Assembly (NCBI RefSeq): GCF_013004595.1
Contig: NZ_JABEMC010000001.1
Location: forward strand, 1 to 64,000
From: Brevibacterium luteolum
Lineage (GTDB): Bacteria; Actinomycetota; Actinomycetes; Actinomycetales; Brevibacteriaceae
Direction of reading: 5' to 3'
DNA length: 64,000 nucleotides
Shown here: in pieces, positions 1-64,000 of the stretch
Numbering within the stretch: the first letter of the stretch is position 1
How the letters are laid out: each line of letters begins with the position of its first letter
The notes under the pieces: model-generated
The model's input: only the letters and a program-made list of their open reading frames with translations
Databases searched by the model: none
Told to the model about the DNA's origin: nothing
Made by a program: the position numbers and the translations under genes

Positions 1-127
1 TCCAGTGAAGCCGAGCGGGAAGCCGCCTACGAGACGTTCCTCCACGACTACAATCAGCATCGAGCCCACACCGCTATCGGAGGCCTCACCCCAGCCGACC
101 GCGTTCACAACCTCACGGGGAACTACA
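1..127 (+). mobile_element. Right end of an IS481-family insertion sequence (continues beyond the left edge of the window)
   Basis: Transposase C-terminus. The end reads ...AACTACA (IS481 ends are TGT...ACA) and is followed by GCTAGG, an NCTAGN-type target. Confidence 0.85.
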
Positions 128-132
128 GCTAG
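1..132 (+). CDS. IS481-family transposase, C-terminal fragment
   Basis: Frame 1 reads SSEAEREAAYETFLHDYNQHRAHTAIGGLTPADRVHNLTGNYS*, matching the YNxxRxHxxxGGxxP...NLxGxY end of IS481 transposases. The stop TAG lies in the target DNA. Confidence 0.85.
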   Translation, partial: SSEAEREAAYETFLHDYNQHRAHTAIGGLTPADRVHNLTGNYS

Positions 133-831
133 GCCGAACGCGGCGACCATGCCGAGGAGGATCGGCACCACGGCTCCGGCGCGAGCGGTGGCAGACGGGA
201 CGAAGAACGCGAGCACGATCGAGATGACGATCGCACCGATGAGGATGCTGCTGGTCTTCTCGCCGGAGAACCGCAGCACCCACAGCGCCAGTCGTTTGTG
301 CAGGCCGGTCGCCTGCATCGCCGCAGCGAGCGCGAGCGCGGCTGCCACCAGCGCGACGGCCGGGGAGGCGAAGCCGGCCAGGCCGAGTTTCAGCGCCTCA
401 GTCGAGCCCATCGGCTCGGGGCCGGCGCCTTCTTCCAACGCAGGGGCGAAGCCGAGCAGGATCGCGGTCAGGCCGATGATGATGACGGAGGAGACCGGAT
501 AGGTCACGGCCTCGGAGACCCACAGGATGACGGCGAAGGCGAGGATCGCCAGCGCCCGCTGACCGGCCACGCCGAGCTCGGGATCGCCAGGCAGCAGCAG
601 GACGACGATGAGGGCGATCCAGGCGGCGGCGAACCAGATCGGCTTGAGCCCGAGGTGGGCGAAGAATCCGTCGTGATGCTTGGAGCTTGCAGTGCTCGAG
701 CCGCCATCGTGCTCGGCGACGGCGCGCTGATCTGCACGCGCTTCGGCCTGCTGCTTCGAGCGCTTCTCCGCTCGGGAGCGCAGGGCTGACCGGCGCTCTG
801 CGGTCTTGTCAGAAGTGGGGCGATCATTCAT
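128..831 (-). pseudogene. DASS/SLC13-family anion symporter, N-terminal ~234 aa, interrupted by the IS481
   Basis: Manual translation from ATG 831 (GAGGAG upstream): ...LAILAFAVILWVSEAVTYPVSS...GFASPAVALVAAALALAAAMQATGLHKRLAL...FFVPSATARAGAVVPILLGMVAAFGL, then IS sequence. Confidence 0.85.
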
Positions 832-950
832 GGGAAATGCTGCTCCTCAGCTGCACGTCGGGGATGGGCGTCACCGCAGGCTCTGCCTCCAGAGTATCGG
901 CATCTGATCCTCAGGCGCGAGGATCGCGCCCGGTCACCTGGCGTGGAACA

Positions 951-986
951 CATCACCCCCGGTGGCCTGCGCCGCCGGGGGTGATG
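951..986 (-). terminator. Hairpin downstream of the LPRTG surface-protein genes
   Basis: CATCACCCCCGGTGGC-ctgc-GCCGCCGGGGGTGATG inverted repeat. Confidence 0.7.
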
Positions 987-1002
987 CGTTGTGATGACGG
1001 GC

Positions 1003-2352
1003 TCAGCTGCGGCGGCGGGTCAGCATGATGCCAGCCGTGCCGATCGCCAGCAGCGCCAGACCGGCGCCGGCAGCGGTGAACTCGGAGCCCGTGCGCGGCA
1101 GGCGGCTGCGATCATCGCGCTTGTCGTCGCCGTTCTTGCCGTTGTCATCCTTGCCCTTGTCGTCACCGCCGGACCCGTCATCGTCCGAGCCGTCGCCAGC
1201 GGTGACAGTGAAGGCACCGGTGAGGTCATCTCCACCGGGGCAGGCGACGACGACGTCATAGGCACCGATGTAAGACTCGGCGGCTTCGGGGTTGTCGCCG
1301 AAGACGGTGAAAGGGACCGTGCCGTCGGCATCGGCGGTCGCGGTGTCGACGTGAGTGCCGATGTTCTCGCTCTCCGGCGTGACGGTCAGCTCTGCGTCCT
1401 TGCCGGGCTCGCATCCGGTGGCGACGATCGTGACGGCGTCCGCCTTGACGAAGTCGGCCGCCGCGATCTTCTCGGGATCGACGATCAGTTCACGCTCGGC
1501 CGGGGTCGACGGGTCATCGGTCGGGTCAACCGTGGGATCGTCCGTCGGGTCGACCGTTGGATCGTCCGTCGGGTCCTCAGTGGGATCCTCGGTCGGCTCC
1601 TCGACGATGCGCACGGTGTGCCGGGTGACCGGCAGCGTGTCCGGCAGCCGGTTGGAGCCCTTGACCGTCTCTGCACTGACGGTGATCTCATCGCCGACAG
1701 CCACCGAATCCGGCGCGGTGACGGTGAACTCCTCTGCCGGTCCTACGCTCTCCGGTGCGACGTCTGTGATCGGCTCATCACCGAGTGCCGCGGCAGGGGA
1801 GTAGCTGTAGCCCTCTGCCGGGCCCTCCTGGACCGAGAATGCCAGGCCAGCCTGCGCCTCGGCGACGGTCGCCGTCTCCGGCCCAGCGATGTGTCCGGCA
1901 TCGTAGGTCACGACTGTCGTCTTCGAGGTGCTCTTGCTGGCGCTGCTCACCTGCACGACGACGGCCTCATTGGGCTGCAGTTCGCCGACCGTGGCATTGC
2001 GCTCCGGTTTGAACGAGGAGACGAACGCGTCATCAGCGGCGAGGGTGAACGAGTACTCACCCGACTCATCGGCTGCGCCGTTGAACCGGTCGACGTCTTC
2101 GATCGGCAGGGTGTAACCGCCGTTGAACATGGCGTTGACCGAGCGCACGTCGACCTCGGCGCCGGGATCAGTGGTGACGGTGACGGGGATGCCGTCGGCG
2201 AGCTCGGAGACCGGGATCGGGTAGGGCATGTCGACGGTGACGTCGGCCGCCTGGGCGGGAGCCGCCACGGCGACACCGGCACCGGCGGCGAGCAGGGCTG
2301 CCGCACCGGCGGCAAGACCGCGCAGCGACAGGGCAGAGAGCAGAGTCTTCAC
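1003..2352 (-). CDS. Sortase-anchored surface protein (signal peptide, PTDD linker, conserved two-Cys domain, LPRTG)
   Basis: GTG start at 2352, AQA signal cleavage site, LPRTG plus hydrophobic segment plus RRRS tail. Confidence 0.85.
   Translation of the reverse strand: MKTLLSALSLRGLAAGAAALLAAGAGVAVAAPAQAADVTVDMPYPIPVSELADGIPVTVTTDPGAEVDVRSVNAMFNGGYTLPIEDVDRFNGAADESGEYSFTLAADDAFVSSFKPERNATVGELQPNEAVVVQVSSASKSTSKTTVVTYDAGHIAGPETATVAEAQAGLAFSVQEGPAEGYSYSPAAALGDEPITDVAPESVGPAEEFTVTAPDSVAVGDEITVSAETVKGSNRLPDTLPVTRHTVRIVEEPTEDPTEDPTDDPTVDPTDDPTVDPTDDPSTPAERELIVDPEKIAAADFVKADAVTIVATGCEPGKDAELTVTPESENIGTHVDTATADADGTVPFTVFGDNPEAAESYIGAYDVVVACPGGDDLTGAFTVTAGDGSDDDGSGGDDKGKDDNGKNGDDKRDDRSRLPRTGSEFTAAGAGLALLAIGTAGIMLTRRRS
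1510..1596 (-). repeat. 12-bp tandem repeats encoding a PT(E/D/V)D linker
   Basis: EPTEDPTEDPTDDPTVDPTDDPTVDPTDDP in the translation. Confidence 0.85.
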
Positions 2353-2457
2353 AGGACACCTCGCAGAAGCAGGATCGATACACACCCAGCCAAGCGGATC
2401 GAAGCATCCGGGCACTGGCGGCCAGATGAATCCAGCGAGAACTCTGCGCCCGCAGCT

Positions 2458-3285
2458 TCAGCCGCGGCGGCGGGTGAAGACGACCGAGGCGGTGCCGACG
2501 GCCAGCAGGATCGCGCCTGCGGCTGCGGCCAGCAGGTCGCTGCCGGTGCGCGGCAGCCGGGCGCCGCGGCTGTCCTGCCCGCCGGGCTTGCCCTCCGGTT
2601 CGGCGCTCGGGGTCGGTGCGGCATCGGTGGTGACGGTGAAGCTGCCGGTGCGCTGGTCATCGCCGGCGCACGCGACCGTGACGGCGTACTCGCCGGCATA
2701 GGTCTGGGCCATCATGTCGTGCTGGCCGTGGACGCTGAACGCGACGACCCCATCGGCGTCGACGGTGGCGGTCTCGGAGTAGTTGCCGACGTTCATGCCC
2801 TGCGGGATGACGGTCATCGTCGCATCGGCGTCCGGCTGGCAGCCGGTGGCGGAGATGATGACGGCGTCCTCGCGCACGAAATCCGAGGCGCTCAGCTTGC
2901 CCGGCTCGATCGTGAGGGTCTTCTCCGCAGTCGCCTCTTCCGTGCCCGAGGTGCCGGTCGCGGTCTCGGTGGTGGGCGCCGGTTCCGTTGCGGTCGTGTC
3001 CCCGGTGGCGGCAGGCTGCGGGGTCTCCGCCTCGGGCGTCGCCGGTGACTGAGTGAAGCCGCCGGATTCGTCGGCTGAGTGCTCCTGCGTGCTGTCCGGT
3101 GCGGTCGCCGAAGTGTCGGGCACCGTCTGCTCCGGAGCTGGGCTCCGATCCTCAGCAGTGCTGCTGCCCGGACGCGGGCCGGTGGCCTGCATGGCGTCAT
3201 CGGCGGGCTGCGCGAGGGCTGGGGTGGCACCGGCGGACATGGTGAAGGCGATGAGGACTGCTGCGCAGGTGCGGGAGAGTCTCAT
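2458..3285 (-). CDS. Sortase-anchored surface protein (low-complexity N-terminus, conserved two-Cys domain, LPRTG)
   Basis: Signal peptide ending ALA, then LPRTG, TM segment and RRRG. Confidence 0.85.
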   Translation of the reverse strand: MRLSRTCAAVLIAFTMSAGATPALAQPADDAMQATGPRPGSSTAEDRSPAPEQTVPDTSATAPDSTQEHSADESGGFTQSPATPEAETPQPAATGDTTATEPAPTTETATGTSGTEEATAEKTLTIEPGKLSASDFVREDAVIISATGCQPDADATMTVIPQGMNVGNYSETATVDADGVVAFSVHGQHDMMAQTYAGEYAVTVACAGDDQRTGSFTVTTDAAPTPSAEPEGKPGGQDSRGARLPRTGSDLLAAAAGAILLAVGTASVVFTRRRG

Positions 3286-3352
3286 GGCGTGCCTTTCAAG
3301 CCGGGCGACCAGATACTCAGGATATACCCAGGTTCAGCTGAGCGGAAGAGGC

Positions 3353-4516
3353 TCAGGCGACGGGCAGCGGCCACCCCTCCTGACGGATGAGGCGGGTCTG
3401 CTCCCGGGTCGGGGTGCGCACGATGAGACCATGGTGTTCGACCTGCATGGCCAGGTAGTCCGTCTCGCCGAGCGGGTCGCCGTCGATCTGCATGTCGATC
3501 TTCTCTTCGCATTCGATGACGACGGACTCGCCGCGCAGAATTTGCGTGTGCAGGCCCTTGCGCTTCTGGCGGGAGAACACCGAGGCGGCCACACCGATCC
3601 ATTGGAAGGCGTTCTTCGGGGCTACGACGAGGAGGTCGAGGATGCCGTCGGCGATGTCGGCCTCGGGCATGAGGACGATGCCGCCCTGGATCTTGCCGCA
3701 GTTGCCGCCCACCACCGAGCGGACTTTGGCCCGCACCGCCTGCACGCCGTCGACGGTGATCGTCACGCGGGTCGGGGAGCCGACGAGCTTGCGGGCACCG
3801 GCCTCGAAGTAGGCCAGCCAGCCGACCTTCGACTTGAGGTCGGAGTCGGTGTCGGCCATGACGGCGGCGTCGAAGCCGAGCCCGGCCATGACGAGGAAGG
3901 CGGAGTCCTCACCATCGGGGGCAGTCTGCGCGTGACCGATGTCGATCGGCTTGTCCTGGCCCCACAGGGCGATGCGCATCGCCCATTCCTGCCGGTCGAG
4001 CGGCAGGCCGATGTTGCGGGCCAGCAGATTGCCGGTGCCCATCGGGATGATGCCCATCGGGGTGTCGGTGCCGGCCAGCACCTCGGCGGCGGCGCGCACG
4101 GTGCCGTCACCGCCGGCGGCGACGACGAGGTCGACTCCGGCGTCAAGCGCCTTGCGGGCCATCGCCTCACCGGGATCGTCCTCGGTGGTCTCGATGATGA
4201 GCGGCGGCTGCCAGCCCTCCTGGCGGCACACCGCCGAGGCGACTGCGGCGAAGTCACCGGTCACATCCTTGATCGGGTTCATGATGACGGCCGCGCGCGG
4301 CTTCGGCGGGATATCGGCGCTCTGGCCCGACTGGCTGTCTGCGCTCGTGAGATCCTCAACATCGAGCTGCTGATCCCTGCCCGCAGCAGACTGCTGCGCT
4401 GCCCGGCGATCCGCGGCACGTGAGCGGGAACCGAGCCAGTAGCCTATGAACAGACCGACACATAGGATGACGACGGCGAGGGCCAGGAGGAAGAGCATTC
4501 CGGTTGAAGTTTCCAT
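3353..4516 (-). CDS. Diacylglycerol/lipid kinase family protein with N-terminal TM
   Basis: NP, AAGGDGTV, IPMGTGNLLARN and QIDGD motifs. Confidence 0.9.
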   Translation of the reverse strand: METSTGMLFLLALAVVILCVGLFIGYWLGSRSRAADRRAAQQSAAGRDQQLDVEDLTSADSQSGQSADIPPKPRAAVIMNPIKDVTGDFAAVASAVCRQEGWQPPLIIETTEDDPGEAMARKALDAGVDLVVAAGGDGTVRAAAEVLAGTDTPMGIIPMGTGNLLARNIGLPLDRQEWAMRIALWGQDKPIDIGHAQTAPDGEDSAFLVMAGLGFDAAVMADTDSDLKSKVGWLAYFEAGARKLVGSPTRVTITVDGVQAVRAKVRSVVGGNCGKIQGGIVLMPEADIADGILDLLVVAPKNAFQWIGVAASVFSRQKRKGLHTQILRGESVVIECEEKIDMQIDGDPLGETDYLAMQVEHHGLIVRTPTREQTRLIRQEGWPLPVA

Positions 4517-4625
4517 GACACCAATCTACTCCGCGAACCGGTCCAGCTGACTCAGCCTGAGCGGGCGAAATTCCGGTGAACGGGTGCTGGGAGACGTCCT
4601 GTCCTCGCAGCGATAGGCTAGGTGT

Positions 4626-5915
<1,290 letters not shown>

Positions 5916-5923
5916 GGAGAAGA

Positions 5924-6733
5924 TTGAAGCCCCACATCATTGCCCTCGACGTCGACGGCACGATCGTCGACTACGACGACATGATGACCGATCGGGTGCG
6001 CTCCGCCATCCAGGCAGCTGAGGCTGCCGGCCACCATGTCGTCATTGCAACCGGCCGTTCAGTCGGCGGCGCGCTCGAGGTGGCCAACCGTCTCGGACAG
6101 CGCGACGGGTACCTCATCGCCTCCAACGGTTCGGTGATCGTGCGGATCACCCCGGAGGCTGAGAAGGGCTGGGAAGTCCACCACGTGGAGACCTTCGACC
6201 CGGCGCCGATGCTCGCGCGGATGCGCGAGCATCTGCCGATGGCACTGTTCATGGTCGAGGACGCCGAGCTCATGCGCTGGGCGTCTGGAGAGTTCCCGGT
6301 CGGTGAGCTGGCGTCGAATGAGCAGCTCAATCTCGTGAGCTTCGATGAGCTTATGGACAAGGAAGCCACTCGTATCGTCATGCGCGAGCTCAACGGCAGC
6401 AATGAGGAGTTCCTCGACGCCGTCGAGCGGATCGGGCTGCACGGTGTGACCTACTCCGTCGGCTGGTCGAACTGGCTCGATATCGCCCCTGACGGAGTGT
6501 CGAAGGCCAGCGGCGTCGAATACGTCTGCCAGCGGCTGGGCGTCGCACGATCGGAGACCGTGTGCGCCGGCGACGGCATGAACGACATGGAGATGATGCA
6601 GTGGGTCGCCCACGGCATCGCCATGGGCCAGGCGAAGGACGAACTCAAGGCACAGGCCGACGTCGTCACCGGAACGGTGGAGGAGGACGGCCTGGCGACC
6701 GCACTCGAAGACTACTTCGGCCTGGACAGCTGA
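5924..6733 (+). CDS. Cof-type HAD-IIB hydrolase
   Basis: DVDGT, ATGR, SKASG and GDGMND motifs. Confidence 0.92.
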   Translation: MKPHIIALDVDGTIVDYDDMMTDRVRSAIQAAEAAGHHVVIATGRSVGGALEVANRLGQRDGYLIASNGSVIVRITPEAEKGWEVHHVETFDPAPMLARMREHLPMALFMVEDAELMRWASGEFPVGELASNEQLNLVSFDELMDKEATRIVMRELNGSNEEFLDAVERIGLHGVTYSVGWSNWLDIAPDGVSKASGVEYVCQRLGVARSETVCAGDGMNDMEMMQWVAHGIAMGQAKDELKAQADVVTGTVEEDGLATALEDYFGLDS

Positions 6734-6792
6734 GGTAACTCAGCCGCCCAGGCCGTGTGGCGCTGGAAGAGCGGAGGGCTGCTGGGGAAGTC

Positions 6793-7284
6793 CTACTTCT
6801 CTCGGATGAGTGTGCCGATCTCCTTGCCGTCCTTGTCCTTGACGGTCATCTCATCGGCGTTCTCATTCGAATCTGTGATCTCGGCAGTGCTGGCACCGCT
6901 GAGCCAGGCGTCGATATCGGTGCAGCCTTTGGCGGTTGTCACCCATGGTTCGAAGTGAATCGTCGATCCCTCGATCGTGTAGGTGCTGTTGATGCCGTTG
7001 CACCCGTCGGTGCCGATGACCGTCTCATCGGTGTTGAATTCGAGGAATGGATCGCCCTTCTGGTCGGCGCCCCATTTGCCTTCAAGAGTTTCGGGTGTCA
7101 GATCGCCGGACGGGTCACCCGGATCTGCGGTGCTGGTTTCCTCGGAGGTCGCACCGGAGGTGTCTGTGGCGTTGGGGGATTCACTCGGGGAGACAGTGCC
7201 GTTGCCCTCGCCAGCTCCGCACGCGGAAAGCAGCAGCATCGAGATGCCGGCTGCGGCAAACGAGCCAGTTTTCAATGTTCTCAT
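6793..7284 (-). CDS. META-domain lipoprotein
   Basis: Lipobox LLSAC; GTDGCN...TTAKGC pattern. Confidence 0.8.
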   Translation of the reverse strand: MRTLKTGSFAAAGISMLLLSACGAGEGNGTVSPSESPNATDTSGATSEETSTADPGDPSGDLTPETLEGKWGADQKGDPFLEFNTDETVIGTDGCNGINSTYTIEGSTIHFEPWVTTAKGCTDIDAWLSGASTAEITDSNENADEMTVKDKDGKEIGTLIREK

Positions 7285-7337
7285 GTGTTTCAGGATACTT
7301 CGAAGGCTGATGCCCAGACGCGCAGCGTCGCCGATTG

Positions 7338-7685
7338 TCAGGGCTTTGTGACCTCTTCGGCAGATCGGAACAGGGTTCCGATGGCGTCGTCATTCCGGTT
7401 GCGAACGGTCATGGTGTCACCGTGGATTTCAGCGAAGCGGGCCATGCGCAGCCAGTCGTTGACGCCCAGGCATGCGCGAGCGGTGGCGATCCACGGTTCG
7501 ATCGTGATCGTCGACCCGTCGAGCGTGTAGGAGGTGTTGATGCCGTTGCAGCCGTCGGTTCCCCATGCAGCGCCTTCGTCGTTGAATGTCAGGTACGGCT
7601 GACCGGGTTCGTCTGATCGCCAGGTGCCGGCCACGTCGTGCATCGTAAGCGAGTTGCCGTCATTTTCGCGGGGGTCGGAGTTCAT
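7338..7685 (-). CDS. META-domain protein, paralogue of 6793..7284 without a lipobox
   Basis: GTDGCNGINTSYTLDGSTI...ATARAC. Confidence 0.8.
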   Translation of the reverse strand: MNSDPRENDGNSLTMHDVAGTWRSDEPGQPYLTFNDEGAAWGTDGCNGINTSYTLDGSTITIEPWIATARACLGVNDWLRMARFAEIHGDTMTVRNRNDDAIGTLFRSAEEVTKP

Positions 7686-7724
7686 GTTGTCAGGCTAGCC
7701 GTTCTGCTGCTGCCGTGTGAATGC

Positions 7725-7763
7725 GATTCGGGCTGTGAACCGTTGTGGTTCACAGCCCGAATC
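7725..7763 (-). terminator. 17-bp stem hairpin downstream of the protease gene
   Basis: GATTCGGGCTGTGAACC-gttgt-GGTTCACAGCCCGAATC. Confidence 0.75.
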
Positions 7764-7805
7764 AGCTCGCGTTCCTGCTGTTAGGCAGTCACGGTGTCAG
7801 CGGCC

Positions 7806-9758
7806 TCAGTTCTTCCGGCGGCGAGCGAGGACGTAGAGTCCTGCACCACCGGCGATGAGGGCAGCTGCAGCTCCGAGGGAGCGGAGTGCCTCAGAACCGG
7901 TGCGCGGAAGGTCCTTGTTGTCATCCTTCTTGTCGTCGCCGCCCTTGCCGTCATCGTCCTTGCCACCGGCTTCGGTGACAGTGAAGGTGCCGGTCAGGTC
8001 GTCGCCGCCGTCGCAGGAGACGGTGACGTCGTAGTCGCCGATGTAGGCGTTCGGCATATCGGCGTTCTCTCCGTAGACGGAGAATCCGACATTGCCGTCT
8101 TCATCGACCGTGGCGGTGTCCGTGTGGCCGGTGACGTTCGAGCCGCGCGGCTTGACTTCGAGGTTGGCCTCGGTGCCCGGCGTGCAGCCGGAAGCTGCGA
8201 TCGTCACTGCGTCCTTCTTGACGAAGTCGGTCGCCTTGATATTCTCCGGGTCGATCGACAGAGCGCGCTCTGCCGGGTCATCCGACGGATCCTCGGTCGG
8301 CGTTGCGGTCGGCTCATCAGTCGTAGTCGGCGACGGAGTCGACGTCGGATCGTCAGTCGGAGTCGACGTCGGGTCATCAGTCGGGGTCGGCGACGGCGAC
8401 GTGCCGCCCTCAACGGTCACCTTGATAGTAGTGGGCTCGGACACGTTGAACTTACCCTTGCGAGCGATGAACGTGTACTCGTATTCGCCAGCTGCATTGG
8501 GAGCAGTGAACGAGAACTTTCCCGGCCCAGCCTTGAAGCCCTCCGGCTTATCCTTGCTCTCCTTAGCAACTTCGGCAGTAGCATTGGCCTCCGTCGTGCC
8601 CGATACGGTGGCGCCGGGTGCGACCGTAACGTTCTTAACCTCCGGGGCGTCAACGTGCAGACGAACTTCGGTTCCTGCTGGCATCTGCTTCAGACCGTGG
8701 TTGATGTCGGTGACAAACGACCAGTCTTCTTCTGAACAGTTTGTAACGTTAGGTGCGCAACTCTCAGCGCCGACAACGTAACCAGAGGAGATGCCGATAG
8801 CTTCACCCTTGTCGTTGTACCAAGCTCCACCGGAGTCACCGGGACGAAGGGTATTCGATGCGACGAAGCCAGTGGCGTAACGCACCTTGCTCGAGTCCAC
8901 CGTGTCGGTGAGAGCGTAGACCATGTGGCCTTTGACTGTACCCTCGGTGAGCCCTGTCGTGCGACCCGACTTCTTGATGGCGTCGCCCTCAGCCGCTTTG
9001 CCGACGGACGTGATGACCTGGGTGGAGGCTGACAGGTCGTCGCTGGACTTCGTAGTCCAGTCAGTGACCTCAGGCTTCATCTTCAGCTTGTCATTGGTCT
9101 TCTCAATGAGCGCGATATCGGTGACCGTCTTGAAATCCTCGGACGGTTCCTGGCCCTCTTCTGGCGGCTCGACGTAGGGATCTTCCTTGCCACCCCACTG
9201 AGAGAACGTAAACTCACCGAAATCGTCCATGTATGTAGAGGTGTATTTGTTCTCCGGCATCTTGTCTTTCTCGTCGCCGGTGAACTCGACATCGGTGCTT
9301 GGGAGCGAGCGGGAAACCTGGTCTCCGACCGAACCGCAGTGTCCTGCAGAGAGTGCAGCCTCGTCGCCCTCTGGGGTCCAGGCCGAGAAGGCGAAGGAGC
9401 AGAGGCTGGCTTCGTTGATCCGATAGCCAGAGCCGCCGACGACATCGGTCTGTGCGGCGGGCTGGATCGGTCCGTTGAGCTTCATGACCTCGACATTGCT
9501 GTGGTCCTCGGCCAGTGCGAGAACTTCCTCAGCGTCATCGGCCGTCACATCAACAGCCAGGAGAACGTCCTGACCGGCAGCGCCGACGCCAGCTGCGCCA
9601 GCAGTGAAGGCGTCGTTCTGGAACTTCTTGAATGCAGCGCCTGCCGTCGGCAGGGCTTCCGGGGCTGCGAAAGCCGGAGAAGCAGCGAGAGAGCCGCCTG
9701 CTCCGACGATGATCGCAGCGCTCAGGCCCAGGGCCCGCAGCGAATTGCGTTTCGTCAT
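7806..9758 (-). CDS. Secreted S1 (alpha-lytic/streptogrisin-like) serine protease with two-Cys domain and LPRTG anchor
   Basis: CSFAF, LSAGHC, DIAL, KSGRTTG and PGDSGG triad motifs; signal peptide; LPRTG, TM and RRRK tail. Confidence 0.9.
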   Translation of the reverse strand: MTKRNSLRALGLSAAIIVGAGGSLAASPAFAAPEALPTAGAAFKKFQNDAFTAGAAGVGAAGQDVLLAVDVTADDAEEVLALAEDHSNVEVMKLNGPIQPAAQTDVVGGSGYRINEASLCSFAFSAWTPEGDEAALSAGHCGSVGDQVSRSLPSTDVEFTGDEKDKMPENKYTSTYMDDFGEFTFSQWGGKEDPYVEPPEEGQEPSEDFKTVTDIALIEKTNDKLKMKPEVTDWTTKSSDDLSASTQVITSVGKAAEGDAIKKSGRTTGLTEGTVKGHMVYALTDTVDSSKVRYATGFVASNTLRPGDSGGAWYNDKGEAIGISSGYVVGAESCAPNVTNCSEEDWSFVTDINHGLKQMPAGTEVRLHVDAPEVKNVTVAPGATVSGTTEANATAEVAKESKDKPEGFKAGPGKFSFTAPNAAGEYEYTFIARKGKFNVSEPTTIKVTVEGGTSPSPTPTDDPTSTPTDDPTSTPSPTTTDEPTATPTEDPSDDPAERALSIDPENIKATDFVKKDAVTIAASGCTPGTEANLEVKPRGSNVTGHTDTATVDEDGNVGFSVYGENADMPNAYIGDYDVTVSCDGGDDLTGTFTVTEAGGKDDDGKGGDDKKDDNKDLPRTGSEALRSLGAAAALIAGGAGLYVLARRRKN

Positions 9759-9960
9759 GTGTCAGTACTCCAAAGGTGTGTTCAGTGTCAATGCTGGCTG
9801 CGGGCTCGGCGGGAGGAAGTCGTTACCATTCCGCAACACACGAGTCTCAGAGTAGCCTGAGTGATCCTGAAGTGAAAGCTGGGGCAGGTGAGTTTATGGC
9901 GAATTCACCTTGCGAATGACTGTCTGCGCAGGTGAAATGACCCCAGGGGTACCGAAAGAA

Positions 9961-10845
9961 TTAGTCGGAGATTCGGACAATCCCGCCAGAACCCCCATCG
10001 GTGCGACGCTGTGCTGCCGCTGCGAAGGCCCGGATTGCTTCAGTGATCCCCCCATCATGCACTGCAGGAGCTACGGCGCGGGCGGCGGCGAGAGTGGTTG
10101 GGTGGCCGTCGGCCATCGCATACCCCCAGCCGGCCCAGGTCAGCATCTCAATGTCATTGGGCATATCGCCGAACGCGGCGACATCGTCGGCGTCGATCCC
10201 CCGGCGCTGACAGTACTCAGCCAGCGTATGCGCCTTCGTCACCCCGGCAGCAGCGAGCTCGATGAGCCCAGTGGTCGGATTCGAATGCGTGGCGTGCAGC
10301 GCATCGCCAATAAGCTCGCTGACGGCAGCGAGCATCGCATCGGAATCAGTCGAGGGCCCGCGCACCATGATCTTGGCGACTTCTCGGATGTCCCTGCTCT
10401 CAGCCGGGTCGATGATGACGGCCTCCTGCGGCCAGCGGGTGACGAAACCCGGCTCGATGCAGAAGGCATCGAGCGTTTCGAAGGCGAGCTTCGCCTCGGG
10501 CATGTGCGCCCGCACCCGGCTGATGAGCTCGTGCTGGACCTCGGTGCTGATGAGGTGGGCATGGACGACCTCGTCGCGCTGCAGGTTGTACACGATCGAG
10601 CCGTTGGCGCAGATGACATGACGCACGATCGGCAGGTCCCGCTGCAGGGGTGCGAGCCAGCGGACCGGCCGGCCGGTCACCGGCACGAAGTCGACACCGG
10701 CGGCCACGAGCGCATTGACCGCTTCGACGGTGGCTTGGGGGATCGGCTGGAAGCGCTGCAGCAGCGTGCCGTCGACATCGCTGGCCACGAGTCGGATGTT
10801 CTCCGGATGCTCATGCGGTGCCTGCGGTGTGCTCGTCTCGCTCAC
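9961..10845 (-). CDS. Cof-type HAD hydrolase
   Basis: SDVDGT, VTGR, TKA and FGDMPND motifs. Confidence 0.9.
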   Translation of the reverse strand: MSETSTPQAPHEHPENIRLVASDVDGTLLQRFQPIPQATVEAVNALVAAGVDFVPVTGRPVRWLAPLQRDLPIVRHVICANGSIVYNLQRDEVVHAHLISTEVQHELISRVRAHMPEAKLAFETLDAFCIEPGFVTRWPQEAVIIDPAESRDIREVAKIMVRGPSTDSDAMLAAVSELIGDALHATHSNPTTGLIELAAAGVTKAHTLAEYCQRRGIDADDVAAFGDMPNDIEMLTWAGWGYAMADGHPTTLAAARAVAPAVHDGGITEAIRAFAAAAQRRTDGGSGGIVRISD

Positions 10846-10962
10846 TGCTGACCCCCGTCTCGCCGATACCTATTGAAAACGTATACCTATCCAATGCATG
10901 CACCCATTGAATTGGTGCTGTTGCCGGCACCCCACATGCGGGGCGGCCTACCTCTATATCTA

Positions 10963-11478
10963 TCAGCTCGCCGCGTCGAGGCGGGTGCACTCGTCGATGA
11001 GTGCGGTGACATCGCCGACGAACCGTGTCGCCGCCGCGGTCGGGGCGGCCGGGTCCTGACCCGTGCGCACGGCGATCCGGGCCATCGCAGCCGCCTGGCC
11101 CGCCTCGGCGGCTTTGGTCGCTGCTTGGGACAACCTCTCCGGCAGCGGCCCGCAGGCACTGCGCACACCGGCCGGGACGACAAGACCCTCGACCGGCCAG
11201 CGCGCATGCAGCCGGCGGGTGAGCTCCGTGACCTGCCCAGCAGCCTCATTCAGCGGTGCGGTGAGAGCCGCGATCTGCTCGCCGGCATCCTGGGCGGCTT
11301 CGGTGGAGTCCCCGGTCTCGCGGCCGAGTGCGACAGCGGTCTCGTAGAAGCGGTCGACGGCGCGCATGAACCGGTCGTGGTGCTGACGCCACACCCCGGT
11401 GCCGAACTCCCGGTCGGCTTCACGCGCGGCGTGCTCGGCCGGGGAGAACAGTCCCGTCAGCCGAGACAGGATGCCCAT
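10963..11478 (-). CDS. Hypothetical helical protein
   Basis: ATG 11478 just after the bpa stop; codon usage typical of the host genes. Confidence 0.7.
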   Translation of the reverse strand: MGILSRLTGLFSPAEHAAREADREFGTGVWRQHHDRFMRAVDRFYETAVALGRETGDSTEAAQDAGEQIAALTAPLNEAAGQVTELTRRLHARWPVEGLVVPAGVRSACGPLPERLSQAATKAAEAGQAAAMARIAVRTGQDPAAPTAAATRFVGDVTALIDECTRLDAAS

Positions 11479-11485
11479 GCCGGTC

Positions 11486-12190
11486 TCAGAGGTAGTTGCC
11501 GGGTCGCTGCTCGGCCTCAGAGTCGCTGTCCCCACCGCCGTCCTCCTGGCCCATCACGACCACCCCGCGCGGCAGTGCACCGGCCTCCTGACCGGCCTGC
11601 GACTGTGCGAGCGCCTGCTGGCTCATGAGCGCGGTCTGGATACCGTGGAAGAGACCTTCGAGCCAGCCGACGAGCTGGGCCTGCGCGATCCGCAGCTCAC
11701 CGATCGACGGGGTCTCCGACTCCCCGAAGGGCAGATCGAGGCGCTTGAGCTCGTCGATGAGCTCATCGGACATGCCAGCCGAGAGCTCTTCGATCGTGCG
11801 CCGGTGGATCTCGGCCAGCCGCCCGCGGCCGGCCTCATCGAGATCGGTCTTGCGGACCTCTTCGAGCAGCTGCTGGGCCATCGTGCCCACGCGCACGATC
11901 TTGCCGGGCTCGGAGATCTTCGCCGAGCGCTCCTGCCCACCCTGCTGGCGCGCCGACTGCTCGCCCGCCTCGGCGCCGGGGGCTCGCTGGCCACCACTGT
12001 CCCGCCTCGAGGTGTCCTGCCCCGAGGTGTCCCGGCGCTGCGCCGCCTGCTCACCCTGCTGGGTGGTCTCGTCAGCGCCCGAGGCGGGGTCCGCCTCGGG
12101 GCCGGGGGTGCTGTGCCCGCCGTTGAGGCGGGCGGCTGCCTGCGCGAGAGTCTCCAGGTGCGGGGCCTGCGGGGTGGTCTCGTCGGTCAT
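11486..12190 (-). CDS. bpa: Bacterial proteasome activator (Bpa/PafE, DUF2587)
   Basis: ELRIAQAQLVGWLEGLFHGIQTAL core and C-terminal PGNYL (GQYL-like) motif. Confidence 0.92.
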   Translation of the reverse strand: MTDETTPQAPHLETLAQAAARLNGGHSTPGPEADPASGADETTQQGEQAAQRRDTSGQDTSRRDSGGQRAPGAEAGEQSARQQGGQERSAKISEPGKIVRVGTMAQQLLEEVRKTDLDEAGRGRLAEIHRRTIEELSAGMSDELIDELKRLDLPFGESETPSIGELRIAQAQLVGWLEGLFHGIQTALMSQQALAQSQAGQEAGALPRGVVVMGQEDGGGDSDSEAEQRPGNYL

Positions 12191-12217
12191 ATCGTCCTCG
12201 TCTCCTTCGTGGGGCGG

Positions 12218-13255
12218 TCAGGCGGGCTGGGCGTCATCGCCGACGCGCAGCAGCACCTTGCCGATGCTATCGCCATCTTCGAGCATCGCGTGCCCGCGTC
12301 CGGCCTCGGCCAGCGGCAGCGTGTCGTGGATGATCGGGCGGATGGTGCCGTCGAGCACGAGCGGCCAGATGTGCTGGCGGACCGTGGCGACGATGAGCGC
12401 CTTCTGCGCAGCCGGGCGGGCGCGCAGGGTTGTGCCGAGTATGTGCTTGCGGCCGGTGAGCAGGCGGGCGAGGTTGATCTCGGTCTTGACCCCGCCCTGC
12501 ATGCCGATGATGACGAGCCGGCCGTCGTTCGCCAGCGCTTTGATGTTGCGCTCGAGGTATTTCGCGCCGATGAGGTCGAGGATGACGTTCGCGCCCGGGG
12601 TGCACGAGTCGCCGGCCGGGTCGGTGGCGGGATCGGATGCGGTGATCTCGCGGATCCGGTCGACGAAGTCCTCCTCGCGGTAGTTGATGACGGCATCAGC
12701 GCCGAGTTCGCGGCAGAACGCGGCTTTGCGCTCCGAGCCGACGGTGACGGCTACGCGGGCGCCGAGCGCCCGGGCGAGCTGAATGGCGCAGGTGCCGATG
12801 CCCGAGCCGCCGCCGTGGACGAGCAGCCACTGGTCAGCGCGCAGCCCGGCCTCCATGACGACATTCGAGTACACGGTGGAGACGACCTCCGGCAGGGCGG
12901 CTGCCGCGGTGAGGTCGACGTGATCGGGGACGGGCAGCAGCTGACCGGCCGGCACGTCGACGTACTCGGCATAGCCGCCGCCGGAGAGCAGGGCGGCGAC
13001 GCGGTCGCCGGTCTTCCAGCCGGTCACTTCGGCACCGACCTCGGCGATGGTGCCTGAGACCTCCAGGCCGGGGATCTCGGTGGCGCCCTCGGGTGGGTCG
13101 TAATGGCCCTGCCGCTGCAGGATATCCGCTCGGTTGATGCCGGCGGCATGGACCTTGACCAACACGGAGCCGGGTTCGATTGCGGGAGTCTCGACGTCGT
13201 CGGAGAGCACCAGGGCCTCTGGGCCGCCGGGCTGAGGAATCGTCATAGCTCGCAT
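12218..13255 (-). CDS. NAD(P)H-quinone oxidoreductase, PIG3 family (MDR)
   Basis: GINRADILQRQGHY, PGLEVSG and HGGGSGIG motifs. Confidence 0.92.
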   Translation of the reverse strand: MRAMTIPQPGGPEALVLSDDVETPAIEPGSVLVKVHAAGINRADILQRQGHYDPPEGATEIPGLEVSGTIAEVGAEVTGWKTGDRVAALLSGGGYAEYVDVPAGQLLPVPDHVDLTAAAALPEVVSTVYSNVVMEAGLRADQWLLVHGGGSGIGTCAIQLARALGARVAVTVGSERKAAFCRELGADAVINYREEDFVDRIREITASDPATDPAGDSCTPGANVILDLIGAKYLERNIKALANDGRLVIIGMQGGVKTEINLARLLTGRKHILGTTLRARPAAQKALIVATVRQHIWPLVLDGTIRPIIHDTLPLAEAGRGHAMLEDGDSIGKVLLRVGDDAQPA

Positions 13256-13335
13256 GAGGCAAGCCTATCGCCCAGGGCTGGGTGTGCGGTCAGTATCGCC
13301 ACACGATCACGCGAGCACCGCCTCGGGCGCGGGGC

Positions 13336-14658
13336 TCAGACGAACATGCGGAACAGCGGCGAGTCGTGCGAGACCTTCTCGATCTCGAGCGGTGAGGCGT
13401 CCATCCGGGCGAGCAGACCCGGCAGGCTCTGCGCCTGGCCGAGGGTGATGCCGACGAACGCCGGGCCGGTCTCGCGGTCGGAGCGCTTCATGTACTCGAA
13501 CAGCGAGATGTCGTCATCTGGGCCGAGCACCTCGGACAGGAAGCGGCGCAGCGCACCGGGCTCCTGCGGGAAGTTGACGATGAAGTAGTGCTTGAGGTTC
13601 TCGTACACGAGCGAGCGCTCGATGACCTCCGAGTAGCGGGAGATGTCATTGTTGCCGCCGGAGACGATGCACACGACCGTCGAACCCGGCGGGATCGTGA
13701 TCGGGGCGCGCGAGTGCTTGCCGCCGATTGCCGCCGAGGCCAGCGCGCCGGCCGGTTCGGCGATGATGCCGTCGACCTGGTAGAGCTCGAGCATCTCCGA
13801 GGCCACCCGGCCCTCGGGCACCGGGTCGATGCGCAGACCGAGGTCGGCGATCATCCGGTAGGTCAGGTCGCCGGCCCGGCGCACGGCGGCGCCGTCGGCA
13901 AACGAGTCGATGTTCTCCAAGGCGACCGGGCGGCCGGCGGCCAGGGCTGCGATCATCGAGTCCGCCCCGGCGGGCTCGGCGCCGATGACCTGGGTGTCGG
14001 GCATGTGCTCGGCGGCGTAGGCGGCGATGCCGGCGAGCAGACCGCCGCCGCCGACGGGCACGATGATGAAGTCGGGATCCTCGGACAGCTGCTCGTGGAT
14101 CTCCGCGGCGATGGTGCCCTGCCCGGCGACGGTGCGCGGGTGGTCGAAGGCCGAGACGAGCAGCGCGCCGTGGGTCTCGGCGTAGTTCGCCGCCAGATCC
14201 GAGGCGTCGTCGTAGGTCGAGCCGTCGATGACGACGGTGACCTCATCGCCGCCGAAGTAGCGGATCCGGTCGATCTTCTGCCGCGGCGTCGTCTTCGGCA
14301 CGAAGATGCGGCCCTTGACGCCGAGCTCCTTGCACGCCTTCGCGAAGCCCTGCGCGTGGTTGCCGGCCGAGGCGCACACAACGCCGTGGGCGCGCTCGTC
14401 AGCGGTCAGCTGCAGGAGGAAGTTGAAGGCGCCGCGGATCTTGTACGAGCGCACGAGCTGGAGATCTTCGCGCTTGAGGTAGATCGTCGAGCCGATCGCA
14501 TCGGACAGGCGCTCGGAGATGTGCAGCGGAGAGGTGATGATGGAATCCGAAATGAGCGCAGCAGCGGCCTCGACGTCGCTGGCGGTCGGCAGGTTCCAGA
14601 TCTTCTGTTCATGAATGAGCACCTCCCCATTGTGTGCCCGCCGCTGTGGTCGTGTCAC
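13336..14658 (-). CDS. ilvA: Threonine ammonia-lyase, biosynthetic short form (start uncertain)
   Basis: KREDLQLVRSYKIRGA PLP-lysine, SAGNHAQG, VGGGGL, SGGNND, single C-terminal ACT-like domain. Confidence 0.95.
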   Translation of the reverse strand: MTRPQRRAHNGEVLIHEQKIWNLPTASDVEAAAALISDSIITSPLHISERLSDAIGSTIYLKREDLQLVRSYKIRGAFNFLLQLTADERAHGVVCASAGNHAQGFAKACKELGVKGRIFVPKTTPRQKIDRIRYFGGDEVTVVIDGSTYDDASDLAANYAETHGALLVSAFDHPRTVAGQGTIAAEIHEQLSEDPDFIIVPVGGGGLLAGIAAYAAEHMPDTQVIGAEPAGADSMIAALAAGRPVALENIDSFADGAAVRRAGDLTYRMIADLGLRIDPVPEGRVASEMLELYQVDGIIAEPAGALASAAIGGKHSRAPITIPPGSTVVCIVSGGNNDISRYSEVIERSLVYENLKHYFIVNFPQEPGALRRFLSEVLGPDDDISLFEYMKRSDRETGPAFVGITLGQAQSLPGLLARMDASPLEIEKVSHDSPLFRMFV

Positions 14659-14888
14659 GTCATGAGTCAGTTCGTGCCATATGGTGAGCAGTTTCGTGTC
14701 AGTCGGTGACGAACGACGCTTCGGCGGGCCCCGCCTCGGGACCGGACGCCGGTGCGGCGGGCACCGCCTCGGCGCTGGTCAGGCCGGGTATGCCGGGCGT
14801 GCCCTCCCGGCCGCACTGCGCGGTTTCGGTAGAGTGTGCCCTAGCGCATGATGCGAGCCCGCGCCGACGCAACGCCAAGGGGGAACAC

Positions 14889-17004
14889 GGTGGCCATCAG
14901 CAGTGAACTCGAAGGTCTGCTCTCTGCCTGGCTGCCCCGGCAGAGCTGGTTCCCCAAACTGGAGACCGAGCTCGGCGCCGACCCCGACATCACGCCGATG
15001 TCCGTCACCCGCCTGTTCGAATGGGACTCCGGCGAGGGCACCGTGCGCGGCACTCAGGCGATCATCTCCGTCGGCGACGGACGCACGCTGCGCCGCATCA
15101 ACGTCCCCTTAAGCTTCCGCACGAGCGAGAATTTCGCCCTGCGCGCCCACCTCATCGGCACCATCGATGACATCACGCTCGGCCCCTGCTGGGTATACGA
15201 CGGGTGTGCTGACCCGGTCTTCGTCATCAACTGCGCCCACGCCGCGGCCACCGCCCGCCGGTTCGAGGGCGGCCAGGTCGCAGCACACGCAGTGAGCAAC
15301 GCGATGACGAAGTTCCACCGCGTGCAGACCGAGCACCAGATGCTCGACTACGCCGCCTCGGTGCGCCTGGAGCTGCTGGAGGCCCGCGCACACGAGTCGA
15401 CCGTCGTCATCGAAGACCCCGAGAACCCCTGCGTGCTCACCTTCTTCCGCGTCGTCCAGCCGGGACTCAGCCAGGCGGTGCGGATTCCCGTCGCCCTGAC
15501 CGAGGCGGAGTCGCGCGCCGTGCCCGAGGTGATGGGGTGGGTGTCCGGCCGCTGGTTCGACGCCGAGGAGCTGGAGACCCGGTCGGCGCCGCTGGCGATG
15601 CTGTCGGTCCAGTATCCTGACTCGCAGCCGGCCTGGCGTGAGGCTGTCGACATCGCCTGTGCGGTGGACTCGGGGTCGATCGGCAGCTACAACAAGAAGG
15701 CCTCGGCGCTCGGCGCGCGGATCGGCGAGCTGCACCTGGATCTCGCTGCTGAGTTCGGTGTGGTGCGCGGGGCCGGGGAGCCGACCGAGGACTGGGTCGC
15801 CAAATGGCAGGAGCGCATCGACTGGGCGCTCGCCCGCGCGCCGCTGGCGCTCGGCGATCTGCAGGCCAAGCTCAAGGAGCACCGCACGAACCTCGGCCGC
15901 CTTGAGACAGTCGGTGCACTGCAGCGGATCCACGGCGAGCTGACGCTCAACCAGGTGCTCACCAGCCCGGTCGTCGGCTTCACCGTCGTCAACTTCTCTG
16001 CCGCCACCCAGGAGTTCCCGAAGCCTGCGGCGATCGACCTCGTCGCGCTGCTGCGCAGCATCGACTACGCCGCCGGCTATGCCCGGCTGCGCCGGACCGG
16101 CGCGCTCAAGTCCGATGCGCAGCCGACGTTCATCGGGCTGTCCGGGCTGTCGGACGGGCACGAATCGCTGCGCGAGGTTGTCGACTCGCCCGAGTACCTG
16201 TGGTCCTCACAGGCGCAGAACTCGCTGCTCACCGGCTACTCGCACGCCGTCGGCGCCTCGGTCGGACTGCACGACCCGGTGCTGCGGGCCGTGCTCATCG
16301 ACCGGCTGCTCGTCGAGGTCGTCACCGAACTGCGCAACCGCCCCACCTGGCTCATCGTGCCGCTGGCGACCCTGACCCTGCTGCTCGGCGGCCGGCTGGA
16401 GCACGACTCCCAGCGGGAGGACGATGCTGAGGGTGATGGGGCCGGCGGTGGTGCCAGTGCCCGCGGCGCCGGCGGCGCGGCTGATGCGGATGGCGCGCCT
16501 GGTGCGAGTGGCGCGGCCGGTGCGGCCACTGCGTGGAACGCCGAGGAGACCGTCAGCGCCGAGGAGTTCGCCCAGAGCGCGGTCGAGGAGATCGCCCAGC
16601 CGGCTGACCCTGTGCCCGATGCTTATGACGGCCTCGACACCGAGGTCGCCCGTGCCGAGAAGAACGGCGGGGCACCCGGAGCGGCGGATCAGACTGCGGC
16701 TGCAGAGGCACCGGCTCGACCGGCCACCCCGCCGGCAGCACCGGAACAGGCGCCCGACCCGGCACCTGCCCGGCCGGAATCCGCGGCCGACGAGCCCACC
16801 GCCTCGGGAACGGACCAGGGCAGCGAGACCGCCTCGGGAACGGGCGCGGCAAGGGAGGGCGCCACCTCGGGCACGGACGCGAACGCCGACCCCGATGACG
16901 CGGTCATCGACGAGGACGCCGACGCCGAGGCGGCCGCAGCCACCCAGTTCCCGCCGATTCCAGCCCGCCCGACGACCCTGCCGCGGTTCCCCAACCGCGA
17001 CTGA
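14889..17004 (+). CDS. Maltokinase (Mak/Pep2)-like protein with degenerate kinase motifs and a long acidic low-complexity tail
   Basis: WLPRQSWF N-terminal cap, WVYDG, QRIHG, LLRSIDYAA and ELRNRPTWLIVPL. Start uncertain (14848 or 14889). Confidence 0.8.
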
Positions 17005-17078
17005 AGTGGTTTAAACCCTCACCGGAAGTGGTCTATGCTGTGATGTGGACTTTGCGCGGTTGAGCCGCGGAAATCCAA

Positions 17079-17166
17079 GGTGAGTTGACTGAGCGGCCGA
17101 AAGTGACGGTCTTGAAAACCGTTGAAGGGCAACCCCCTTCCGTGGGTTCGAATCCCACACTCACCG
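17079..17166 (+). tRNA. tRNA-Ser(TGA)
   Basis: GGTGAGT/ACTCACC acceptor stem, ACGGT-CTTGAAA-ACCGT anticodon arm, long variable arm, GTTCGAATC; CCA not encoded. Confidence 0.97.
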
Positions 17167-17233
17167 CCGAATCACTCGGCTTTGCGTCACTGCGTGTCAT
17201 GGTGGGCACCGCAGGCGAATCGAGCACCGTCTT

Positions 17234-17608
17234 TCAGCTTAGGCGCGCCTGCAGGATGCCGAGGAACTCATCGGCGCGCTCGACCTGCCGAGCCAGCTTC
17301 TCCCGTCGCGCCTGCGCGTCGTCGAGCAGCTCCAGCAGCTGGGCGCGTGCCGCTGAACGCTCATCGTTCGTCGCGTCGCTCTCGACGATGTCGAGCAGCC
17401 TGAGCAACTGAGCCATCTCTGCGGTCGAGTAGCTCAGCGCCTTCATCCGCCGGATCGTCATGAGCCGCCGGAAGTCCTCGTCGGTGTAGACGCGGAAACC
17501 GCCCTCAGTGCGGCCGGTCGCCGGGATGAGTCCGATCTCCTCGTAATGACGGAGGGTGCGTGAGGAGAGCCCTGACTTCTCCGCCATCTCGCCGATGTGC
17601 ATGATCAT
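17234..17608 (-). CDS. MerR-family transcriptional regulator
   Basis: MHIGEMAEKSGLSSRTLRHYEEIGLI...RTEGGFRVY; GAGGGAG RBS. Confidence 0.92.
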   Translation of the reverse strand: MIMHIGEMAEKSGLSSRTLRHYEEIGLIPATGRTEGGFRVYTDEDFRRLMTIRRMKALSYSTAEMAQLLRLLDIVESDATNDERSAARAQLLELLDDAQARREKLARQVERADEFLGILQARLS

Positions 17609-17663
17609 CTCCCTCAGAGCAGGCCCGGCGTCCGGCGGCCACTGACGATCGGCCGCTTGCCCA

Positions 17664-17716
17664 TACTTTAACGCAGCGTTAAGGTTGATGCCGAACTCTG
17701 ACGTGCCGTGAAGGTT
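17664..17716. promoter_or_regulatory. Two tandem 23-bp MerR-type operators between merR and sulP
   Basis: TACTTTAACGCAGCGTTAAGGTT (17664) and AACTCTGACGTGCCGTGAAGGTT (17694). Confidence 0.7.
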
Positions 17717-17754
17717 TGCGGCAAGGGCCCTTTCATCGCTTCGAGGAGACCGCT

Positions 17755-19299
17755 GTGTCTGCACCGTCGTCTGCATCGCCGCAGCCTGCTGCCGCGACTG
17801 CTGATAATCCCACTCCCGAGGAGCGCCAGAGCGTGCGTCGGACGCTGCGCCGCCCGGGTTGGCTGAAAACCGAGGTGCTCGGCGGTCTTGTCGTCGCACT
17901 CGCGCTCATCCCTGAGGCGATCGCGTTTTCGATCATCGCCGGTGTCGACCCGCGCGTCGGTCTCTTCGCCTCCTTCACGATGGCGGTGACGACCGCGATC
18001 CTCGGCGGACGCCCGGCTATGATCTCCGCTGCCACCGGTGCGGTTGCGCTCGTCGTCGCGCCCTTAGTCGGGTCGCATGGTCTCGACTACCTCATTGCCG
18101 CCGTCATCCTCGCGGGAGCCTTCCAAGTGGTGCTGGCCCTGCTTGGTGCAGCGCGCCTCATGCGCTTCATTCCGCGCCAGGTGATGGTCGGCTTCGTCAA
18201 TGCGCTGGCGATCCTGATCTTCGTATCGCAGGTGCCCGAGCTCATCGGCGTGCCGTGGCTGGTCTACCCGCTGTGCCTGCTCGCTCTCGCCATCGTCTTC
18301 GCGCTGCCGCGGCTGACGGCCGCGGTGCCCGCACCCCTGGTCGCGATCGTCGTGCTCACGCTGCTCGTCGTCGTCTTCGGCTGGGACGTTCCCGCCGTCG
18401 GCGACAAGGGCGAACTGCCTGAGGCGCTGCCGGCCATCTTCATCCCCGAGGTGCCGCTGAGCCTGGAGACGCTTCAGGTCATCGCCCCGTACTCGTTGGC
18501 GATGGCCGTTGTCGGGCTGCTCGAATCCCTTATGACGGCGAAGCTCGTCGACGATGTCACCGACACCCGGTCGAACAAGACCCGCGAATCCTGGGCGCAG
18601 GGTGCGGCCAACATCGTCTCCGGACTCTTCGGCGGCATGGGCGGCTGCGCGATGATCGGGCAGACGATGATCAATGTCAAGGCCGCCGCTGCCCGCACCC
18701 GGATCTCGACGTTCTGCGCCGGAGTGTTCCTCCTCATCCTTATCGTCGCCCTCGGGGACGTCGTCGCTCAGATCCCGATGGCCGCACTCGTCGCCGTCAT
18801 GATCTTCGTCTCCTGGGCGACCTTCGACTGGCATTCCATCCGCCCGCACACACTGGCGCGGATGCCGAAGTCGGAGACAACCGTCATGCTCGTCACCGTC
18901 GTGGCGACTGTCTGGACCCACAATCTGGCGATCGGAGTGGTGCTCGGGGTGCTCGTGGCGATGGTCGCCTTCGCCAACCGGGTGGCGCACTTCGTGCGCG
19001 TCGACCGTGAACTGCGTGACGACGCCGGACTTTCGACCGCCTACTACACAGTCGAAGGCGAACTGTTCTTCGCCTCATCGAATGATCTGTACACGATGTT
19101 CGACTATGCCGGGGACCCCGAGCACGTCGTCATCGACATGCACCGCTCCCACCTGTGGGATGCCTCCACAGTGGCAGCGCTCGATTCGGTGACCGACAAA
19201 TACGCGACCTACGGCAAATCCGTCGACATCGTCGGACTCAACACCGCCAGCAGGCGCATGCGCGTGCGCTTGGCGGGAATGAAGCGCTCCAGCGGCTGA
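17755..19299 (+). CDS. SulP-family inorganic anion transporter with STAS domain
   Basis: [32 protein letters not shown] and [17 protein letters not shown] before the GTG. Confidence 0.95.
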
Positions 19300-19316
19300 G
19301 CCGTGGGGTGCCGCGC

Positions 19317-19772
19317 TCAGCCGGGCAGCAGTTCGGCGATGAGGGCGCGCACCCGCTGCTTGATCTCATCGCGGATCGGGCGCACCGCGTCGACTCCCAG
19401 CCCGGCTGGGTCGGCAAGCTGCCAGTCCTCGTACCGCTTGCCCGGGAAGATCGGGCACGTGTCCCCGCAGCCCATCGTGACGACGACATCGGAAGCCTCC
19501 ACCGCCTTGGCCGTGAGGATCCGCGGCGACGCTGCGGTGATGTCGACGCCGTCCTCGGCCATCGCCTCGACGGCGGCCGGATTCAGCTGCGCAGCAGGCT
19601 CCGAACCGGCCGAGCGCACCTCGATGCGCCCGTCGCTCAGCGTCGCGAGATATCCGGCGGCCATCTGTGAGCGCCCGGCATTGTGCACGCATACGAACAG
19701 CACACTCGGCCTCTCGGGAGCGGACGGACAGGTGTCCGCGCTGGGAGCCGGGTTCTGGTCTGAGATGCTCAT
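19317..19772 (-). CDS. arsC: Arsenate reductase, LMW-PTP fold
   Basis: CVHNAGRSQMA, TMGCGDTCP and DPAG motifs. Confidence 0.92.
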   Translation of the reverse strand: MSISDQNPAPSADTCPSAPERPSVLFVCVHNAGRSQMAAGYLATLSDGRIEVRSAGSEPAAQLNPAAVEAMAEDGVDITAASPRILTAKAVEASDVVVTMGCGDTCPIFPGKRYEDWQLADPAGLGVDAVRPIRDEIKQRVRALIAELLPG

Positions 19773-19785
19773 GAGTCTGCTCCTG

Positions 19786-20985
19786 TCACGACGCGCCCGC
19801 TGTGCCGGTCCGGCTCGCTGCGGCAGCCGCGCCCGAGGTGCCGGTCTGACCGGGGACGGTAGGGTCGCCTGGGAACATGCGCCGGCCGGCCCACAGGGCG
19901 ACGTAGACGAGTGCGACGAGCACCGGCACCTCGATGAGCGGGCCGACGACGCCGGCCAGCGCCTGTCCGGAGGTGATGCCGAAGGTGCCGATCGCCACTG
20001 CGATGGCGAGCTCGAAGTTGTTGCCGGCGGCGGTGAAGGCGACCGTCGTCGACTGTGCGTAATTCAGCCCCGCCGAACGCGAGGCGAACAGACCGATGCC
20101 GAACATGACGACGAAGTACGCCAGCAGCGGCACTGCGATCCGCAGGACGTCGAGCGGCTGGGCGATGATCGCTTCGCCCTGGAGGGCGAAGAGCAGCACG
20201 ATGGTGAACAGCAGGCCGTACAGCGCCCACGGGCCGATGCGCGGCAGGAATCTCTGCTCGTACCACTCGCGGCCCTTCGCCCGCTCGCCGACGACCCGCG
20301 AGAGGAACCCGGCGAGCAGCGGGATGCCGAGGAACACGAGGACTGAGGTGACGATGGTCATGAGGGAGAAGTCGGCAGCTGTCGTCGGCAGGCCGAGCCA
20401 ACCGGGCAGCACCTGCAGGTAGAACCAGCCGAGCGCACCGAAGGCGAGCACCTGGAAGACGGAGTTGATGGCGACGAGGACGGCAGCGGCCTCACGATCG
20501 CCGCAGGCGAGGTCGTTCCAGATGAAGACCATCGCGATGCAGCGGGCGAGACCGACGATGATGAGGCCGGTGCGGTACTCCGGCAGATCGGGCAATAGCA
20601 GCCAGGCCAGTGCGAACATGAGCGCTGGGCCGACGAGCCAGTTGAGGATGAGCGACAGCAGCAGGAGCCGCCGATTGGCGGTGACGCGGCGGGTCTCGTC
20701 ATACCGGACCTTCGCGAGCACCGGGTACATCATGACGAGCAGGCCGATGGCGATCGGCACCGAAACCTGCCCGATCGTCACCGCGTCGAGCGCCTCGTTG
20801 AGCCCAGGGACCAGAGCGCCGAGCAGCAGGCCTGCCCCCATCGCGAGCAGGATCCATGCTGGCAGCCAGCGGTCGAGGAAAGACATTTCCTCTAACACCG
20901 CGCCCGAGGTGGTGGCTGGGGCCGGTGCCGAGGTGGGGGTGTGGGGCGTTGTTTCGGGCACGTTCCTCCTCGCAGGCGACGTCAT
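19786..20985 (-). CDS. acr3: ACR3-family arsenite efflux transporter
   Basis: MMYPVLAKV, LARCIAMV, AAGNNFELAIA and GPLIEVPVL. Confidence 0.95.
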   Translation of the reverse strand: MTSPARRNVPETTPHTPTSAPAPATTSGAVLEEMSFLDRWLPAWILLAMGAGLLLGALVPGLNEALDAVTIGQVSVPIAIGLLVMMYPVLAKVRYDETRRVTANRRLLLLSLILNWLVGPALMFALAWLLLPDLPEYRTGLIIVGLARCIAMVFIWNDLACGDREAAAVLVAINSVFQVLAFGALGWFYLQVLPGWLGLPTTAADFSLMTIVTSVLVFLGIPLLAGFLSRVVGERAKGREWYEQRFLPRIGPWALYGLLFTIVLLFALQGEAIIAQPLDVLRIAVPLLAYFVVMFGIGLFASRSAGLNYAQSTTVAFTAAGNNFELAIAVAIGTFGITSGQALAGVVGPLIEVPVLVALVYVALWAGRRMFPGDPTVPGQTGTSGAAAAASRTGTAGAS

Positions 20986-21009
20986 GTCTCAAGGGGAGAG
21001 TACGACCTC

Positions 21010-21034
21010 ATATCGATGAATGTCAATGTATGAT
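21010..21034. promoter_or_regulatory. ArsR-type operator overlapping the divergent acr3/arsR promoters
   Basis: ATATCGATGAATGTCAATGTATGAT imperfect dyad containing -10 TATGAT. Confidence 0.6.
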
Positions 21035-21040
21035 GGCGTC

Positions 21041-21394
21041 ATGGATGACCGTCGGAATGCCGGCCCTGCCCGTCAGGCCGCAGCCGAGTGCTGCCCGCTC
21101 GCCCTCGGCCCGCTGGCTGATGCGGACGCTGACCGGATGGCGCACCGGCTCAAGGCGCTGGCAGATCCGACGCGGCTCCGGATCGTGTCCCTCATCGCCG
21201 CGCGCGGCTGCGAATCCGTGTGCGCCTGCGAACTGCTCGACGCCCTCGACGTGACCCAGCCGACGGTCAGCCACCATCTGAAGAAGCTCGTCGAGGCTGG
21301 GCTGCTGCAGCGTGAGCAGCGCGGCAAATGGGCTCACTACACCGTCGAGCGCAGTGCCTTCGCCGAACTCCAGGCCTTTCTCGCACTCGGGTGA
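21041..21394 (+). CDS. arsR: ArsR/SmtB regulator
   Basis: ECC, KALADPTRLRI, VCACEL and QPTVSHHLKKL. Confidence 0.92.
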   Translation: MDDRRNAGPARQAAAECCPLALGPLADADADRMAHRLKALADPTRLRIVSLIAARGCESVCACELLDALDVTQPTVSHHLKKLVEAGLLQREQRGKWAHYTVERSAFAELQAFLALG

Positions 21395-21513
21395 GCATCG
21401 ACGGCAGGCAGCCCACGCCTCGGGGCGGCCGAGACAGTATGCACGCCCGCGCCCAGGGGCTTCCCAGGAATGCCCCGCGGGGACTCTCAGGCGCGTCGCG
21501 TCGAGGCGCGGAT

Positions 21514-21930
21514 TCACGGCCACTGCGGCGACCGCGGCGGCTCGCCGTTCTCACCGAGAAGCGGGTCGCCGGCCGGCAGTGCCCGCCAGATGCCGAATGC
21601 CAGCAGAATGCCGAGGCAGTCGGCGATCCAGTCGCCGAACTCGCCGGACCGGCCGGGCACCGCGAACGCTTGGATGAACTCGCTGATGGCTGCGTAGGCC
21701 GACATCGCCAGCATCGTCGCCAGCGGCCGGAACCCGAGCAGCAACAGGGGAGACGTGAGTGCGGTGAAGCCCACGGCGTGCATGAGCTTGTCGAACCCGG
21801 CGAACGGCGAGGCCACACCGAAGCTGGGGGAGTAGAGGAGGAAGAGGTGCACAAAGAACACGGCCGCGAAAGTGAACCAGGTCCACTTCCGCGCCCGTGT
21901 CGAAAGGATCAGGTGCGCGACAAATCGCAT
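21514..21930 (-). CDS. VanZ-like membrane protein
   Basis: DKLMHAVGF...SEFIQ...PGRSGEFGDWIAD. Confidence 0.85.
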   Translation of the reverse strand: MRFVAHLILSTRARKWTWFTFAAVFFVHLFLLYSPSFGVASPFAGFDKLMHAVGFTALTSPLLLLGFRPLATMLAMSAYAAISEFIQAFAVPGRSGEFGDWIADCLGILLAFGIWRALPAGDPLLGENGEPPRSPQWP

Positions 21931-21950
21931 CTGACTGAGAAGAGACGCTC

Positions 21951-22124
21951 TTACTTCTTGAACGCGTCCTTGACCTTCTCTCCGGCCTGCTTGAGGTTCG
22001 CACCGGACTGCTGAGACTTGCCTTCGGCTTCCATGCTCTTGTCGTCGGTGGCCCTGCCGATGCCGGACTTGGCCTTGCCGAGCATTTCGTCAGCCTTGTT
22101 TCCGAACTTGTCATCTGCGCTCAT
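21951..22124 (-). CDS. CsbD-family stress protein
   Basis: MSADDKFGNKADEMLGKAKSGIGRATDDKSMEAEG...KQAGEKVKDAFKK; GAGGAGG RBS. Confidence 0.92.
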   Translation of the reverse strand: MSADDKFGNKADEMLGKAKSGIGRATDDKSMEAEGKSQQSGANLKQAGEKVKDAFKK

Positions 22125-22498
22125 AGGAGCCTCCTCGGGTTGGGTATCGCCTCGGGTGGAGGCGACGCACTTCCATCTTAGTGACAAGCATCCTTCCTGG
22201 AAAGAGTGTTCTGCGGCGTTGTCGCAGATCAGTGGCGCGAGCGCGGCCCGTGCCTCAGGCCGTGCCCGAGGTGGTGCTTGGGGTGGGGCGCGCACCGTGT
22301 GTGTGCTGTGGTTGCCGTTCCCGAGGTGGGGGTGCGTTTGCGGGGGTGGGTTGTCCGTGGCTGCTGGCAGACTGAAACCAGAACCACGGCAGGCACATGT
22401 TTATGTGAGTTACATGTGAACACAGTCGAAACTGTTGTGACGGCATATCGAACACACATAGACTTGAAACCAGAACGATCGCGGTAGATCACAAGGAG

Positions 22499-24127
22499 GT
22501 GACCGCGGTGCTCGTCGAAGACCAGGTCATCACACCCCGCCGCAACGACACGGTGGCCGATACGTCGGATTTCGCTGACTGTCTCTACCGGCTGGAATCT
22601 GCCAACCGGGACATCGATGAGCGCCGTATGACTGGGCTGGGGTTCCTCTTCGATGCCTTCCTTGCCCGTACGAGCGCTGATTCGCCTGAGGATGTCTGCC
22701 TGCAGGTGGAAGCGGTGCGTGAACTGGCAGCCGATCCCCGTGCGCTGGGCCACCCGGACCGTGACGGCACGGATTACCGGAACGAAGCCCAGCAGCGCCG
22801 GGATGCGTATGCCTGGCTGATCGAACGGACAGCATCGACGTCACTGATGCACATGGCAGACGCCCTCGACACCACCGTCAAACAGGTCCGGTCACGTGTA
22901 CAGGCTGCTGCGGCAGGGCTTGTCGGGTTGCCGGCCTTCACGTCACAAGCCCGGGCCGGGGTGGTCGGCTATGACAGGTATCTTCACGGCGCGACACGTG
23001 CCACGACCCTGGAGCCTGAGCATTTGGCGGACTTCGATGCCGGGCTGGCACGGATCCGGGTATCGGATATGACCGCGTTCAAGCGCGCTGTCAGCCAACT
23101 GATTTCCACTCTTGTCACGCGTGAACAACGAACCAGGCAGGTCCGGGATCGTCGCACCGTGGAGACCTACTACGAACCCCACGGACTCGGGATCCTCATC
23201 GCTCGCGGACCATCTCATCAGATCGCTCTCTTAGAAGCCCGCCTGACCGGCATGGCACGGTCGGTGATCAAAGGACTCGGGCAGCCGCTCGGAGTACCTG
23301 AGAATCATGAGATCGTCGACCAGCGTGGGATGGGTGAGCTGATGTTCGACTTCCTCACCGGCAGCCAACCCGCAGGCACACTGACCACCAAGCCTGTCGA
23401 CGGTGACTCCACCCCAGGCCGGGTCGGTGACTCCACCCCAGGCTGGCTCGATGGATGCATTGTAGAAGCGGCGAACCCCGCAGGCATCGATATCGATGCC
23501 ACCGCTGAGAAGATCGCCGATACGCTTGCCGAAACAGGTGTGCAGTGCCCCGTCGATGGCCAGTGGCTCAAACGCCAAGCCCGCATCACCATCACCGTCC
23601 CAGCACTCACCCTCCTCGATGAGAACACCGGCGAAGACGATGACGCTCGTGTGCCGGGGATGGTCAACGGCCACCCCATCGCACCTGAGACCGCCCGGCA
23701 GCTCACCGGCACGGGCCATTCGACGCTCTACCGGATCCTGACCGACCCGACCGACGGCACCGTCCTCGATCACGCAGCTGAGACGTACACGATCCCGGAG
23801 AAGATGCGGATCGCACTCGTGGAGAAATGGCAGTACTGCACACTGCCTGGCTGTGACCGGTCAGCTGTCAAAGCAGAACTGGACCATATTGAGCCGTTCA
23901 ACCACGAAAACCCCGGACGAGGCGGACCCACCAGCATGGGGAATCTTCACCCGCTGTGCCGGGAACACCACCAGATGAAAACCGACAACAGACTCAGAGT
24001 CACCCGCCACCCAGAGACCGGGATGCTGACCTGGATGCTGCCCGGCGGCCACCAACTGACAGCCAGACCACCTTCGAATCCCATCGGGCAGGCGCACGCC
24101 GAACAGCTGCTCAACCTCACGACCTAG
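22499..24127 (+). CDS. DUF222/13E12-type protein with C-terminal HNH endonuclease
   Basis: ITITVPALTLL, RILTDP, CTLPGC...ELDHIEPF...NLHPLCREHHQMKT; AAGGAGG RBS (start 22499 or 22508). Confidence 0.88.
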   Translation: MTAVLVEDQVITPRRNDTVADTSDFADCLYRLESANRDIDERRMTGLGFLFDAFLARTSADSPEDVCLQVEAVRELAADPRALGHPDRDGTDYRNEAQQRRDAYAWLIERTASTSLMHMADALDTTVKQVRSRVQAAAAGLVGLPAFTSQARAGVVGYDRYLHGATRATTLEPEHLADFDAGLARIRVSDMTAFKRAVSQLISTLVTREQRTRQVRDRRTVETYYEPHGLGILIARGPSHQIALLEARLTGMARSVIKGLGQPLGVPENHEIVDQRGMGELMFDFLTGSQPAGTLTTKPVDGDSTPGRVGDSTPGWLDGCIVEAANPAGIDIDATAEKIADTLAETGVQCPVDGQWLKRQARITITVPALTLLDENTGEDDDARVPGMVNGHPIAPETARQLTGTGHSTLYRILTDPTDGTVLDHAAETYTIPEKMRIALVEKWQYCTLPGCDRSAVKAELDHIEPFNHENPGRGGPTSMGNLHPLCREHHQMKTDNRLRVTRHPETGMLTWMLPGGHQLTARPPSNPIGQAHAEQLLNLTT

Positions 24128-24398
24128 ACCGCACCGCCACCGACGACCTAACCGAAACAGACGACCTGCCCGAAGCGACTTCTCGTCGTTTCTCTACCAG
24201 CGCTGCCTGCAGCACCACCGCAGTGACAGAACGATGTTTGATAACCACATAGTGCCCGGGCCCTGCTTGCCAGAACCTCGGCTGCAGAAAGGTCGTTCAG
24301 AACAGTCATTCTGCGGACGCACCTGCATCGGCATCACTGTGCCCGATAGGCTTCGAGAAGGAGATACACTCCGGACAGGCGAAGGAGGCTGAGGGCGC

Positions 24399-25271
24399 AT
24401 GGATGGACCGATCGACGTCTCGCGCCTGCGCGAGTGGGTCGGCCGCAGCCAGACCCTCGACGACATCGCCACTGAAGCGAAGTCGCGCACCCTGGCCGCT
24501 GCACTCGACTACGACGCAGACCCCTGGGGTGGCCAGCTCTTCCCGCTTGCGCACTGGGCCCACTTCAACCCAACCGAACCGCAGCACGCCCTCGACATCG
24601 GCGGGCACCCGCACCTCGGCGGCTTCCTGCCACCGGTGCCCCTGCCGCGACGCATGTGGGCCGGATCAGAACTGACCTTCCACCGGCCGATCGCCGTCGG
24701 CCAGGAGCTGCAGGACGTCCAGACCGTCACCGACGTCAGCGTCCGCACCGGCCGAACAGGTCAGCTCGTCTTCGTCACGGTCACCCATGAGATCTCGGCA
24801 GACGGCAGCCACGCCATCACCGACCGGCACACCATCGTCTACCGCGAAGCCGCCGCACCGCAGCAGTCCACAGCACAAACGCCAGCCGAACGCGCGGCAC
24901 GAAAGCCAGCCGACACCTCGGCGTGGGACTACGGCAGGATCACCCGGCCTGACGAGACGCTGCTCTTCCGGTACTCCGCGCTGACCTTCAACGCCCACCG
25001 CATCCACTACGATCGCGACTTCTGCATCAACGAAGAGGGCTACCCCGGCCTTGTCGTCCATGGTCCGCTGCTCGCCACGCTCATGCTCGACGCTTTCCTG
25101 CGCCACCGCCCAGGTGAGCAGATCGACTCCTTCTCCTTCACCGCCCGCCGACCTCTCTTCGACGCGACCCCCGTCGCTGCCGTGGGCCGCCAGATCACCG
25201 CCTCGGCCACGGAAGTCGCCATCCTCGACCCCGCAGGACACGCCTGTCTGACCGGAACCATCGACCACTGA
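24399..25271 (+). CDS. Double hot-dog MaoC-like acyl-CoA hydratase
   Basis: GHP..GGFLPP..LPRRMWAG and LFRYSALTFNAHRIHYD...YPGLVVHGPL. Confidence 0.88.
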   Translation: MDGPIDVSRLREWVGRSQTLDDIATEAKSRTLAAALDYDADPWGGQLFPLAHWAHFNPTEPQHALDIGGHPHLGGFLPPVPLPRRMWAGSELTFHRPIAVGQELQDVQTVTDVSVRTGRTGQLVFVTVTHEISADGSHAITDRHTIVYREAAAPQQSTAQTPAERAARKPADTSAWDYGRITRPDETLLFRYSALTFNAHRIHYDRDFCINEEGYPGLVVHGPLLATLMLDAFLRHRPGEQIDSFSFTARRPLFDATPVAAVGRQITASATEVAILDPAGHACLTGTIDH

Positions 25272-25314
25272 ATCACCGGCGGGCACCGTCGCCCGCTGCC
25301 GAAAGGAGCCCCAC

Positions 25315-26748
25315 ATGTCTGAGCTGACCTGGCTGTCCACCCGCGAACTCGCCGCCGAGATCGCCGCCGGACGGATCTCCGCCCGCGAGGCCCTTGCCGA
25401 CCACCTCGCCCGGATCGACGAAGTCAACCCCGCCATCAACGCCATCGTCACCCTCGACACCGAGGCCGCCGAAGCCTCCGCAGCAGCAGCCGACGACGCA
25501 CACGCCCGCGGGGAGAGCCTCGGCCTGCTCCACGGGGTGCCGATGACGCACAAGGACACCCACGACACCGCCGGCATGCGCTCGACGCACGGCAGCCCGC
25601 TGTGGGCCGACCGCGTGCCGGCAGCCGACTCCGTCATCATCGCCCGGCTCAAAGCCGCCGGCGTTATCACCACCGGCAAGTCCAACGTCCCGGAGTTCGC
25701 TGCCGGCTCTCACACCTTCAACCCGGTATTCGGCACCACCGTCAATCCCTACGACACGACGAAATCCGCTTCCGGCTCCTCCGGTGGCGTCGGTGCGGCA
25801 CTGGCCGCCGGCATACAGGCCTCCGGCGACGGCTCCGACATGGGCGGATCCCTGCGCACGCCGGGATCCTTCAACAACGTCGTCGGCTTCCGACCCTCCC
25901 ACGGCCGGATTCCCAAGCTCGCCCCGGACAACCCACACGCCTGGCTCAGCCAGTCCGGTTTCATGGCCCGCACCGTCAGCGACATCGCCCTGCTTATGCA
26001 GGCCGGCTGCGGGCCGGCCACCGGAGCCCCCTGGGAGATCGGCGAACCCGGCTCGGTCTTCGACCTGCCCGAATTCCGCCTCGGTACCGTCTACCAGCCG
26101 GAGCTCTCCGGCATCCGCGTGGGCTTCAGCCCCGACTTCGGCGGCCAGATCCCAGTCGAAGCAGAGGTGGCAGAGATCGTCGCAGCCGCCGCCGACGTGT
26201 TCGCCGGCCTGGGTGCCGAGGTCACCGAGGACGTGCCGAACCTCGAGGACGCCGACGAGGTGTTCCGCACCCAGCGGGCCTACGACTTCGCGATGGTGTT
26301 CGAGGAGATGGTCGAAGCCGGCGGCCGGGCGCAGATGAAGAAGTCCCTGGTCGACAACATCGACGCCGGGCTCGCGCTCACCGCCGCTGATGTGCGCTCC
26401 AAGGATGCCGCCCGCGTGCGGCTCGGCGCCGAGCTGTGGAAGTACTTCGAGACCTGCGACGTGTTCGTCACCACGACCTCACAGGTCCTGCCCTTCGACG
26501 CGGAACTCGAGTATCCGACGGAGATCAACGGCGAGCCGATGGCCGACTACCTGTCATGGATGCGTGCGGCCACGCTCATCTCGGCCACCGGGTGCCCGGC
26601 AGTCTCCGTGCCAGCCGGGTTCTCGGAGTCAGGCCTGCCGGTGGGCATCCAGATCGTGGCGGCCCCTGGCCGTGACGTCGAGCTCATGCGCATCGCCCAC
26701 GCTTTCGAAGCCGTCACTGAACACCATCTGCGCCACCCGCAGCTCTGA
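25315..26748 (+). CDS. Amidase (amidase signature family)
   Basis: GVPMTHKD, SGSSGG and GSDMGGSLR catalytic motifs. Confidence 0.93.
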   Translation: MSELTWLSTRELAAEIAAGRISAREALADHLARIDEVNPAINAIVTLDTEAAEASAAAADDAHARGESLGLLHGVPMTHKDTHDTAGMRSTHGSPLWADRVPAADSVIIARLKAAGVITTGKSNVPEFAAGSHTFNPVFGTTVNPYDTTKSASGSSGGVGAALAAGIQASGDGSDMGGSLRTPGSFNNVVGFRPSHGRIPKLAPDNPHAWLSQSGFMARTVSDIALLMQAGCGPATGAPWEIGEPGSVFDLPEFRLGTVYQPELSGIRVGFSPDFGGQIPVEAEVAEIVAAAADVFAGLGAEVTEDVPNLEDADEVFRTQRAYDFAMVFEEMVEAGGRAQMKKSLVDNIDAGLALTAADVRSKDAARVRLGAELWKYFETCDVFVTTTSQVLPFDAELEYPTEINGEPMADYLSWMRAATLISATGCPAVSVPAGFSESGLPVGIQIVAAPGRDVELMRIAHAFEAVTEHHLRHPQL

Positions 26749-26753
26749 ACCGC

Positions 26754-27449
26754 TCAGCTGAAGTCGATGAGCCCGAGAATCACCTGAACAATCGGCTCGG
26801 GATCGACCGCCAGCGGTTCGTCATCAGGTACGACCTCATCGCCGGTGCATCCGCGGAAGCGCTCGGCGACGGCCTTGTTGCCGGCCGCCAGCGAGACCGC
26901 TGCGAGGATGTCGACGAATTGCGTCAGCGGCAGCGTCAGTCGACCGCCGGCGCGCTCGATCGCCACACCGATGACCGTGCTCATGTTCTCGAAGTGAGCG
27001 GCGATGAGTTCGTCATAGCGGTAGCGCAGCTCCGGGTTGCGCAGGGTGTAGAGCTCGATCTCGCGCCCAGCGAGGATCCATGCCGAAGTATTGTCGTGAA
27101 GCGCATGGAACTGCGTGACGATCGCGCGGATGAGGTCTTCCTGCTCGTCAAGTGACTTCGCCGCCGTGTGCTGCAGATCCGCGTCCCGGTTCTCCACCAG
27201 CTCGGTGACGCTGCGCTGCGCGGTGTCGATCTCACGCTCCATGATCGCGAGCACGATCTCATCCCGGGAGGCGAAGTTCGAATAGAAGGCGCCGCGGGTG
27301 AAACCGCTCGCCTCGCAGATCTCCTCGATTGACGACGCCGCGACCCCGCGTGCGGCGAAGACCCGGCGGGCCCCATCGATGAGTGCCTCCCGGGTCTGTT
27401 TCCGGCGCCTGCTGACTGCCTCGCTCACAGGTTGAACTCCTTCTCTCAC
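26754..27449 (-). CDS. TetR-family regulator (start uncertain)
   Basis: SIEEICEASGFTRGAFYSNF HTH. Confidence 0.92.
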   Translation of the reverse strand: MREGVQPVSEAVSRRRKQTREALIDGARRVFAARGVAASSIEEICEASGFTRGAFYSNFASRDEIVLAIMEREIDTAQRSVTELVENRDADLQHTAAKSLDEQEDLIRAIVTQFHALHDNTSAWILAGREIELYTLRNPELRYRYDELIAAHFENMSTVIGVAIERAGGRLTLPLTQFVDILAAVSLAAGNKAVAERFRGCTGDEVVPDDEPLAVDPEPIVQVILGLIDFS

Positions 27450-27495
27450 GCGCCACGGGTCTGCCGACTTGTACGAGCGCAGACTATACCACTAC

Positions 27496-27528
27496 GATAC
27501 ACTTCCGTATCCGATACACTTGTGTATC
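27496..27528. promoter_or_regulatory. Tandem palindromic TetR operators
   Basis: GATACACTTCCGTATC followed by GATACAC-TT-GTGTATC, between the divergent tetR and mmpL genes. Confidence 0.75.
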
Positions 27529-27621
27529 CTAGACAGGTCGCGGTGCGCACGGCGTAGCATGGGCGCAGGGCCACCGATTGACTCTCTGATCCGCTCATCT
27601 TTCATCTGTGAAGGGTTGCCT

Positions 27622-30408
27622 GTGTCGTCCTTTCTCTACGAGCTCGGCCGCACCGCGTTCCGCCGCCGCAAGACAGTGGTCGCCGTCTGGCTGGCGATCC
27701 TTGCCGTCCTCGGTGGTTTCGTCGCCGCATTCGGCGACTCCTTCAATGACGAGTTCCGTCTGCCCGGCAGTGAATCGCAGGACGCTCTCGATGCGCTTGA
27801 ACTGACCTTCCCCGAGGTGGCTGGCGGCTCGGCGACGATGCTCGTCGTCAGCGCAGACGGCCAGCCGGTGGATGCCGATCCGTATCGGGCTCAGATCGAG
27901 GACGCGGTCGAGAAGATCGACGACCTGCCCCACGTCGACGGCGCGACCTCCCCCTTCGACGAGATGATCGACGGCGTCATCAACGACGATGGCGACGCCG
28001 CTATCGTCAACGTCCAGTACGACCAGGCCTCGGACCTGCTGCCGGACTCGGCGAAGGACGATCTGCAGGCGGTCGCAGACGAGCTCCAGGCCGAGCTGCC
28101 CGATGGCAGCATCGTCAGCCCCGGTGGTGACCTCTACACGGTCACGAGCGTGCACATCTCGATCATCGAGGCGATCGGCGTCGTCATCGCCTTCATCGTC
28201 CTCATCTTCACCCTCGGCACGGCATGGGCGGCCGGTATGCCGCTTGTCACCGCGATCATCGGCGTGGGCATCGGTATGCTGCTCATCCTCGGCAGCACTG
28301 CGTTCGCCACCGTCAACTCGACGACCCCGATGCTCGCCCTCATGCTCGGCCTGGCCGTCGGCATCGACTACGCACTGTTCATCGTCTCCCGTGCCCGGCA
28401 GACGATGTTCGACGGCTATGACCCGGAGGAATCCGCCGCCCGCGCCGTCGCGACCGCCGGCTCGGCCGTCGTCTTCGCCGGCGTCACCGTCATCATCGCG
28501 CTCATCGGCCTGTCGGTGGCCGGCATTCCGTTCCTCACGGTCATGGGCATCGCCGCCGCCGCCACCGTCGCGATCGCCGTGGCAGTCGCGCTCACCATGA
28601 CGCCGGCACTGCTCGGATTCCTCGGTTACCGGCTCGTGCCCAAGAAGCACCGGCCCGGCGGCAGCCGCCACGCGTCCACCGCCTCGGGCGCGGAAGGCGA
28701 GGAGACCGAGAGCCGTCCGCGCAAGCCAGGGTTCGTCACCCGTTTCTACGACGCCTGGGTGGCGGCAGCGACGAAGGTACCGCTGCTGACCGTCATCATC
28801 GTCATCGCCGGTCTGGGCGCACTCGCCCTGCCGGCCAAGAACCTGCAGCTCGCCCTGCCCGACAACGGCGGAGCCGAAGAGGGCACCGCCCCGCGCATCT
28901 CGTACGACCTCATCTCCGAGCACTTCGGCGAGGGCTTCAACTCCCCGCTGGTCGTCACAGCGAACATCATCAGTTCGACCGACCCGCTCGGCGACGTGGA
29001 CGACATGAAGGCCGACATCGAGAAGATCGACGGGGTGCACAAGGTCATCATGGCCGTGCCCAACCCCTCCGCCGACACCGGCCTCATTCAGATCATCCCC
29101 GAATACGGGCCCAGCGATGAGCGCACGACCGAAGTCGTGAAGAAGCTGCGCGACCTCAAGCCGCACTTCCAGGACGAATACGGTTTCGACACCTCGGTCA
29201 CCGGCTCGAACGCCGTCGCCATCGACGTCTCCGACCAGCTCGGCGGGGCGCTGCTGCCCTTCGGCATCTTCGTCGTCGGACTCTCCCTCATCCTGCTCAT
29301 GATGGTGTTCCGATCCATCGCCGTGCCCATCAAAGCGACTCTGGGCTTCCTGCTCTCGGTCGGGGCGGCGTTCGGACTCGTCACCCTCGTGTTCGTACAG
29401 GGCCACGGAGCCGACATCTTCGGAGTCGAGAAGGTCGGCCCGGTCATCAGCTTCCTGCCGATCATCCTCATGGGCATCCTCTTCGGCCTGGCCATGGACT
29501 ACGAGGTGTTCCTCGTCTCCGGCATGCGCGAGGCCTTCGCCCACGGCGCCTCGGCGAAGGACGCGATCCACCGCGGATTCCAGTCCTCAGCCCGCGTCGT
29601 CGTCGCAGCAGCGATCATCATGTTCGCCGTCTTCGCAGCCTTCGTCCCTGCCGGTGACGCGATCATCAAATCGATCGCCTTCGGCTTGGCCGTCGGCATC
29701 TTCATCGACGCGTTCGTCGTGCGCATGACCTTCGTGCCGGCTGTCATGGCGCTGCTGGGCGACAAGGCCTGGTGGCTGCCGCGCTGGCTGGAGCGGGCGC
29801 TGCCGCACTTCGACGTCGAAGGCGAAGGGCTGTACCACCAGGTGCAGTACAAGGACTGGCCCGGCGACGGCAAGGACTACGCCGTCTACGGCGAAGGCCT
29901 GGGACTTGACGGATCCGGCCAGCCGGTCTTCGACAAGGTCGACCTGGCCGTGCAGCCCGGCGAGGTTCTCGCCGTGTCCGGACAGGGTGCCACCGCGCTG
30001 CTGCTGACGATCGCAGGACGTGCAACCCCCGACCGCGGCGAACTCAAGGTGCTGAACCGGGTGCTGCCCGAAGAAGCGCCGAAGGTGCGCAGCGCTATCC
30101 CGTACATGGTGCTCAACTCGGCTGAAGACGCCCTCATCACGAGTCCCGGCTACCTGCGCCGCACACGGAAGCAGATGCCGGACATCGTCCTCATCGACCG
30201 GGCCGACCAGGCCCGCGACCGCGACACCGCAGAGGCGGCCCAGGAGCTCATCTCCGCCGCCATCGCCGCCGGGTCGAGCGTGCTGCTCGGTCTCGGCAAC
30301 CGGGACGCAGACTGGATGCTCCCGCCACAGACCCATTACCGACTGCTAGATCTCGATACCCACAATCGGGGGAAGGACACGGCTCATGACCTGGTTCGAA
30401 CGAGCTGA
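27622..30408 (+). CDS. MMPL/RND-family transporter with C-terminal degenerate ABC-ATPase-like domain
   Basis: GLAVGIDYALF and FGLAMDYEVFLVS motifs, two TM bundles, C-terminal VDLAVQPGEVLAVSG segment. Confidence 0.92.
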   Translation: MSSFLYELGRTAFRRRKTVVAVWLAILAVLGGFVAAFGDSFNDEFRLPGSESQDALDALELTFPEVAGGSATMLVVSADGQPVDADPYRAQIEDAVEKIDDLPHVDGATSPFDEMIDGVINDDGDAAIVNVQYDQASDLLPDSAKDDLQAVADELQAELPDGSIVSPGGDLYTVTSVHISIIEAIGVVIAFIVLIFTLGTAWAAGMPLVTAIIGVGIGMLLILGSTAFATVNSTTPMLALMLGLAVGIDYALFIVSRARQTMFDGYDPEESAARAVATAGSAVVFAGVTVIIALIGLSVAGIPFLTVMGIAAAATVAIAVAVALTMTPALLGFLGYRLVPKKHRPGGSRHASTASGAEGEETESRPRKPGFVTRFYDAWVAAATKVPLLTVIIVIAGLGALALPAKNLQLALPDNGGAEEGTAPRISYDLISEHFGEGFNSPLVVTANIISSTDPLGDVDDMKADIEKIDGVHKVIMAVPNPSADTGLIQIIPEYGPSDERTTEVVKKLRDLKPHFQDEYGFDTSVTGSNAVAIDVSDQLGGALLPFGIFVVGLSLILLMMVFRSIAVPIKATLGFLLSVGAAFGLVTLVFVQGHGADIFGVEKVGPVISFLPIILMGILFGLAMDYEVFLVSGMREAFAHGASAKDAIHRGFQSSARVVVAAAIIMFAVFAAFVPAGDAIIKSIAFGLAVGIFIDAFVVRMTFVPAVMALLGDKAWWLPRWLERALPHFDVEGEGLYHQVQYKDWPGDGKDYAVYGEGLGLDGSGQPVFDKVDLAVQPGEVLAVSGQGATALLLTIAGRATPDRGELKVLNRVLPEEAPKVRSAIPYMVLNSAEDALITSPGYLRRTRKQMPDIVLIDRADQARDRDTAEAAQELISAAIAAGSSVLLGLGNRDADWMLPPQTHYRLLDLDTHNRGKDTAHDLVRTS

Positions 30409-32836
30409 TACCGGACGTACGGCAAAGTGGTACTCCGTCCTCGGGCTCATCCTCGTGCCGATCGTCATCGCCGCCGGATTCGTCTTTGCGATCTGGAAGG
30501 CCACCGACCGGCTCGACAATGTCCAGGCCGCCATCGTCAACCTTGACGAGGGCGCAGAAATCGACGGTCAGACGGTACCGCTGGGCCGCCAGCTGGCGGC
30601 CGGGCTCGTCGACAGCGACGACGAGAACTTCGACTGGGTGCTCTCGGACGAAGAGGACTCGGATGACGGCTTGCGCAACGGCACGTACGCCGCTGTCATC
30701 ACCATCCCCAAGGGCTTCTCCGAAGCGGTCACTTCGTCGAGCGACGATGACCCGATGATGGCCCGGCAGGCCACGATCAGCGTCAAGACCTCCCACGTCA
30801 CCCCGCTGGCCGACTCCGCGATCGGACAGTCGATCGCCGAGGCCGCCCGGGCGAGCTTCAACTCCGAGTTCGCCAAGAAGTACCTCGACGGCATCTACCT
30901 CGGCTTCAACGACATCAGCAAGCAGTTCAAGACGGTGTCCGATGCTGCCAACGAGATCAACGACGGCGCCGGACAGCTCGCCGACGGCACCGGCGACGCA
31001 GCCGATGGCGCCGGCAAGCTCTCCGACGGGCTCGGCGAGCTGTCGGCCAACAGCGGCCAGCTGCGCAGCGGTGCCGGCGACCTCGCCAGCGGCGCGCGTG
31101 ACCTGTCAACAGGCGCCGGCGACCTCTCTGATGGTGCCGGGGAACTGGCCGACGGACTCGGCACGATGCGCGAGCAGACGAAGGACCTGCCCGACCAGAC
31201 TCGGAAGCTCGCCGACGGTGCCGGCGACCTCTCCGACGGCGTTGACGAGTACACCCGCGGTGTCGACGACATGATCATCGGCCTGAGCGATTTCGCCGAC
31301 GGGCTCGGTGACGGCAAAGACCTCGACTTCGAGGACAAGCTCGACGGGCTCGGGGAGGGTGCTCAAGACCTCAACGACGGCATCAACCGCATCAACGACG
31401 GTGTCGGCGACTATCAGGACAAGCTCAAGCAGCAGTCCGATGACCTGAAGAAGCTGCAGCAGACGAAGTCACTGACGCTGCAGGATCTGGTCAAGGCCGG
31501 GCTCATGGACGACGGCGAGGCGGATCAGCTCAAGCAGGTGCTGTGCCCCGACGGTGACGATGACCAGTGCAAACGCACCCAGGACGCCTACGCACGCGGA
31601 GTGCTCAAGGCCGCTCAGTCCGCTTTGGACCAGGCTGCCGAGGGACTCGATCAGAAGGACGAGAACGGCCGCTCGATCACCGGTGGGCTCCAGGATCTCA
31701 CCGACGGGGCCGATGAGCTCAACGACGGCATCCAGGACATGGTGAAGAACCTCGGTGATAAGCTGCCGAAGCTGCTCGACGACCTCAAAGGACTCGGAGG
31801 CAAAGCCGACGAGCTGCTCGACGCCTCGAAGGAGCTGCGCAACGGCGCTGGCCAGGTGGCCGACGGCACTGACAAGCTCGCTGACGGCATGGGACCCCTT
31901 GCCGACGGCGTCAAGCAGTCCGCCGACGGAGCCAACCAGCTCTCCGACGGAGCCAACCAGCTCTCCGACGGCGCCGGCACCCTGGCCGACGGCGCAGACG
32001 AGTACTCAGCCGGTGTGAACAAGTACACCGAGGGCGTCGACCAGTCGGCCACGGGAGCCAGCACGCTCTCCGACGGCCTCACCGACCTCGACGACGGGGC
32101 CGAACAGCTCGCCGACGGCACCGGAGAACTCGCCGAAGGCCTCGACGAGGGCAAGGACAAGATCCCGTCCTACACCGCACCCGAACGCGACAAGCTCTCC
32201 AACACGGTCGTCGCACCGGTGGCCGAGAGTGGCAGCCTGCTCAACGACATCCCGCAGGCATCATCGATCGCGCTGCTGCTCATGATGGCGCTGTGGGTCG
32301 GGGCACTCGTGACCTACACGGTCGTGCGGGCCGTCTCGGCAACCGCCCTGACATCGCGCCGGTCATCCTTCTCAGTCATGCTCAAGGGAATGCTGCCCGG
32401 CCTCGTCATCGCCGTGATCCAGGCCGTGGTGCTGGCGATCATCGCGAACATCGTGTTGGAGCTCAACCTGTTCGACTTCGCTTCCGTGCTGCTGCTCGTG
32501 CTCTTCGCGGGGCTCGTGTTCATGACGCTGAACTATGCGCTCGTCGCGTGGTTCGGCGGCACCGGCCGGTTCATCTCAGTGGTGCTCATCGTGCTGGCCG
32601 TCGCCGGCAGAGCGATCGGGGCGGTGCCGGAGTTCTTCCATACGATCACCCCGTTCCTGCCGATGACCCCGGCGATGGACGGCATCACCGCCGCAGCAAC
32701 CGGCATGCCCGGACTGGGAGGGGCATGGGCCGCCCTGTTCGGCTGGCTGGTCATCGGGGTGGCCGGCAGCTTCGCCGCGGTCGTGCGCAAGCGCACACTC
32801 GGGGCCGGCCAGGTCGCCCGGCTCGCCCACATCTGA
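30386..32836 (+). CDS. YhgE/Pip-family membrane protein with LxxG heptad repeats
   Basis: AAIVNLDEG and ITIPKGFS N-terminus, many GAxxLxDG repeats, C-terminal TM bundle. Confidence 0.9.
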   Translation: MTWFERADTGRTAKWYSVLGLILVPIVIAAGFVFAIWKATDRLDNVQAAIVNLDEGAEIDGQTVPLGRQLAAGLVDSDDENFDWVLSDEEDSDDGLRNGTYAAVITIPKGFSEAVTSSSDDDPMMARQATISVKTSHVTPLADSAIGQSIAEAARASFNSEFAKKYLDGIYLGFNDISKQFKTVSDAANEINDGAGQLADGTGDAADGAGKLSDGLGELSANSGQLRSGAGDLASGARDLSTGAGDLSDGAGELADGLGTMREQTKDLPDQTRKLADGAGDLSDGVDEYTRGVDDMIIGLSDFADGLGDGKDLDFEDKLDGLGEGAQDLNDGINRINDGVGDYQDKLKQQSDDLKKLQQTKSLTLQDLVKAGLMDDGEADQLKQVLCPDGDDDQCKRTQDAYARGVLKAAQSALDQAAEGLDQKDENGRSITGGLQDLTDGADELNDGIQDMVKNLGDKLPKLLDDLKGLGGKADELLDASKELRNGAGQVADGTDKLADGMGPLADGVKQSADGANQLSDGANQLSDGAGTLADGADEYSAGVNKYTEGVDQSATGASTLSDGLTDLDDGAEQLADGTGELAEGLDEGKDKIPSYTAPERDKLSNTVVAPVAESGSLLNDIPQASSIALLLMMALWVGALVTYTVVRAVSATALTSRRSSFSVMLKGMLPGLVIAVIQAVVLAIIANIVLELNLFDFASVLLLVLFAGLVFMTLNYALVAWFGGTGRFISVVLIVLAVAGRAIGAVPEFFHTITPFLPMTPAMDGITAAATGMPGLGGAWAALFGWLVIGVAGSFAAVVRKRTLGAGQVARLAHI

Positions 32837-32853
32837 GCGGGCGAACCGGCGCC

Positions 32854-34857
32854 CTAGCCGCCGAGGATCTGCTCGGCGATACGGTGAGCGTCGCGCAGAG
32901 TGCGCGCCGACTTGTGCGGATTGGCCGCGATCGCCAGCCCGAACTGCACAGCCGAGAGCTGGATCGACAGGCAGTACCGGTGCGGGTGGTCATAGCCGCG
33001 TGCATCGCGGGTGCGCAGCGTGTCCGGATCGACATCGAGACCGGACAGCGGCTGCGCAACACCCTCGCTGAGCGTGAGCTCAGCGACGGCGAGCTGTCCG
33101 CGGTCGAGCATCCCGGCCACCATCTCGTCCGCGGCATGCCGCACCTGGTTGGCAGGCGAGGCGGCGTCGACGAGTGCGCCAGCCTCGACAGGGTCGGGCA
33201 CGGCGGGGGAGGAGGCGCGGAAGCAGGAGCGCTCACCAGCACGCGAGGTGGTGATGCGCACCTCGGGCCCGACGAACTCGACGAGCCCCGCCTCAGCCAG
33301 GGCGATGAGTTCGGCGAAGCGCTGCGGCGGCGGGCCGTCGCAGATGCCGGAGACGAAGCCCTCGAACCAGCCGCGCACCTCGGTGTGGAAGCTGATGTCA
33401 TTGACCCGACCGTCAGCGATGAGCTCCTTGAGAAATGCCCGCGCCGCCCACAGCACCGCAAACAACGCCTTCTCCGGCGCACGCTCAGGCCCGCGATAAG
33501 CGGCGTCGAGGTCACGGCGCAGGAAGTCGAGCATCCACGCATTCAGCTCCGCCCGCGAGGCGAAGGTCCGGTCCTCCAGCGGCCGCAGCAGCGTATGGAG
33601 GTCGAGGATCCGCTCCGGGTTGCCGATGACACTCGTCTCGACATCGGACCACGCGCTGGACTCCTGCGTCTGGCGGCCCGGGCGGCCAGCGACCTCGCGG
33701 GTCTCGGCAGCCGCGCGGCGCGAGACATGCCGGTCCACCGCCTCGGCGAGGGCTTCGGTGAGCGCTGCCGGGTCGCTGACGAACGCCTCGGGTTCGGAAG
33801 CGTAGAGCGCCGCATACCAGGCATGGCGCAGGTCGGCGAGGATGAGCGGCCACAGCTGATCGTTGAACCGCAGGTCACCGCCGTCGGCCTCGGTGGCCAG
33901 CCGCTCCAGGGTGGCGGGGGTGAAGTAGCGCAGCGGGTAGTCCGACAGCGGATGGGAGGCAGTGATCGGCTTGCACCGATACGGCACGCCGCGCCGTGAC
34001 GACGGAGCGAGCACCGGCTCCTGCCCGCTGGGCCGGTAGGCGAGCACCGGCGCCCCGGCATCCGTCGTGCCGGTCTGCGTGAACGCGCCCCCGCGGCCAG
34101 TGCTCAGCAGCGCCTGATGGTCGAAGTAGTTGAGGCCGAAACCGCGGAACACCACCGTCTCACCGGCTTGCAGCACATCGACATCGGCCTCAGCGGGCAG
34201 TCCCGGAGGCAGGTAGGTCAGGTGCGCCCCGGCGGCGAAGCGCTGCCAGGCCACCCGCTCCTCATTCAGCCGCGCGGGGATGTGCCCGACGCACAGCACG
34301 ACGTCGTCGACCTCCAGGGTCGGGCCATCAGCTAAGCGGATGAGCTGGGCGACCCGCTGCCCGGCCGGGCTGTCGGCGGCACCGCGCGGCTCGATGACGG
34401 CCGTGGCGACCGTCGGGTGGTGGCGGATCGACACGCCTGCCGGGGCCGTAGCGCAGATGTGGTCATAGGCATCCCGCAGATACTGGCCGTAGAGCGCACG
34501 GGGGGCGAAGGTCGAGAGCACCTCGGCATCACTTGCCGCGTGCTCACGCCGGTACCAGGTCGCCATGTCCGGGCCGGTGGAGTGCGGCCTGATGCCGCAG
34601 CTGAGATCGGGGAAGATCGTCTGCTCGCCGATCGTCGTGTTCATGAGCAGATCCGGGTGCTGGTCCGTACGCCACACGATCCCGGCCCCGGGTGGGAACG
34701 GATCGATGAGATGGGCCTCGATCGACGCGTCACCGGCGAGGGCGCACAGCCGCTCGAGAACACTGAGACCACGCGGGCCAGCCCCGATGATCCCCACCCG
34801 GCGCGGCACTGCGGTGCCCAGCGCACCACTGTCCGATCCGTCTCGGCGGCGGCTCAA
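32854..34857 (-). CDS. FAD/NAD(P)-binding oxidoreductase
   Basis: IIGAGPRGLSVLERL, GAGIVWRTDQ..LLMNT, RGFGLNYFD, SRRGVPY and GPPPQR. Confidence 0.85.
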   Translation of the reverse strand: MSRRRDGSDSGALGTAVPRRVGIIGAGPRGLSVLERLCALAGDASIEAHLIDPFPPGAGIVWRTDQHPDLLMNTTIGEQTIFPDLSCGIRPHSTGPDMATWYRREHAASDAEVLSTFAPRALYGQYLRDAYDHICATAPAGVSIRHHPTVATAVIEPRGAADSPAGQRVAQLIRLADGPTLEVDDVVLCVGHIPARLNEERVAWQRFAAGAHLTYLPPGLPAEADVDVLQAGETVVFRGFGLNYFDHQALLSTGRGGAFTQTGTTDAGAPVLAYRPSGQEPVLAPSSRRGVPYRCKPITASHPLSDYPLRYFTPATLERLATEADGGDLRFNDQLWPLILADLRHAWYAALYASEPEAFVSDPAALTEALAEAVDRHVSRRAAAETREVAGRPGRQTQESSAWSDVETSVIGNPERILDLHTLLRPLEDRTFASRAELNAWMLDFLRRDLDAAYRGPERAPEKALFAVLWAARAFLKELIADGRVNDISFHTEVRGWFEGFVSGICDGPPPQRFAELIALAEAGLVEFVGPEVRITTSRAGERSCFRASSPAVPDPVEAGALVDAASPANQVRHAADEMVAGMLDRGQLAVAELTLSEGVAQPLSGLDVDPDTLRTRDARGYDHPHRYCLSIQLSAVQFGLAIAANPHKSARTLRDAHRIAEQILGG

Positions 34858-36923
34858 TTCTGCTCTCCGTCGCCCTCAGGTCCGGGGTAGCCGGGCCAGC
34901 CGGAGCCCGGCTCGTAGTCTTTCGGGTAGCACTTGCCCTCGGTGTCCTCGATCCCCTCGGCGGGGGCACCCGTCTCCTCCGGCGGCGGTTCCTCGGTCTC
35001 GGCCGTGTCGGTGCCGGTCGCCTCTTCCTGCTGGCTCTTGGCCTTCGGGTTGATCTGTTCGTCGACCCAGGTGCGCAGCGCCTCATAGTCGGGGTTGAAT
35101 GTGCTGGTGACATCGTTGTTGATCTGCGCGGACTTCACCTCGGTTCCCTGCATGAGCGCGGCGAGCTCGACGAAGGCGTTGAGCTCGCGCTGCGGGATGT
35201 CAGTGGCGACGTTGCGCTCAGCCGAGCCGGCGAGCTTCGGGTAGGCCAGCGCGATCTCGCGCGGATTCACCTGGTCGAGGGTGGTCTTGAGCATCCGCTG
35301 CTGGCGGCACATGCGATCGTAGTTGTCGGCACCCTCACGGGAGCGGACATACCACAGCGCTTTCTTGCCCGTCAGCACCTGCTCACCAGGGTCGATCCAG
35401 CCGAACACCCGGTTCTTCACACCGGTGTTCATGTTCGTGCCCCCGCCCATCGGGATCGGCCGCTCGACGTCGATCTTCACGCCGCCGATCGCGTCGACGA
35501 CATCTTCGAAGCCCTGCATGTCGACCGAGGCCCAGTTGTCCATCTTGAGCCCGAGTGATCCCTCGACCGCCTGCATGGTGGCGTACATGCCGAGCTCCAT
35601 GTCGCCGGGATCGCCGACCGCCTCGGGCTCGGATTCGGCCCACGTCCACACGGCGTTGATGAGGCTCTCCTCGGAGCCGAAGGCGTTGAAGCCCTGCGGG
35701 AACCGCTCGGCGAGCTTCGAGCCTTCCGGGAACTGCGGGAACGCGAGGTTGCGGGGCACCGAGATGAGTGTCGTCTTGCCCGACCTCGTGTCGATTGAGG
35801 CGACGAGCATGGTGTCCGGGCGGGTGCCCTCGCGGCCGTCGCCGTTGTCGCGGCCGATGAGGAAGACGTTGATGCGCGGCTTGTCCTTCCACAGCTCAGC
35901 GGAGTCGAGGACGGGCCCGCCGCCCTCGCCGAAGACCTTGCGCACCGTCTCGCCCTGCACGCGGGAGTAGGCCGCGCCGACGCCCAGCGGCACACCGGTG
36001 AGCACGATGAGGCTCATGACGAGCACCGAGCCGAGCGCGCGCTGCGAGCGTCGCAGACGGGTGCCGCTGCGCAGCATGACATAGGAGCGGATGATGACGA
36101 ACGCCCAGATGAGCGCGCCGATGATAAGGAGGATCGCGATGACGTTGAGGATCGTCGGGCTGGAGACGACGCGCGCGCCGGCCTTGACCGGGCCGCGGTA
36201 GAGGACCCAGATGCCGATCGCGGCCAGGCCTGCCAGGAAGCCGAGCGTGAGGAACCAGCCGAGCCGCGAATTGCGACTCTTGATCATGCCGAGACCGGGG
36301 ATGAGCGTGCCGAGACTCGTCCAGCCGACGATGCGGGGAAAGACGTCGTTGCGGCGCGAGTGCCGGGTCGCCTCCGGGATATCGTCGGTCTCAGCGGTGG
36401 CTGTATTCGTGCCCGAGGTGGTGGCCACGGGCTGGCGGCGGAGCCGGCGTCGGCGGGAGCGCTCTTCGGCTGCGCGGGCTTCCTGACGGGTGAGTGGCGC
36501 GTCTTCCGGAGTCGGGTCCGGGGCGGGCTCAGTGGCGGGTGTGAAGGTGCGGGGCTGTTCGCGCCGCGGTTGCTCGCGGCGCCTGGCGGCTGCGGCACCG
36601 GCGACAGCGCCGGCCCCGGCGGCTACTGCACCGGAGGCGGCACGCAGCCCGGTGAACCGGGGGCCGGTGGAAGCCCGGGCCTGCCGGCTGGCATGACGCG
36701 GGGTCGAGTTCTCGAATCCCTCGGGGGCCGGGGCAAGTGTGCCTGGGCGGGACGATGCGGTCGAACCGGAGCGCGGTGCCTGAGCCTGGCTGCTGTCGCC
36801 GGGGGCTGCCGGGCGGGAGCTGCGCAGGCGGGGGCGGCTGGAGGCCTTGAACGAGGAGTCGTGCGGGGATGAGCCGTTCGGTCCACGGCGTGGTGTGGGG
36901 GCACCATTGTCATCGTGGGACAC
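34854..36923 (-). CDS. LCP-family cell-wall glycopolymer ligase with disordered N-terminus
   Basis: GRD...RPDTMLVAS, ISVPRNL, VDAIGGV and YVRSR...DNYDRMCRQ. Confidence 0.92.
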   Translation of the reverse strand: MSHDDNGAPTPRRGPNGSSPHDSSFKASSRPRLRSSRPAAPGDSSQAQAPRSGSTASSRPGTLAPAPEGFENSTPRHASRQARASTGPRFTGLRAASGAVAAGAGAVAGAAAARRREQPRREQPRTFTPATEPAPDPTPEDAPLTRQEARAAEERSRRRRLRRQPVATTSGTNTATAETDDIPEATRHSRRNDVFPRIVGWTSLGTLIPGLGMIKSRNSRLGWFLTLGFLAGLAAIGIWVLYRGPVKAGARVVSSPTILNVIAILLIIGALIWAFVIIRSYVMLRSGTRLRRSQRALGSVLVMSLIVLTGVPLGVGAAYSRVQGETVRKVFGEGGGPVLDSAELWKDKPRINVFLIGRDNGDGREGTRPDTMLVASIDTRSGKTTLISVPRNLAFPQFPEGSKLAERFPQGFNAFGSEESLINAVWTWAESEPEAVGDPGDMELGMYATMQAVEGSLGLKMDNWASVDMQGFEDVVDAIGGVKIDVERPIPMGGGTNMNTGVKNRVFGWIDPGEQVLTGKKALWYVRSREGADNYDRMCRQQRMLKTTLDQVNPREIALAYPKLAGSAERNVATDIPQRELNAFVELAALMQGTEVKSAQINNDVTSTFNPDYEALRTWVDEQINPKAKSQQEEATGTDTAETEEPPPEETGAPAEGIEDTEGKCYPKDYEPGSGWPGYPGPEGDGEQN

Positions 36924-37165
36924 TGCTCACTCCTTGGAAAACGGCACGATCGAGGGACAGGTGATAATCACAAGCTCTTAGTGTACGAGTTCAACCTCCG
37001 AGATTCGTGAGCTACGCGTTGGTGCCAGCTTCGCAACGCGCATCTGCGCGCCGGATTCCGGCTCGCGGCTCGGCTTTGCTCGGGTGCTGGCAGTTCGTTA
37101 TCATTGGTGAGGTTACGCGCGCCTGCACACCGGGAGACCAGCCCGCTGCGGCGCGCATCGCACCA

Positions 37166-37254
37166 GGAGTCGTGGCTGAGCGGCCGAAAGCACCACCCTG
37201 CTAAGGTGGAGTCCCTTGAATTGGGGACCGTGGGTTCAAATCCCACCGGCTCCG
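37166..37254 (+). tRNA. tRNA-Ser(GCT)
   Basis: CCACC-CTGCTAA-GGTGG anticodon arm, long variable arm, GTTCAAATC. Confidence 0.96.
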
Positions 37255-37267
37255 CGTTTTTCCTCGC

Positions 37268-37304
37268 AGCCCCGTCTGCCCGTCATCACCGGGCAGGCGG
37301 GGCT
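37268..37304 (+). terminator. Hairpin after tRNA-Ser(GCT)
   Basis: AGCCCCGTCTGCCCG-tcatcac-CGGGCAGGCGGGGCT. Confidence 0.75.
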
Positions 37305-37380
37305 TCGGCATTGCCGGATTCACCAGCTGTTCACCTCGCCGTCTCCCGCCACGGCCCGGCATTCCGTACAGTCGCAGGCC

Positions 37381-38853
37381 ATGACTCGCATACGGCTCTT
37401 CCACTTCGATATTCCCACCTGGGGCAACTACGGCGACAAGGCCCTGTTCCCGGTGGTACGCGATCTCTTCACCGGTTTCGCCGGCGGACAGGCATTCGAG
37501 TTCATCGGTGCCGCGCCGCTGCGCCGCGAAGTCAGCGTCGAGCTCATCGAGCGGATCAACGTCAGTGCCGATGCCGTCGTCGTCGGCGGTGGGGGACTGT
37601 TCCTGCAGGACACGAACCCGAACGCGAACTCCGGCTGGCAGTGGAACATCTCCCGCGCCGCACTCGACCGGCTGGAGGTGCCGATCATCGTCTTCGCCGT
37701 GGGTGACAACCGGTTCCCCGGACAGCCGGCCTTCTCCGACCTCTTCGTCGACCACGTCAGCGCGGTGGCGGACAAAAGCGTGTTCTTCGGACTGCGCAAC
37801 CACGGATCGATGGAGTCGATGGCCGACACTCTGCCAGACTCTGCGGCAGCGAAGATCGAATTCCAGCCCTGCCCGACCGCCCTCGGCAGGCTCATCTATT
37901 CCGGCAGTGCGACGCCTTCTAACGAGCGGCGGCTGGCGGTGCAGATGCTCGTCCAGCACCGGCAGCGGGCGGCCGGTTATGACGCCGAGGCGATCCACCG
38001 GGAGGTCATCACCGCTGTCAGGCAGCTCGCGGCTGACGGCTGGCAGATCGTCAGCACTCCCTTCCATCCCGACGACCGGGTGTTCGCGCAGGCGCTGGCA
38101 GAAGCCGTTCCCGAGGTGGCCGAGCACCGCCTGCACGGACCCGACGTCGACTACCGCGCGGGCTACGAGCTCTTCGCCGGCACTCCGGTCGTCCTCGGCG
38201 GGCGCGGTCACGCCCAGCTCATTCCCTTCGGCGCCGGATCGATCCCGATCTCCCTCGACCTGCACAACAAGCTGCGCTACTTCGCCGCAGATGTCGGCCA
38301 CCCTGAGTTCACGCTTGCAGCTGAGCCGGAGCGTCTGGGGGAGCGGATCGTCGAATCGGTCGCGGCGGCGTGGGAGCAGCGAGATCAGCTGCAGGGGGAC
38401 CTGGCGGCCGTGCAGCAGGAGTGGATGGAGATCTCGCAGCAGAACTTGGCGGGGATCTACGAAGCGGTGGCGGGCCGGTCGGTGCCGCAGGAGCCCTTCG
38501 CGCCCATCAGTGAGCAGGCCGCGCAGCGGGAGAGCTTTCATATCGCAGCGGCAGCCGAACTGGAGGAGCCGCGAATTCTCAGCGACCGTGCGCACAAGCG
38601 AACCCGGGAGGAGCTGCAGGAGACGGCCGCGGAGCTCCAGGAGACGCGGGAGCGGCTGGAGGAAGCAGAGAAGAAGTTGAGTGAGAGGGAGGCGGAGGCG
38701 CAGCGGCTGGGCGGTGAGCTGACGGACCTCCGCGCGGAGCTGGAGGCGCTGCGCTCGAGGTCATTTGCCGACGAGGCCGGGGCAGTCGCGCGGCGCGGGA
38801 TCCACGGTGTGAGGTGGCGGGTCAGGCGGCTGGTGCGCCGGGTCCGGCGCTGA
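37381..38853 (+). CDS. Polysaccharide pyruvyl-transferase family protein with C-terminal coiled coil
   Basis: GNYGD, VVGGGGLF, GLRN and GGRGHAQL motifs; EELQETAAELQETRERLEE heptads. Confidence 0.8.
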   Translation: MTRIRLFHFDIPTWGNYGDKALFPVVRDLFTGFAGGQAFEFIGAAPLRREVSVELIERINVSADAVVVGGGGLFLQDTNPNANSGWQWNISRAALDRLEVPIIVFAVGDNRFPGQPAFSDLFVDHVSAVADKSVFFGLRNHGSMESMADTLPDSAAAKIEFQPCPTALGRLIYSGSATPSNERRLAVQMLVQHRQRAAGYDAEAIHREVITAVRQLAADGWQIVSTPFHPDDRVFAQALAEAVPEVAEHRLHGPDVDYRAGYELFAGTPVVLGGRGHAQLIPFGAGSIPISLDLHNKLRYFAADVGHPEFTLAAEPERLGERIVESVAAAWEQRDQLQGDLAAVQQEWMEISQQNLAGIYEAVAGRSVPQEPFAPISEQAAQRESFHIAAAAELEEPRILSDRAHKRTREELQETAAELQETRERLEEAEKKLSEREAEAQRLGGELTDLRAELEALRSRSFADEAGAVARRGIHGVRWRVRRLVRRVRR

Positions 38854-39265
38854 GCGCCGCCTCAAGGTCGGCGGCGAAGTCCTCGCGCACGGAGAAGACA
38901 AGGTCCGTGCCCGAGGAAGTCGTCGCCTGCAGGTACGGCCCGCCGACGAGGAACGAGGTCGTCGAGCCAGCCCGCTTGTAGCCGAGACCCACGAGCGCTC
39001 TCTCGACGCGGGCGACCTCGGTGATATTGGCGATGTCGACCTCGACGAGGTAGAACCAGTAGCGCAGTGCCAGCACCCCGTCGCTGACGGTGATGCGCAG
39101 GGCAGACGCTGAGAGCACGTAGCTGAGAATCGCCAGCACAACGGCGCAGGTGAGGATGATCCAGCTGAACCCGGTGAGCATGAGCAGCACGAGGAAGATC
39201 GGCAGCGCCCACAGCAGCGCCACGACGTAGAGGCGCGGGTAGACCCGCCAGCTCAGCTCAGACAT
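38822..39265 (-). CDS. Small membrane protein (2 TM plus beta-rich domain)
   Basis: Hydrophobic N-terminus; TAGGAT-N6-ATG leaderless start. Confidence 0.7.
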   Translation of the reverse strand: MSELSWRVYPRLYVVALLWALPIFLVLLMLTGFSWIILTCAVVLAILSYVLSASALRITVSDGVLALRYWFYLVEVDIANITEVARVERALVGLGYKRAGSTTSFLVGGPYLQATTSSGTDLVFSVREDFAADLEAALSAGPGAPAA

Positions 39266-39416
39266 CGTTCCATCCTACGGTCGGGCGACCACCGCCTCGG
39301 GTCCGGTGTGCGGGCGTGAAGATGACGGGCGGATGAACGCAGGGCGACTTTGCGGTTACACTCAGCATGGGTCGCGAAGACCGCTCCTCAGATCTCCTCA
39401 CCCTGTTAGGTAGCGC

Positions 39417-40613
39417 GTGGAACTCCTCATTCTCGTCGTGCTCGTCATCGCACTGGCACTGTTCTTCGACTTCACCAACGGGTTCCACGACACCGCGAAC
39501 GCGATGGCCACCCCGATCGCCACCGGTGCGATCAAGCCGAAGACCGCCGTCGCACTGGCTGCCGTGCTCAACCTCATCGGTGCGTTCCTCTCCACGGAGG
39601 TCGCCAAGACGATCTCCGGCGGTCTCATCAACGAAGGCGACGGCGGCGTCCACATCACGCCCCAGCTGATCCTGGCGGGACTCATCGGCGCGATCGTGTG
39701 GAATATGATCACCTGGATCTACGGGTTGCCGTCCTCATCATCACATGCGCTGTTCGGCGGACTCATCGGCGCGGCCGTCGTCGGTGCGGGACTGCACGCG
39801 GTGAACTTCTCCGTCGTGCTCTCCAAAGTCATCATCCCCGCCATCGCCGCCCCGCTCATCGCCGGGACTAGCGCCTACGTGTGCACCCGGCTGGCCTATT
39901 CGATCACCCGCCGGTACGCGAATGCCAACCGGCGCGGGGCCTTCAAATACGGGCAGATCTTCTCCTCCTCGCTCGTCGCACTCGCCCATGGCACCAACGA
40001 CGCGCAGAAGACGATGGGCGTCATCACTCTGCTGCTCATCTCCGCGCAGATGCAGGAGCCCGGCACCGGCCCGCACTTCTGGGTCATCGCCACCTGCGCC
40101 TTCGCCATCGCCTTCGGCACCTACCTCGGCGGCTGGCGGATCATCGACACGCTCGGCACGAAGCTCACCGAGGTCCGGCCCGCCCAGGGGCTGTCGGCCG
40201 AGACCTCGACGGCTGCGGCGATCCTGGCCTCCTCGCACCTGGGCTTCGCGCTGTCGACAACGCAGGTGGCCTCCGGGTCCGTGCTCGGCTCCGGACTCGG
40301 CCGCAAGGGTGCTGACGTCAAGTGGTCGACTGCCGGCAAGATTGCCTCCGGCTGGCTGTTAACGCTGCCGGCCGCCGGTGCCGTCGGGGCGCTGGCGGCG
40401 ATCGTGGCCAACCTCGGATTCTGGGGTGCGATGGCTGACGTCATTGTGGCGACGATCGTCGTGCTGTGGATCTACCTGCACTCACGCAAGACCGCCCACC
40501 TGGTCCAGCTCTCGAAGCTCGACACCGTCGGTGACGCCGTGGGCATCCGCGGCCGGCGCGCCAAGCGCAAGGCGAAGAAGCAGGCCAAGCAGATGAAAGG
40601 CGGGAACCGCTGA
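39417..40613 (+). CDS. Pit-family inorganic phosphate transporter
   Basis: NGFHDTANAMAT, GLPSSSSHAL and HGTNDAQKTMG. Confidence 0.95.
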   Translation: MELLILVVLVIALALFFDFTNGFHDTANAMATPIATGAIKPKTAVALAAVLNLIGAFLSTEVAKTISGGLINEGDGGVHITPQLILAGLIGAIVWNMITWIYGLPSSSSHALFGGLIGAAVVGAGLHAVNFSVVLSKVIIPAIAAPLIAGTSAYVCTRLAYSITRRYANANRRGAFKYGQIFSSSLVALAHGTNDAQKTMGVITLLLISAQMQEPGTGPHFWVIATCAFAIAFGTYLGGWRIIDTLGTKLTEVRPAQGLSAETSTAAAILASSHLGFALSTTQVASGSVLGSGLGRKGADVKWSTAGKIASGWLLTLPAAGAVGALAAIVANLGFWGAMADVIVATIVVLWIYLHSRKTAHLVQLSKLDTVGDAVGIRGRRAKRKAKKQAKQMKGGNR

Positions 40614-40843
40614 TGATCGACTGGATGTCCCTTGTCATCGTCGCCGTCGCGACCCTGACGGCAGCGACCGTGACGATCACGCTGTTCTCGGTGGCTGTGC
40701 GACTGCGCGCCTACGCCATCGACCTGCGCTCAGCGGGGCGCAGCAATGCGCTCGTCTCGCTGGCCAGCCATGCGGTGTTCGGCGTCTGCGGAATTGTCGT
40801 GCTCATCGGCGTCTATCTCATCGTCCCCGCCCTGCACGGCTAG
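40613..40843 (+). CDS. Small 2-TM protein coupled to the Pit gene
   Basis: TGATG overlap; two hydrophobic helices. Confidence 0.8.
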   Translation: MIDWMSLVIVAVATLTAATVTITLFSVAVRLRAYAIDLRSAGRSNALVSLASHAVFGVCGIVVLIGVYLIVPALHG

Positions 40844-40849
40844 ACCGGT

Positions 40850-41626
40850 TCAGCGCGGCCGGACGGTCAGCGACTGCACGAGCGAACCGAGCGGCCCGGC
40901 GGCGTCGTGGAGCACCGAGTGGGTCAGGCCCAGGCCAGTCTCACCGAAGGTCACGCGGGTGTCGAAGCCCAGCCAGTCGCCGGCGAGCTCCGAGCGCAGG
41001 AAATGCGCGGTGAGATCGACGTTGGGGAACATCACCTCAGCCGGATCCCGGCGCACCGTCATCCCGTTGGCGGCATCGAGGTGCGTGCATGCCTGGGCGA
41101 AGTCCGAGACCTCCTCGTCGTCGAGCAGCCGCTCGTCCGAACGCAGCCAGTACATTGCCCGACCCGGTGAGAACTGGCTGCGGCGGCCCTGCAGGGAGGC
41201 GATGTAGCCACCAGGCCACACGCTGCGCGGGTCGAACGGCGCCAGCTCTTCCGGCGGCGGGATCGGCTCGAAGGCGGTGCCGGCCACCGCCGAGGTGTCG
41301 GTGTCCGTCAGCAGCCAGGCGCGGGCTAACACGATGGTCCGCTCGCCGTAGGTCACCTCGGCTTCGAGTAGCTCGATGGTGCGGCCGGCCCGGCGCACGG
41401 AGACGGTGAGATCGAACTCGTCGATCGGGATGACGCCGTAGATGTCGGCCGACAGGCGCGCCATCTGCAGCGGCGCACCCTCGCGGCGGGCGGCGTGGTC
41501 GCGTTCGAAGCTGTGGATGAGCAGCCCGATGATCGGGGAGATGTGCTGCTCCGCTTCATTCCATGCACCCGCCGTCGCGGCGGTCGCGCGCAGGCGCGTG
41601 TCCGAGAGTGGTTCGAAATATGCCAT
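40850..41626 (-). CDS. Thioesterase-family (double hot-dog) protein
   Basis: GAWN..QH, RAGRTIEL, DAANG and FPNVDLTAH. Confidence 0.88.
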   Translation of the reverse strand: MAYFEPLSDTRLRATAATAGAWNEAEQHISPIIGLLIHSFERDHAARREGAPLQMARLSADIYGVIPIDEFDLTVSVRRAGRTIELLEAEVTYGERTIVLARAWLLTDTDTSAVAGTAFEPIPPPEELAPFDPRSVWPGGYIASLQGRRSQFSPGRAMYWLRSDERLLDDEEVSDFAQACTHLDAANGMTVRRDPAEVMFPNVDLTAHFLRSELAGDWLGFDTRVTFGETGLGLTHSVLHDAAGPLGSLVQSLTVRPR

Positions 41627-41733
41627 GGCAACAGACTAGCGGCAGGTGCCCACCGCCTCGGGAGCGGGGATGAATGCGAACCGGGCCGCACCCTGGCTCA
41701 TGGGTGCGGCCCGACTCAGTCAGGGGTGCGGCG

Positions 41734-43566
41734 TCACTGCACGCCGAGGCGCTGGCGGAGGTTGTCGACCTCGGCCTTGAGCTCGGCCGGGACGTGATCG
41801 CCGAGCGAGTCGTACCATTCCTCGATCGAGGCGAGCTCCTCAGCCCACTCCTCGGGCTTGATGGCAAGCGCCTTGCGCAGCTGCTCCTCGGTCACGTCGA
41901 GGCCGTCGATGTCGAGCGAGCCCTCGGCCGGGGTGTGGCCCAGCGGGGTTTCTACGGCCTCAGCGGTGCCGGCCACGCGCTCGAATACCCACTTGAGGAC
42001 GCGGGAGTTCTCCGAGAAGCCCGGCCACAGGAACGAGCCGTCCTCGTCGCGGCGGAACCAGTTGACGTAGAAGATCTTCGGCAGCTTCGCACCCTCGGTG
42101 CGGCCGATCTCCAGCCAGTGGCGGAAGTAGTCGCCGACGTTGTAGCCGATGAACGGGCGCATCGCCATCGGATCGCGGCGCACGACACCGACCTGGCCCT
42201 TGGCCGCAGCGGTCGTCTCCGAGGACAGGGTGGATCCCATGAACACGCCGTGGGTCCAGTCCCTGGTCTCGGTCACCAGCGGCATCGTCGTCTTGCGGCG
42301 GCCGCCGAAGAGGATCGCCGAGATCGGCACGCCGTTGGGGTTTTCGTACTCATCGGCAAGCGTCGGGGTGTTGGTGATCGGGGTGCAGAAGCGCGAGTTC
42401 GGGTGCGCGGCCGGGGTGCCTGACTCCGGAGTCCAGTCGTTGCCCTTCCAGTCGGTCAGGTGCGCCGGGGTCTCCTCGGTCATGCCCTCCCACCAGACGT
42501 CGCCGTCATCGGTGAGCGCGACATTGGTGAAGACGTTGCCGCCGGCCTCGATCGCGCGCATCGCGGTCGGGTTGGTGGTGTAGCCGGTGCCAGGTGCCAC
42601 GCCGAAGAGGCCGAACTCCGGGTTGACGGCGTAGAGCTGGCCGTCGGCGCCGAAGCGCATCCAGGCGATGTCGTCGCCGAGCGTTTCGGCCTTCCAGCCC
42701 TCGAGGGTCGGTTCGATCATCGCGAGGTTGGTCTTGCCGCAGGCGCTCGGGAAGGCCGCAGCGACGTACTTGACCTCGCCTTCCGGGCTGGTGAGCTTGA
42801 GGATGAGCATGTGCTCGGCCAGCCAGCCCTCTTCGCGGGCGATCGCCGAGGCGATGCGCAGCGAGTAGCACTTCTTGCCCAGCAGCGCGTTGCCGCCGTA
42901 GCCGGACCCAAACGACCAGATGGCGCGCTCTTCGGGGAAGTGGGTGATGTACTTCGTCGTGTTGCACGGCCACGCGACGTCCTCCTGGCCGGGCTCCAGC
43001 GGTGCGCCGACGGAGTGGACGCATTCGACGAACTCGCCGCCGTGTTCCTCGATGGCCTTGAGTTCGGCGGTGCCGCAGCGGGCCATGATCTGCATGGACA
43101 GGACGACGTAGGCGGAGTCGGTGACCTCGATGCCGAACATCGGCTGATCGGCATCCGCACGTCCCATGACGAACGGGATGACGTACATCGTCCGGCCCTT
43201 CATTGAGCCGTCGAAGAGGTCGTGGAGGATGGACTTCATCTCATCGGGAGCCATCCAGTTGTTCAGCGGGCCGGCGTCGGCCTCATCGCGCGAGCAGATG
43301 TAGGTGCGCTCTTCGACGCGGGCGACATCGTCCGGGTCGGAGGCGGCGTAGAACGAGTCCTTCTGCTTGGGCAGCGGCTTGAGGGTGCCGGCTTCGATAA
43401 GCTGGTTCTGCAGTGCACGCTTCTGATCGTCGTCTCCGGTGATCCACTCGATGCGGTCGGGAGTGGTGCGCTCGGCGATCGAGCGGACGAAGCTGAGGAT
43501 CTTCTCGTTGCTGGTCGGTGCACCAGCAAGCAGGTCTTCGACTGAGCCACGGTCGAGGACGGTCAT
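41734..43566 (-). CDS. pckG: Phosphoenolpyruvate carboxykinase (GTP)
   Basis: [38 protein letters not shown] and GDDIAWM; AGGAG RBS before ATG 43566. Confidence 0.97.
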
Positions 43567-43898
43567 GAGGATCTCCTGATCTGTCGGGGTTTCGGAGTTC
43601 TGCTTGTGCGGACGTCGCCGCCAAGCGATGTCTCCACCGTACGAACCGTTCTTCGCAGGCACCGGGGATTCGCGGGCCTCGCGCCTGTGCATTGAGTCAC
43701 AAGCTGGTGACTTATGGTCAATAGACGTCAGATGAGAGACGGATATTCCCAAGGAAATGACGACTTTTGTCAAAGGCTGGATTCGGCTGCAGATCGCTGC
43801 CCCCGTGGCGGTGGTTGGCGGATGTGGCAAAGAGCGCAGAGCGTGGATTTTGGCTCGCGGGCGATCGTGTGTATAGTTGTTCTGGTCATTGCGACAGT

Positions 43899-43971
43899 GC
43901 GCCACTAGCTCAACGGATAGAGCATCTGACTACGGATCAGAAGGTTGGGGGTTCGAATCCCTCGTGGCGCG
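43899..43971 (+). tRNA. tRNA-Arg(ACG), prophage attachment site
   Basis: GCGCCAC/GTGGCGC acceptor stem, TCTGA-CTACGGA-TCAGA anticodon arm, GTTCGAATC. Confidence 0.97.
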
Positions 43972-44259
43972 CGAATCTCCACTAGAGCCGCCGTCCGGTC
44001 CATCCGGGCGGCGGTTTTTCAATTCACCGGTTTCGATCCACTCCAGCGGAACCTGCGTCCGCATCGCCCAGAGGATGAGCTCGGCGCGCCGCGGACTGGT
44101 CCGGTCGTTGAGCCAGTTCGAGATCGTGTTGCGCGACACGCCGAGGTGCTGCGCCATCTCCTGAGATGAAAGACCTGCAGCCGACAGCGACTTCGCCAGC
44201 CGGTCGCCGCGCGTGAACTGCAGCCGTGCCATCAGGGTCGATTCGGGGTTCTCAGACAT
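43930..44259 (-). CDS. Phage immunity repressor (XRE HTH); C-terminus overlaps tRNA-Arg in antisense
   Basis: GDRLAKSL..AGLSSQEMAQHLGVSRNTISNWLND..WAMRTQVPLEWIETG; ends RDSNPQPSDP* within the tRNA. Confidence 0.92.
   Translation of the reverse strand: MSENPESTLMARLQFTRGDRLAKSLSAAGLSSQEMAQHLGVSRNTISNWLNDRTSPRRAELILWAMRTQVPLEWIETGELKNRRPDGPDGGSSGDSRATRDSNPQPSDP
43985..44019 (+). terminator. Intrinsic terminator for tRNA-Arg, located in phage DNA
   Basis: GAGCCGCCGTCCGG-tccat-CCGGGCGGCGGTTTTT. Confidence 0.85.
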
Positions 44260-44366
44260 ACCTCTATTATGCCTAAGCTTGTGCAGATTCGCAAGGTAAT
44301 GCAAAAACTCTGCGACTGGTAGTTGCACAAGATTGGGAAGTGGTGCAACCTTGTGACATGCACAAG
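44260..44366. promoter_or_regulatory. Divergent rep/cro promoter-operator region
   Basis: CATAAT-N6-ATG for rep; TTGCAC...CAACCT-N6-ATG for cro; repeated TGCACAAG/CTTGTG half-sites. Confidence 0.7.
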
Positions 44367-44576
44367 TCGCAAGAACTCATCCGCAGCGCCGACGCAGCCG
44401 CAATGCTCGCGATCGACCGCTCCACCCTCTCCCGATGGGTAAAAGCCGGAAAGCTCACCCCAGCCGTCGAAGGCTCCGGCATCCGCGGCGAACGGTTCTT
44501 TGCCCGCGAAGACGTCGAAGCGCTCGCCGCGAAGCCCGCAGCGCTCGCCCAAGAGTCGAAGCCGGTGGCGTCATGA
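44358..44576 (+). CDS. Cro/excisionase-like HTH protein
   Basis: LIRSADAAAMLAIDRSTLSRWVKAGKL...RFFAREDVEAL. Confidence 0.85.
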   Translation: MHKSQELIRSADAAAMLAIDRSTLSRWVKAGKLTPAVEGSGIRGERFFAREDVEALAAKPAALAQESKPVAS

Positions 44577-44683
44577 CCGGACACATTAACTGGGCCGCCG
44601 CGCGGTCGCCCAAGAGGTGTGTGTACGTGAGCTGTGAGCGCTGCCTGGAGATCCGCCTGGATGACGAACTGGTGAAGCTGTGA
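44573..44683 (+). CDS. Small phage protein (36 aa, CxxC)
   Basis: ATGA coupling to the cro-like gene. Confidence 0.45.
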   Translation: MTGHINWAAARSPKRCVYVSCERCLEIRLDDELVKL

Positions 44684-44688
44684 GCCGG

Positions 44689-45273
44689 TCAAGATTCGGG
44701 GAGCAGCTGCTCCATCAGAACGCTTTCGCCGATCGCTACCGTAATAACGTTGCCGTCCACCCCGGTGACAACAGCGGTGTACGGCTCGCCTCTGTCGAGT
44801 CGCGGGGAAAGGCGTCGTGCGAAGCCACGGTTCACGTAACCCCAAGCTGCGGTGCCGACGGGCCCGCAGAGCGCGATCGCCTTGGGGTCGTGCTCGTTGT
44901 TGGGCTCTCTCTTGAGCATGATGATGCTGCCAATCTCGATCTCAGCGGATTGAAGAGCGGCACTGTAGTGCCTGGTTCCTCGGGCACGGAGGTAGAAGAC
45001 GCCGGCGCGAGCGAGGGCGAGGTTGCCCGGCGCGGCTTGCAAACCACTGCTCTTGCTGACGAACCGCAGCTCGTCGCGCCAGATCAACTCGAAGGTCGGA
45101 CGTCCATTGACGATGACGAGCTCACTGTCCGACTCGGCCTTGCTCAGCCAACGCCGCTCGGGCGCCGGTCTGCGCTCCACTTCCTGCGCCTCTCGATCGT
45201 GTGGTGCCTGCGTCTCCGCTTGGCTGCCGCTGAACAGCGTGCGGAAGAACTCTTGAGCTGCTCGAAAAACCAT
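44689..45273 (-). CDS. HIRAN-domain protein, oriented against the early operon
   Basis: RGTRHY...LKREPNNEHDPKAIAL...WGYV; GAAGGAG RBS. Confidence 0.8.
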   Translation of the reverse strand: MVFRAAQEFFRTLFSGSQAETQAPHDREAQEVERRPAPERRWLSKAESDSELVIVNGRPTFELIWRDELRFVSKSSGLQAAPGNLALARAGVFYLRARGTRHYSAALQSAEIEIGSIIMLKREPNNEHDPKAIALCGPVGTAAWGYVNRGFARRLSPRLDRGEPYTAVVTGVDGNVITVAIGESVLMEQLLPES

Positions 45274-45480
45274 AGACCGTCTCCTTCGGCGAGTAGGCGT
45301 CGTCACAGGCGTCAGCTTACCGACGGAGACTGCACGGACATCGCTCCCGTCGAGTCAGCGGTTGAGCGTCCGTGCGGGTCGCCGGAGTCGACACGGGGAT
45401 GCGACTCGGGCGGCTGAAGGGTGGGGCCGGGCGCGGGTGTAAGGGGAAACCCGCGTCCGGTCTCACCACAGGAAGTAGGC

Positions 45481-45517
45481 AAAAAGGAAACGCCCTCGGC
45501 GGTGGAGCGCCGAGGGC
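45481..45517 (-). terminator. Minus-strand intrinsic terminator upstream of the antirepressor gene
   Basis: GCCCTCGGCG-gtggag-CGCCGAGGGC preceded by AAAAAGGAAAC, which gives a U-tract on the minus strand. Confidence 0.7.
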
Positions 45518-45540
45518 CACGGTCCAAGAAAGGACACGAG

Positions 45541-46347
45541 ATGAAGAATCTCAGGATCTTCGACTACCAGGATACACCGGTGCGCACGGTCGAGTTGGAT
45601 GGTGAGCCGTGGTTCGTGCTCGCCGACCTCTGCCGAGTGCTCGGACTGACCCGCGGTGCCGCACAGGTCTCCGAGCGTCTCGACGATGGGGTACGCCAGC
45701 CGTACCCCATCCAGGACAGCATGGGTCGCACGCAGCAGGCGACGATCGTTTCGGAGGCGGGCATGTACGAGGTCGTCATCCGATCGGACAAGCCGGAGGC
45801 GGTTGAGTTCCGCAGGTGGATCACCGCAGAGGTGTTGCCGGCGATCCGTAAGACGGGCCGGTACCAGGCGGATCAGCTGGCAGCTCCCGAGCTGGTCTCC
45901 CGCGCTGACCTTGCCCGCATGGTGCTAGAAGCCGAGGAGGAGAAGAAGGTGTTGGAGGCCGCGATCGAATCGCAGGCCCCGATCGTTGCCTATCACGAAC
46001 GGTTCGTCGCTGAGTCCGATGACATCGTCACCGTCGACAACTTCGCCGGCCAGTACAACACGACCGGGCCACGAGTTCGTGAGCTCCTCCACGAGAAGCG
46101 CATCGCGGTCCGCCGCTGTATTGGCCGCCGTTGGTCGAAGACGAAGCAGCGGATGGTCGACGACTTCGAGTGGCGGCCCCGCGCCGGCGTGCCCTCCGCC
46201 GAGTGGTTCGAGCTGCGCCCGCAGCATAACGCGCCTCGCCTCCACAACGGTCAGGTGCGACAGACCATGTACGTCCGCCAGTTCTACGCCGCTGACCTCG
46301 CAGCACGGATCGGCCTGCAGCAGCCCACCTTGGAGGCGCAGTCATGA
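45541..46347 (+). CDS. BRO-N domain phage antirepressor
   Basis: VRTVELDGEPWFVLADLCRVLGL...VSEAGMYEVVIRSDKPEAVEFRRWITAEVLPAIRKTGRY; AAAGGA RBS. Confidence 0.92.
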   Translation: MKNLRIFDYQDTPVRTVELDGEPWFVLADLCRVLGLTRGAAQVSERLDDGVRQPYPIQDSMGRTQQATIVSEAGMYEVVIRSDKPEAVEFRRWITAEVLPAIRKTGRYQADQLAAPELVSRADLARMVLEAEEEKKVLEAAIESQAPIVAYHERFVAESDDIVTVDNFAGQYNTTGPRVRELLHEKRIAVRRCIGRRWSKTKQRMVDDFEWRPRAGVPSAEWFELRPQHNAPRLHNGQVRQTMYVRQFYAADLAARIGLQQPTLEAQS

Positions 46348-46736
46348 CCACACCACAGAGGTCATTCCCGACAAACCTCGGACAGGAGAGGCTACTGCTT
46401 GCCGGCGTGCACGAAGGCATCGAGTGGGCCCTTTACGCGGCTCCGCTGTGGAACGCCGCCAATGGCTATGTTCGCCTGCCAGATAGCCACCCATGGCTGG
46501 CTGAGCCCTTGCTGTCGGGATACAACGTCATCGACATATCTGGCGGCATCACCTACGGCCCCGACAGCGAGGGATGGATCGGCTTCGACACCCTCCACGC
46601 CTGCGACTACTGGCCAGACTCCCCATTCGAGCCGCGCCCATACGACCGGCAGTGGACTCGCGCAGCCGTCCGCGAGGAGACCATCCGCCTCGCATCGCAA
46701 GCAGCTGTCGCGCTGAGAGCAGGTGACCGGTCATGA
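46344..46736 (+). CDS. Phage hypothetical protein (NGYV..HPW, GGITY, WIGFDTLH)
   Basis: ATGA-coupled ORF. Confidence 0.8.
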   Translation: MTTPQRSFPTNLGQERLLLAGVHEGIEWALYAAPLWNAANGYVRLPDSHPWLAEPLLSGYNVIDISGGITYGPDSEGWIGFDTLHACDYWPDSPFEPRPYDRQWTRAAVREETIRLASQAAVALRAGDRS

Positions 46737-46933
46737 CTCCGCGTGTCGTCTACCAGCGCCGCCGAGCCGCATGGCTGTGGCTGCCACTCATCGCGATCGG
46801 AGGCGTGGTCAACGCCTGGTCCTACACCCTCACCCTCACCCTCAACGGTGCGAGCCTCGCCGGCATGGCCCTCATCGCCGCCGGCACGCTTGCTCTCGCT
46901 CTGGATTTTGATCGGGGTGATGGTCGTGTCTGA
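46733..46933 (+). CDS. Small 2-TM phage membrane protein
   Basis: ATGA coupling; two hydrophobic segments. Confidence 0.75.
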   Translation: MTPRVVYQRRRAAWLWLPLIAIGGVVNAWSYTLTLTLNGASLAGMALIAAGTLALALDFDRGDGRV

Positions 46934-47195
46934 TCAGCGTCGTAGGGAGCTCGGAAATCTTGAGCGTAAGGGCGAGTTCATCATCGCTGATCTGGCGAAG
47001 CGGTGGCAGGAGGGCTCCCCGATTGATGGGCGCCTGGCTGAGCTGCAGAAGGTCAATGCCGACGCGCGTCGTCTCCGCGACGAGGTGACGGTCGCCTACA
47101 TGCGGTCAAAGCAAGCGACGCAGACTCGGCCGGCGGGGCTGCGTGGCCGTCGTACCGCGGTCGTCCGCCCGTTGCCTGGAGGTGTGAAGCCATGA
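46926..47195 (+). CDS. Phage hypothetical protein
   Basis: GTG overlapping the previous stop region; helical composition. Confidence 0.65.
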   Translation: MSDQRRRELGNLERKGEFIIADLAKRWQEGSPIDGRLAELQKVNADARRLRDEVTVAYMRSKQATQTRPAGLRGRRTAVVRPLPGGVKP

Positions 47196-47338
47196 AGCGT
47201 GTCCGTCATCTATGGGTCCGGTTCGTGACGTGGATGGTGCGCCGGGAGCTTGCCCGTCAGCAGCGTCTGCGTGAGCGGCGCACGAACCTGCGCGCCGGCG
47301 TTGAAACGTCGTCGCCTCGGCCGAGGTGGGTGCGATGA
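47192..47338 (+). CDS. Small basic phage protein (48 aa; not in the ORF track)
   Basis: GGAGG RBS, ATGA overlaps at both ends; MKRVRHLWVRFVTWMVRRELARQQRLRERR... Confidence 0.6.
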   Translation: MKRVRHLWVRFVTWMVRRELARQQRLRERRTNLRAGVETSSPRPRWVR

Positions 47339-47676
47339 GGCTCTCAGCGATCCCGATCATGGCTGAACCGCAGGTGCGGAAGCTCCCGCGAGCGTTTCAG
47401 GAGCGCGAGGCACTGCTCGTCCGCCTCAAGCGTGAAGCGACCCGGCAGGAACAGGCCAGGAAGCGTGCTGCAGTGCGTGCCGAGCAGCTGGCTGAGGTCC
47501 TCGACGCCGAGCGTGCTCGTGCCCGGCGTGAAGCCCGACGGCTTCGTAGGGAGGAGTGGCGCGAACGCTTGGCGACTCCTGACCCGGAGGGCTCTGCTCG
47601 GTTGCAGTCGCTCGTCGACGAGGAGCTGGAGTACATCAAGCGCAAGTCCCGCAGCACGAAGGAGGTCACGGCATGA
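47335..47676 (+). CDS. Coiled-coil phage protein
   Basis: Arg/Glu-rich heptads; ATGA coupling. Confidence 0.7.
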   Translation: MRLSAIPIMAEPQVRKLPRAFQEREALLVRLKREATRQEQARKRAAVRAEQLAEVLDAERARARREARRLRREEWRERLATPDPEGSARLQSLVDEELEYIKRKSRSTKEVTA

Positions 47677-47894
47677 CGAAGAGGCTCCGGATCTATTCCC
47701 GGTTGGTGCCGGCGTTGCCGGTGGAGCAGCCGTGGCTTTACGGCATCGCGTTTCCACGACTCAACATCAAGTTCAAGCGCTGCTGGCTAGTCCAGGGTGA
47801 CAACGGCACCTGTGCGCATGGCACGCATGCTGCGGCGATCGACTGCGCGTCGAGGCGGGCGTTCGCCGCGGCGATGGAAGAGGCGACATGCTGA
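47673..47894 (+). CDS. Phage hypothetical protein
   Basis: AAGGAGG RBS; ATGA coupling. Confidence 0.65.
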   Translation: MTKRLRIYSRLVPALPVEQPWLYGIAFPRLNIKFKRCWLVQGDNGTCAHGTHAAAIDCASRRAFAAAMEEATC

Positions 47895-48460
47895 CCGCTG
47901 AGCCCGTCCAAGGCGATCTGCTCGACTACCTCGACCAGCTCGACAGCACCCGTCAGCTCGACACCACGCCCGGCTGGCAGTGCCCGCACTGCAGCGGACG
48001 GTTCGAGCGCAGCGAAGCTGAGGTCGCTCCGCGGCACCGGGAGCCGTGGCCGCCGTCACCGATCCCAGGCGCGTGTGCGTCACAAAAGATCAGCCTGGAG
48101 CTGCTCCTCATCCGCCTATCACCGGCGCACAAGACGGTCGCCTGGACGAAGCATCAGGACGCTCTGGCGATGATCCTCGCCGCGAAACAGGACGGCGTGT
48201 CCGACGCCCTGCTGGGTCGCGTCCTCGCAGACGAACAGCTGCAGGATTGGGTGCTCCTGCGCCAACTGCTGATGGGCGCACCAGGCGCCGGCGACATCCG
48301 AGACCCAGCGACACAGCGACAGCACGCCGAACGACGACTCGGCGGCATCCGAGACGGCGTGTCCTACCAATGCACCAAGACCGGCGTCGAGATCCGCATC
48401 AGAGACTCCATGCGGCTGATCCGCTGGCGTGACCTGCCTGCACCGGGAGGGACGACATGA
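47888..48460 (+). CDS. Phage protein with N-terminal QGDLL motif and CPHC
   Basis: GAGG RBS; overlaps the previous gene. Confidence 0.75.
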   Translation: MLTAEPVQGDLLDYLDQLDSTRQLDTTPGWQCPHCSGRFERSEAEVAPRHREPWPPSPIPGACASQKISLELLLIRLSPAHKTVAWTKHQDALAMILAAKQDGVSDALLGRVLADEQLQDWVLLRQLLMGAPGAGDIRDPATQRQHAERRLGGIRDGVSYQCTKTGVEIRIRDSMRLIRWRDLPAPGGTT

Positions 48461-48999
48461 CCGCGATCATCGACGGGCAGCTTGATCTGCTCGACCTCAT
48501 CGAGGCCGACAACGGTCTCACCGCCGTCGAGCAGCGCTACTACGACGCTCTGACATGCCTCCGAGACGCAGTCCCGGAAGCACTTGAAGTCGTCATCCGT
48601 CTCTGCGACTGGCAGTCCACCGACAAACGCGGATCCGGGGCGTCAGGGCGCTGGTGCTACACCGTCGCCAACCGAGGCGTCTACTTCGACACCAGAGACC
48701 GCTGGAATCCCGAAGCGCGCCCTGAACATCTCGTCACCTGGAACGAGCTCACCGACCTACTTGCCGACCATCCTCTGCGCCCCGGCGTCATCGCCTGGGC
48801 AGAAGCTCTGGCCGAGCTCGACTCGTGGAAGGACCGTTTCCGTCCCTACGAGCTATGGCCCGACCCTCACCGCTGGCACCCCTCCTACATCGAAAGTGAC
48901 CGCAGCCGCCCAGGCTACGAAGCACGGATGCAGGCATGGGCCGACTGCTACCAGATCCTCACCGACACCCAGAACCACCTCACAGGAGACTCGTCATGA
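48457..48999 (+). CDS. Phage protein with N-terminal GQLDLL motif
   Basis: GGAGG RBS; ATGA coupling. Confidence 0.8.
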   Translation: MTAIIDGQLDLLDLIEADNGLTAVEQRYYDALTCLRDAVPEALEVVIRLCDWQSTDKRGSGASGRWCYTVANRGVYFDTRDRWNPEARPEHLVTWNELTDLLADHPLRPGVIAWAEALAELDSWKDRFRPYELWPDPHRWHPSYIESDRSRPGYEARMQAWADCYQILTDTQNHLTGDSS

Positions 49000-49706
49000 C
49001 TCTCGTCTACGGAGCGGACTTCATCCGCGCGATCCAGGCGCTGCTACCCATGGCCGGGAAGCGCTCGACAGCGGAGGTACACGTCGCTGTCGCGGTCACA
49101 CACGTCACGGTCTCTGCCGCCTCGGCCGGTCTCGGCGGCGTCTGCGCCCTCGGCACCAAGCACACCGCAGATACGGACGGGGAGGTCCACGACCTTGTCC
49201 TCACCGCCGACCAGGTCGCCCTGCTCGCCCGCGCATTCCCGGCCAAAGACCTCGACGAATCCGGCGAGTGGCTGCGCATCACCCGCCTCGATGACCGGCA
49301 CGCCGAGGTCGCCCTCGCCGAGGCCAAGCTCGGCGACCGCATTGAGCTCTACCTCACCGACAGCCTGCGCTCACCAGGAGACCTCGCCACGGTCGTGCTC
49401 GACGACTACCGCAAGCAGGCCGAAGCCACCAATCCGACCGACCGGCTCTCATGCCTGCAGCTCGATCCCGACCGGGCCCGCGTCTTCCTCTCAGCCACGA
49501 AACACCTCCCCGGCGACGTCGACTTCCGCCAAGCCGAGGACGGCGCACCGATCATCGGCACCATCGGCACCCATCTAGCCGGCTACATGATGCCCGCCGG
49601 CTGGTTCCCCGACAAGACCGACGAAGACGAGCTCAACACCGGCGCCGGCATCGCCTCAATCTCGATCGGACAGACCACCATCTACGACCACCTGGAGACA
49701 CCATGA
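48996..49706 (+). CDS. Putative beta-sliding-clamp-like phage protein
   Basis: Alternating helix/strand pattern resembling two DnaN domains, ending IGTHLAGYMMP (compare DnaN LLMPVR). Fold is inferred. Confidence 0.55.
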   Translation: MTLVYGADFIRAIQALLPMAGKRSTAEVHVAVAVTHVTVSAASAGLGGVCALGTKHTADTDGEVHDLVLTADQVALLARAFPAKDLDESGEWLRITRLDDRHAEVALAEAKLGDRIELYLTDSLRSPGDLATVVLDDYRKQAEATNPTDRLSCLQLDPDRARVFLSATKHLPGDVDFRQAEDGAPIIGTIGTHLAGYMMPAGWFPDKTDEDELNTGAGIASISIGQTTIYDHLETP

Positions 49707-50077
49707 CCACCACCCCCACCACCCACACCCCGACTGCACTCGCCCGCCAGGCCGCCGAAGCTAAGCTACCGACCGCGTGGCGGCGCGTCCCGTGCTGCGG
49801 CGTCTGCGGCGACGAGCTCACCGACGAGACAGGCGAAGCGCTCGCCGGGGTCTGCGAACCGTGCGGCCTCCGCTTCACCCCCCAAGGGCACGCCTTCTAC
49901 CTAGACCCGACTGCCGAACCCTGCGGTGCCGCCTGCGACTCCAAGTGGCACGCCCCGAACCGCATCTTGCCTGGCATCGCCTATGCCTGCGGCACCTGCA
50001 TCCTCCCTGCCGGCCACCCCAGCACGTTCCACGAGCAGGCATGCCAGCAAGTCCCGAACCAAGAGAGCGCCCGATGA
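49703..50077 (+). CDS. Cys/His-rich putative Zn-binding phage protein
   Basis: CCGVCG, CEPCG and CILPAGHP..HEQAC. Confidence 0.75.
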   Translation: MTTTPTTHTPTALARQAAEAKLPTAWRRVPCCGVCGDELTDETGEALAGVCEPCGLRFTPQGHAFYLDPTAEPCGAACDSKWHAPNRILPGIAYACGTCILPAGHPSTFHEQACQQVPNQESAR

Positions 50078-50334
50078 ACCACACCCCGACATGGACTCTC
50101 ACCGACATGGACAACCGCGACGAGACCGGCGCCCCGCACCAAATCACCGGCCCGCCAGATCACCTCATCCCATACCTCGACGGACCAGTCCGCAACGACC
50201 TCAGAACAGCCCAAGCCGCCACGCGCCTCGACCAGCTCATCACCGCCTACCGCAACCACGACATCGACTGCGCTCGCCACCTCGGACCGGTGCTCGCGAT
50301 CTACACGGAGGTGATACGCGATGAGAACGCCTAA
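50074..50334 (+). CDS. Phage hypothetical protein
   Basis: ATGA coupling. Confidence 0.7.
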   Translation: MNHTPTWTLTDMDNRDETGAPHQITGPPDHLIPYLDGPVRNDLRTAQAATRLDQLITAYRNHDIDCARHLGPVLAIYTEVIRDENA

Positions 50335-50503
50335 GTATGTCGGCAATCGGGACCGCGACCGCTGGCAGCGCTGCCACCACTGCAACACCAGCAGCATCTC
50401 CTGCCGCACCAACATCCGCGACCGCGCTCGCCCGTGCTGCGACTTCTGCTCACCGACCGCGCACGACCAGGAACTCAACGAGACGAAGGAGGAGCGACCA
50501 TGA
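50321..50503 (+). CDS. Small Zn-finger-like phage protein
   Basis: GGAGG RBS; CHHC and CCDFC. Confidence 0.7.
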   Translation: MRTPKYVGNRDRDRWQRCHHCNTSSISCRTNIRDRARPCCDFCSPTAHDQELNETKEERP

Positions 50504-50732
50504 GCGAGTTCACGACCGGCGACACGACCGCCGTATGCGCTGTGAGGCACGCCGCCGTATGCGCCGTGAAGCGCACCGCCGTCGGCTGCGGGAGATCCAT
50601 AAGTACGGATTTTCGGCGGGTGACCTTGGCGGCTGGGTGGGGTCAGAGGCGACCCCGACACACCCAGGTGCCGCTTGGGTGCTTGATGACGCGCAGGTGC
50701 CCGGCAGTTGCGAGCAGGGGAGGGAGTGAACC

Positions 50733-50975
50733 ATGCCGGTGTTTGATGCATACCGGGACTTTACGCACGCCGTTTTAGCTGCTCTTGGCCTTGACCCGTC
50801 CTGCGTGATCGCCCACTCCGTCGATGTGGAAGGGAGTGTGGTGAGCGTGGAGGAGGTGCAGCGTGACGGTAAAGGCTGCGTCGTCCTTGATTGGGACGGT
50901 GAGGCCGTGAAGCGCCGCCGCTACTACCGCCTCACTGCTGAAGAACTGCACAGCCCACGAAAGGAAACACCATGA
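50733..50975 (+). CDS. Phage hypothetical protein
   Basis: GGGAG RBS; coupled to the next gene. Confidence 0.7.
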   Translation: MPVFDAYRDFTHAVLAALGLDPSCVIAHSVDVEGSVVSVEEVQRDGKGCVVLDWDGEAVKRRRYYRLTAEELHSPRKETP

Positions 50976-51430
50976 CTGAGTTCAAGAAGGGCGACATTGT
51001 GCGCCTGACCAGAGGCGAGCCGGACATGCCGGGATACGGGTGCCAGGTGCGCGAGGTGACGTATGGCCGTGTCGCACGGGGGATGATCGAGCCGCACATC
51101 CTGCCCGTCTACGAGGAGAGGGGCTGGAAGATCGAGCTGATCGAGCGCCCGCTGCCGACGAAGCCGAACACTCTCGGCTGGGCGACCGTGGACGGCCGCA
51201 GGTACCTCGCCCGGCTGTCATACGACCAGTGGGAGCTGTACAACACGGACGGCGTGCTCGGGGCTACACCGCACCCGAGCGCTATCGAGGACTTCGCTGA
51301 GGCCGCACTCATCCCGAAGGAACTGGCCGACAAGGTCATGGAATGGGCTGGCGACGAGGGCGGGAAGTGGCGCGCGGGCGGTATCTTGCAGCAGATCGCA
51401 GACCACCTGAAAGGACAAGACGATGAGTGA
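50972..51430 (+). CDS. Phage hypothetical protein (MTEFKKGDIVRL)
   Basis: AAGGA RBS; ATGA coupling. Confidence 0.75.
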   Translation: MTEFKKGDIVRLTRGEPDMPGYGCQVREVTYGRVARGMIEPHILPVYEERGWKIELIERPLPTKPNTLGWATVDGRRYLARLSYDQWELYNTDGVLGATPHPSAIEDFAEAALIPKELADKVMEWAGDEGGKWRAGGILQQIADHLKGQDDE

Positions 51431-51731
51431 CCGACTGACCAACGCGGTTGAGGCCCTGACGTTCTGGTACGACAGCGAGCACTGGTTCCCCTTCGTGGAG
51501 TCAGAGACTGCCGACGTCACGGGGCCGGGTCATCAGGACAAGGCCGCTTTCGCTGAGATGGTGAACGCATACGACCAGCTGTGTGTCGGAGCGGACGACG
51601 TTGGCTGGGCGACCGGCGATGACGTGCAGTGGCGGTGGGCAGTGCTCGACGTGGAGGCGGAGAGGTTCGAGCTGGTAGCCGAGGGCGCGCCCGGCGCGGT
51701 GCCGGTGACCTGCATGTGGGGTGTTCGTTGA
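51423..51731 (+). CDS. Phage hypothetical protein
   Basis: AAAGGA RBS; overlaps the previous gene. Confidence 0.75.
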   Translation: MSDRLTNAVEALTFWYDSEHWFPFVESETADVTGPGHQDKAAFAEMVNAYDQLCVGADDVGWATGDDVQWRWAVLDVEAERFELVAEGAPGAVPVTCMWGVR

Positions 51732-51919
51732 GGTGGCTTCCGTTGCGCATCCACGTTGGCCTGAACGTCGAGATCGCCGGCCCGGAACCGCCGCATTACG
51801 ACTCTGAAACGTCGTCGGTCGCGGACCCCGCGGCTGAGACAACCTCGCCGGAGTTGCATATCGGGTTCCGGCCGAACCAGGAAGATCACGACGACGGCAT
51901 GTTGGGAGACCGGAAATGA
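51728..51919 (+). CDS. Small phage protein
   Basis: TTGA coupling fills the gap between neighbours. Confidence 0.5.
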   Translation: MRWLPLRIHVGLNVEIAGPEPPHYDSETSSVADPAAETTSPELHIGFRPNQEDHDDGMLGDRK

Positions 51920-52125
51920 GCACCATGCAGCCAGGGCACGAGAGCTGCAGTTTCGCCACCATCGAGGAGCGCAGCCTCACGACCGGTGAGACCAGCGTCC
52001 AGGCCATCGTCTGCCGACACGACCACCGCGAAAAGCTCCACGCAGTCAACGCCCTCGGTGATCAGTCATTCGTCGGCTGGCGCTGCCACTGCTGTAACCG
52101 CATCATCCGACCTCAGGACATCTAA
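51916..52125 (+). CDS. Small Cys/His phage protein
   Basis: GGAG RBS; CRH and CHCC. Confidence 0.65.
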   Translation: MSTMQPGHESCSFATIEERSLTTGETSVQAIVCRHDHREKLHAVNALGDQSFVGWRCHCCNRIIRPQDI

Positions 52126-52319
52126 TGACCATCCATACCACTGCCGGTGCTCTCGACCGTGAGGACCTCGACTCCACGGTCACAGTCGAGCTGCCAGGCA
52201 ACAGCCGGTGGACCGGCAGGCTCACCGGCCTACACCACGGCCCGGACAACATGGTCCGCGTCGTCGTCGACCGCCGCCACCTCATCATCAACCGCTCAAC
52301 CGACGTCACGATCCACTAG
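52125..52319 (+). CDS. Small beta-rich phage protein
   Basis: TAATG overlap. Confidence 0.7.
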   Translation: MTIHTTAGALDREDLDSTVTVELPGNSRWTGRLTGLHHGPDNMVRVVVDRRHLIINRSTDVTIH

Positions 52320-52327
52320 GAGGAATC

Positions 52328-52477
52328 ATGCCCACCCCACCCGCGTCCCTGCCTGTCTTCGGCCCACACGCCCAGATCGTCACCCTCGACGAGGACGGCG
52401 ACCTGTTCATCTGGGAAGTCGAGACCGACGGCAACCTCACCGCCCGCTCGATCCCGAACGTCCCCGTCGAGGAGTGA
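52328..52477 (+). CDS. Small phage protein
   Basis: GGAGG RBS before ATG 52328. Confidence 0.65.
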   Translation: MPTPPASLPVFGPHAQIVTLDEDGDLFIWEVETDGNLTARSIPNVPVEE

Positions 52478-52480
52478 CAC

Positions 52481-52855
52481 ATGGACGACGTGCTCTTCGT
52501 GATCATCACCGCTGTCACCTGGGCCGTGGCGGGCTGGACGCTGAACACGGCGATCCATGCTCGCCGCCGCCGGCGGCTCATCGCCCAGCAGGCAGCAGCC
52601 GAAGCGACCAGCACCATCATCGCCGCAATCGCCGCCCTGGAAGCCCGGCTCGGCGTGCGGATCGCAATGGCCAAATACGCCGCCATCAGCCCGGACGAGA
52701 TCCGCAACGGCGACCGCATCCACTGGACCTCCAACGACGGCGAAGACGCCATCGATTACACCGCCGGCTACCACGGCGATACCGGCAACCAGACCGGCGG
52801 CCGCTTCTACCGCACCGAATGGGAGCGCGACGACCACGACTCCGACGACCGCTAA
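52481..52855 (+). CDS. Phage membrane-anchored protein
   Basis: N-terminal TM followed by RRRRR; GAGGAG RBS. Confidence 0.65.
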   Translation: MDDVLFVIITAVTWAVAGWTLNTAIHARRRRRLIAQQAAAEATSTIIAAIAALEARLGVRIAMAKYAAISPDEIRNGDRIHWTSNDGEDAIDYTAGYHGDTGNQTGGRFYRTEWERDDHDSDDR

Positions 52856-52904
52856 CCCCTACATCACCTGACCACCCGATGACACCACGAGAGGCACACA
52901 CCGC

Positions 52905-54263
52905 ATGGCATGGCTCCGAGGCGGAGACACCGCACCCACACACCCGGTCGCGCTCGCCATTCTGGGACACCCAGACGCAGACGATCGGCTGCTCAATGAG
53001 CTGTTCGGGTTCGTCATGCGCTGCGCGATGGCCTCGACGGCGCACAACATCGAGTACCGGATCACGAGGGGCACAGCCGTGCTGATGGCAGGAGGGCATG
53101 CCCGGGCGGAGAAGCTCCTTGAGTATGCGGTGTGGGCTGGCTACCTCACGGAGGTCGACGGGTCGGCCGGCACGGAGTTCGAGCTCATCCGGGATGACGA
53201 GTTCATTCACCTCATCCCGTGGGATCAGCGCGAGTGGGCGAAACAGCAGAAACGCGACCGCAACAACTGGTCGATCGTCATCCCGGTCCGCCTGCGGGAT
53301 GGCGACGGCTGCCGTTACTGCGGTCGCGTCGTGCAGTGGGAGAACAACAAGGCTGCCCTCGCTGGCACGTATGACCACTTGCACCCTGGCCAGACGGCCA
53401 CGATCGACACCTACGTCGTCGCCTGCCGCGGCTGCAACACCCGGTACGGCGACATGCCCTACAGCGAGAAGAAGGACGATCTGCTGCCACCGCCGATCGA
53501 CCCGTACTTCTCGGAGTTCACGGTCACGTGGATGCAAGGGAACAGGTGGGTCCGCGACAACGATGTCACGATCCCGAAGCCCTCCCGCCGCCGCTTGAGC
53601 CCAGGAGCGCTCGCGATGGCGAAGAAGAAGACTTCGGTCGGCAGCCAGCCGGCCAAGGCAGACGGTCCGCGGGGACACTCGACAGAGCACACCCCCGCGT
53701 CTGCGTCGGATGCTGGTCCGCTGGGTAGCGGCGAGGATAGGCCGTCCTCGTCTGACCCCGCAGCATCCGACACCCCACAGCCCGGTCCGAGGGACACTAC
53801 CGACCGCCAGTCGGAGCAGGACCCCGCGGGCACCACGGCTCGGCCCGAGGGACTATCCGGCATCCAGCCGGAGCGAGACCCCGCGAGCCCTACCAGTTCG
53901 GGTCCGAGGGACACTACTGACCGCCAGTCGGAGCAGGACCCCGCCGAACACCGCCCCAGTGACCGTCCGCAAAGTGCAGATCCTGCACCGCTTGCGAGGC
54001 CGTCACCAGGGGAAACACCGTTTGGAGCAGATAACGAGCAGAAATCGAGCAGAAACTGCCCGTCTCTGCCCAAAACTGCTCCAAACGTCAACCACGTCGT
54101 TGGGCAGACTCGGGACGGGTCGGGACGGGACGGGCCTGGGTTGGGCCAGGGTCGTGCTGGGTCGGGTCGTGTCGAGTCTGGCCGGGCGTGGGCTGGGACT
54201 GGACGGGAGCGCGCCTCGTCCAGCCCTGATGCCAACGTGCCGAGAAAGAGAAGGCGGAGATGA
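52905..54263 (+). CDS. Putative replication-initiator-like protein with HNH domain and repetitive C-terminus
   Basis: MAWLRGGD N-terminus; RLRDGDGCRYCG...DHLHP...VACRGCN HNH; position before VRR-NUC. Confidence 0.7.
   Translation: MAWLRGGDTAPTHPVALAILGHPDADDRLLNELFGFVMRCAMASTAHNIEYRITRGTAVLMAGGHARAEKLLEYAVWAGYLTEVDGSAGTEFELIRDDEFIHLIPWDQREWAKQQKRDRNNWSIVIPVRLRDGDGCRYCGRVVQWENNKAALAGTYDHLHPGQTATIDTYVVACRGCNTRYGDMPYSEKKDDLLPPPIDPYFSEFTVTWMQGNRWVRDNDVTIPKPSRRRLSPGALAMAKKKTSVGSQPAKADGPRGHSTEHTPASASDAGPLGSGEDRPSSSDPAASDTPQPGPRDTTDRQSEQDPAGTTARPEGLSGIQPERDPASPTSSGPRDTTDRQSEQDPAEHRPSDRPQSADPAPLARPSPGETPFGADNEQKSSRNCPSLPKTAPNVNHVVGQTRDGSGRDGPGLGQGRAGSGRVESGRAWAGTGRERASSSPDANVPRKRRRR
53784..53944 (+). 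repeat. 44-bp direct repeat (2 copies, 1 mismatch) plus partial copies
   Basis: GGTCCGAGGGACACTACYGACCGCCAGTCGGAGCAGGACCCCGC at 53784 and 53901; partial copies near 53664 and 53842. Confidence 0.9.
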
Positions 54264-54583
54264 AAGCCAAGGAATACCGCCAGCAGATCGGCGAGTCGAT
54301 GTCTGAGAAGCAGCTGCAGGAGCACGTCGTTGCTCTGGCTCTTCGGCTCGGATGGCTGGTGTATCACACGTTTGATTCGCGGCGGTCGGCGCCGGGGTTC
54401 CCGGATCTGGTGCTCGCCCGTGGGGCCGTGCTCTACCGGGAGCTCAAGGCCGCCAACGGTGTGCTGTCGCCTGCGCAGAAGACGTGGTTGCAGGGGCTGC
54501 GTGTGGCGGGTGCTGATGCTGGCGTGTGGCGGCCGGCGCATCTGTTGGACGGGACGATCGAGAGGGAGTTGAGGGGACGATGA
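54260..54583 (+). CDS. VRR-NUC domain nuclease
   Basis: SEKQLQ..V...GFPDLVL...RELK...LSPAQKTWL...VWRP. Confidence 0.9.
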   Translation: MKAKEYRQQIGESMSEKQLQEHVVALALRLGWLVYHTFDSRRSAPGFPDLVLARGAVLYRELKAANGVLSPAQKTWLQGLRVAGADAGVWRPAHLLDGTIERELRGR

Positions 54584-55356
54584 TGGACGTCGATGCGGGT
54601 GCACGGGTGGACGAGTGGCGGGCGCTGCTGTCTCGGTTGCCGGCGCTGTGGCAGGAGCTGCATGTGACGAAGTGCCGGCAGGACGTGATAGCGAACCGCT
54701 CGGCATCGGCGGTGTCGTCGTCGCCGCTGGTGTTCCGTGTGGATGCCTCAGAGGTGCAGTGGCGGATCCGGGATCTGCTGCAGACGATCGCTTCGCGGTA
54801 CGACATGCAGGCAGGGCAGGTGATTCGGTACCGGCAGCCCGGTGAGCTGATGGTGCTGCTGGCCCGGCATGTCACGTGGGTGGCCAAGCATGCTGATGCC
54901 GAGGTGTGGATGGATGAGCTCTCAGCCCTGGATCGTCAGGGCTGGCAGGTCGTCAACCGTCCACCGGACCTCATCCGCCTCGGCGTCTGCGGTGCCGCAC
55001 TTGATGACGGCTTCACCTGTCAGGCTGAGCTGTGGCATGAGCCAGGACAGACCGCAGTCGAATGCCCGATGTGCTCGACGGTCACCGATGTAGCCCACCG
55101 CAAGGACCAGGACCTGGCGCGTGCCGCCCGGTACAGGGCGCCCCTGTCGGTGGTGGTGGAGGCACTGGCCGCCACCGGTGTGCCTGTCCGCCTGGAGCAG
55201 GCGCGCAAGTGGACGCAGCGCCGCGACCGTCACGGCCGCGCGCTGCTTGAGCCGGCGACAACGCGAGCTGATGGAACGAAGCTCTACGAAGTTGGTGAAG
55301 TTCTTCGCGTTGCCACTTCGAGACGTGCGAAACGCGCAGGAACGAGCGAACGTTGA
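54580..55356 (+). CDS. Zn-finger plus C-terminal HTH protein; candidate late-gene regulator
   Basis: LGVC...TC...ECPMC, then ARKWTQR...LYEVGEV; last gene before the packaging module. Confidence 0.7.
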   Translation: MMDVDAGARVDEWRALLSRLPALWQELHVTKCRQDVIANRSASAVSSSPLVFRVDASEVQWRIRDLLQTIASRYDMQAGQVIRYRQPGELMVLLARHVTWVAKHADAEVWMDELSALDRQGWQVVNRPPDLIRLGVCGAALDDGFTCQAELWHEPGQTAVECPMCSTVTDVAHRKDQDLARAARYRAPLSVVVEALAATGVPVRLEQARKWTQRRDRHGRALLEPATTRADGTKLYEVGEVLRVATSRRAKRAGTSER

Positions 55357-55436
55357 CCATTCCGACTTCTGTCCCATATCATCGAGGTAACGTCGCCAGA
55401 GTTGGCGCGAGACCTCGAAGCACACGCTTCGGGGTC
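55353..55436 (+). promoter_or_regulatory. Candidate late promoter followed by hairpins
   Basis: TTGACC-N18-TATCAT, then CGCCA-gagt-TGGCG and GACCTCGAAGC-acac-GCTTCGGGGTC. Confidence 0.55.
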
Positions 55437-55456
55437 GTTGTCATTCAGGAGCCGTC

Positions 55457-55813
55457 ATGGTCATGAAACCGTGCAACGCTCCGGGTTGCCCCACGCTCGT
55501 CGCCGTCGGCACCGGCAGATGCCAAGCCCATCAAGCCGAAGCCGAGCAGCGCCGTGGGTCATCGACGGCCCGAGGCTATGGCCGAGCACACCGCCGCCGC
55601 TTCCGCCCCGCAGTCCTCGCCCGCAACCCGATATGCGTCATCTGCTTCCGCAGGCCCTCGACCGAAGCCGACCACTTCCCGCTCTCACGTGCCGAGCTCA
55701 TCGACCGAGGCCTCGACCCGAACGATCCACAGCACGGCCGCGGCTTATGCAAGCCGTGCCACTCGGCCGAGACGGCCACCCATCAGCCGGGCGGATTCCA
55801 CCGCGAACCCTGA
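55457..55813 (+). CDS. Packaging-associated HNH endonuclease
   Basis: KPCNAPGC, RGYG, CVIC...ADHFP...LCKPCHSAET. Confidence 0.88.
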   Translation: MVMKPCNAPGCPTLVAVGTGRCQAHQAEAEQRRGSSTARGYGRAHRRRFRPAVLARNPICVICFRRPSTEADHFPLSRAELIDRGLDPNDPQHGRGLCKPCHSAETATHQPGGFHREP

Positions 55814-56047
55814 CCCCGGCCCGCCGCATCGACCACGACCCCGCCGCCCGCCGGCACCTCGCGACCACCCCGCACAGGGGTGGGGGTAGACCCCCGAACA
55901 GGGGCAAAGCCCGACCGCCGGTGAGGGGAAAAAAGTCCGCGACGGGTTCAAAAAAATCGGGTATCCGCCCTGGTCAGAACCACAATCGAGGCGCGCAACG
56001 CGCCCCGATTCGCAGTGCCGCAACGGCACGACTCGAAGGGAACGATC

Positions 56048-56542
56048 ATGCCATCAGGAGGTGCACGAAACCGCTCCGGCCCGGCCGCAGACATCAACTC
56101 CTACCGCCAGCGCCGCGACGCCGACGGTTGGGTGAAGCTGCCGCCGCGTGTCGACCGCCGCCGCTCACCGAACTGGCCACTCCGTCCAGCCATGAACGAC
56201 CGCGAACGCGAACTCTGGCGCCGCTTCTGGCGCATGGGCCAGTCCATCGTCTGGGAATCCCAGCACCAGCAGCTCGCGCTCGCCGTCTACGTCCGTCAGT
56301 TCGTGGCCGTGGAGGAGCTGAACTTTGATGTGCCGACGTCGAGGCTGAACTCCCTGCGCATCCAGGCTGATGATCTGGGGATCACGATGCCAGGCCTGAA
56401 CCGGTACCGGTGGCGGTATACGACGACGGAGGAGCTGCAGAAGCAGGCCGACGACGTGGTGTCGAGGAAGGATCGCCGCCGGCGTTCGACGGCTGAGCAG
56501 ATCGCTGAGCTGCTGCCGATGGTGGCGGACGATGAGCGATGA
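56048..56542 (+). CDS. Terminase small subunit
   Basis: MPSGGARNRSGP...LWRRFWR..Q...W...LGITMPGL; directly upstream of terL. Confidence 0.8.
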   Translation: MPSGGARNRSGPAADINSYRQRRDADGWVKLPPRVDRRRSPNWPLRPAMNDRERELWRRFWRMGQSIVWESQHQQLALAVYVRQFVAVEELNFDVPTSRLNSLRIQADDLGITMPGLNRYRWRYTTTEELQKQADDVVSRKDRRRRSTAEQIAELLPMVADDER

Positions 56543-58220
56543 GCGTCCACCGCTGCCGAAGTACCACGTACCGCACCCGACCAAGACGCTCGGCTACTTC
56601 CTATCGGACTGGCTGGCACATCACGCGGTTGTACCCGAGGGTGACCTCGCCGGTGACCCGTTCGAGCCGACGATCGATCACAAGATCTTCCTCGCCAACC
56701 ACTACCGCGTCCGCCCGGACGCCCTGCCCACACAGCGGGCGGCGGCGTTCGTCCACCGCCGTTCAGCGTGGATCGCCGCGCAGAAGGTCGGCAAGAGCCC
56801 CGGGATTGCCGGGCACGCACTGATCGAGTTCGTCGGGCCAGCGCTGTTCGCCGGCTGGGCGACCGGCAGTGAGACTCACCGGTGTGCCGAGTACGGCTGC
56901 CCGTGCGGGTGGGAGTACGACTACATGCCAGGTGAACCGATGGGCCGGCCATGGGCGACGCCGCGCATCCAGCTCGCCGCCGTCGTCGAGGACCAGGTGG
57001 AGAACACCTGGGGTGCACTCGTCCCGATGATCGACGACGGGCCGCTGGCCAATGTCATCCCGAAGACAGGTGAAGAGTTCATCCGCCACCCGAACGGGAA
57101 CCGTGACTCGCTCATCGAGGTCGTGACCTCGAAGGCTGACTCGAAGCTCGGTGCTCGCATCTCGGCGGCGTTCCCGGACGAGACTGGCCTTTACACCGAC
57201 TCGAACAAGATGAAGAAGTTCAACCGCACGCTCATGCGCGGCCTCGGAGGCATGGGCGGGCGGATGGTCGAGTCGTCCAACCCCTACGACCCGGCGGAGA
57301 GTTCCTGGTTGCAGGACACCGTCGAGGGCAACTATCCAGACGTCTACGTGCACTACTTCCCGCCGCCGAAGCACCTTAAGTTCGAGGACAAGGACGACAG
57401 ACGCAAGATCTTCGCGTTCAACTACCAGTTCTCGCCGTGGGTGGACCTCCGCGACATCGAGTCGACCAGCGCCGAGCTGATGAAGCTCAGTCCTGCCGAG
57501 GCAGAGCGCTTCTACGGTAACCGGATCCGTGCCGGCAGTAGTGCGTGGCTCCGCCGTGAAGCGTGGGACCTCCGCGCAGCGGACCCGCCCATCGTGGTAA
57601 GGCCACGCACCCGCATCTGTCTGGGCTTTGACGGCTCGGACACCAACGACTGGACGGGATTCCGCGCCGAGACCCTCGACCAGCACCAGTTCACGCCGCG
57701 CTACCACGACGGGCAGCGCGAAACGATCTGGAACCCCCGCGATTGGGGAGGCTCCGTCCCCCGTCTCGAAGTCGATGCGGCGCTCGCCTGGATCATGAGC
57801 GAGTACGAGGTTGTTCGAGCCTACTTCGACGTCTCCGGTTGGAAGACCGAGATCGCGATGTGGGCGGCGAAGTACGGCGAGAAGAAGATCATCGAGTTCC
57901 GCACCGAGCGTCTGAACATCATGTGGGAGGAGCTCAAGCGGTTCAAGAACGACGTCCTCAATCCTGATTCCGAGCTCACCCATGACGGCTGTGAGACCAC
58001 CGCGGTCCACATCAGGAACGCTGTAGAGCGGGCCATCGGACATCAGGGCAAGTACTACATCGTCAAGGCTTCAGAAGATCAGAAGATCGACCTCGGCATG
58101 TCCTCGGTGCTCGCTCACGCGGCGACCTCGGACGCGATCGCCGCCGGCGCCGCCCGCAAGGCTGATTCGACGATCTACACCGGCACCTCGACCGCTCGCG
58201 CATCCTATGGAAGGTGGTGA
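56532..58220 (+). CDS. Terminase large subunit
   Basis: AAQKVGKS Walker A-like motif, PDETG, LGFDGS..DWT and KID nuclease motifs. Confidence 0.9.
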   Translation: MSDERPPLPKYHVPHPTKTLGYFLSDWLAHHAVVPEGDLAGDPFEPTIDHKIFLANHYRVRPDALPTQRAAAFVHRRSAWIAAQKVGKSPGIAGHALIEFVGPALFAGWATGSETHRCAEYGCPCGWEYDYMPGEPMGRPWATPRIQLAAVVEDQVENTWGALVPMIDDGPLANVIPKTGEEFIRHPNGNRDSLIEVVTSKADSKLGARISAAFPDETGLYTDSNKMKKFNRTLMRGLGGMGGRMVESSNPYDPAESSWLQDTVEGNYPDVYVHYFPPPKHLKFEDKDDRRKIFAFNYQFSPWVDLRDIESTSAELMKLSPAEAERFYGNRIRAGSSAWLRREAWDLRAADPPIVVRPRTRICLGFDGSDTNDWTGFRAETLDQHQFTPRYHDGQRETIWNPRDWGGSVPRLEVDAALAWIMSEYEVVRAYFDVSGWKTEIAMWAAKYGEKKIIEFRTERLNIMWEELKRFKNDVLNPDSELTHDGCETTAVHIRNAVERAIGHQGKYYIVKASEDQKIDLGMSSVLAHAATSDAIAAGAARKADSTIYTGTSTARASYGRW

Positions 58221-58226
58221 CTGCGC

Positions 58227-59681
58227 ATGCCCATGACACTCGAACAGGCGCAGAAGACCACCGCCCGGCTCTCAGACGCGCTGCTCGCTCGCCGCCCTCG
58301 CACTGCTAAGGAGCTGTCCTACTACCGCGGCGACCAGGGCGAGCTGCGCTTCGCCTCCCCGAAATTCTCCGAGAACTTCCGTAAGCAGTTCGAGGGCTTC
58401 TCCGACAACTGGTGTGCCCCGGTCGCTGACGCCTCACCGGAGCGGATGGTGCTGCTGGGCATCCGCCCGTATGGCACCATCCAGGCCGACAAGGAGACCA
58501 ACCGCGCATGGGAAGCCGCCGACGCCGCTGCCGGCATGCAGACAGCCCTGCAGGTGCGCGCCGCAGCACGGCGGGCGTTCGCTCTCATCGCACCGGGCAA
58601 ACGTCCTGATCGGCCTCGGATCACGTTCGAGAATCCTGAGCAGGTCTACGTCGACTCCGACCCGGCGACACGGGAGCGCCGCTCAGCTCTCGTCACCTGG
58701 GCAGACGACAAGAAGGAGTACGCAACCCTCTACCTGCCTGACGAAATCTGGAAGTTCGAGCGGGAAACCTCCGAGGAGCGCTGGCAGCGTCAAGGCCGGC
58801 CTGCCGACCTGTTCCAGGGCTGGGAGCCACGAGCCGGCGACACCCACTTCTGGGGCTCGAACCCGTTCGGCGAGGTGCCAGTCGTGGAGCTGCGCAATCG
58901 TGACCTCCTCGACGACGAGCCGATCTCAGACATCGCCGGGGTCATGGCGATGCAAGACGCGATCAACCTGATCTGGGCCTACCTCATCAACGCCCTCGAT
59001 GCCGCATCGCTGCCACAGCGGATCGTCACCGGTGCCGAGCCGCCGAAGATCCCGATCCTCGACCAGCACGGCCAGCAGATCGGCGCTCGCCCGGTCGAGC
59101 TCGACAAGCTCCTCGGCGAGAAAGTCCTGTTCGTACCGGGGGAGAACGTCGGTGTCGCTGAGTGGTCGCGCTCGCAGCTCGGGCCGTTCTCCGAGGTCAT
59201 CAACCAGGCGATCGAGCACATCGCCGCCCAGACCCGCACGCCACCGCACTATCTGATGACGAAGATGGTCAACACGGCCGCCGAGGCGCTGACCATCTCC
59301 GAGGCCGGCCTGGTCTCCAAGACCCGCCAGTCCGTCATGCACGTCAACTCCGCAGTCCGCGAGATCTACAAGCTCATGGCCATCGCCATGGACCGGCCCT
59401 CCGCCGAGGTCGACGCGCTCGCCGCCGGCCGGCCCATGTGGGCCGATATCCAGTATCGGTCGGAGGCGCAGCGTGCGGATGCGCTGGTGAAGAAGCGCCA
59501 GATGGGCTACCCGTTGCGCTGGATCTTCGAGCAGGATGGTGCCAGCCCGGAGGAGATCGAGCGCATCATGGAGATGATCCGCGAAGAGCGCGCACAGGAT
59601 GCGCTGGCCGCTGACCACTTCGCCACCACCACGGCCATGAATCCAGCGCTCGACGCACCGTCCTCCCAGCTGATGGAGTGA
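58227..59681 (+). CDS. Phage portal protein (SPP1 gp6-like)
   Basis: YYRG.Q, DNWC..V, NPFGEVPVV, QDAIN and TRTPPHYL. Confidence 0.9.
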   Translation: MPMTLEQAQKTTARLSDALLARRPRTAKELSYYRGDQGELRFASPKFSENFRKQFEGFSDNWCAPVADASPERMVLLGIRPYGTIQADKETNRAWEAADAAAGMQTALQVRAAARRAFALIAPGKRPDRPRITFENPEQVYVDSDPATRERRSALVTWADDKKEYATLYLPDEIWKFERETSEERWQRQGRPADLFQGWEPRAGDTHFWGSNPFGEVPVVELRNRDLLDDEPISDIAGVMAMQDAINLIWAYLINALDAASLPQRIVTGAEPPKIPILDQHGQQIGARPVELDKLLGEKVLFVPGENVGVAEWSRSQLGPFSEVINQAIEHIAAQTRTPPHYLMTKMVNTAAEALTISEAGLVSKTRQSVMHVNSAVREIYKLMAIAMDRPSAEVDALAAGRPMWADIQYRSEAQRADALVKKRQMGYPLRWIFEQDGASPEEIERIMEMIREERAQDALAADHFATTTAMNPALDAPSSQLME

Positions 59682-59685
59682 CCTC

Positions 59686-60825
59686 GTGTCCCGCCCGCTG
59701 ACCATCGCCCGGAAGCACCGTCAGGTCACCACCGACCTGACCTCCGACACCTACAAGCGGCTGCTCGCGCAGTGGAACAGCGTCGACGAGAACGCGATCC
59801 TCGACTCCTGGAACGAACAGCTCCCGCACGCGGCAGCCACTGTCGGTCAAGCGCAGACGCTGGCCGCGATCGACTCGACAGCCTACGCCGAGACCGTGCT
59901 CGACGCCCAAGACCTCGACATCGACGGACCGACCATCGAAGCCCGCGCATTCGCCGGCACCATGCAGGCATCCGGCGCTCGCGTCGAGGCAGCGCTCGCC
60001 GGCGTCGCCTACCACTCCCTCGACCGGATCGGTGAGGGTATGCCTCCGGCGCAGGCCCTGACCGCCGGCCGCAGGGACCTGTCCCGCCTCATCCAGACGT
60101 CGATCATCCAGGTCGCCACAGCAGCCACCGGAGCGTTCGCGCTCACTCGCACGAAACCGACGACCGGCTACGTCCGTGTCGTTCATGCCAGCGGCTGTGA
60201 CCGCTGCGCGATCCTCGCCGGCCGCTTCTACCGATGGAACGCCGGCTTCAACCGGCACCCGCACTGCCGGTGCGAGCACCTACCGACCACGCGGCCACGA
60301 AGCGACGAATTCACGACCGACCCCTACGACCACTTCAACAACCTCTCCGAGGACGACCAGGACCGCATCTACACGAAAGCGGGCGCGCAGGCGATCCGAG
60401 ACGGCGCCGACATTTACCAGGTCGTCAATGCCCGCCGTCAAGGAGCTCTCACACCCTCGGGCAGGTTCACCCGCGAGGGCATGGGCAAACGCGGCTACTA
60501 CCGCACCCACACCGGGTACGGACAGGCCGGACGCCGCAGGCTCTCCGTCGACGAGATCTACCGCCGAGCCAACGGCTCACCGGACAGGGCACGCAAACTG
60601 CTGGCCGACTACGGCTACCTCACCGACCAAGGCCAGATAGCCGGTGGCGTCATCAGAGGAAACGTCGAGGGCTACGGCCAGTTCGGCCGCGGCGGCACCC
60701 GCGTCGGTGCCACAGCCGAAGTGCTCCGCGCGCGCCGCACCGGCGTCCGCAACCCGAACTCGCAGTACACCATGACCGCTGCTGAGCTGCGCGAGCACCG
60801 CCGCAAGATCTACGCAGCAGCCTGA
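59686..60825 (+). CDS. Minor capsid / MuF-like head protein
   Basis: YVRV...CDRCAILAGR...HPHCRC; follows the portal gene. Confidence 0.8.
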   Translation: MSRPLTIARKHRQVTTDLTSDTYKRLLAQWNSVDENAILDSWNEQLPHAAATVGQAQTLAAIDSTAYAETVLDAQDLDIDGPTIEARAFAGTMQASGARVEAALAGVAYHSLDRIGEGMPPAQALTAGRRDLSRLIQTSIIQVATAATGAFALTRTKPTTGYVRVVHASGCDRCAILAGRFYRWNAGFNRHPHCRCEHLPTTRPRSDEFTTDPYDHFNNLSEDDQDRIYTKAGAQAIRDGADIYQVVNARRQGALTPSGRFTREGMGKRGYYRTHTGYGQAGRRRLSVDEIYRRANGSPDRARKLLADYGYLTDQGQIAGGVIRGNVEGYGQFGRGGTRVGATAEVLRARRTGVRNPNSQYTMTAAELREHRRKIYAAA

Positions 60826-60897
60826 CCCCACCCACAGTTCCAGCTCGCCGTGGCAATCGCGGCGGGCCCTCACCCATGCGCAACGCAGGAGGAAACC

Positions 60898-61575
60898 ATG
60901 GCAGACACCACCGTGACCGTCACCGAGGACACTGACGAGCAGCAGCACGGCCCAGACGAGTCCCAGCAGCCAGACGATCAGCACGGCCCCGCGGGCGACG
61001 AGCAGAACCACGACGACAGCGAATCCGGCGGTGACGACGACGCTGACCCGGAGGGCGCCGACCAGCTCGGCGACCCCGGCAAGAAGGCGCTCGCCTCGAT
61101 GAAGGCCGAACGAAACGCCGCGAAGAAGCAGGCCAAGGAGCTGCAGAAGCAGCTCGATCAGATCCGCGCCGAGCAGGAACGGGCGAACAAGTCACCAGAC
61201 GAGCAGGCGATCGACGCCGCGAAGGCCGAGGCCCGGGCAGAAGCGCTCGAAAAGGCCAACGCCCGCATCCTGCGCTCCGAGCTCAAGGCCGCCGCCACCG
61301 GCAAGCTGCGCGACCCCTCCGACGCGCTGGCCTTCCTCGATCTGTCCGAGTTCGAGGTCGACGACGACGGCAATGTCGACGCCGACGAGCTCGCTGACGC
61401 CCTGGATGACCTCCTGACCCGAAAACCACACCTCGCCGCGCAAGGCGGCACTGCGAGCTTCGACTCTGCACGGGGCAAGCCCAAGCCCAGGAAGAAGCTC
61501 TCGAAAGCCGACCTCGAAAAGATGACGCCCGCGGAAGTGACGAAGGCGTATCGCGAAGGTCGCGTGGACACCTGA
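60898..61575 (+). CDS. Capsid scaffolding protein
   Basis: Acidic N-terminus, LGDPGKKAL..MK coiled coil, KPHLAA; precedes the capsid gene. Confidence 0.85.
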   Translation: MADTTVTVTEDTDEQQHGPDESQQPDDQHGPAGDEQNHDDSESGGDDDADPEGADQLGDPGKKALASMKAERNAAKKQAKELQKQLDQIRAEQERANKSPDEQAIDAAKAEARAEALEKANARILRSELKAAATGKLRDPSDALAFLDLSEFEVDDDGNVDADELADALDDLLTRKPHLAAQGGTASFDSARGKPKPRKKLSKADLEKMTPAEVTKAYREGRVDT

Positions 61576-61620
61576 CACCGACCCTGACCGGGGCCGGTCT
61601 ACATCACGAAAGGAAACATC

Positions 61621-62439
61621 ATGTCCATCGAGAAGTTCATTCCGAAGCTGTGGGCATCAGCGATGCTCACCGACTTCCGCAACCAGGCGGTCTGGGCTGG
61701 CCTCACGAACCGGGAGTACGAACGCGAGTTCACCTCCGGCGACCAGATCACGATCAACACCCCAGTGCCGATCGCGATCAAGGACTACAAGGCCAACTCG
61801 CGGACCACCGAGCCCGACGCAATCTCGACCACCGCGATCGAACTGGTCATCGACCAGGAGAAGAACTTCGACTTCTACGTCGACGACATCGACCGCGCAC
61901 AGGCTGCCGGCGACCTCAACGTGTTCTCGCAGTCCGCCGCCGAGGGCCTCGTCGAGGACGCCGACAAGCACCTGGCCACCATGGCCGCAACGAACGCCAC
62001 CCCGGTCACCCCGGGCGCACCTGCCACCGACGCAAAGTCGGCCTGGAACGTCGTCCGAGACCTGCGCAAGGCCCTCGACAAGGCCGCCGTGCCGAAGCAG
62101 GGCCGAGTGTTCGTCGCCAACGCCGAGTTCTCCTCCCTGTTCTTCGAACACGACTCGAAGATCACCAACGCCGACCAGCTCGGCGACACCCAGGGACTGC
62201 GCGAGGCATCCATGGGACGCATCCTCGGCTTCGACGGCTACGAGTCCGAGAACGGCCCAACGGTAGACAAGCCGCAGGTCATCGCCTTCCACCGCTCCGC
62301 GCTCGCCTTCGTCTCGCAGATCCAGAAGACCGAGGCTATGCGGGCGGAGAAGAAGTTCGCTGACCGTCTGCGCGGACTGCACGTGTACGGCTCGAAGGTC
62401 GTCCGCCCGAAGGCCATCGTCTCCTACACGGCAGAGTGA
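61621..62439 (+). CDS. Major capsid protein
   Basis: FIPKLWA...NREYE...VIDQEK.FDF.VDDID...RGLHVYGSKVVRP. Confidence 0.9.
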   Translation: MSIEKFIPKLWASAMLTDFRNQAVWAGLTNREYEREFTSGDQITINTPVPIAIKDYKANSRTTEPDAISTTAIELVIDQEKNFDFYVDDIDRAQAAGDLNVFSQSAAEGLVEDADKHLATMAATNATPVTPGAPATDAKSAWNVVRDLRKALDKAAVPKQGRVFVANAEFSSLFFEHDSKITNADQLGDTQGLREASMGRILGFDGYESENGPTVDKPQVIAFHRSALAFVSQIQKTEAMRAEKKFADRLRGLHVYGSKVVRPKAIVSYTAE

Positions 62440-62453
62440 GGACGGGCAGAACC

Positions 62454-62903
62454 ATGACCTACGTCAAGGGACCCAACGGGACCGTCTTTGACGTGGCTGA
62501 GCACGTGGCCTCCGGCCTCATCAACGGAGGCCACGTGAAGCCAGCCACGAAGGACGAGTTCCTGAACGCGAATCCCGGCGCCGAGCCCGCCAAAGACGGT
62601 CACCCGACCGACGCCTCGAAGGCTGTCCCGCCGCTGGGCCAGGTCGCCGGCGATCTGCCAAGCGACACGATCGACATCTGGCCACCGGACAAGCGGCGCA
62701 CTGCCGCAGACCTGGATGCAGAGCGAGAAGCCGACACCGAGACCGACACCGGCGAAACCGACACCGGTGACACCGAGACGCCGGCCGGCAACGCCTCAAA
62801 GGACACCTGGCGCGAGCACGCGCTCACGCTCGGGTTCGCCGAGGAGCAGCTGGACGGTCTCGGCCGAGACGACATCAAGAAGCTCGTCTCCGGAGACGAC
62901 TGA
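62454..62903 (+). CDS. Phage protein with acidic DTET repeats and a small C-terminal helical domain
   Basis: PAGNASKDTW..HA...LGRDDI; follows the capsid gene. Confidence 0.7.
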   Translation: MTYVKGPNGTVFDVAEHVASGLINGGHVKPATKDEFLNANPGAEPAKDGHPTDASKAVPPLGQVAGDLPSDTIDIWPPDKRRTAADLDAEREADTETDTGETDTGDTETPAGNASKDTWREHALTLGFAEEQLDGLGRDDIKKLVSGDD

Positions 62904-62918
62904 GAGAGGTGGCATCCG

Positions 62919-63512
62919 ATGCTCATCACGATCGACGACGTGAAGGCCTGGGGCAACGACATCGATGACGACGAGCTCACGATGATCGAAACGCTCATCG
63001 CCGCCGCATCGGATGCCATCACCTCAGCTGCCGGCTGCCCAATCGCCTACCGAGAGTCCACCGTCCGTGTCATAGGCCTACCCGACCGGCTCCTGGAGCT
63101 GCCCGGCCTGCCGATCGACACCGTCCACGAAGTCCACGTCAACGACACCCTGCTCGACGCCCGCGCCTACGCGGTCGTCTCACAGGGCATCTACCGTAAC
63201 GACGGCTGGTCATGCGGCCACCACCTGCCAGAAATCCACGTCCGCTACTCCCATGGCCTCAAACAAGTCCCAGCAGACGTCAAGGCGCTCGCCGTCGGCA
63301 TGGTGACGGCTGGCCTGCATGAGGTGCGTGAGGGGTCATGGTCGATCCGCAACGGCGGCCTGTCGTCGGTGAGCATTGACGACTACCGGGAGTCCTACGC
63401 CACGACTGGTGAGTCCACGGAGATGGTCACACCGATGAGCCTGCCGTCCCGAACTCGTGCCTGGCTGCGTGCCCGGTTCGGAGGCGGGGCGACGGTCGTG
63501 GGGATGCTGTGA
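62919..63512 (+). CDS. Head-to-tail adaptor
   Basis: IAAASDAI..A.G..I, YSHG...VPADV and SIDDY.ESY. Confidence 0.8.
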   Translation: MLITIDDVKAWGNDIDDDELTMIETLIAAASDAITSAAGCPIAYRESTVRVIGLPDRLLELPGLPIDTVHEVHVNDTLLDARAYAVVSQGIYRNDGWSCGHHLPEIHVRYSHGLKQVPADVKALAVGMVTAGLHEVREGSWSIRNGGLSSVSIDDYRESYATTGESTEMVTPMSLPSRTRAWLRARFGGGATVVGML

Positions 63513-63934
63513 GCGCCCGTCGTGCGGCTGCAGCACTTATGCGCGGCCGGCGCGCTGCTAAGGCGCTGATGGTCGACCGCTGCACCATCTCCCGCGTCAC
63601 CGGTGAGACCACCGACCGCACCACTGGCAAGGTCGTGCCGCTCACCGAGCAGATCTACCCGAACGAGGACTACCCGGTGGGCTGCTGCAAGCTCACCTCC
63701 TACGAGGGCTACGAGGCCGAGCAGGAGTCTGCTGGCGCAGATATGACCGAGCAGCGCATGTCCATCCACCTGCCGGTCGGATCGGTGCGCGTCAACGTCG
63801 GCGACATCGTCGAGATCACCTACGCCGACCTCGATCCGCTGCTCGTCGGCCGCACGTACCGCATCAGCCAGGAAGCGCCGTTCCGCACGTACAGCACCGC
63901 CTACCGCATCTTCGTCGACTACATCGCTGATTGA
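63509..63934 (+). CDS. Head-tail connector/stopper (DUF6093-like)
   Basis: GRRAA.ALM.DRCTI.R...IHLPV...VGDIVEI. Confidence 0.75.
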   Translation: MSARRAAAALMRGRRAAKALMVDRCTISRVTGETTDRTTGKVVPLTEQIYPNEDYPVGCCKLTSYEGYEAEQESAGADMTEQRMSIHLPVGSVRVNVGDIVEITYADLDPLLVGRTYRISQEAPFRTYSTAYRIFVDYIAD

Positions 63935-63952
63935 GAGAAGAGGGGACGCCTC

Positions 63953-64000
63953 ATGGGTCTGCGCATCGACACCAGTGAAGTGGATCGCCTCGCCAGCGAC
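63953..64000 (+). CDS. Next virion gene, partial
   Basis: GAGGGG RBS; MGLRIDTSEVDRLASD runs off the window edge. Confidence 0.65.
   Translation, partial: MGLRIDTSEVDRLASD

Follow-up and report, generated by a model that had tools for sequence, protein, structure and literature searches.

The three-gene switch of integration-dependent immunity, built on adjacent repressor and integrase genes, has been defined and placed in 'prophages of various bacteria' by an account that leaves the route of excision open in its treatment of the switch (PMC3694055). In mycobacteriophage BPs (Cluster G, int(32)-rep(33)-cro(34)), a host base at the tRNA-Arg attL creates the repressor stop codon (PMC9262239), and both repressor forms bind DNA alike (PMC4557955). 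Of 27 Gordonia phages in which attP could be identified, about half are reported to share the design; the same study assigns Wizard, Twister6 and UmaThurman to tRNA-Arg and describes one more ORF, of unknown function, separating int from rep in GMA5 (PMC5559632). For the Bifidobacterium prophages Bb423phi2 and 689b-1 an in-silico case has been made (PMC6109161).

The locus analysed here comes from Brevibacterium luteolum. The window, the whole stretch of DNA under study, corresponds to positions 1-64000 of C1, a contig from an assembly of 2.97 Mb, and positions labelled C1 continue the window's numbering. A first-pass annotation had read this locus, from its letters alone, as a BPs/Brujita-type switch in an apparently non-mycobacterial host. 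The host is indeed non-mycobacterial: among the 15 of 43 members listed for the 90%-identity cluster of the PEP carboxykinase next to the tRNA, all six that carry a name belong to Brevibacterium. The reading is supported, at the level of sequence, by a distal copy of the att core, a 130-residue phage form of the repressor and an integrase at the far end of the prophage. The novelty ascribed to it was overrated: the Gordonia (PMC5559632) and Bifidobacterium (PMC6109161) cases and the host-made stop of BPs (PMC9262239) are already in print. Since the mechanism is known and has been tested in mycobacteriophages, the present case would add breadth, not principle, by extending integration-dependent immunity to Brevibacterium. 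No published Brevibacterium switch was found by title and start of abstract, and the prophage list of Broussard et al. (2013) could already name the genus. What is new is small, namely the host genus, an orphan gene that we call orfX, and, overlapping the start of the integrase gene, an operator-like site, a hint that the repressor might control an integrase promoter.

Brujita, whose int(33)-rep(34)-gp35 cassette belongs to Cluster I and is considered here together with Clusters P and N, has an integrase 43% identical to the one described here over 266 columns (residues 4-260 of the latter align with Brujita Int). Its gp35 is 37% identical to our Cro-like protein over 35 aa, and its repressor is weakly similar (25%, E 0.03). 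The two loci share the order cro/excise - rep - int with an antirepressor after cro, a repressor that reads the tRNA antisense in the 'SNP' frame, and Ala-Ala at the ends of both repressor and integrase. They differ in host and in the sequence of the att core; here, moreover, orfX lies between repressor tail and int, a HIRAN-domain gene lies between cro and the antirepressor gene, and the integrase is without Brujita's C-terminal extension of ~30 residues.

BPs likewise carries attP inside its repressor gene, the site matching the 3' half of a tRNA-Arg (35 bp in BPs, 40 here), with a stop created by host bases at the junction. Its gp33 is 29% identical to our repressor over 121 aa (E 3e-11, in a comparison of 10 proteins) and its Int 31% identical to our integrase. 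However, the BPs repressor uses another frame (...FEPPTF, with a TGA made from a Cys codon), whereas here the whole TAG comes from the anticodon loop; the BPs core starts 5 bp further into the tRNA; integration costs the BPs repressor 33 residues and this one 21; and the operator-like sequence found here differs from the 12-bp palindrome of BPs. The top-ranked phage matches of the repressor are those of Wizard-like Gordonia phages (37% identity), which also have a non-mycobacterial host and a tRNA-Arg attB. The extra ORF of GMA5 resembles orfX in position, in a different genus; by contrast, the three-gene model has rep and int adjacent and cotranscribed, with no directionality factor, whereas orfX separates the two here. 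The Bifidobacterium prophages are similar in having int at one end, the repressor at the other and a reconstructed form with an ssrA-like tail, but they are small, use tRNA-Met and have an 18-residue tail, against 40 kb and tRNA-Arg here.

The prophage and its attachment sites at tRNA-Arg(ACG)

The tRNA at the repressor-side junction is the sole ACG tRNA-Arg called in the assembly (Table 1). Exactly one further copy of the 40-bp core exists in the 2.97-Mb genome, which gives a prophage of 40,474 bp. This duplication is not a matter of chance, because the second copy is single and exact (E 1e-15) and the integrase start lies 404 bp away. Compared with a relative (G057) in which a different, 16-kb element occupies this site, the host sequence on the outer side of the two cores shows 92-94% identity along ~1.5 kb. 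Among 21 short loci from other species, none showed tRNA-Arg syntenic with the host gene that lies past attR, and the prophage boundary therefore rests on the G057 flanks. The assembly holds two core copies only, and the attP junction of this prophage was not seen in it. The reconstructed attP has an inverted repeat on either side of the core's first 8 bp, with agreement in 9 of 10 bp, and the host side matches poorly; we infer that strand exchange would take place within these 8 bp.

Table 1. Features of the switch locus and of the far end of the prophage (positions without prefix are those of the window).
Feature	Position	Strand	Basis
Host tRNA-Arg(ACG), intact, rebuilt at the repressor-side junction of the prophage	43899..43972	+	ARAGORN
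40-bp att common core	43933..43972	+	exact duplicate elsewhere on contig
Host-derived TAG stop of the prophage-form repressor	43930..43932	-	complement of CTA in anticodon loop, immediately outside core
Immunity repressor, XRE family, prophage form, 109 aa (130 aa in reconstructed phage form)	43930..44259	-	ORF, domain matches, BPs gp33 alignment
GC-rich hairpin and T-run, phage-side, behind tRNA, inside repressor ORF	43988..44019	+	by eye in sequence
Promoter-like site for repressor	44266..44294	-	promoter search: 2 sites in region vs 0.2 expected from shuffles
Operator-like motifs in rep-cro gap, predicted	44278..44366	.	repeated motif
Cro-like/excisionase-like HTH_17 protein, 72 aa	44358..44576	+	Pfam, PHROGs; divergent from repressor
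Bro-N/KilAC antirepressor	45421..46347	+	Pfam, PHROGs
Packaging/head genes: HNH endonuclease, terminase, portal, protease, scaffold, major head protein, adaptor	55457..64000	+	family matches
Tyrosine integrase, 262 aa, ends -LAA	C1:84003-83215	-	PF00589 7e-24
Two operator-like half sites, predicted	C1:84001-84020		matrix search
orfX, orphan gene, 91 aa, Shine-Dalgarno-like sequence	C1:84323-84048	-	between repressor tail and int, same strand
21-codon repressor tail ending -SAA, plus TGA	C1:84406-84341 (TGA 84343-84341)	-	attP reconstruction
Second core copy (attR)	C1:84407-84446		exact 40-bp match, E 1e-15

The repressor ORF, of the XRE/CI type, starts at an ATG at 44259 and its translation ends in ...SNPQPSDP*. 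Its helix-turn-helix is matched by PF07022 (2e-10) and PF01381 (7e-10) in Pfam, and residues 16-108 by the PHROGs transcriptional repressor family phrog_2328 (1e-27). The last 13 of its codons are encoded by the 40-bp core, which places attP inside the ORF near its 3' end, and the stop follows from CTA, the first three anticodon-loop bases of the tRNA, just beyond the duplicated core. ORF translation and tRNA call thus confirm the first-pass description of a repressor that reads antisense through the 3' half of the tRNA and stops at a TAG supplied by the anticodon loop. Its remark that no integrase lies beside the tRNA also holds, the neighbours being host PEP carboxykinase on the left and the Cro-like, HIRAN and antirepressor genes on the right; and the distal duplicate of the tRNA 3' segment that it predicted exists, exact over 40 bp. 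The -10 of the promoter-like site ends 6 nt before the ATG, so that the repressor transcript is likely leaderless, and this position in turn supports 44259 as the start.

The phage-side hairpin behind the tRNA, which was not called by a terminator scan, likely replaces the host tRNA terminator. Its sequence resembles a host hairpin behind attR (C1:84453-84483), and its other strand codes for repressor residues.

On the opposite strand, the Cro-like gene starts 98 bp from the repressor ATG, and a 17-bp palindrome at 44350-44366, identical in the related element of genome G059, spans its start codon. A 205-aa HIRAN-domain gene (44689-45306, minus strand; PF08797, 6e-11) stands between cro and the antirepressor gene, against the direction of the early operon. 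The packaging and head genes run to the end of the window, and those for tail, tape measure and endolysin lie past it. Phage-family matches were obtained for 13 of 15 prophage-interior proteins tested, including terminase, portal, major head protein, tape measure and endolysin. A 452-aa protein (52905-54263, plus strand) has an HNH-like part (phrog_15463); its C-terminal half is of low complexity and contains a directly duplicated stretch of ~15 residues.

Phage-form repressor, integrase and orfX

In the reconstructed attP the host stop is lost and the repressor is extended by 21 residues, to a C-terminus in -SAA (-PSAA). The longer phage form that the first-pass annotation had predicted is therefore there (130 vs 109 aa, with an Ala-Ala end), and it ends at a different stop codon, TGA, from that of the integrated gene. 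The tyrosine integrase predicted at the far end was also found. The expectation of an in-frame extension with a degron-like tail and then int was borne out for the extension and for the presence of int, but not for their immediate succession, as orfX, which had not been foreseen, intervenes.

An Ala-Ala C-terminus occurs in 20 of 1803 host ORFs, and -AA, -VA or -IA in 35 of them, the background being filtered long ORFs and not curated genes. Nine of ten annotated phage repressors checked end in -AA or -VA and the tenth in -PA; that of BPs ends in -KAS. The host tmRNA tag ends in -LAA, two ClpP genes are present in the host genome, and the phage-form repressor tail and the integrase both end in Ala-Ala. 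On this comparison of termini, the 21-residue tail is likely an ssrA-like destruction tag.

The integrase frame is open, with the catalytic motifs in place, and all three integrase variants compared keep -LAA. Domain searches returned the catalytic domain and a weak SAM-like domain only, with no arm-binding N-terminal domain. The protein thus appears to be of the core-only type, and the att sites, judging from the inverted repeat, would be core-type as well.

In nine cluster members, which are 93-99% identical, orfX is likewise an open frame. Neither Pfam nor PHROGs yielded a family for it. A homolog search gave one homolog among seven candidates, which was uninformative, and a comparison with 1.84 billion representatives gave four matches, one of them its own cluster and the other three short repeats within proteins of ~1000 aa. 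In the ESM Atlas the best score, 0.81 to DUF6158, was inside the range of shuffled proteins. The small ORF upstream of the integrase in G065 has no similarity to it, and orfX was not found in any of the 68 other genomes of the genus, including those with the five related switches described below. Its AlphaFold model (pLDDT 77) has three helices, the prediction being all-helical, and no match at E<=0.001 in BFVD or PDB; an excisionase-type fold was considered and is not supported by these searches and this model.

Related elements in Brevibacterium and elsewhere

A repressor profile matched seven places in 6 of 69 genomes of the genus: this locus, a long non-phage protein without a tRNA (in G020), which was dropped, and five elements. 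In these five, distributed over four genomes, the repressor ends antisense in a tRNA, Arg-ACG in three cases and Thr-CGT in two, a placement that is partly built in because the search profile contained the tRNA-antisense stretch; tails and integrases are independent of it. When attP was reconstructed, all five tails ended in -VA, -AA, -AA, -AA or -IA, and the integrase, ending in -LAA, -TAA or -LAS, followed directly after the tail in each case. Two of the five tails are identical, which leaves four independent ones.

The G059 repressor is 73% identical to the one described here. The G059 assembly (L082 in G059:C32, L075 and L080) has three core copies. Two are attL and attR; at the third, located at the end of a separate contig, the integrase side is connected to the repressor side, with flanking bases matching at 127/127 and 92/92 positions, and this joined junction encodes a 136-aa form of the repressor ending in -LVA. 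It is thus an attP junction in real data, which could derive from an excised circle or from a tandem prophage. The G059 element is a mosaic, with a repressor in the frame of this element, a core start of the BPs type and a more distant integrase (29% identical).

Small switch elements of ~15-17 kb were observed at tRNA-Thr(CGT) and tRNA-Arg(ACG) (L066/L052 in G057:C24, L064/L050 in G081:C222 and L074/L079 in G057:C67), G057 holding two of them. A lysin-like gene, judged by eye, lies near int in two small elements, an arrangement that recalls the small Gordonia phages of Cluster CW. At another locus (L059, G081:C111) a related integrase, 40% identical, ends directly by tRNA-Arg(TCT) and is without an Ala-Ala end; in Arthrobacter phage Ryan, tRNA-Arg(TCT) likewise follows the integrase.

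Beyond the genus, the repressor matched 16 viral contigs, of which one is this prophage, one (L015) is unrelated and 14 are others. In 11 of these 14 the repressor ends antisense in tRNA-Arg(ACG) sequence, with all three frames represented, in a set that is biased because one of the six search patterns was a tRNA-derived peptide. Two of the contigs (L010 and L011) are attP forms, with tails ending in -VA and -AA. In a further one (L006:4001-4341), a TGA inside its own att copy means that there is no tail, and no tRNA was called in the 8-kb locus; this is possibly a degenerate or integration-independent derivative, and it indicates that tRNA overlap does not guarantee a switch. Among named phages, 132 records matched the repressor and 548 the integrase, mostly from Mycobacterium and Gordonia phages. 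A single-protein scan of genome contigs returned, on the repressor side, seven loci, six of them antisense in tRNA-Arg(ACG) in other actinobacterial genera and one unrelated. The 3' half of tRNA-Arg(ACG) thus provides the repressor C-terminus of different elements in all three antisense frames (L003-L018, L083-L088), each with its own stop: the TAG of the anticodon loop, a TGA in the anticodon stem, or a TAG closer to the 5' end of the tRNA.

The proposed switch and the control of the integrase gene

The locus has two att cores, repressor forms of 109 and 130 aa, a host-made stop, a rebuilt tRNA and an integrase ending in -LAA. We consider it very probable, from this arrangement, that the prophage uses integration-dependent immunity, with attP inside the repressor gene and with an integration event that removes a likely tag and would leave stable repressor only in the lysogen. 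By analogy with BPs, host Clp protease would, by way of their ssrA-like ends, destroy both the integrase and the long repressor, and active repressor would be made only where enough integrase survives to recombine attP with tRNA-Arg. Integration would then remove the tag, and the stabilised repressor, by binding in the rep-cro gap, would silence the lytic operon of cro and antirepressor. Excision, conversely, would bring back the tagged repressor, committing the phage to lysis.

The layout might instead be inherited with the tail of no consequence, both repressor forms being active and attP merely lying in a dispensable C-terminal stretch. The -PSAA end, which is not the textbook -LAA, agrees with that, as does the relative that has no tail (L006), and the equal DNA binding of the two BPs forms (PMC4557955) leaves only stability to separate them. 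However, tails that vary in length and sequence, and that occur in two frames and at two different tRNAs, have Ala as their last residue, preceded by Ala, Val or Ile, here and in all five relatives; such ends are found in 35 of the 1803 host ORFs, and -AA or -VA in nine of the ten annotated phage repressors, so that we regard an irrelevant tail as quite unlikely. That the prophage is a decaying remnant, whose switch once worked until insertion of orfX uncoupled int from the repressor promoter and excision was lost, seems to us highly improbable. Such decay would fit the fact that orfX was not found in the 68 other genomes and the lack of an attP junction in this assembly, but the integrase frame is open with its catalytic motifs, the cores are identical over 40 bp, orfX is open in nine cluster members, -LAA is kept in 3/3 integrase variants, and the structural genes are intact where tested.

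A further possibility is compatible with integration-dependent immunity and differs from it in the expression of int in the lysogen: the switch would be real but not a minimal three-gene one, int having its own leaderless promoter under the repressor or Cro, with orfX or the antirepressor acting on directionality or induction. With an operator matrix built from rep-cro gaps alone, those of G059 and of this element, the best non-training site in 40.5 kb lies at C1:84011 and scores 14.6 bits, against 14.7-15.6 for the three training sites of this element and 11.1 for the next one. It is situated 8-17 nt before the start codon of int, which itself carries a second half site, and only three such half-site pairs exist in 2.97 Mb. 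In six of six elements of the genus with a paired repressor, a -10-like hexamer lies 6-7 nt ahead of the int ATG (background 2.1% per ATG), but this pattern was defined post hoc, the hexamer overlaps in four of these elements the repressor stop codon, which supplies part of it, and here hexamer and operator-like site are the same bases. The hexamer is present at any candidate start in only 3 of 12 named phages, the other five elements of the genus share no unusual word between rep-cro gap and int start (fractions 0.16-1.0), and orfX is without an informative homolog or fold match. On balance we think such a fuller circuit rather unlikely. The corresponding proposal for this prophage, that the lysogen holds int off through a repressor/Cro operator over a leaderless int promoter, that induction turns it on and that orfX is a fourth, unrelated component, is likewise offered tentatively, as something we would not expect to prove correct.

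Were it true, the locus would stand midway between the three-gene switch and circuits of the lambda type, a natural intermediate such as Broussard and Hatfull proposed (PMC3694055, Fig. 1B), and it would address a question raised in the same paper, how prophages manage to excise when the repressor promoter is 40 kb away from int. With an operator-like site at the int start, control of excision becomes testable in the lysogen. A leaderless int promoter was also considered for the family as a whole and rejected, with the hexamer in 3/12 named phages, 0/3 viral contigs and 0/2 integrases of the genus without a paired repressor. The core-only integrase and the repressor, as a marker, are candidate genetic tools for Brevibacterium.

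Two genes lie 3' of int on the same strand (C1:81802-83165, minus strand; L002:5802-7165). One encodes 174 aa with a signal-peptide-like N-terminus and the other 285 aa with hydrophobic N-terminal segments; both have weak family matches only, and their position beside int would fit genes for exclusion or defence expressed in the lysogen.
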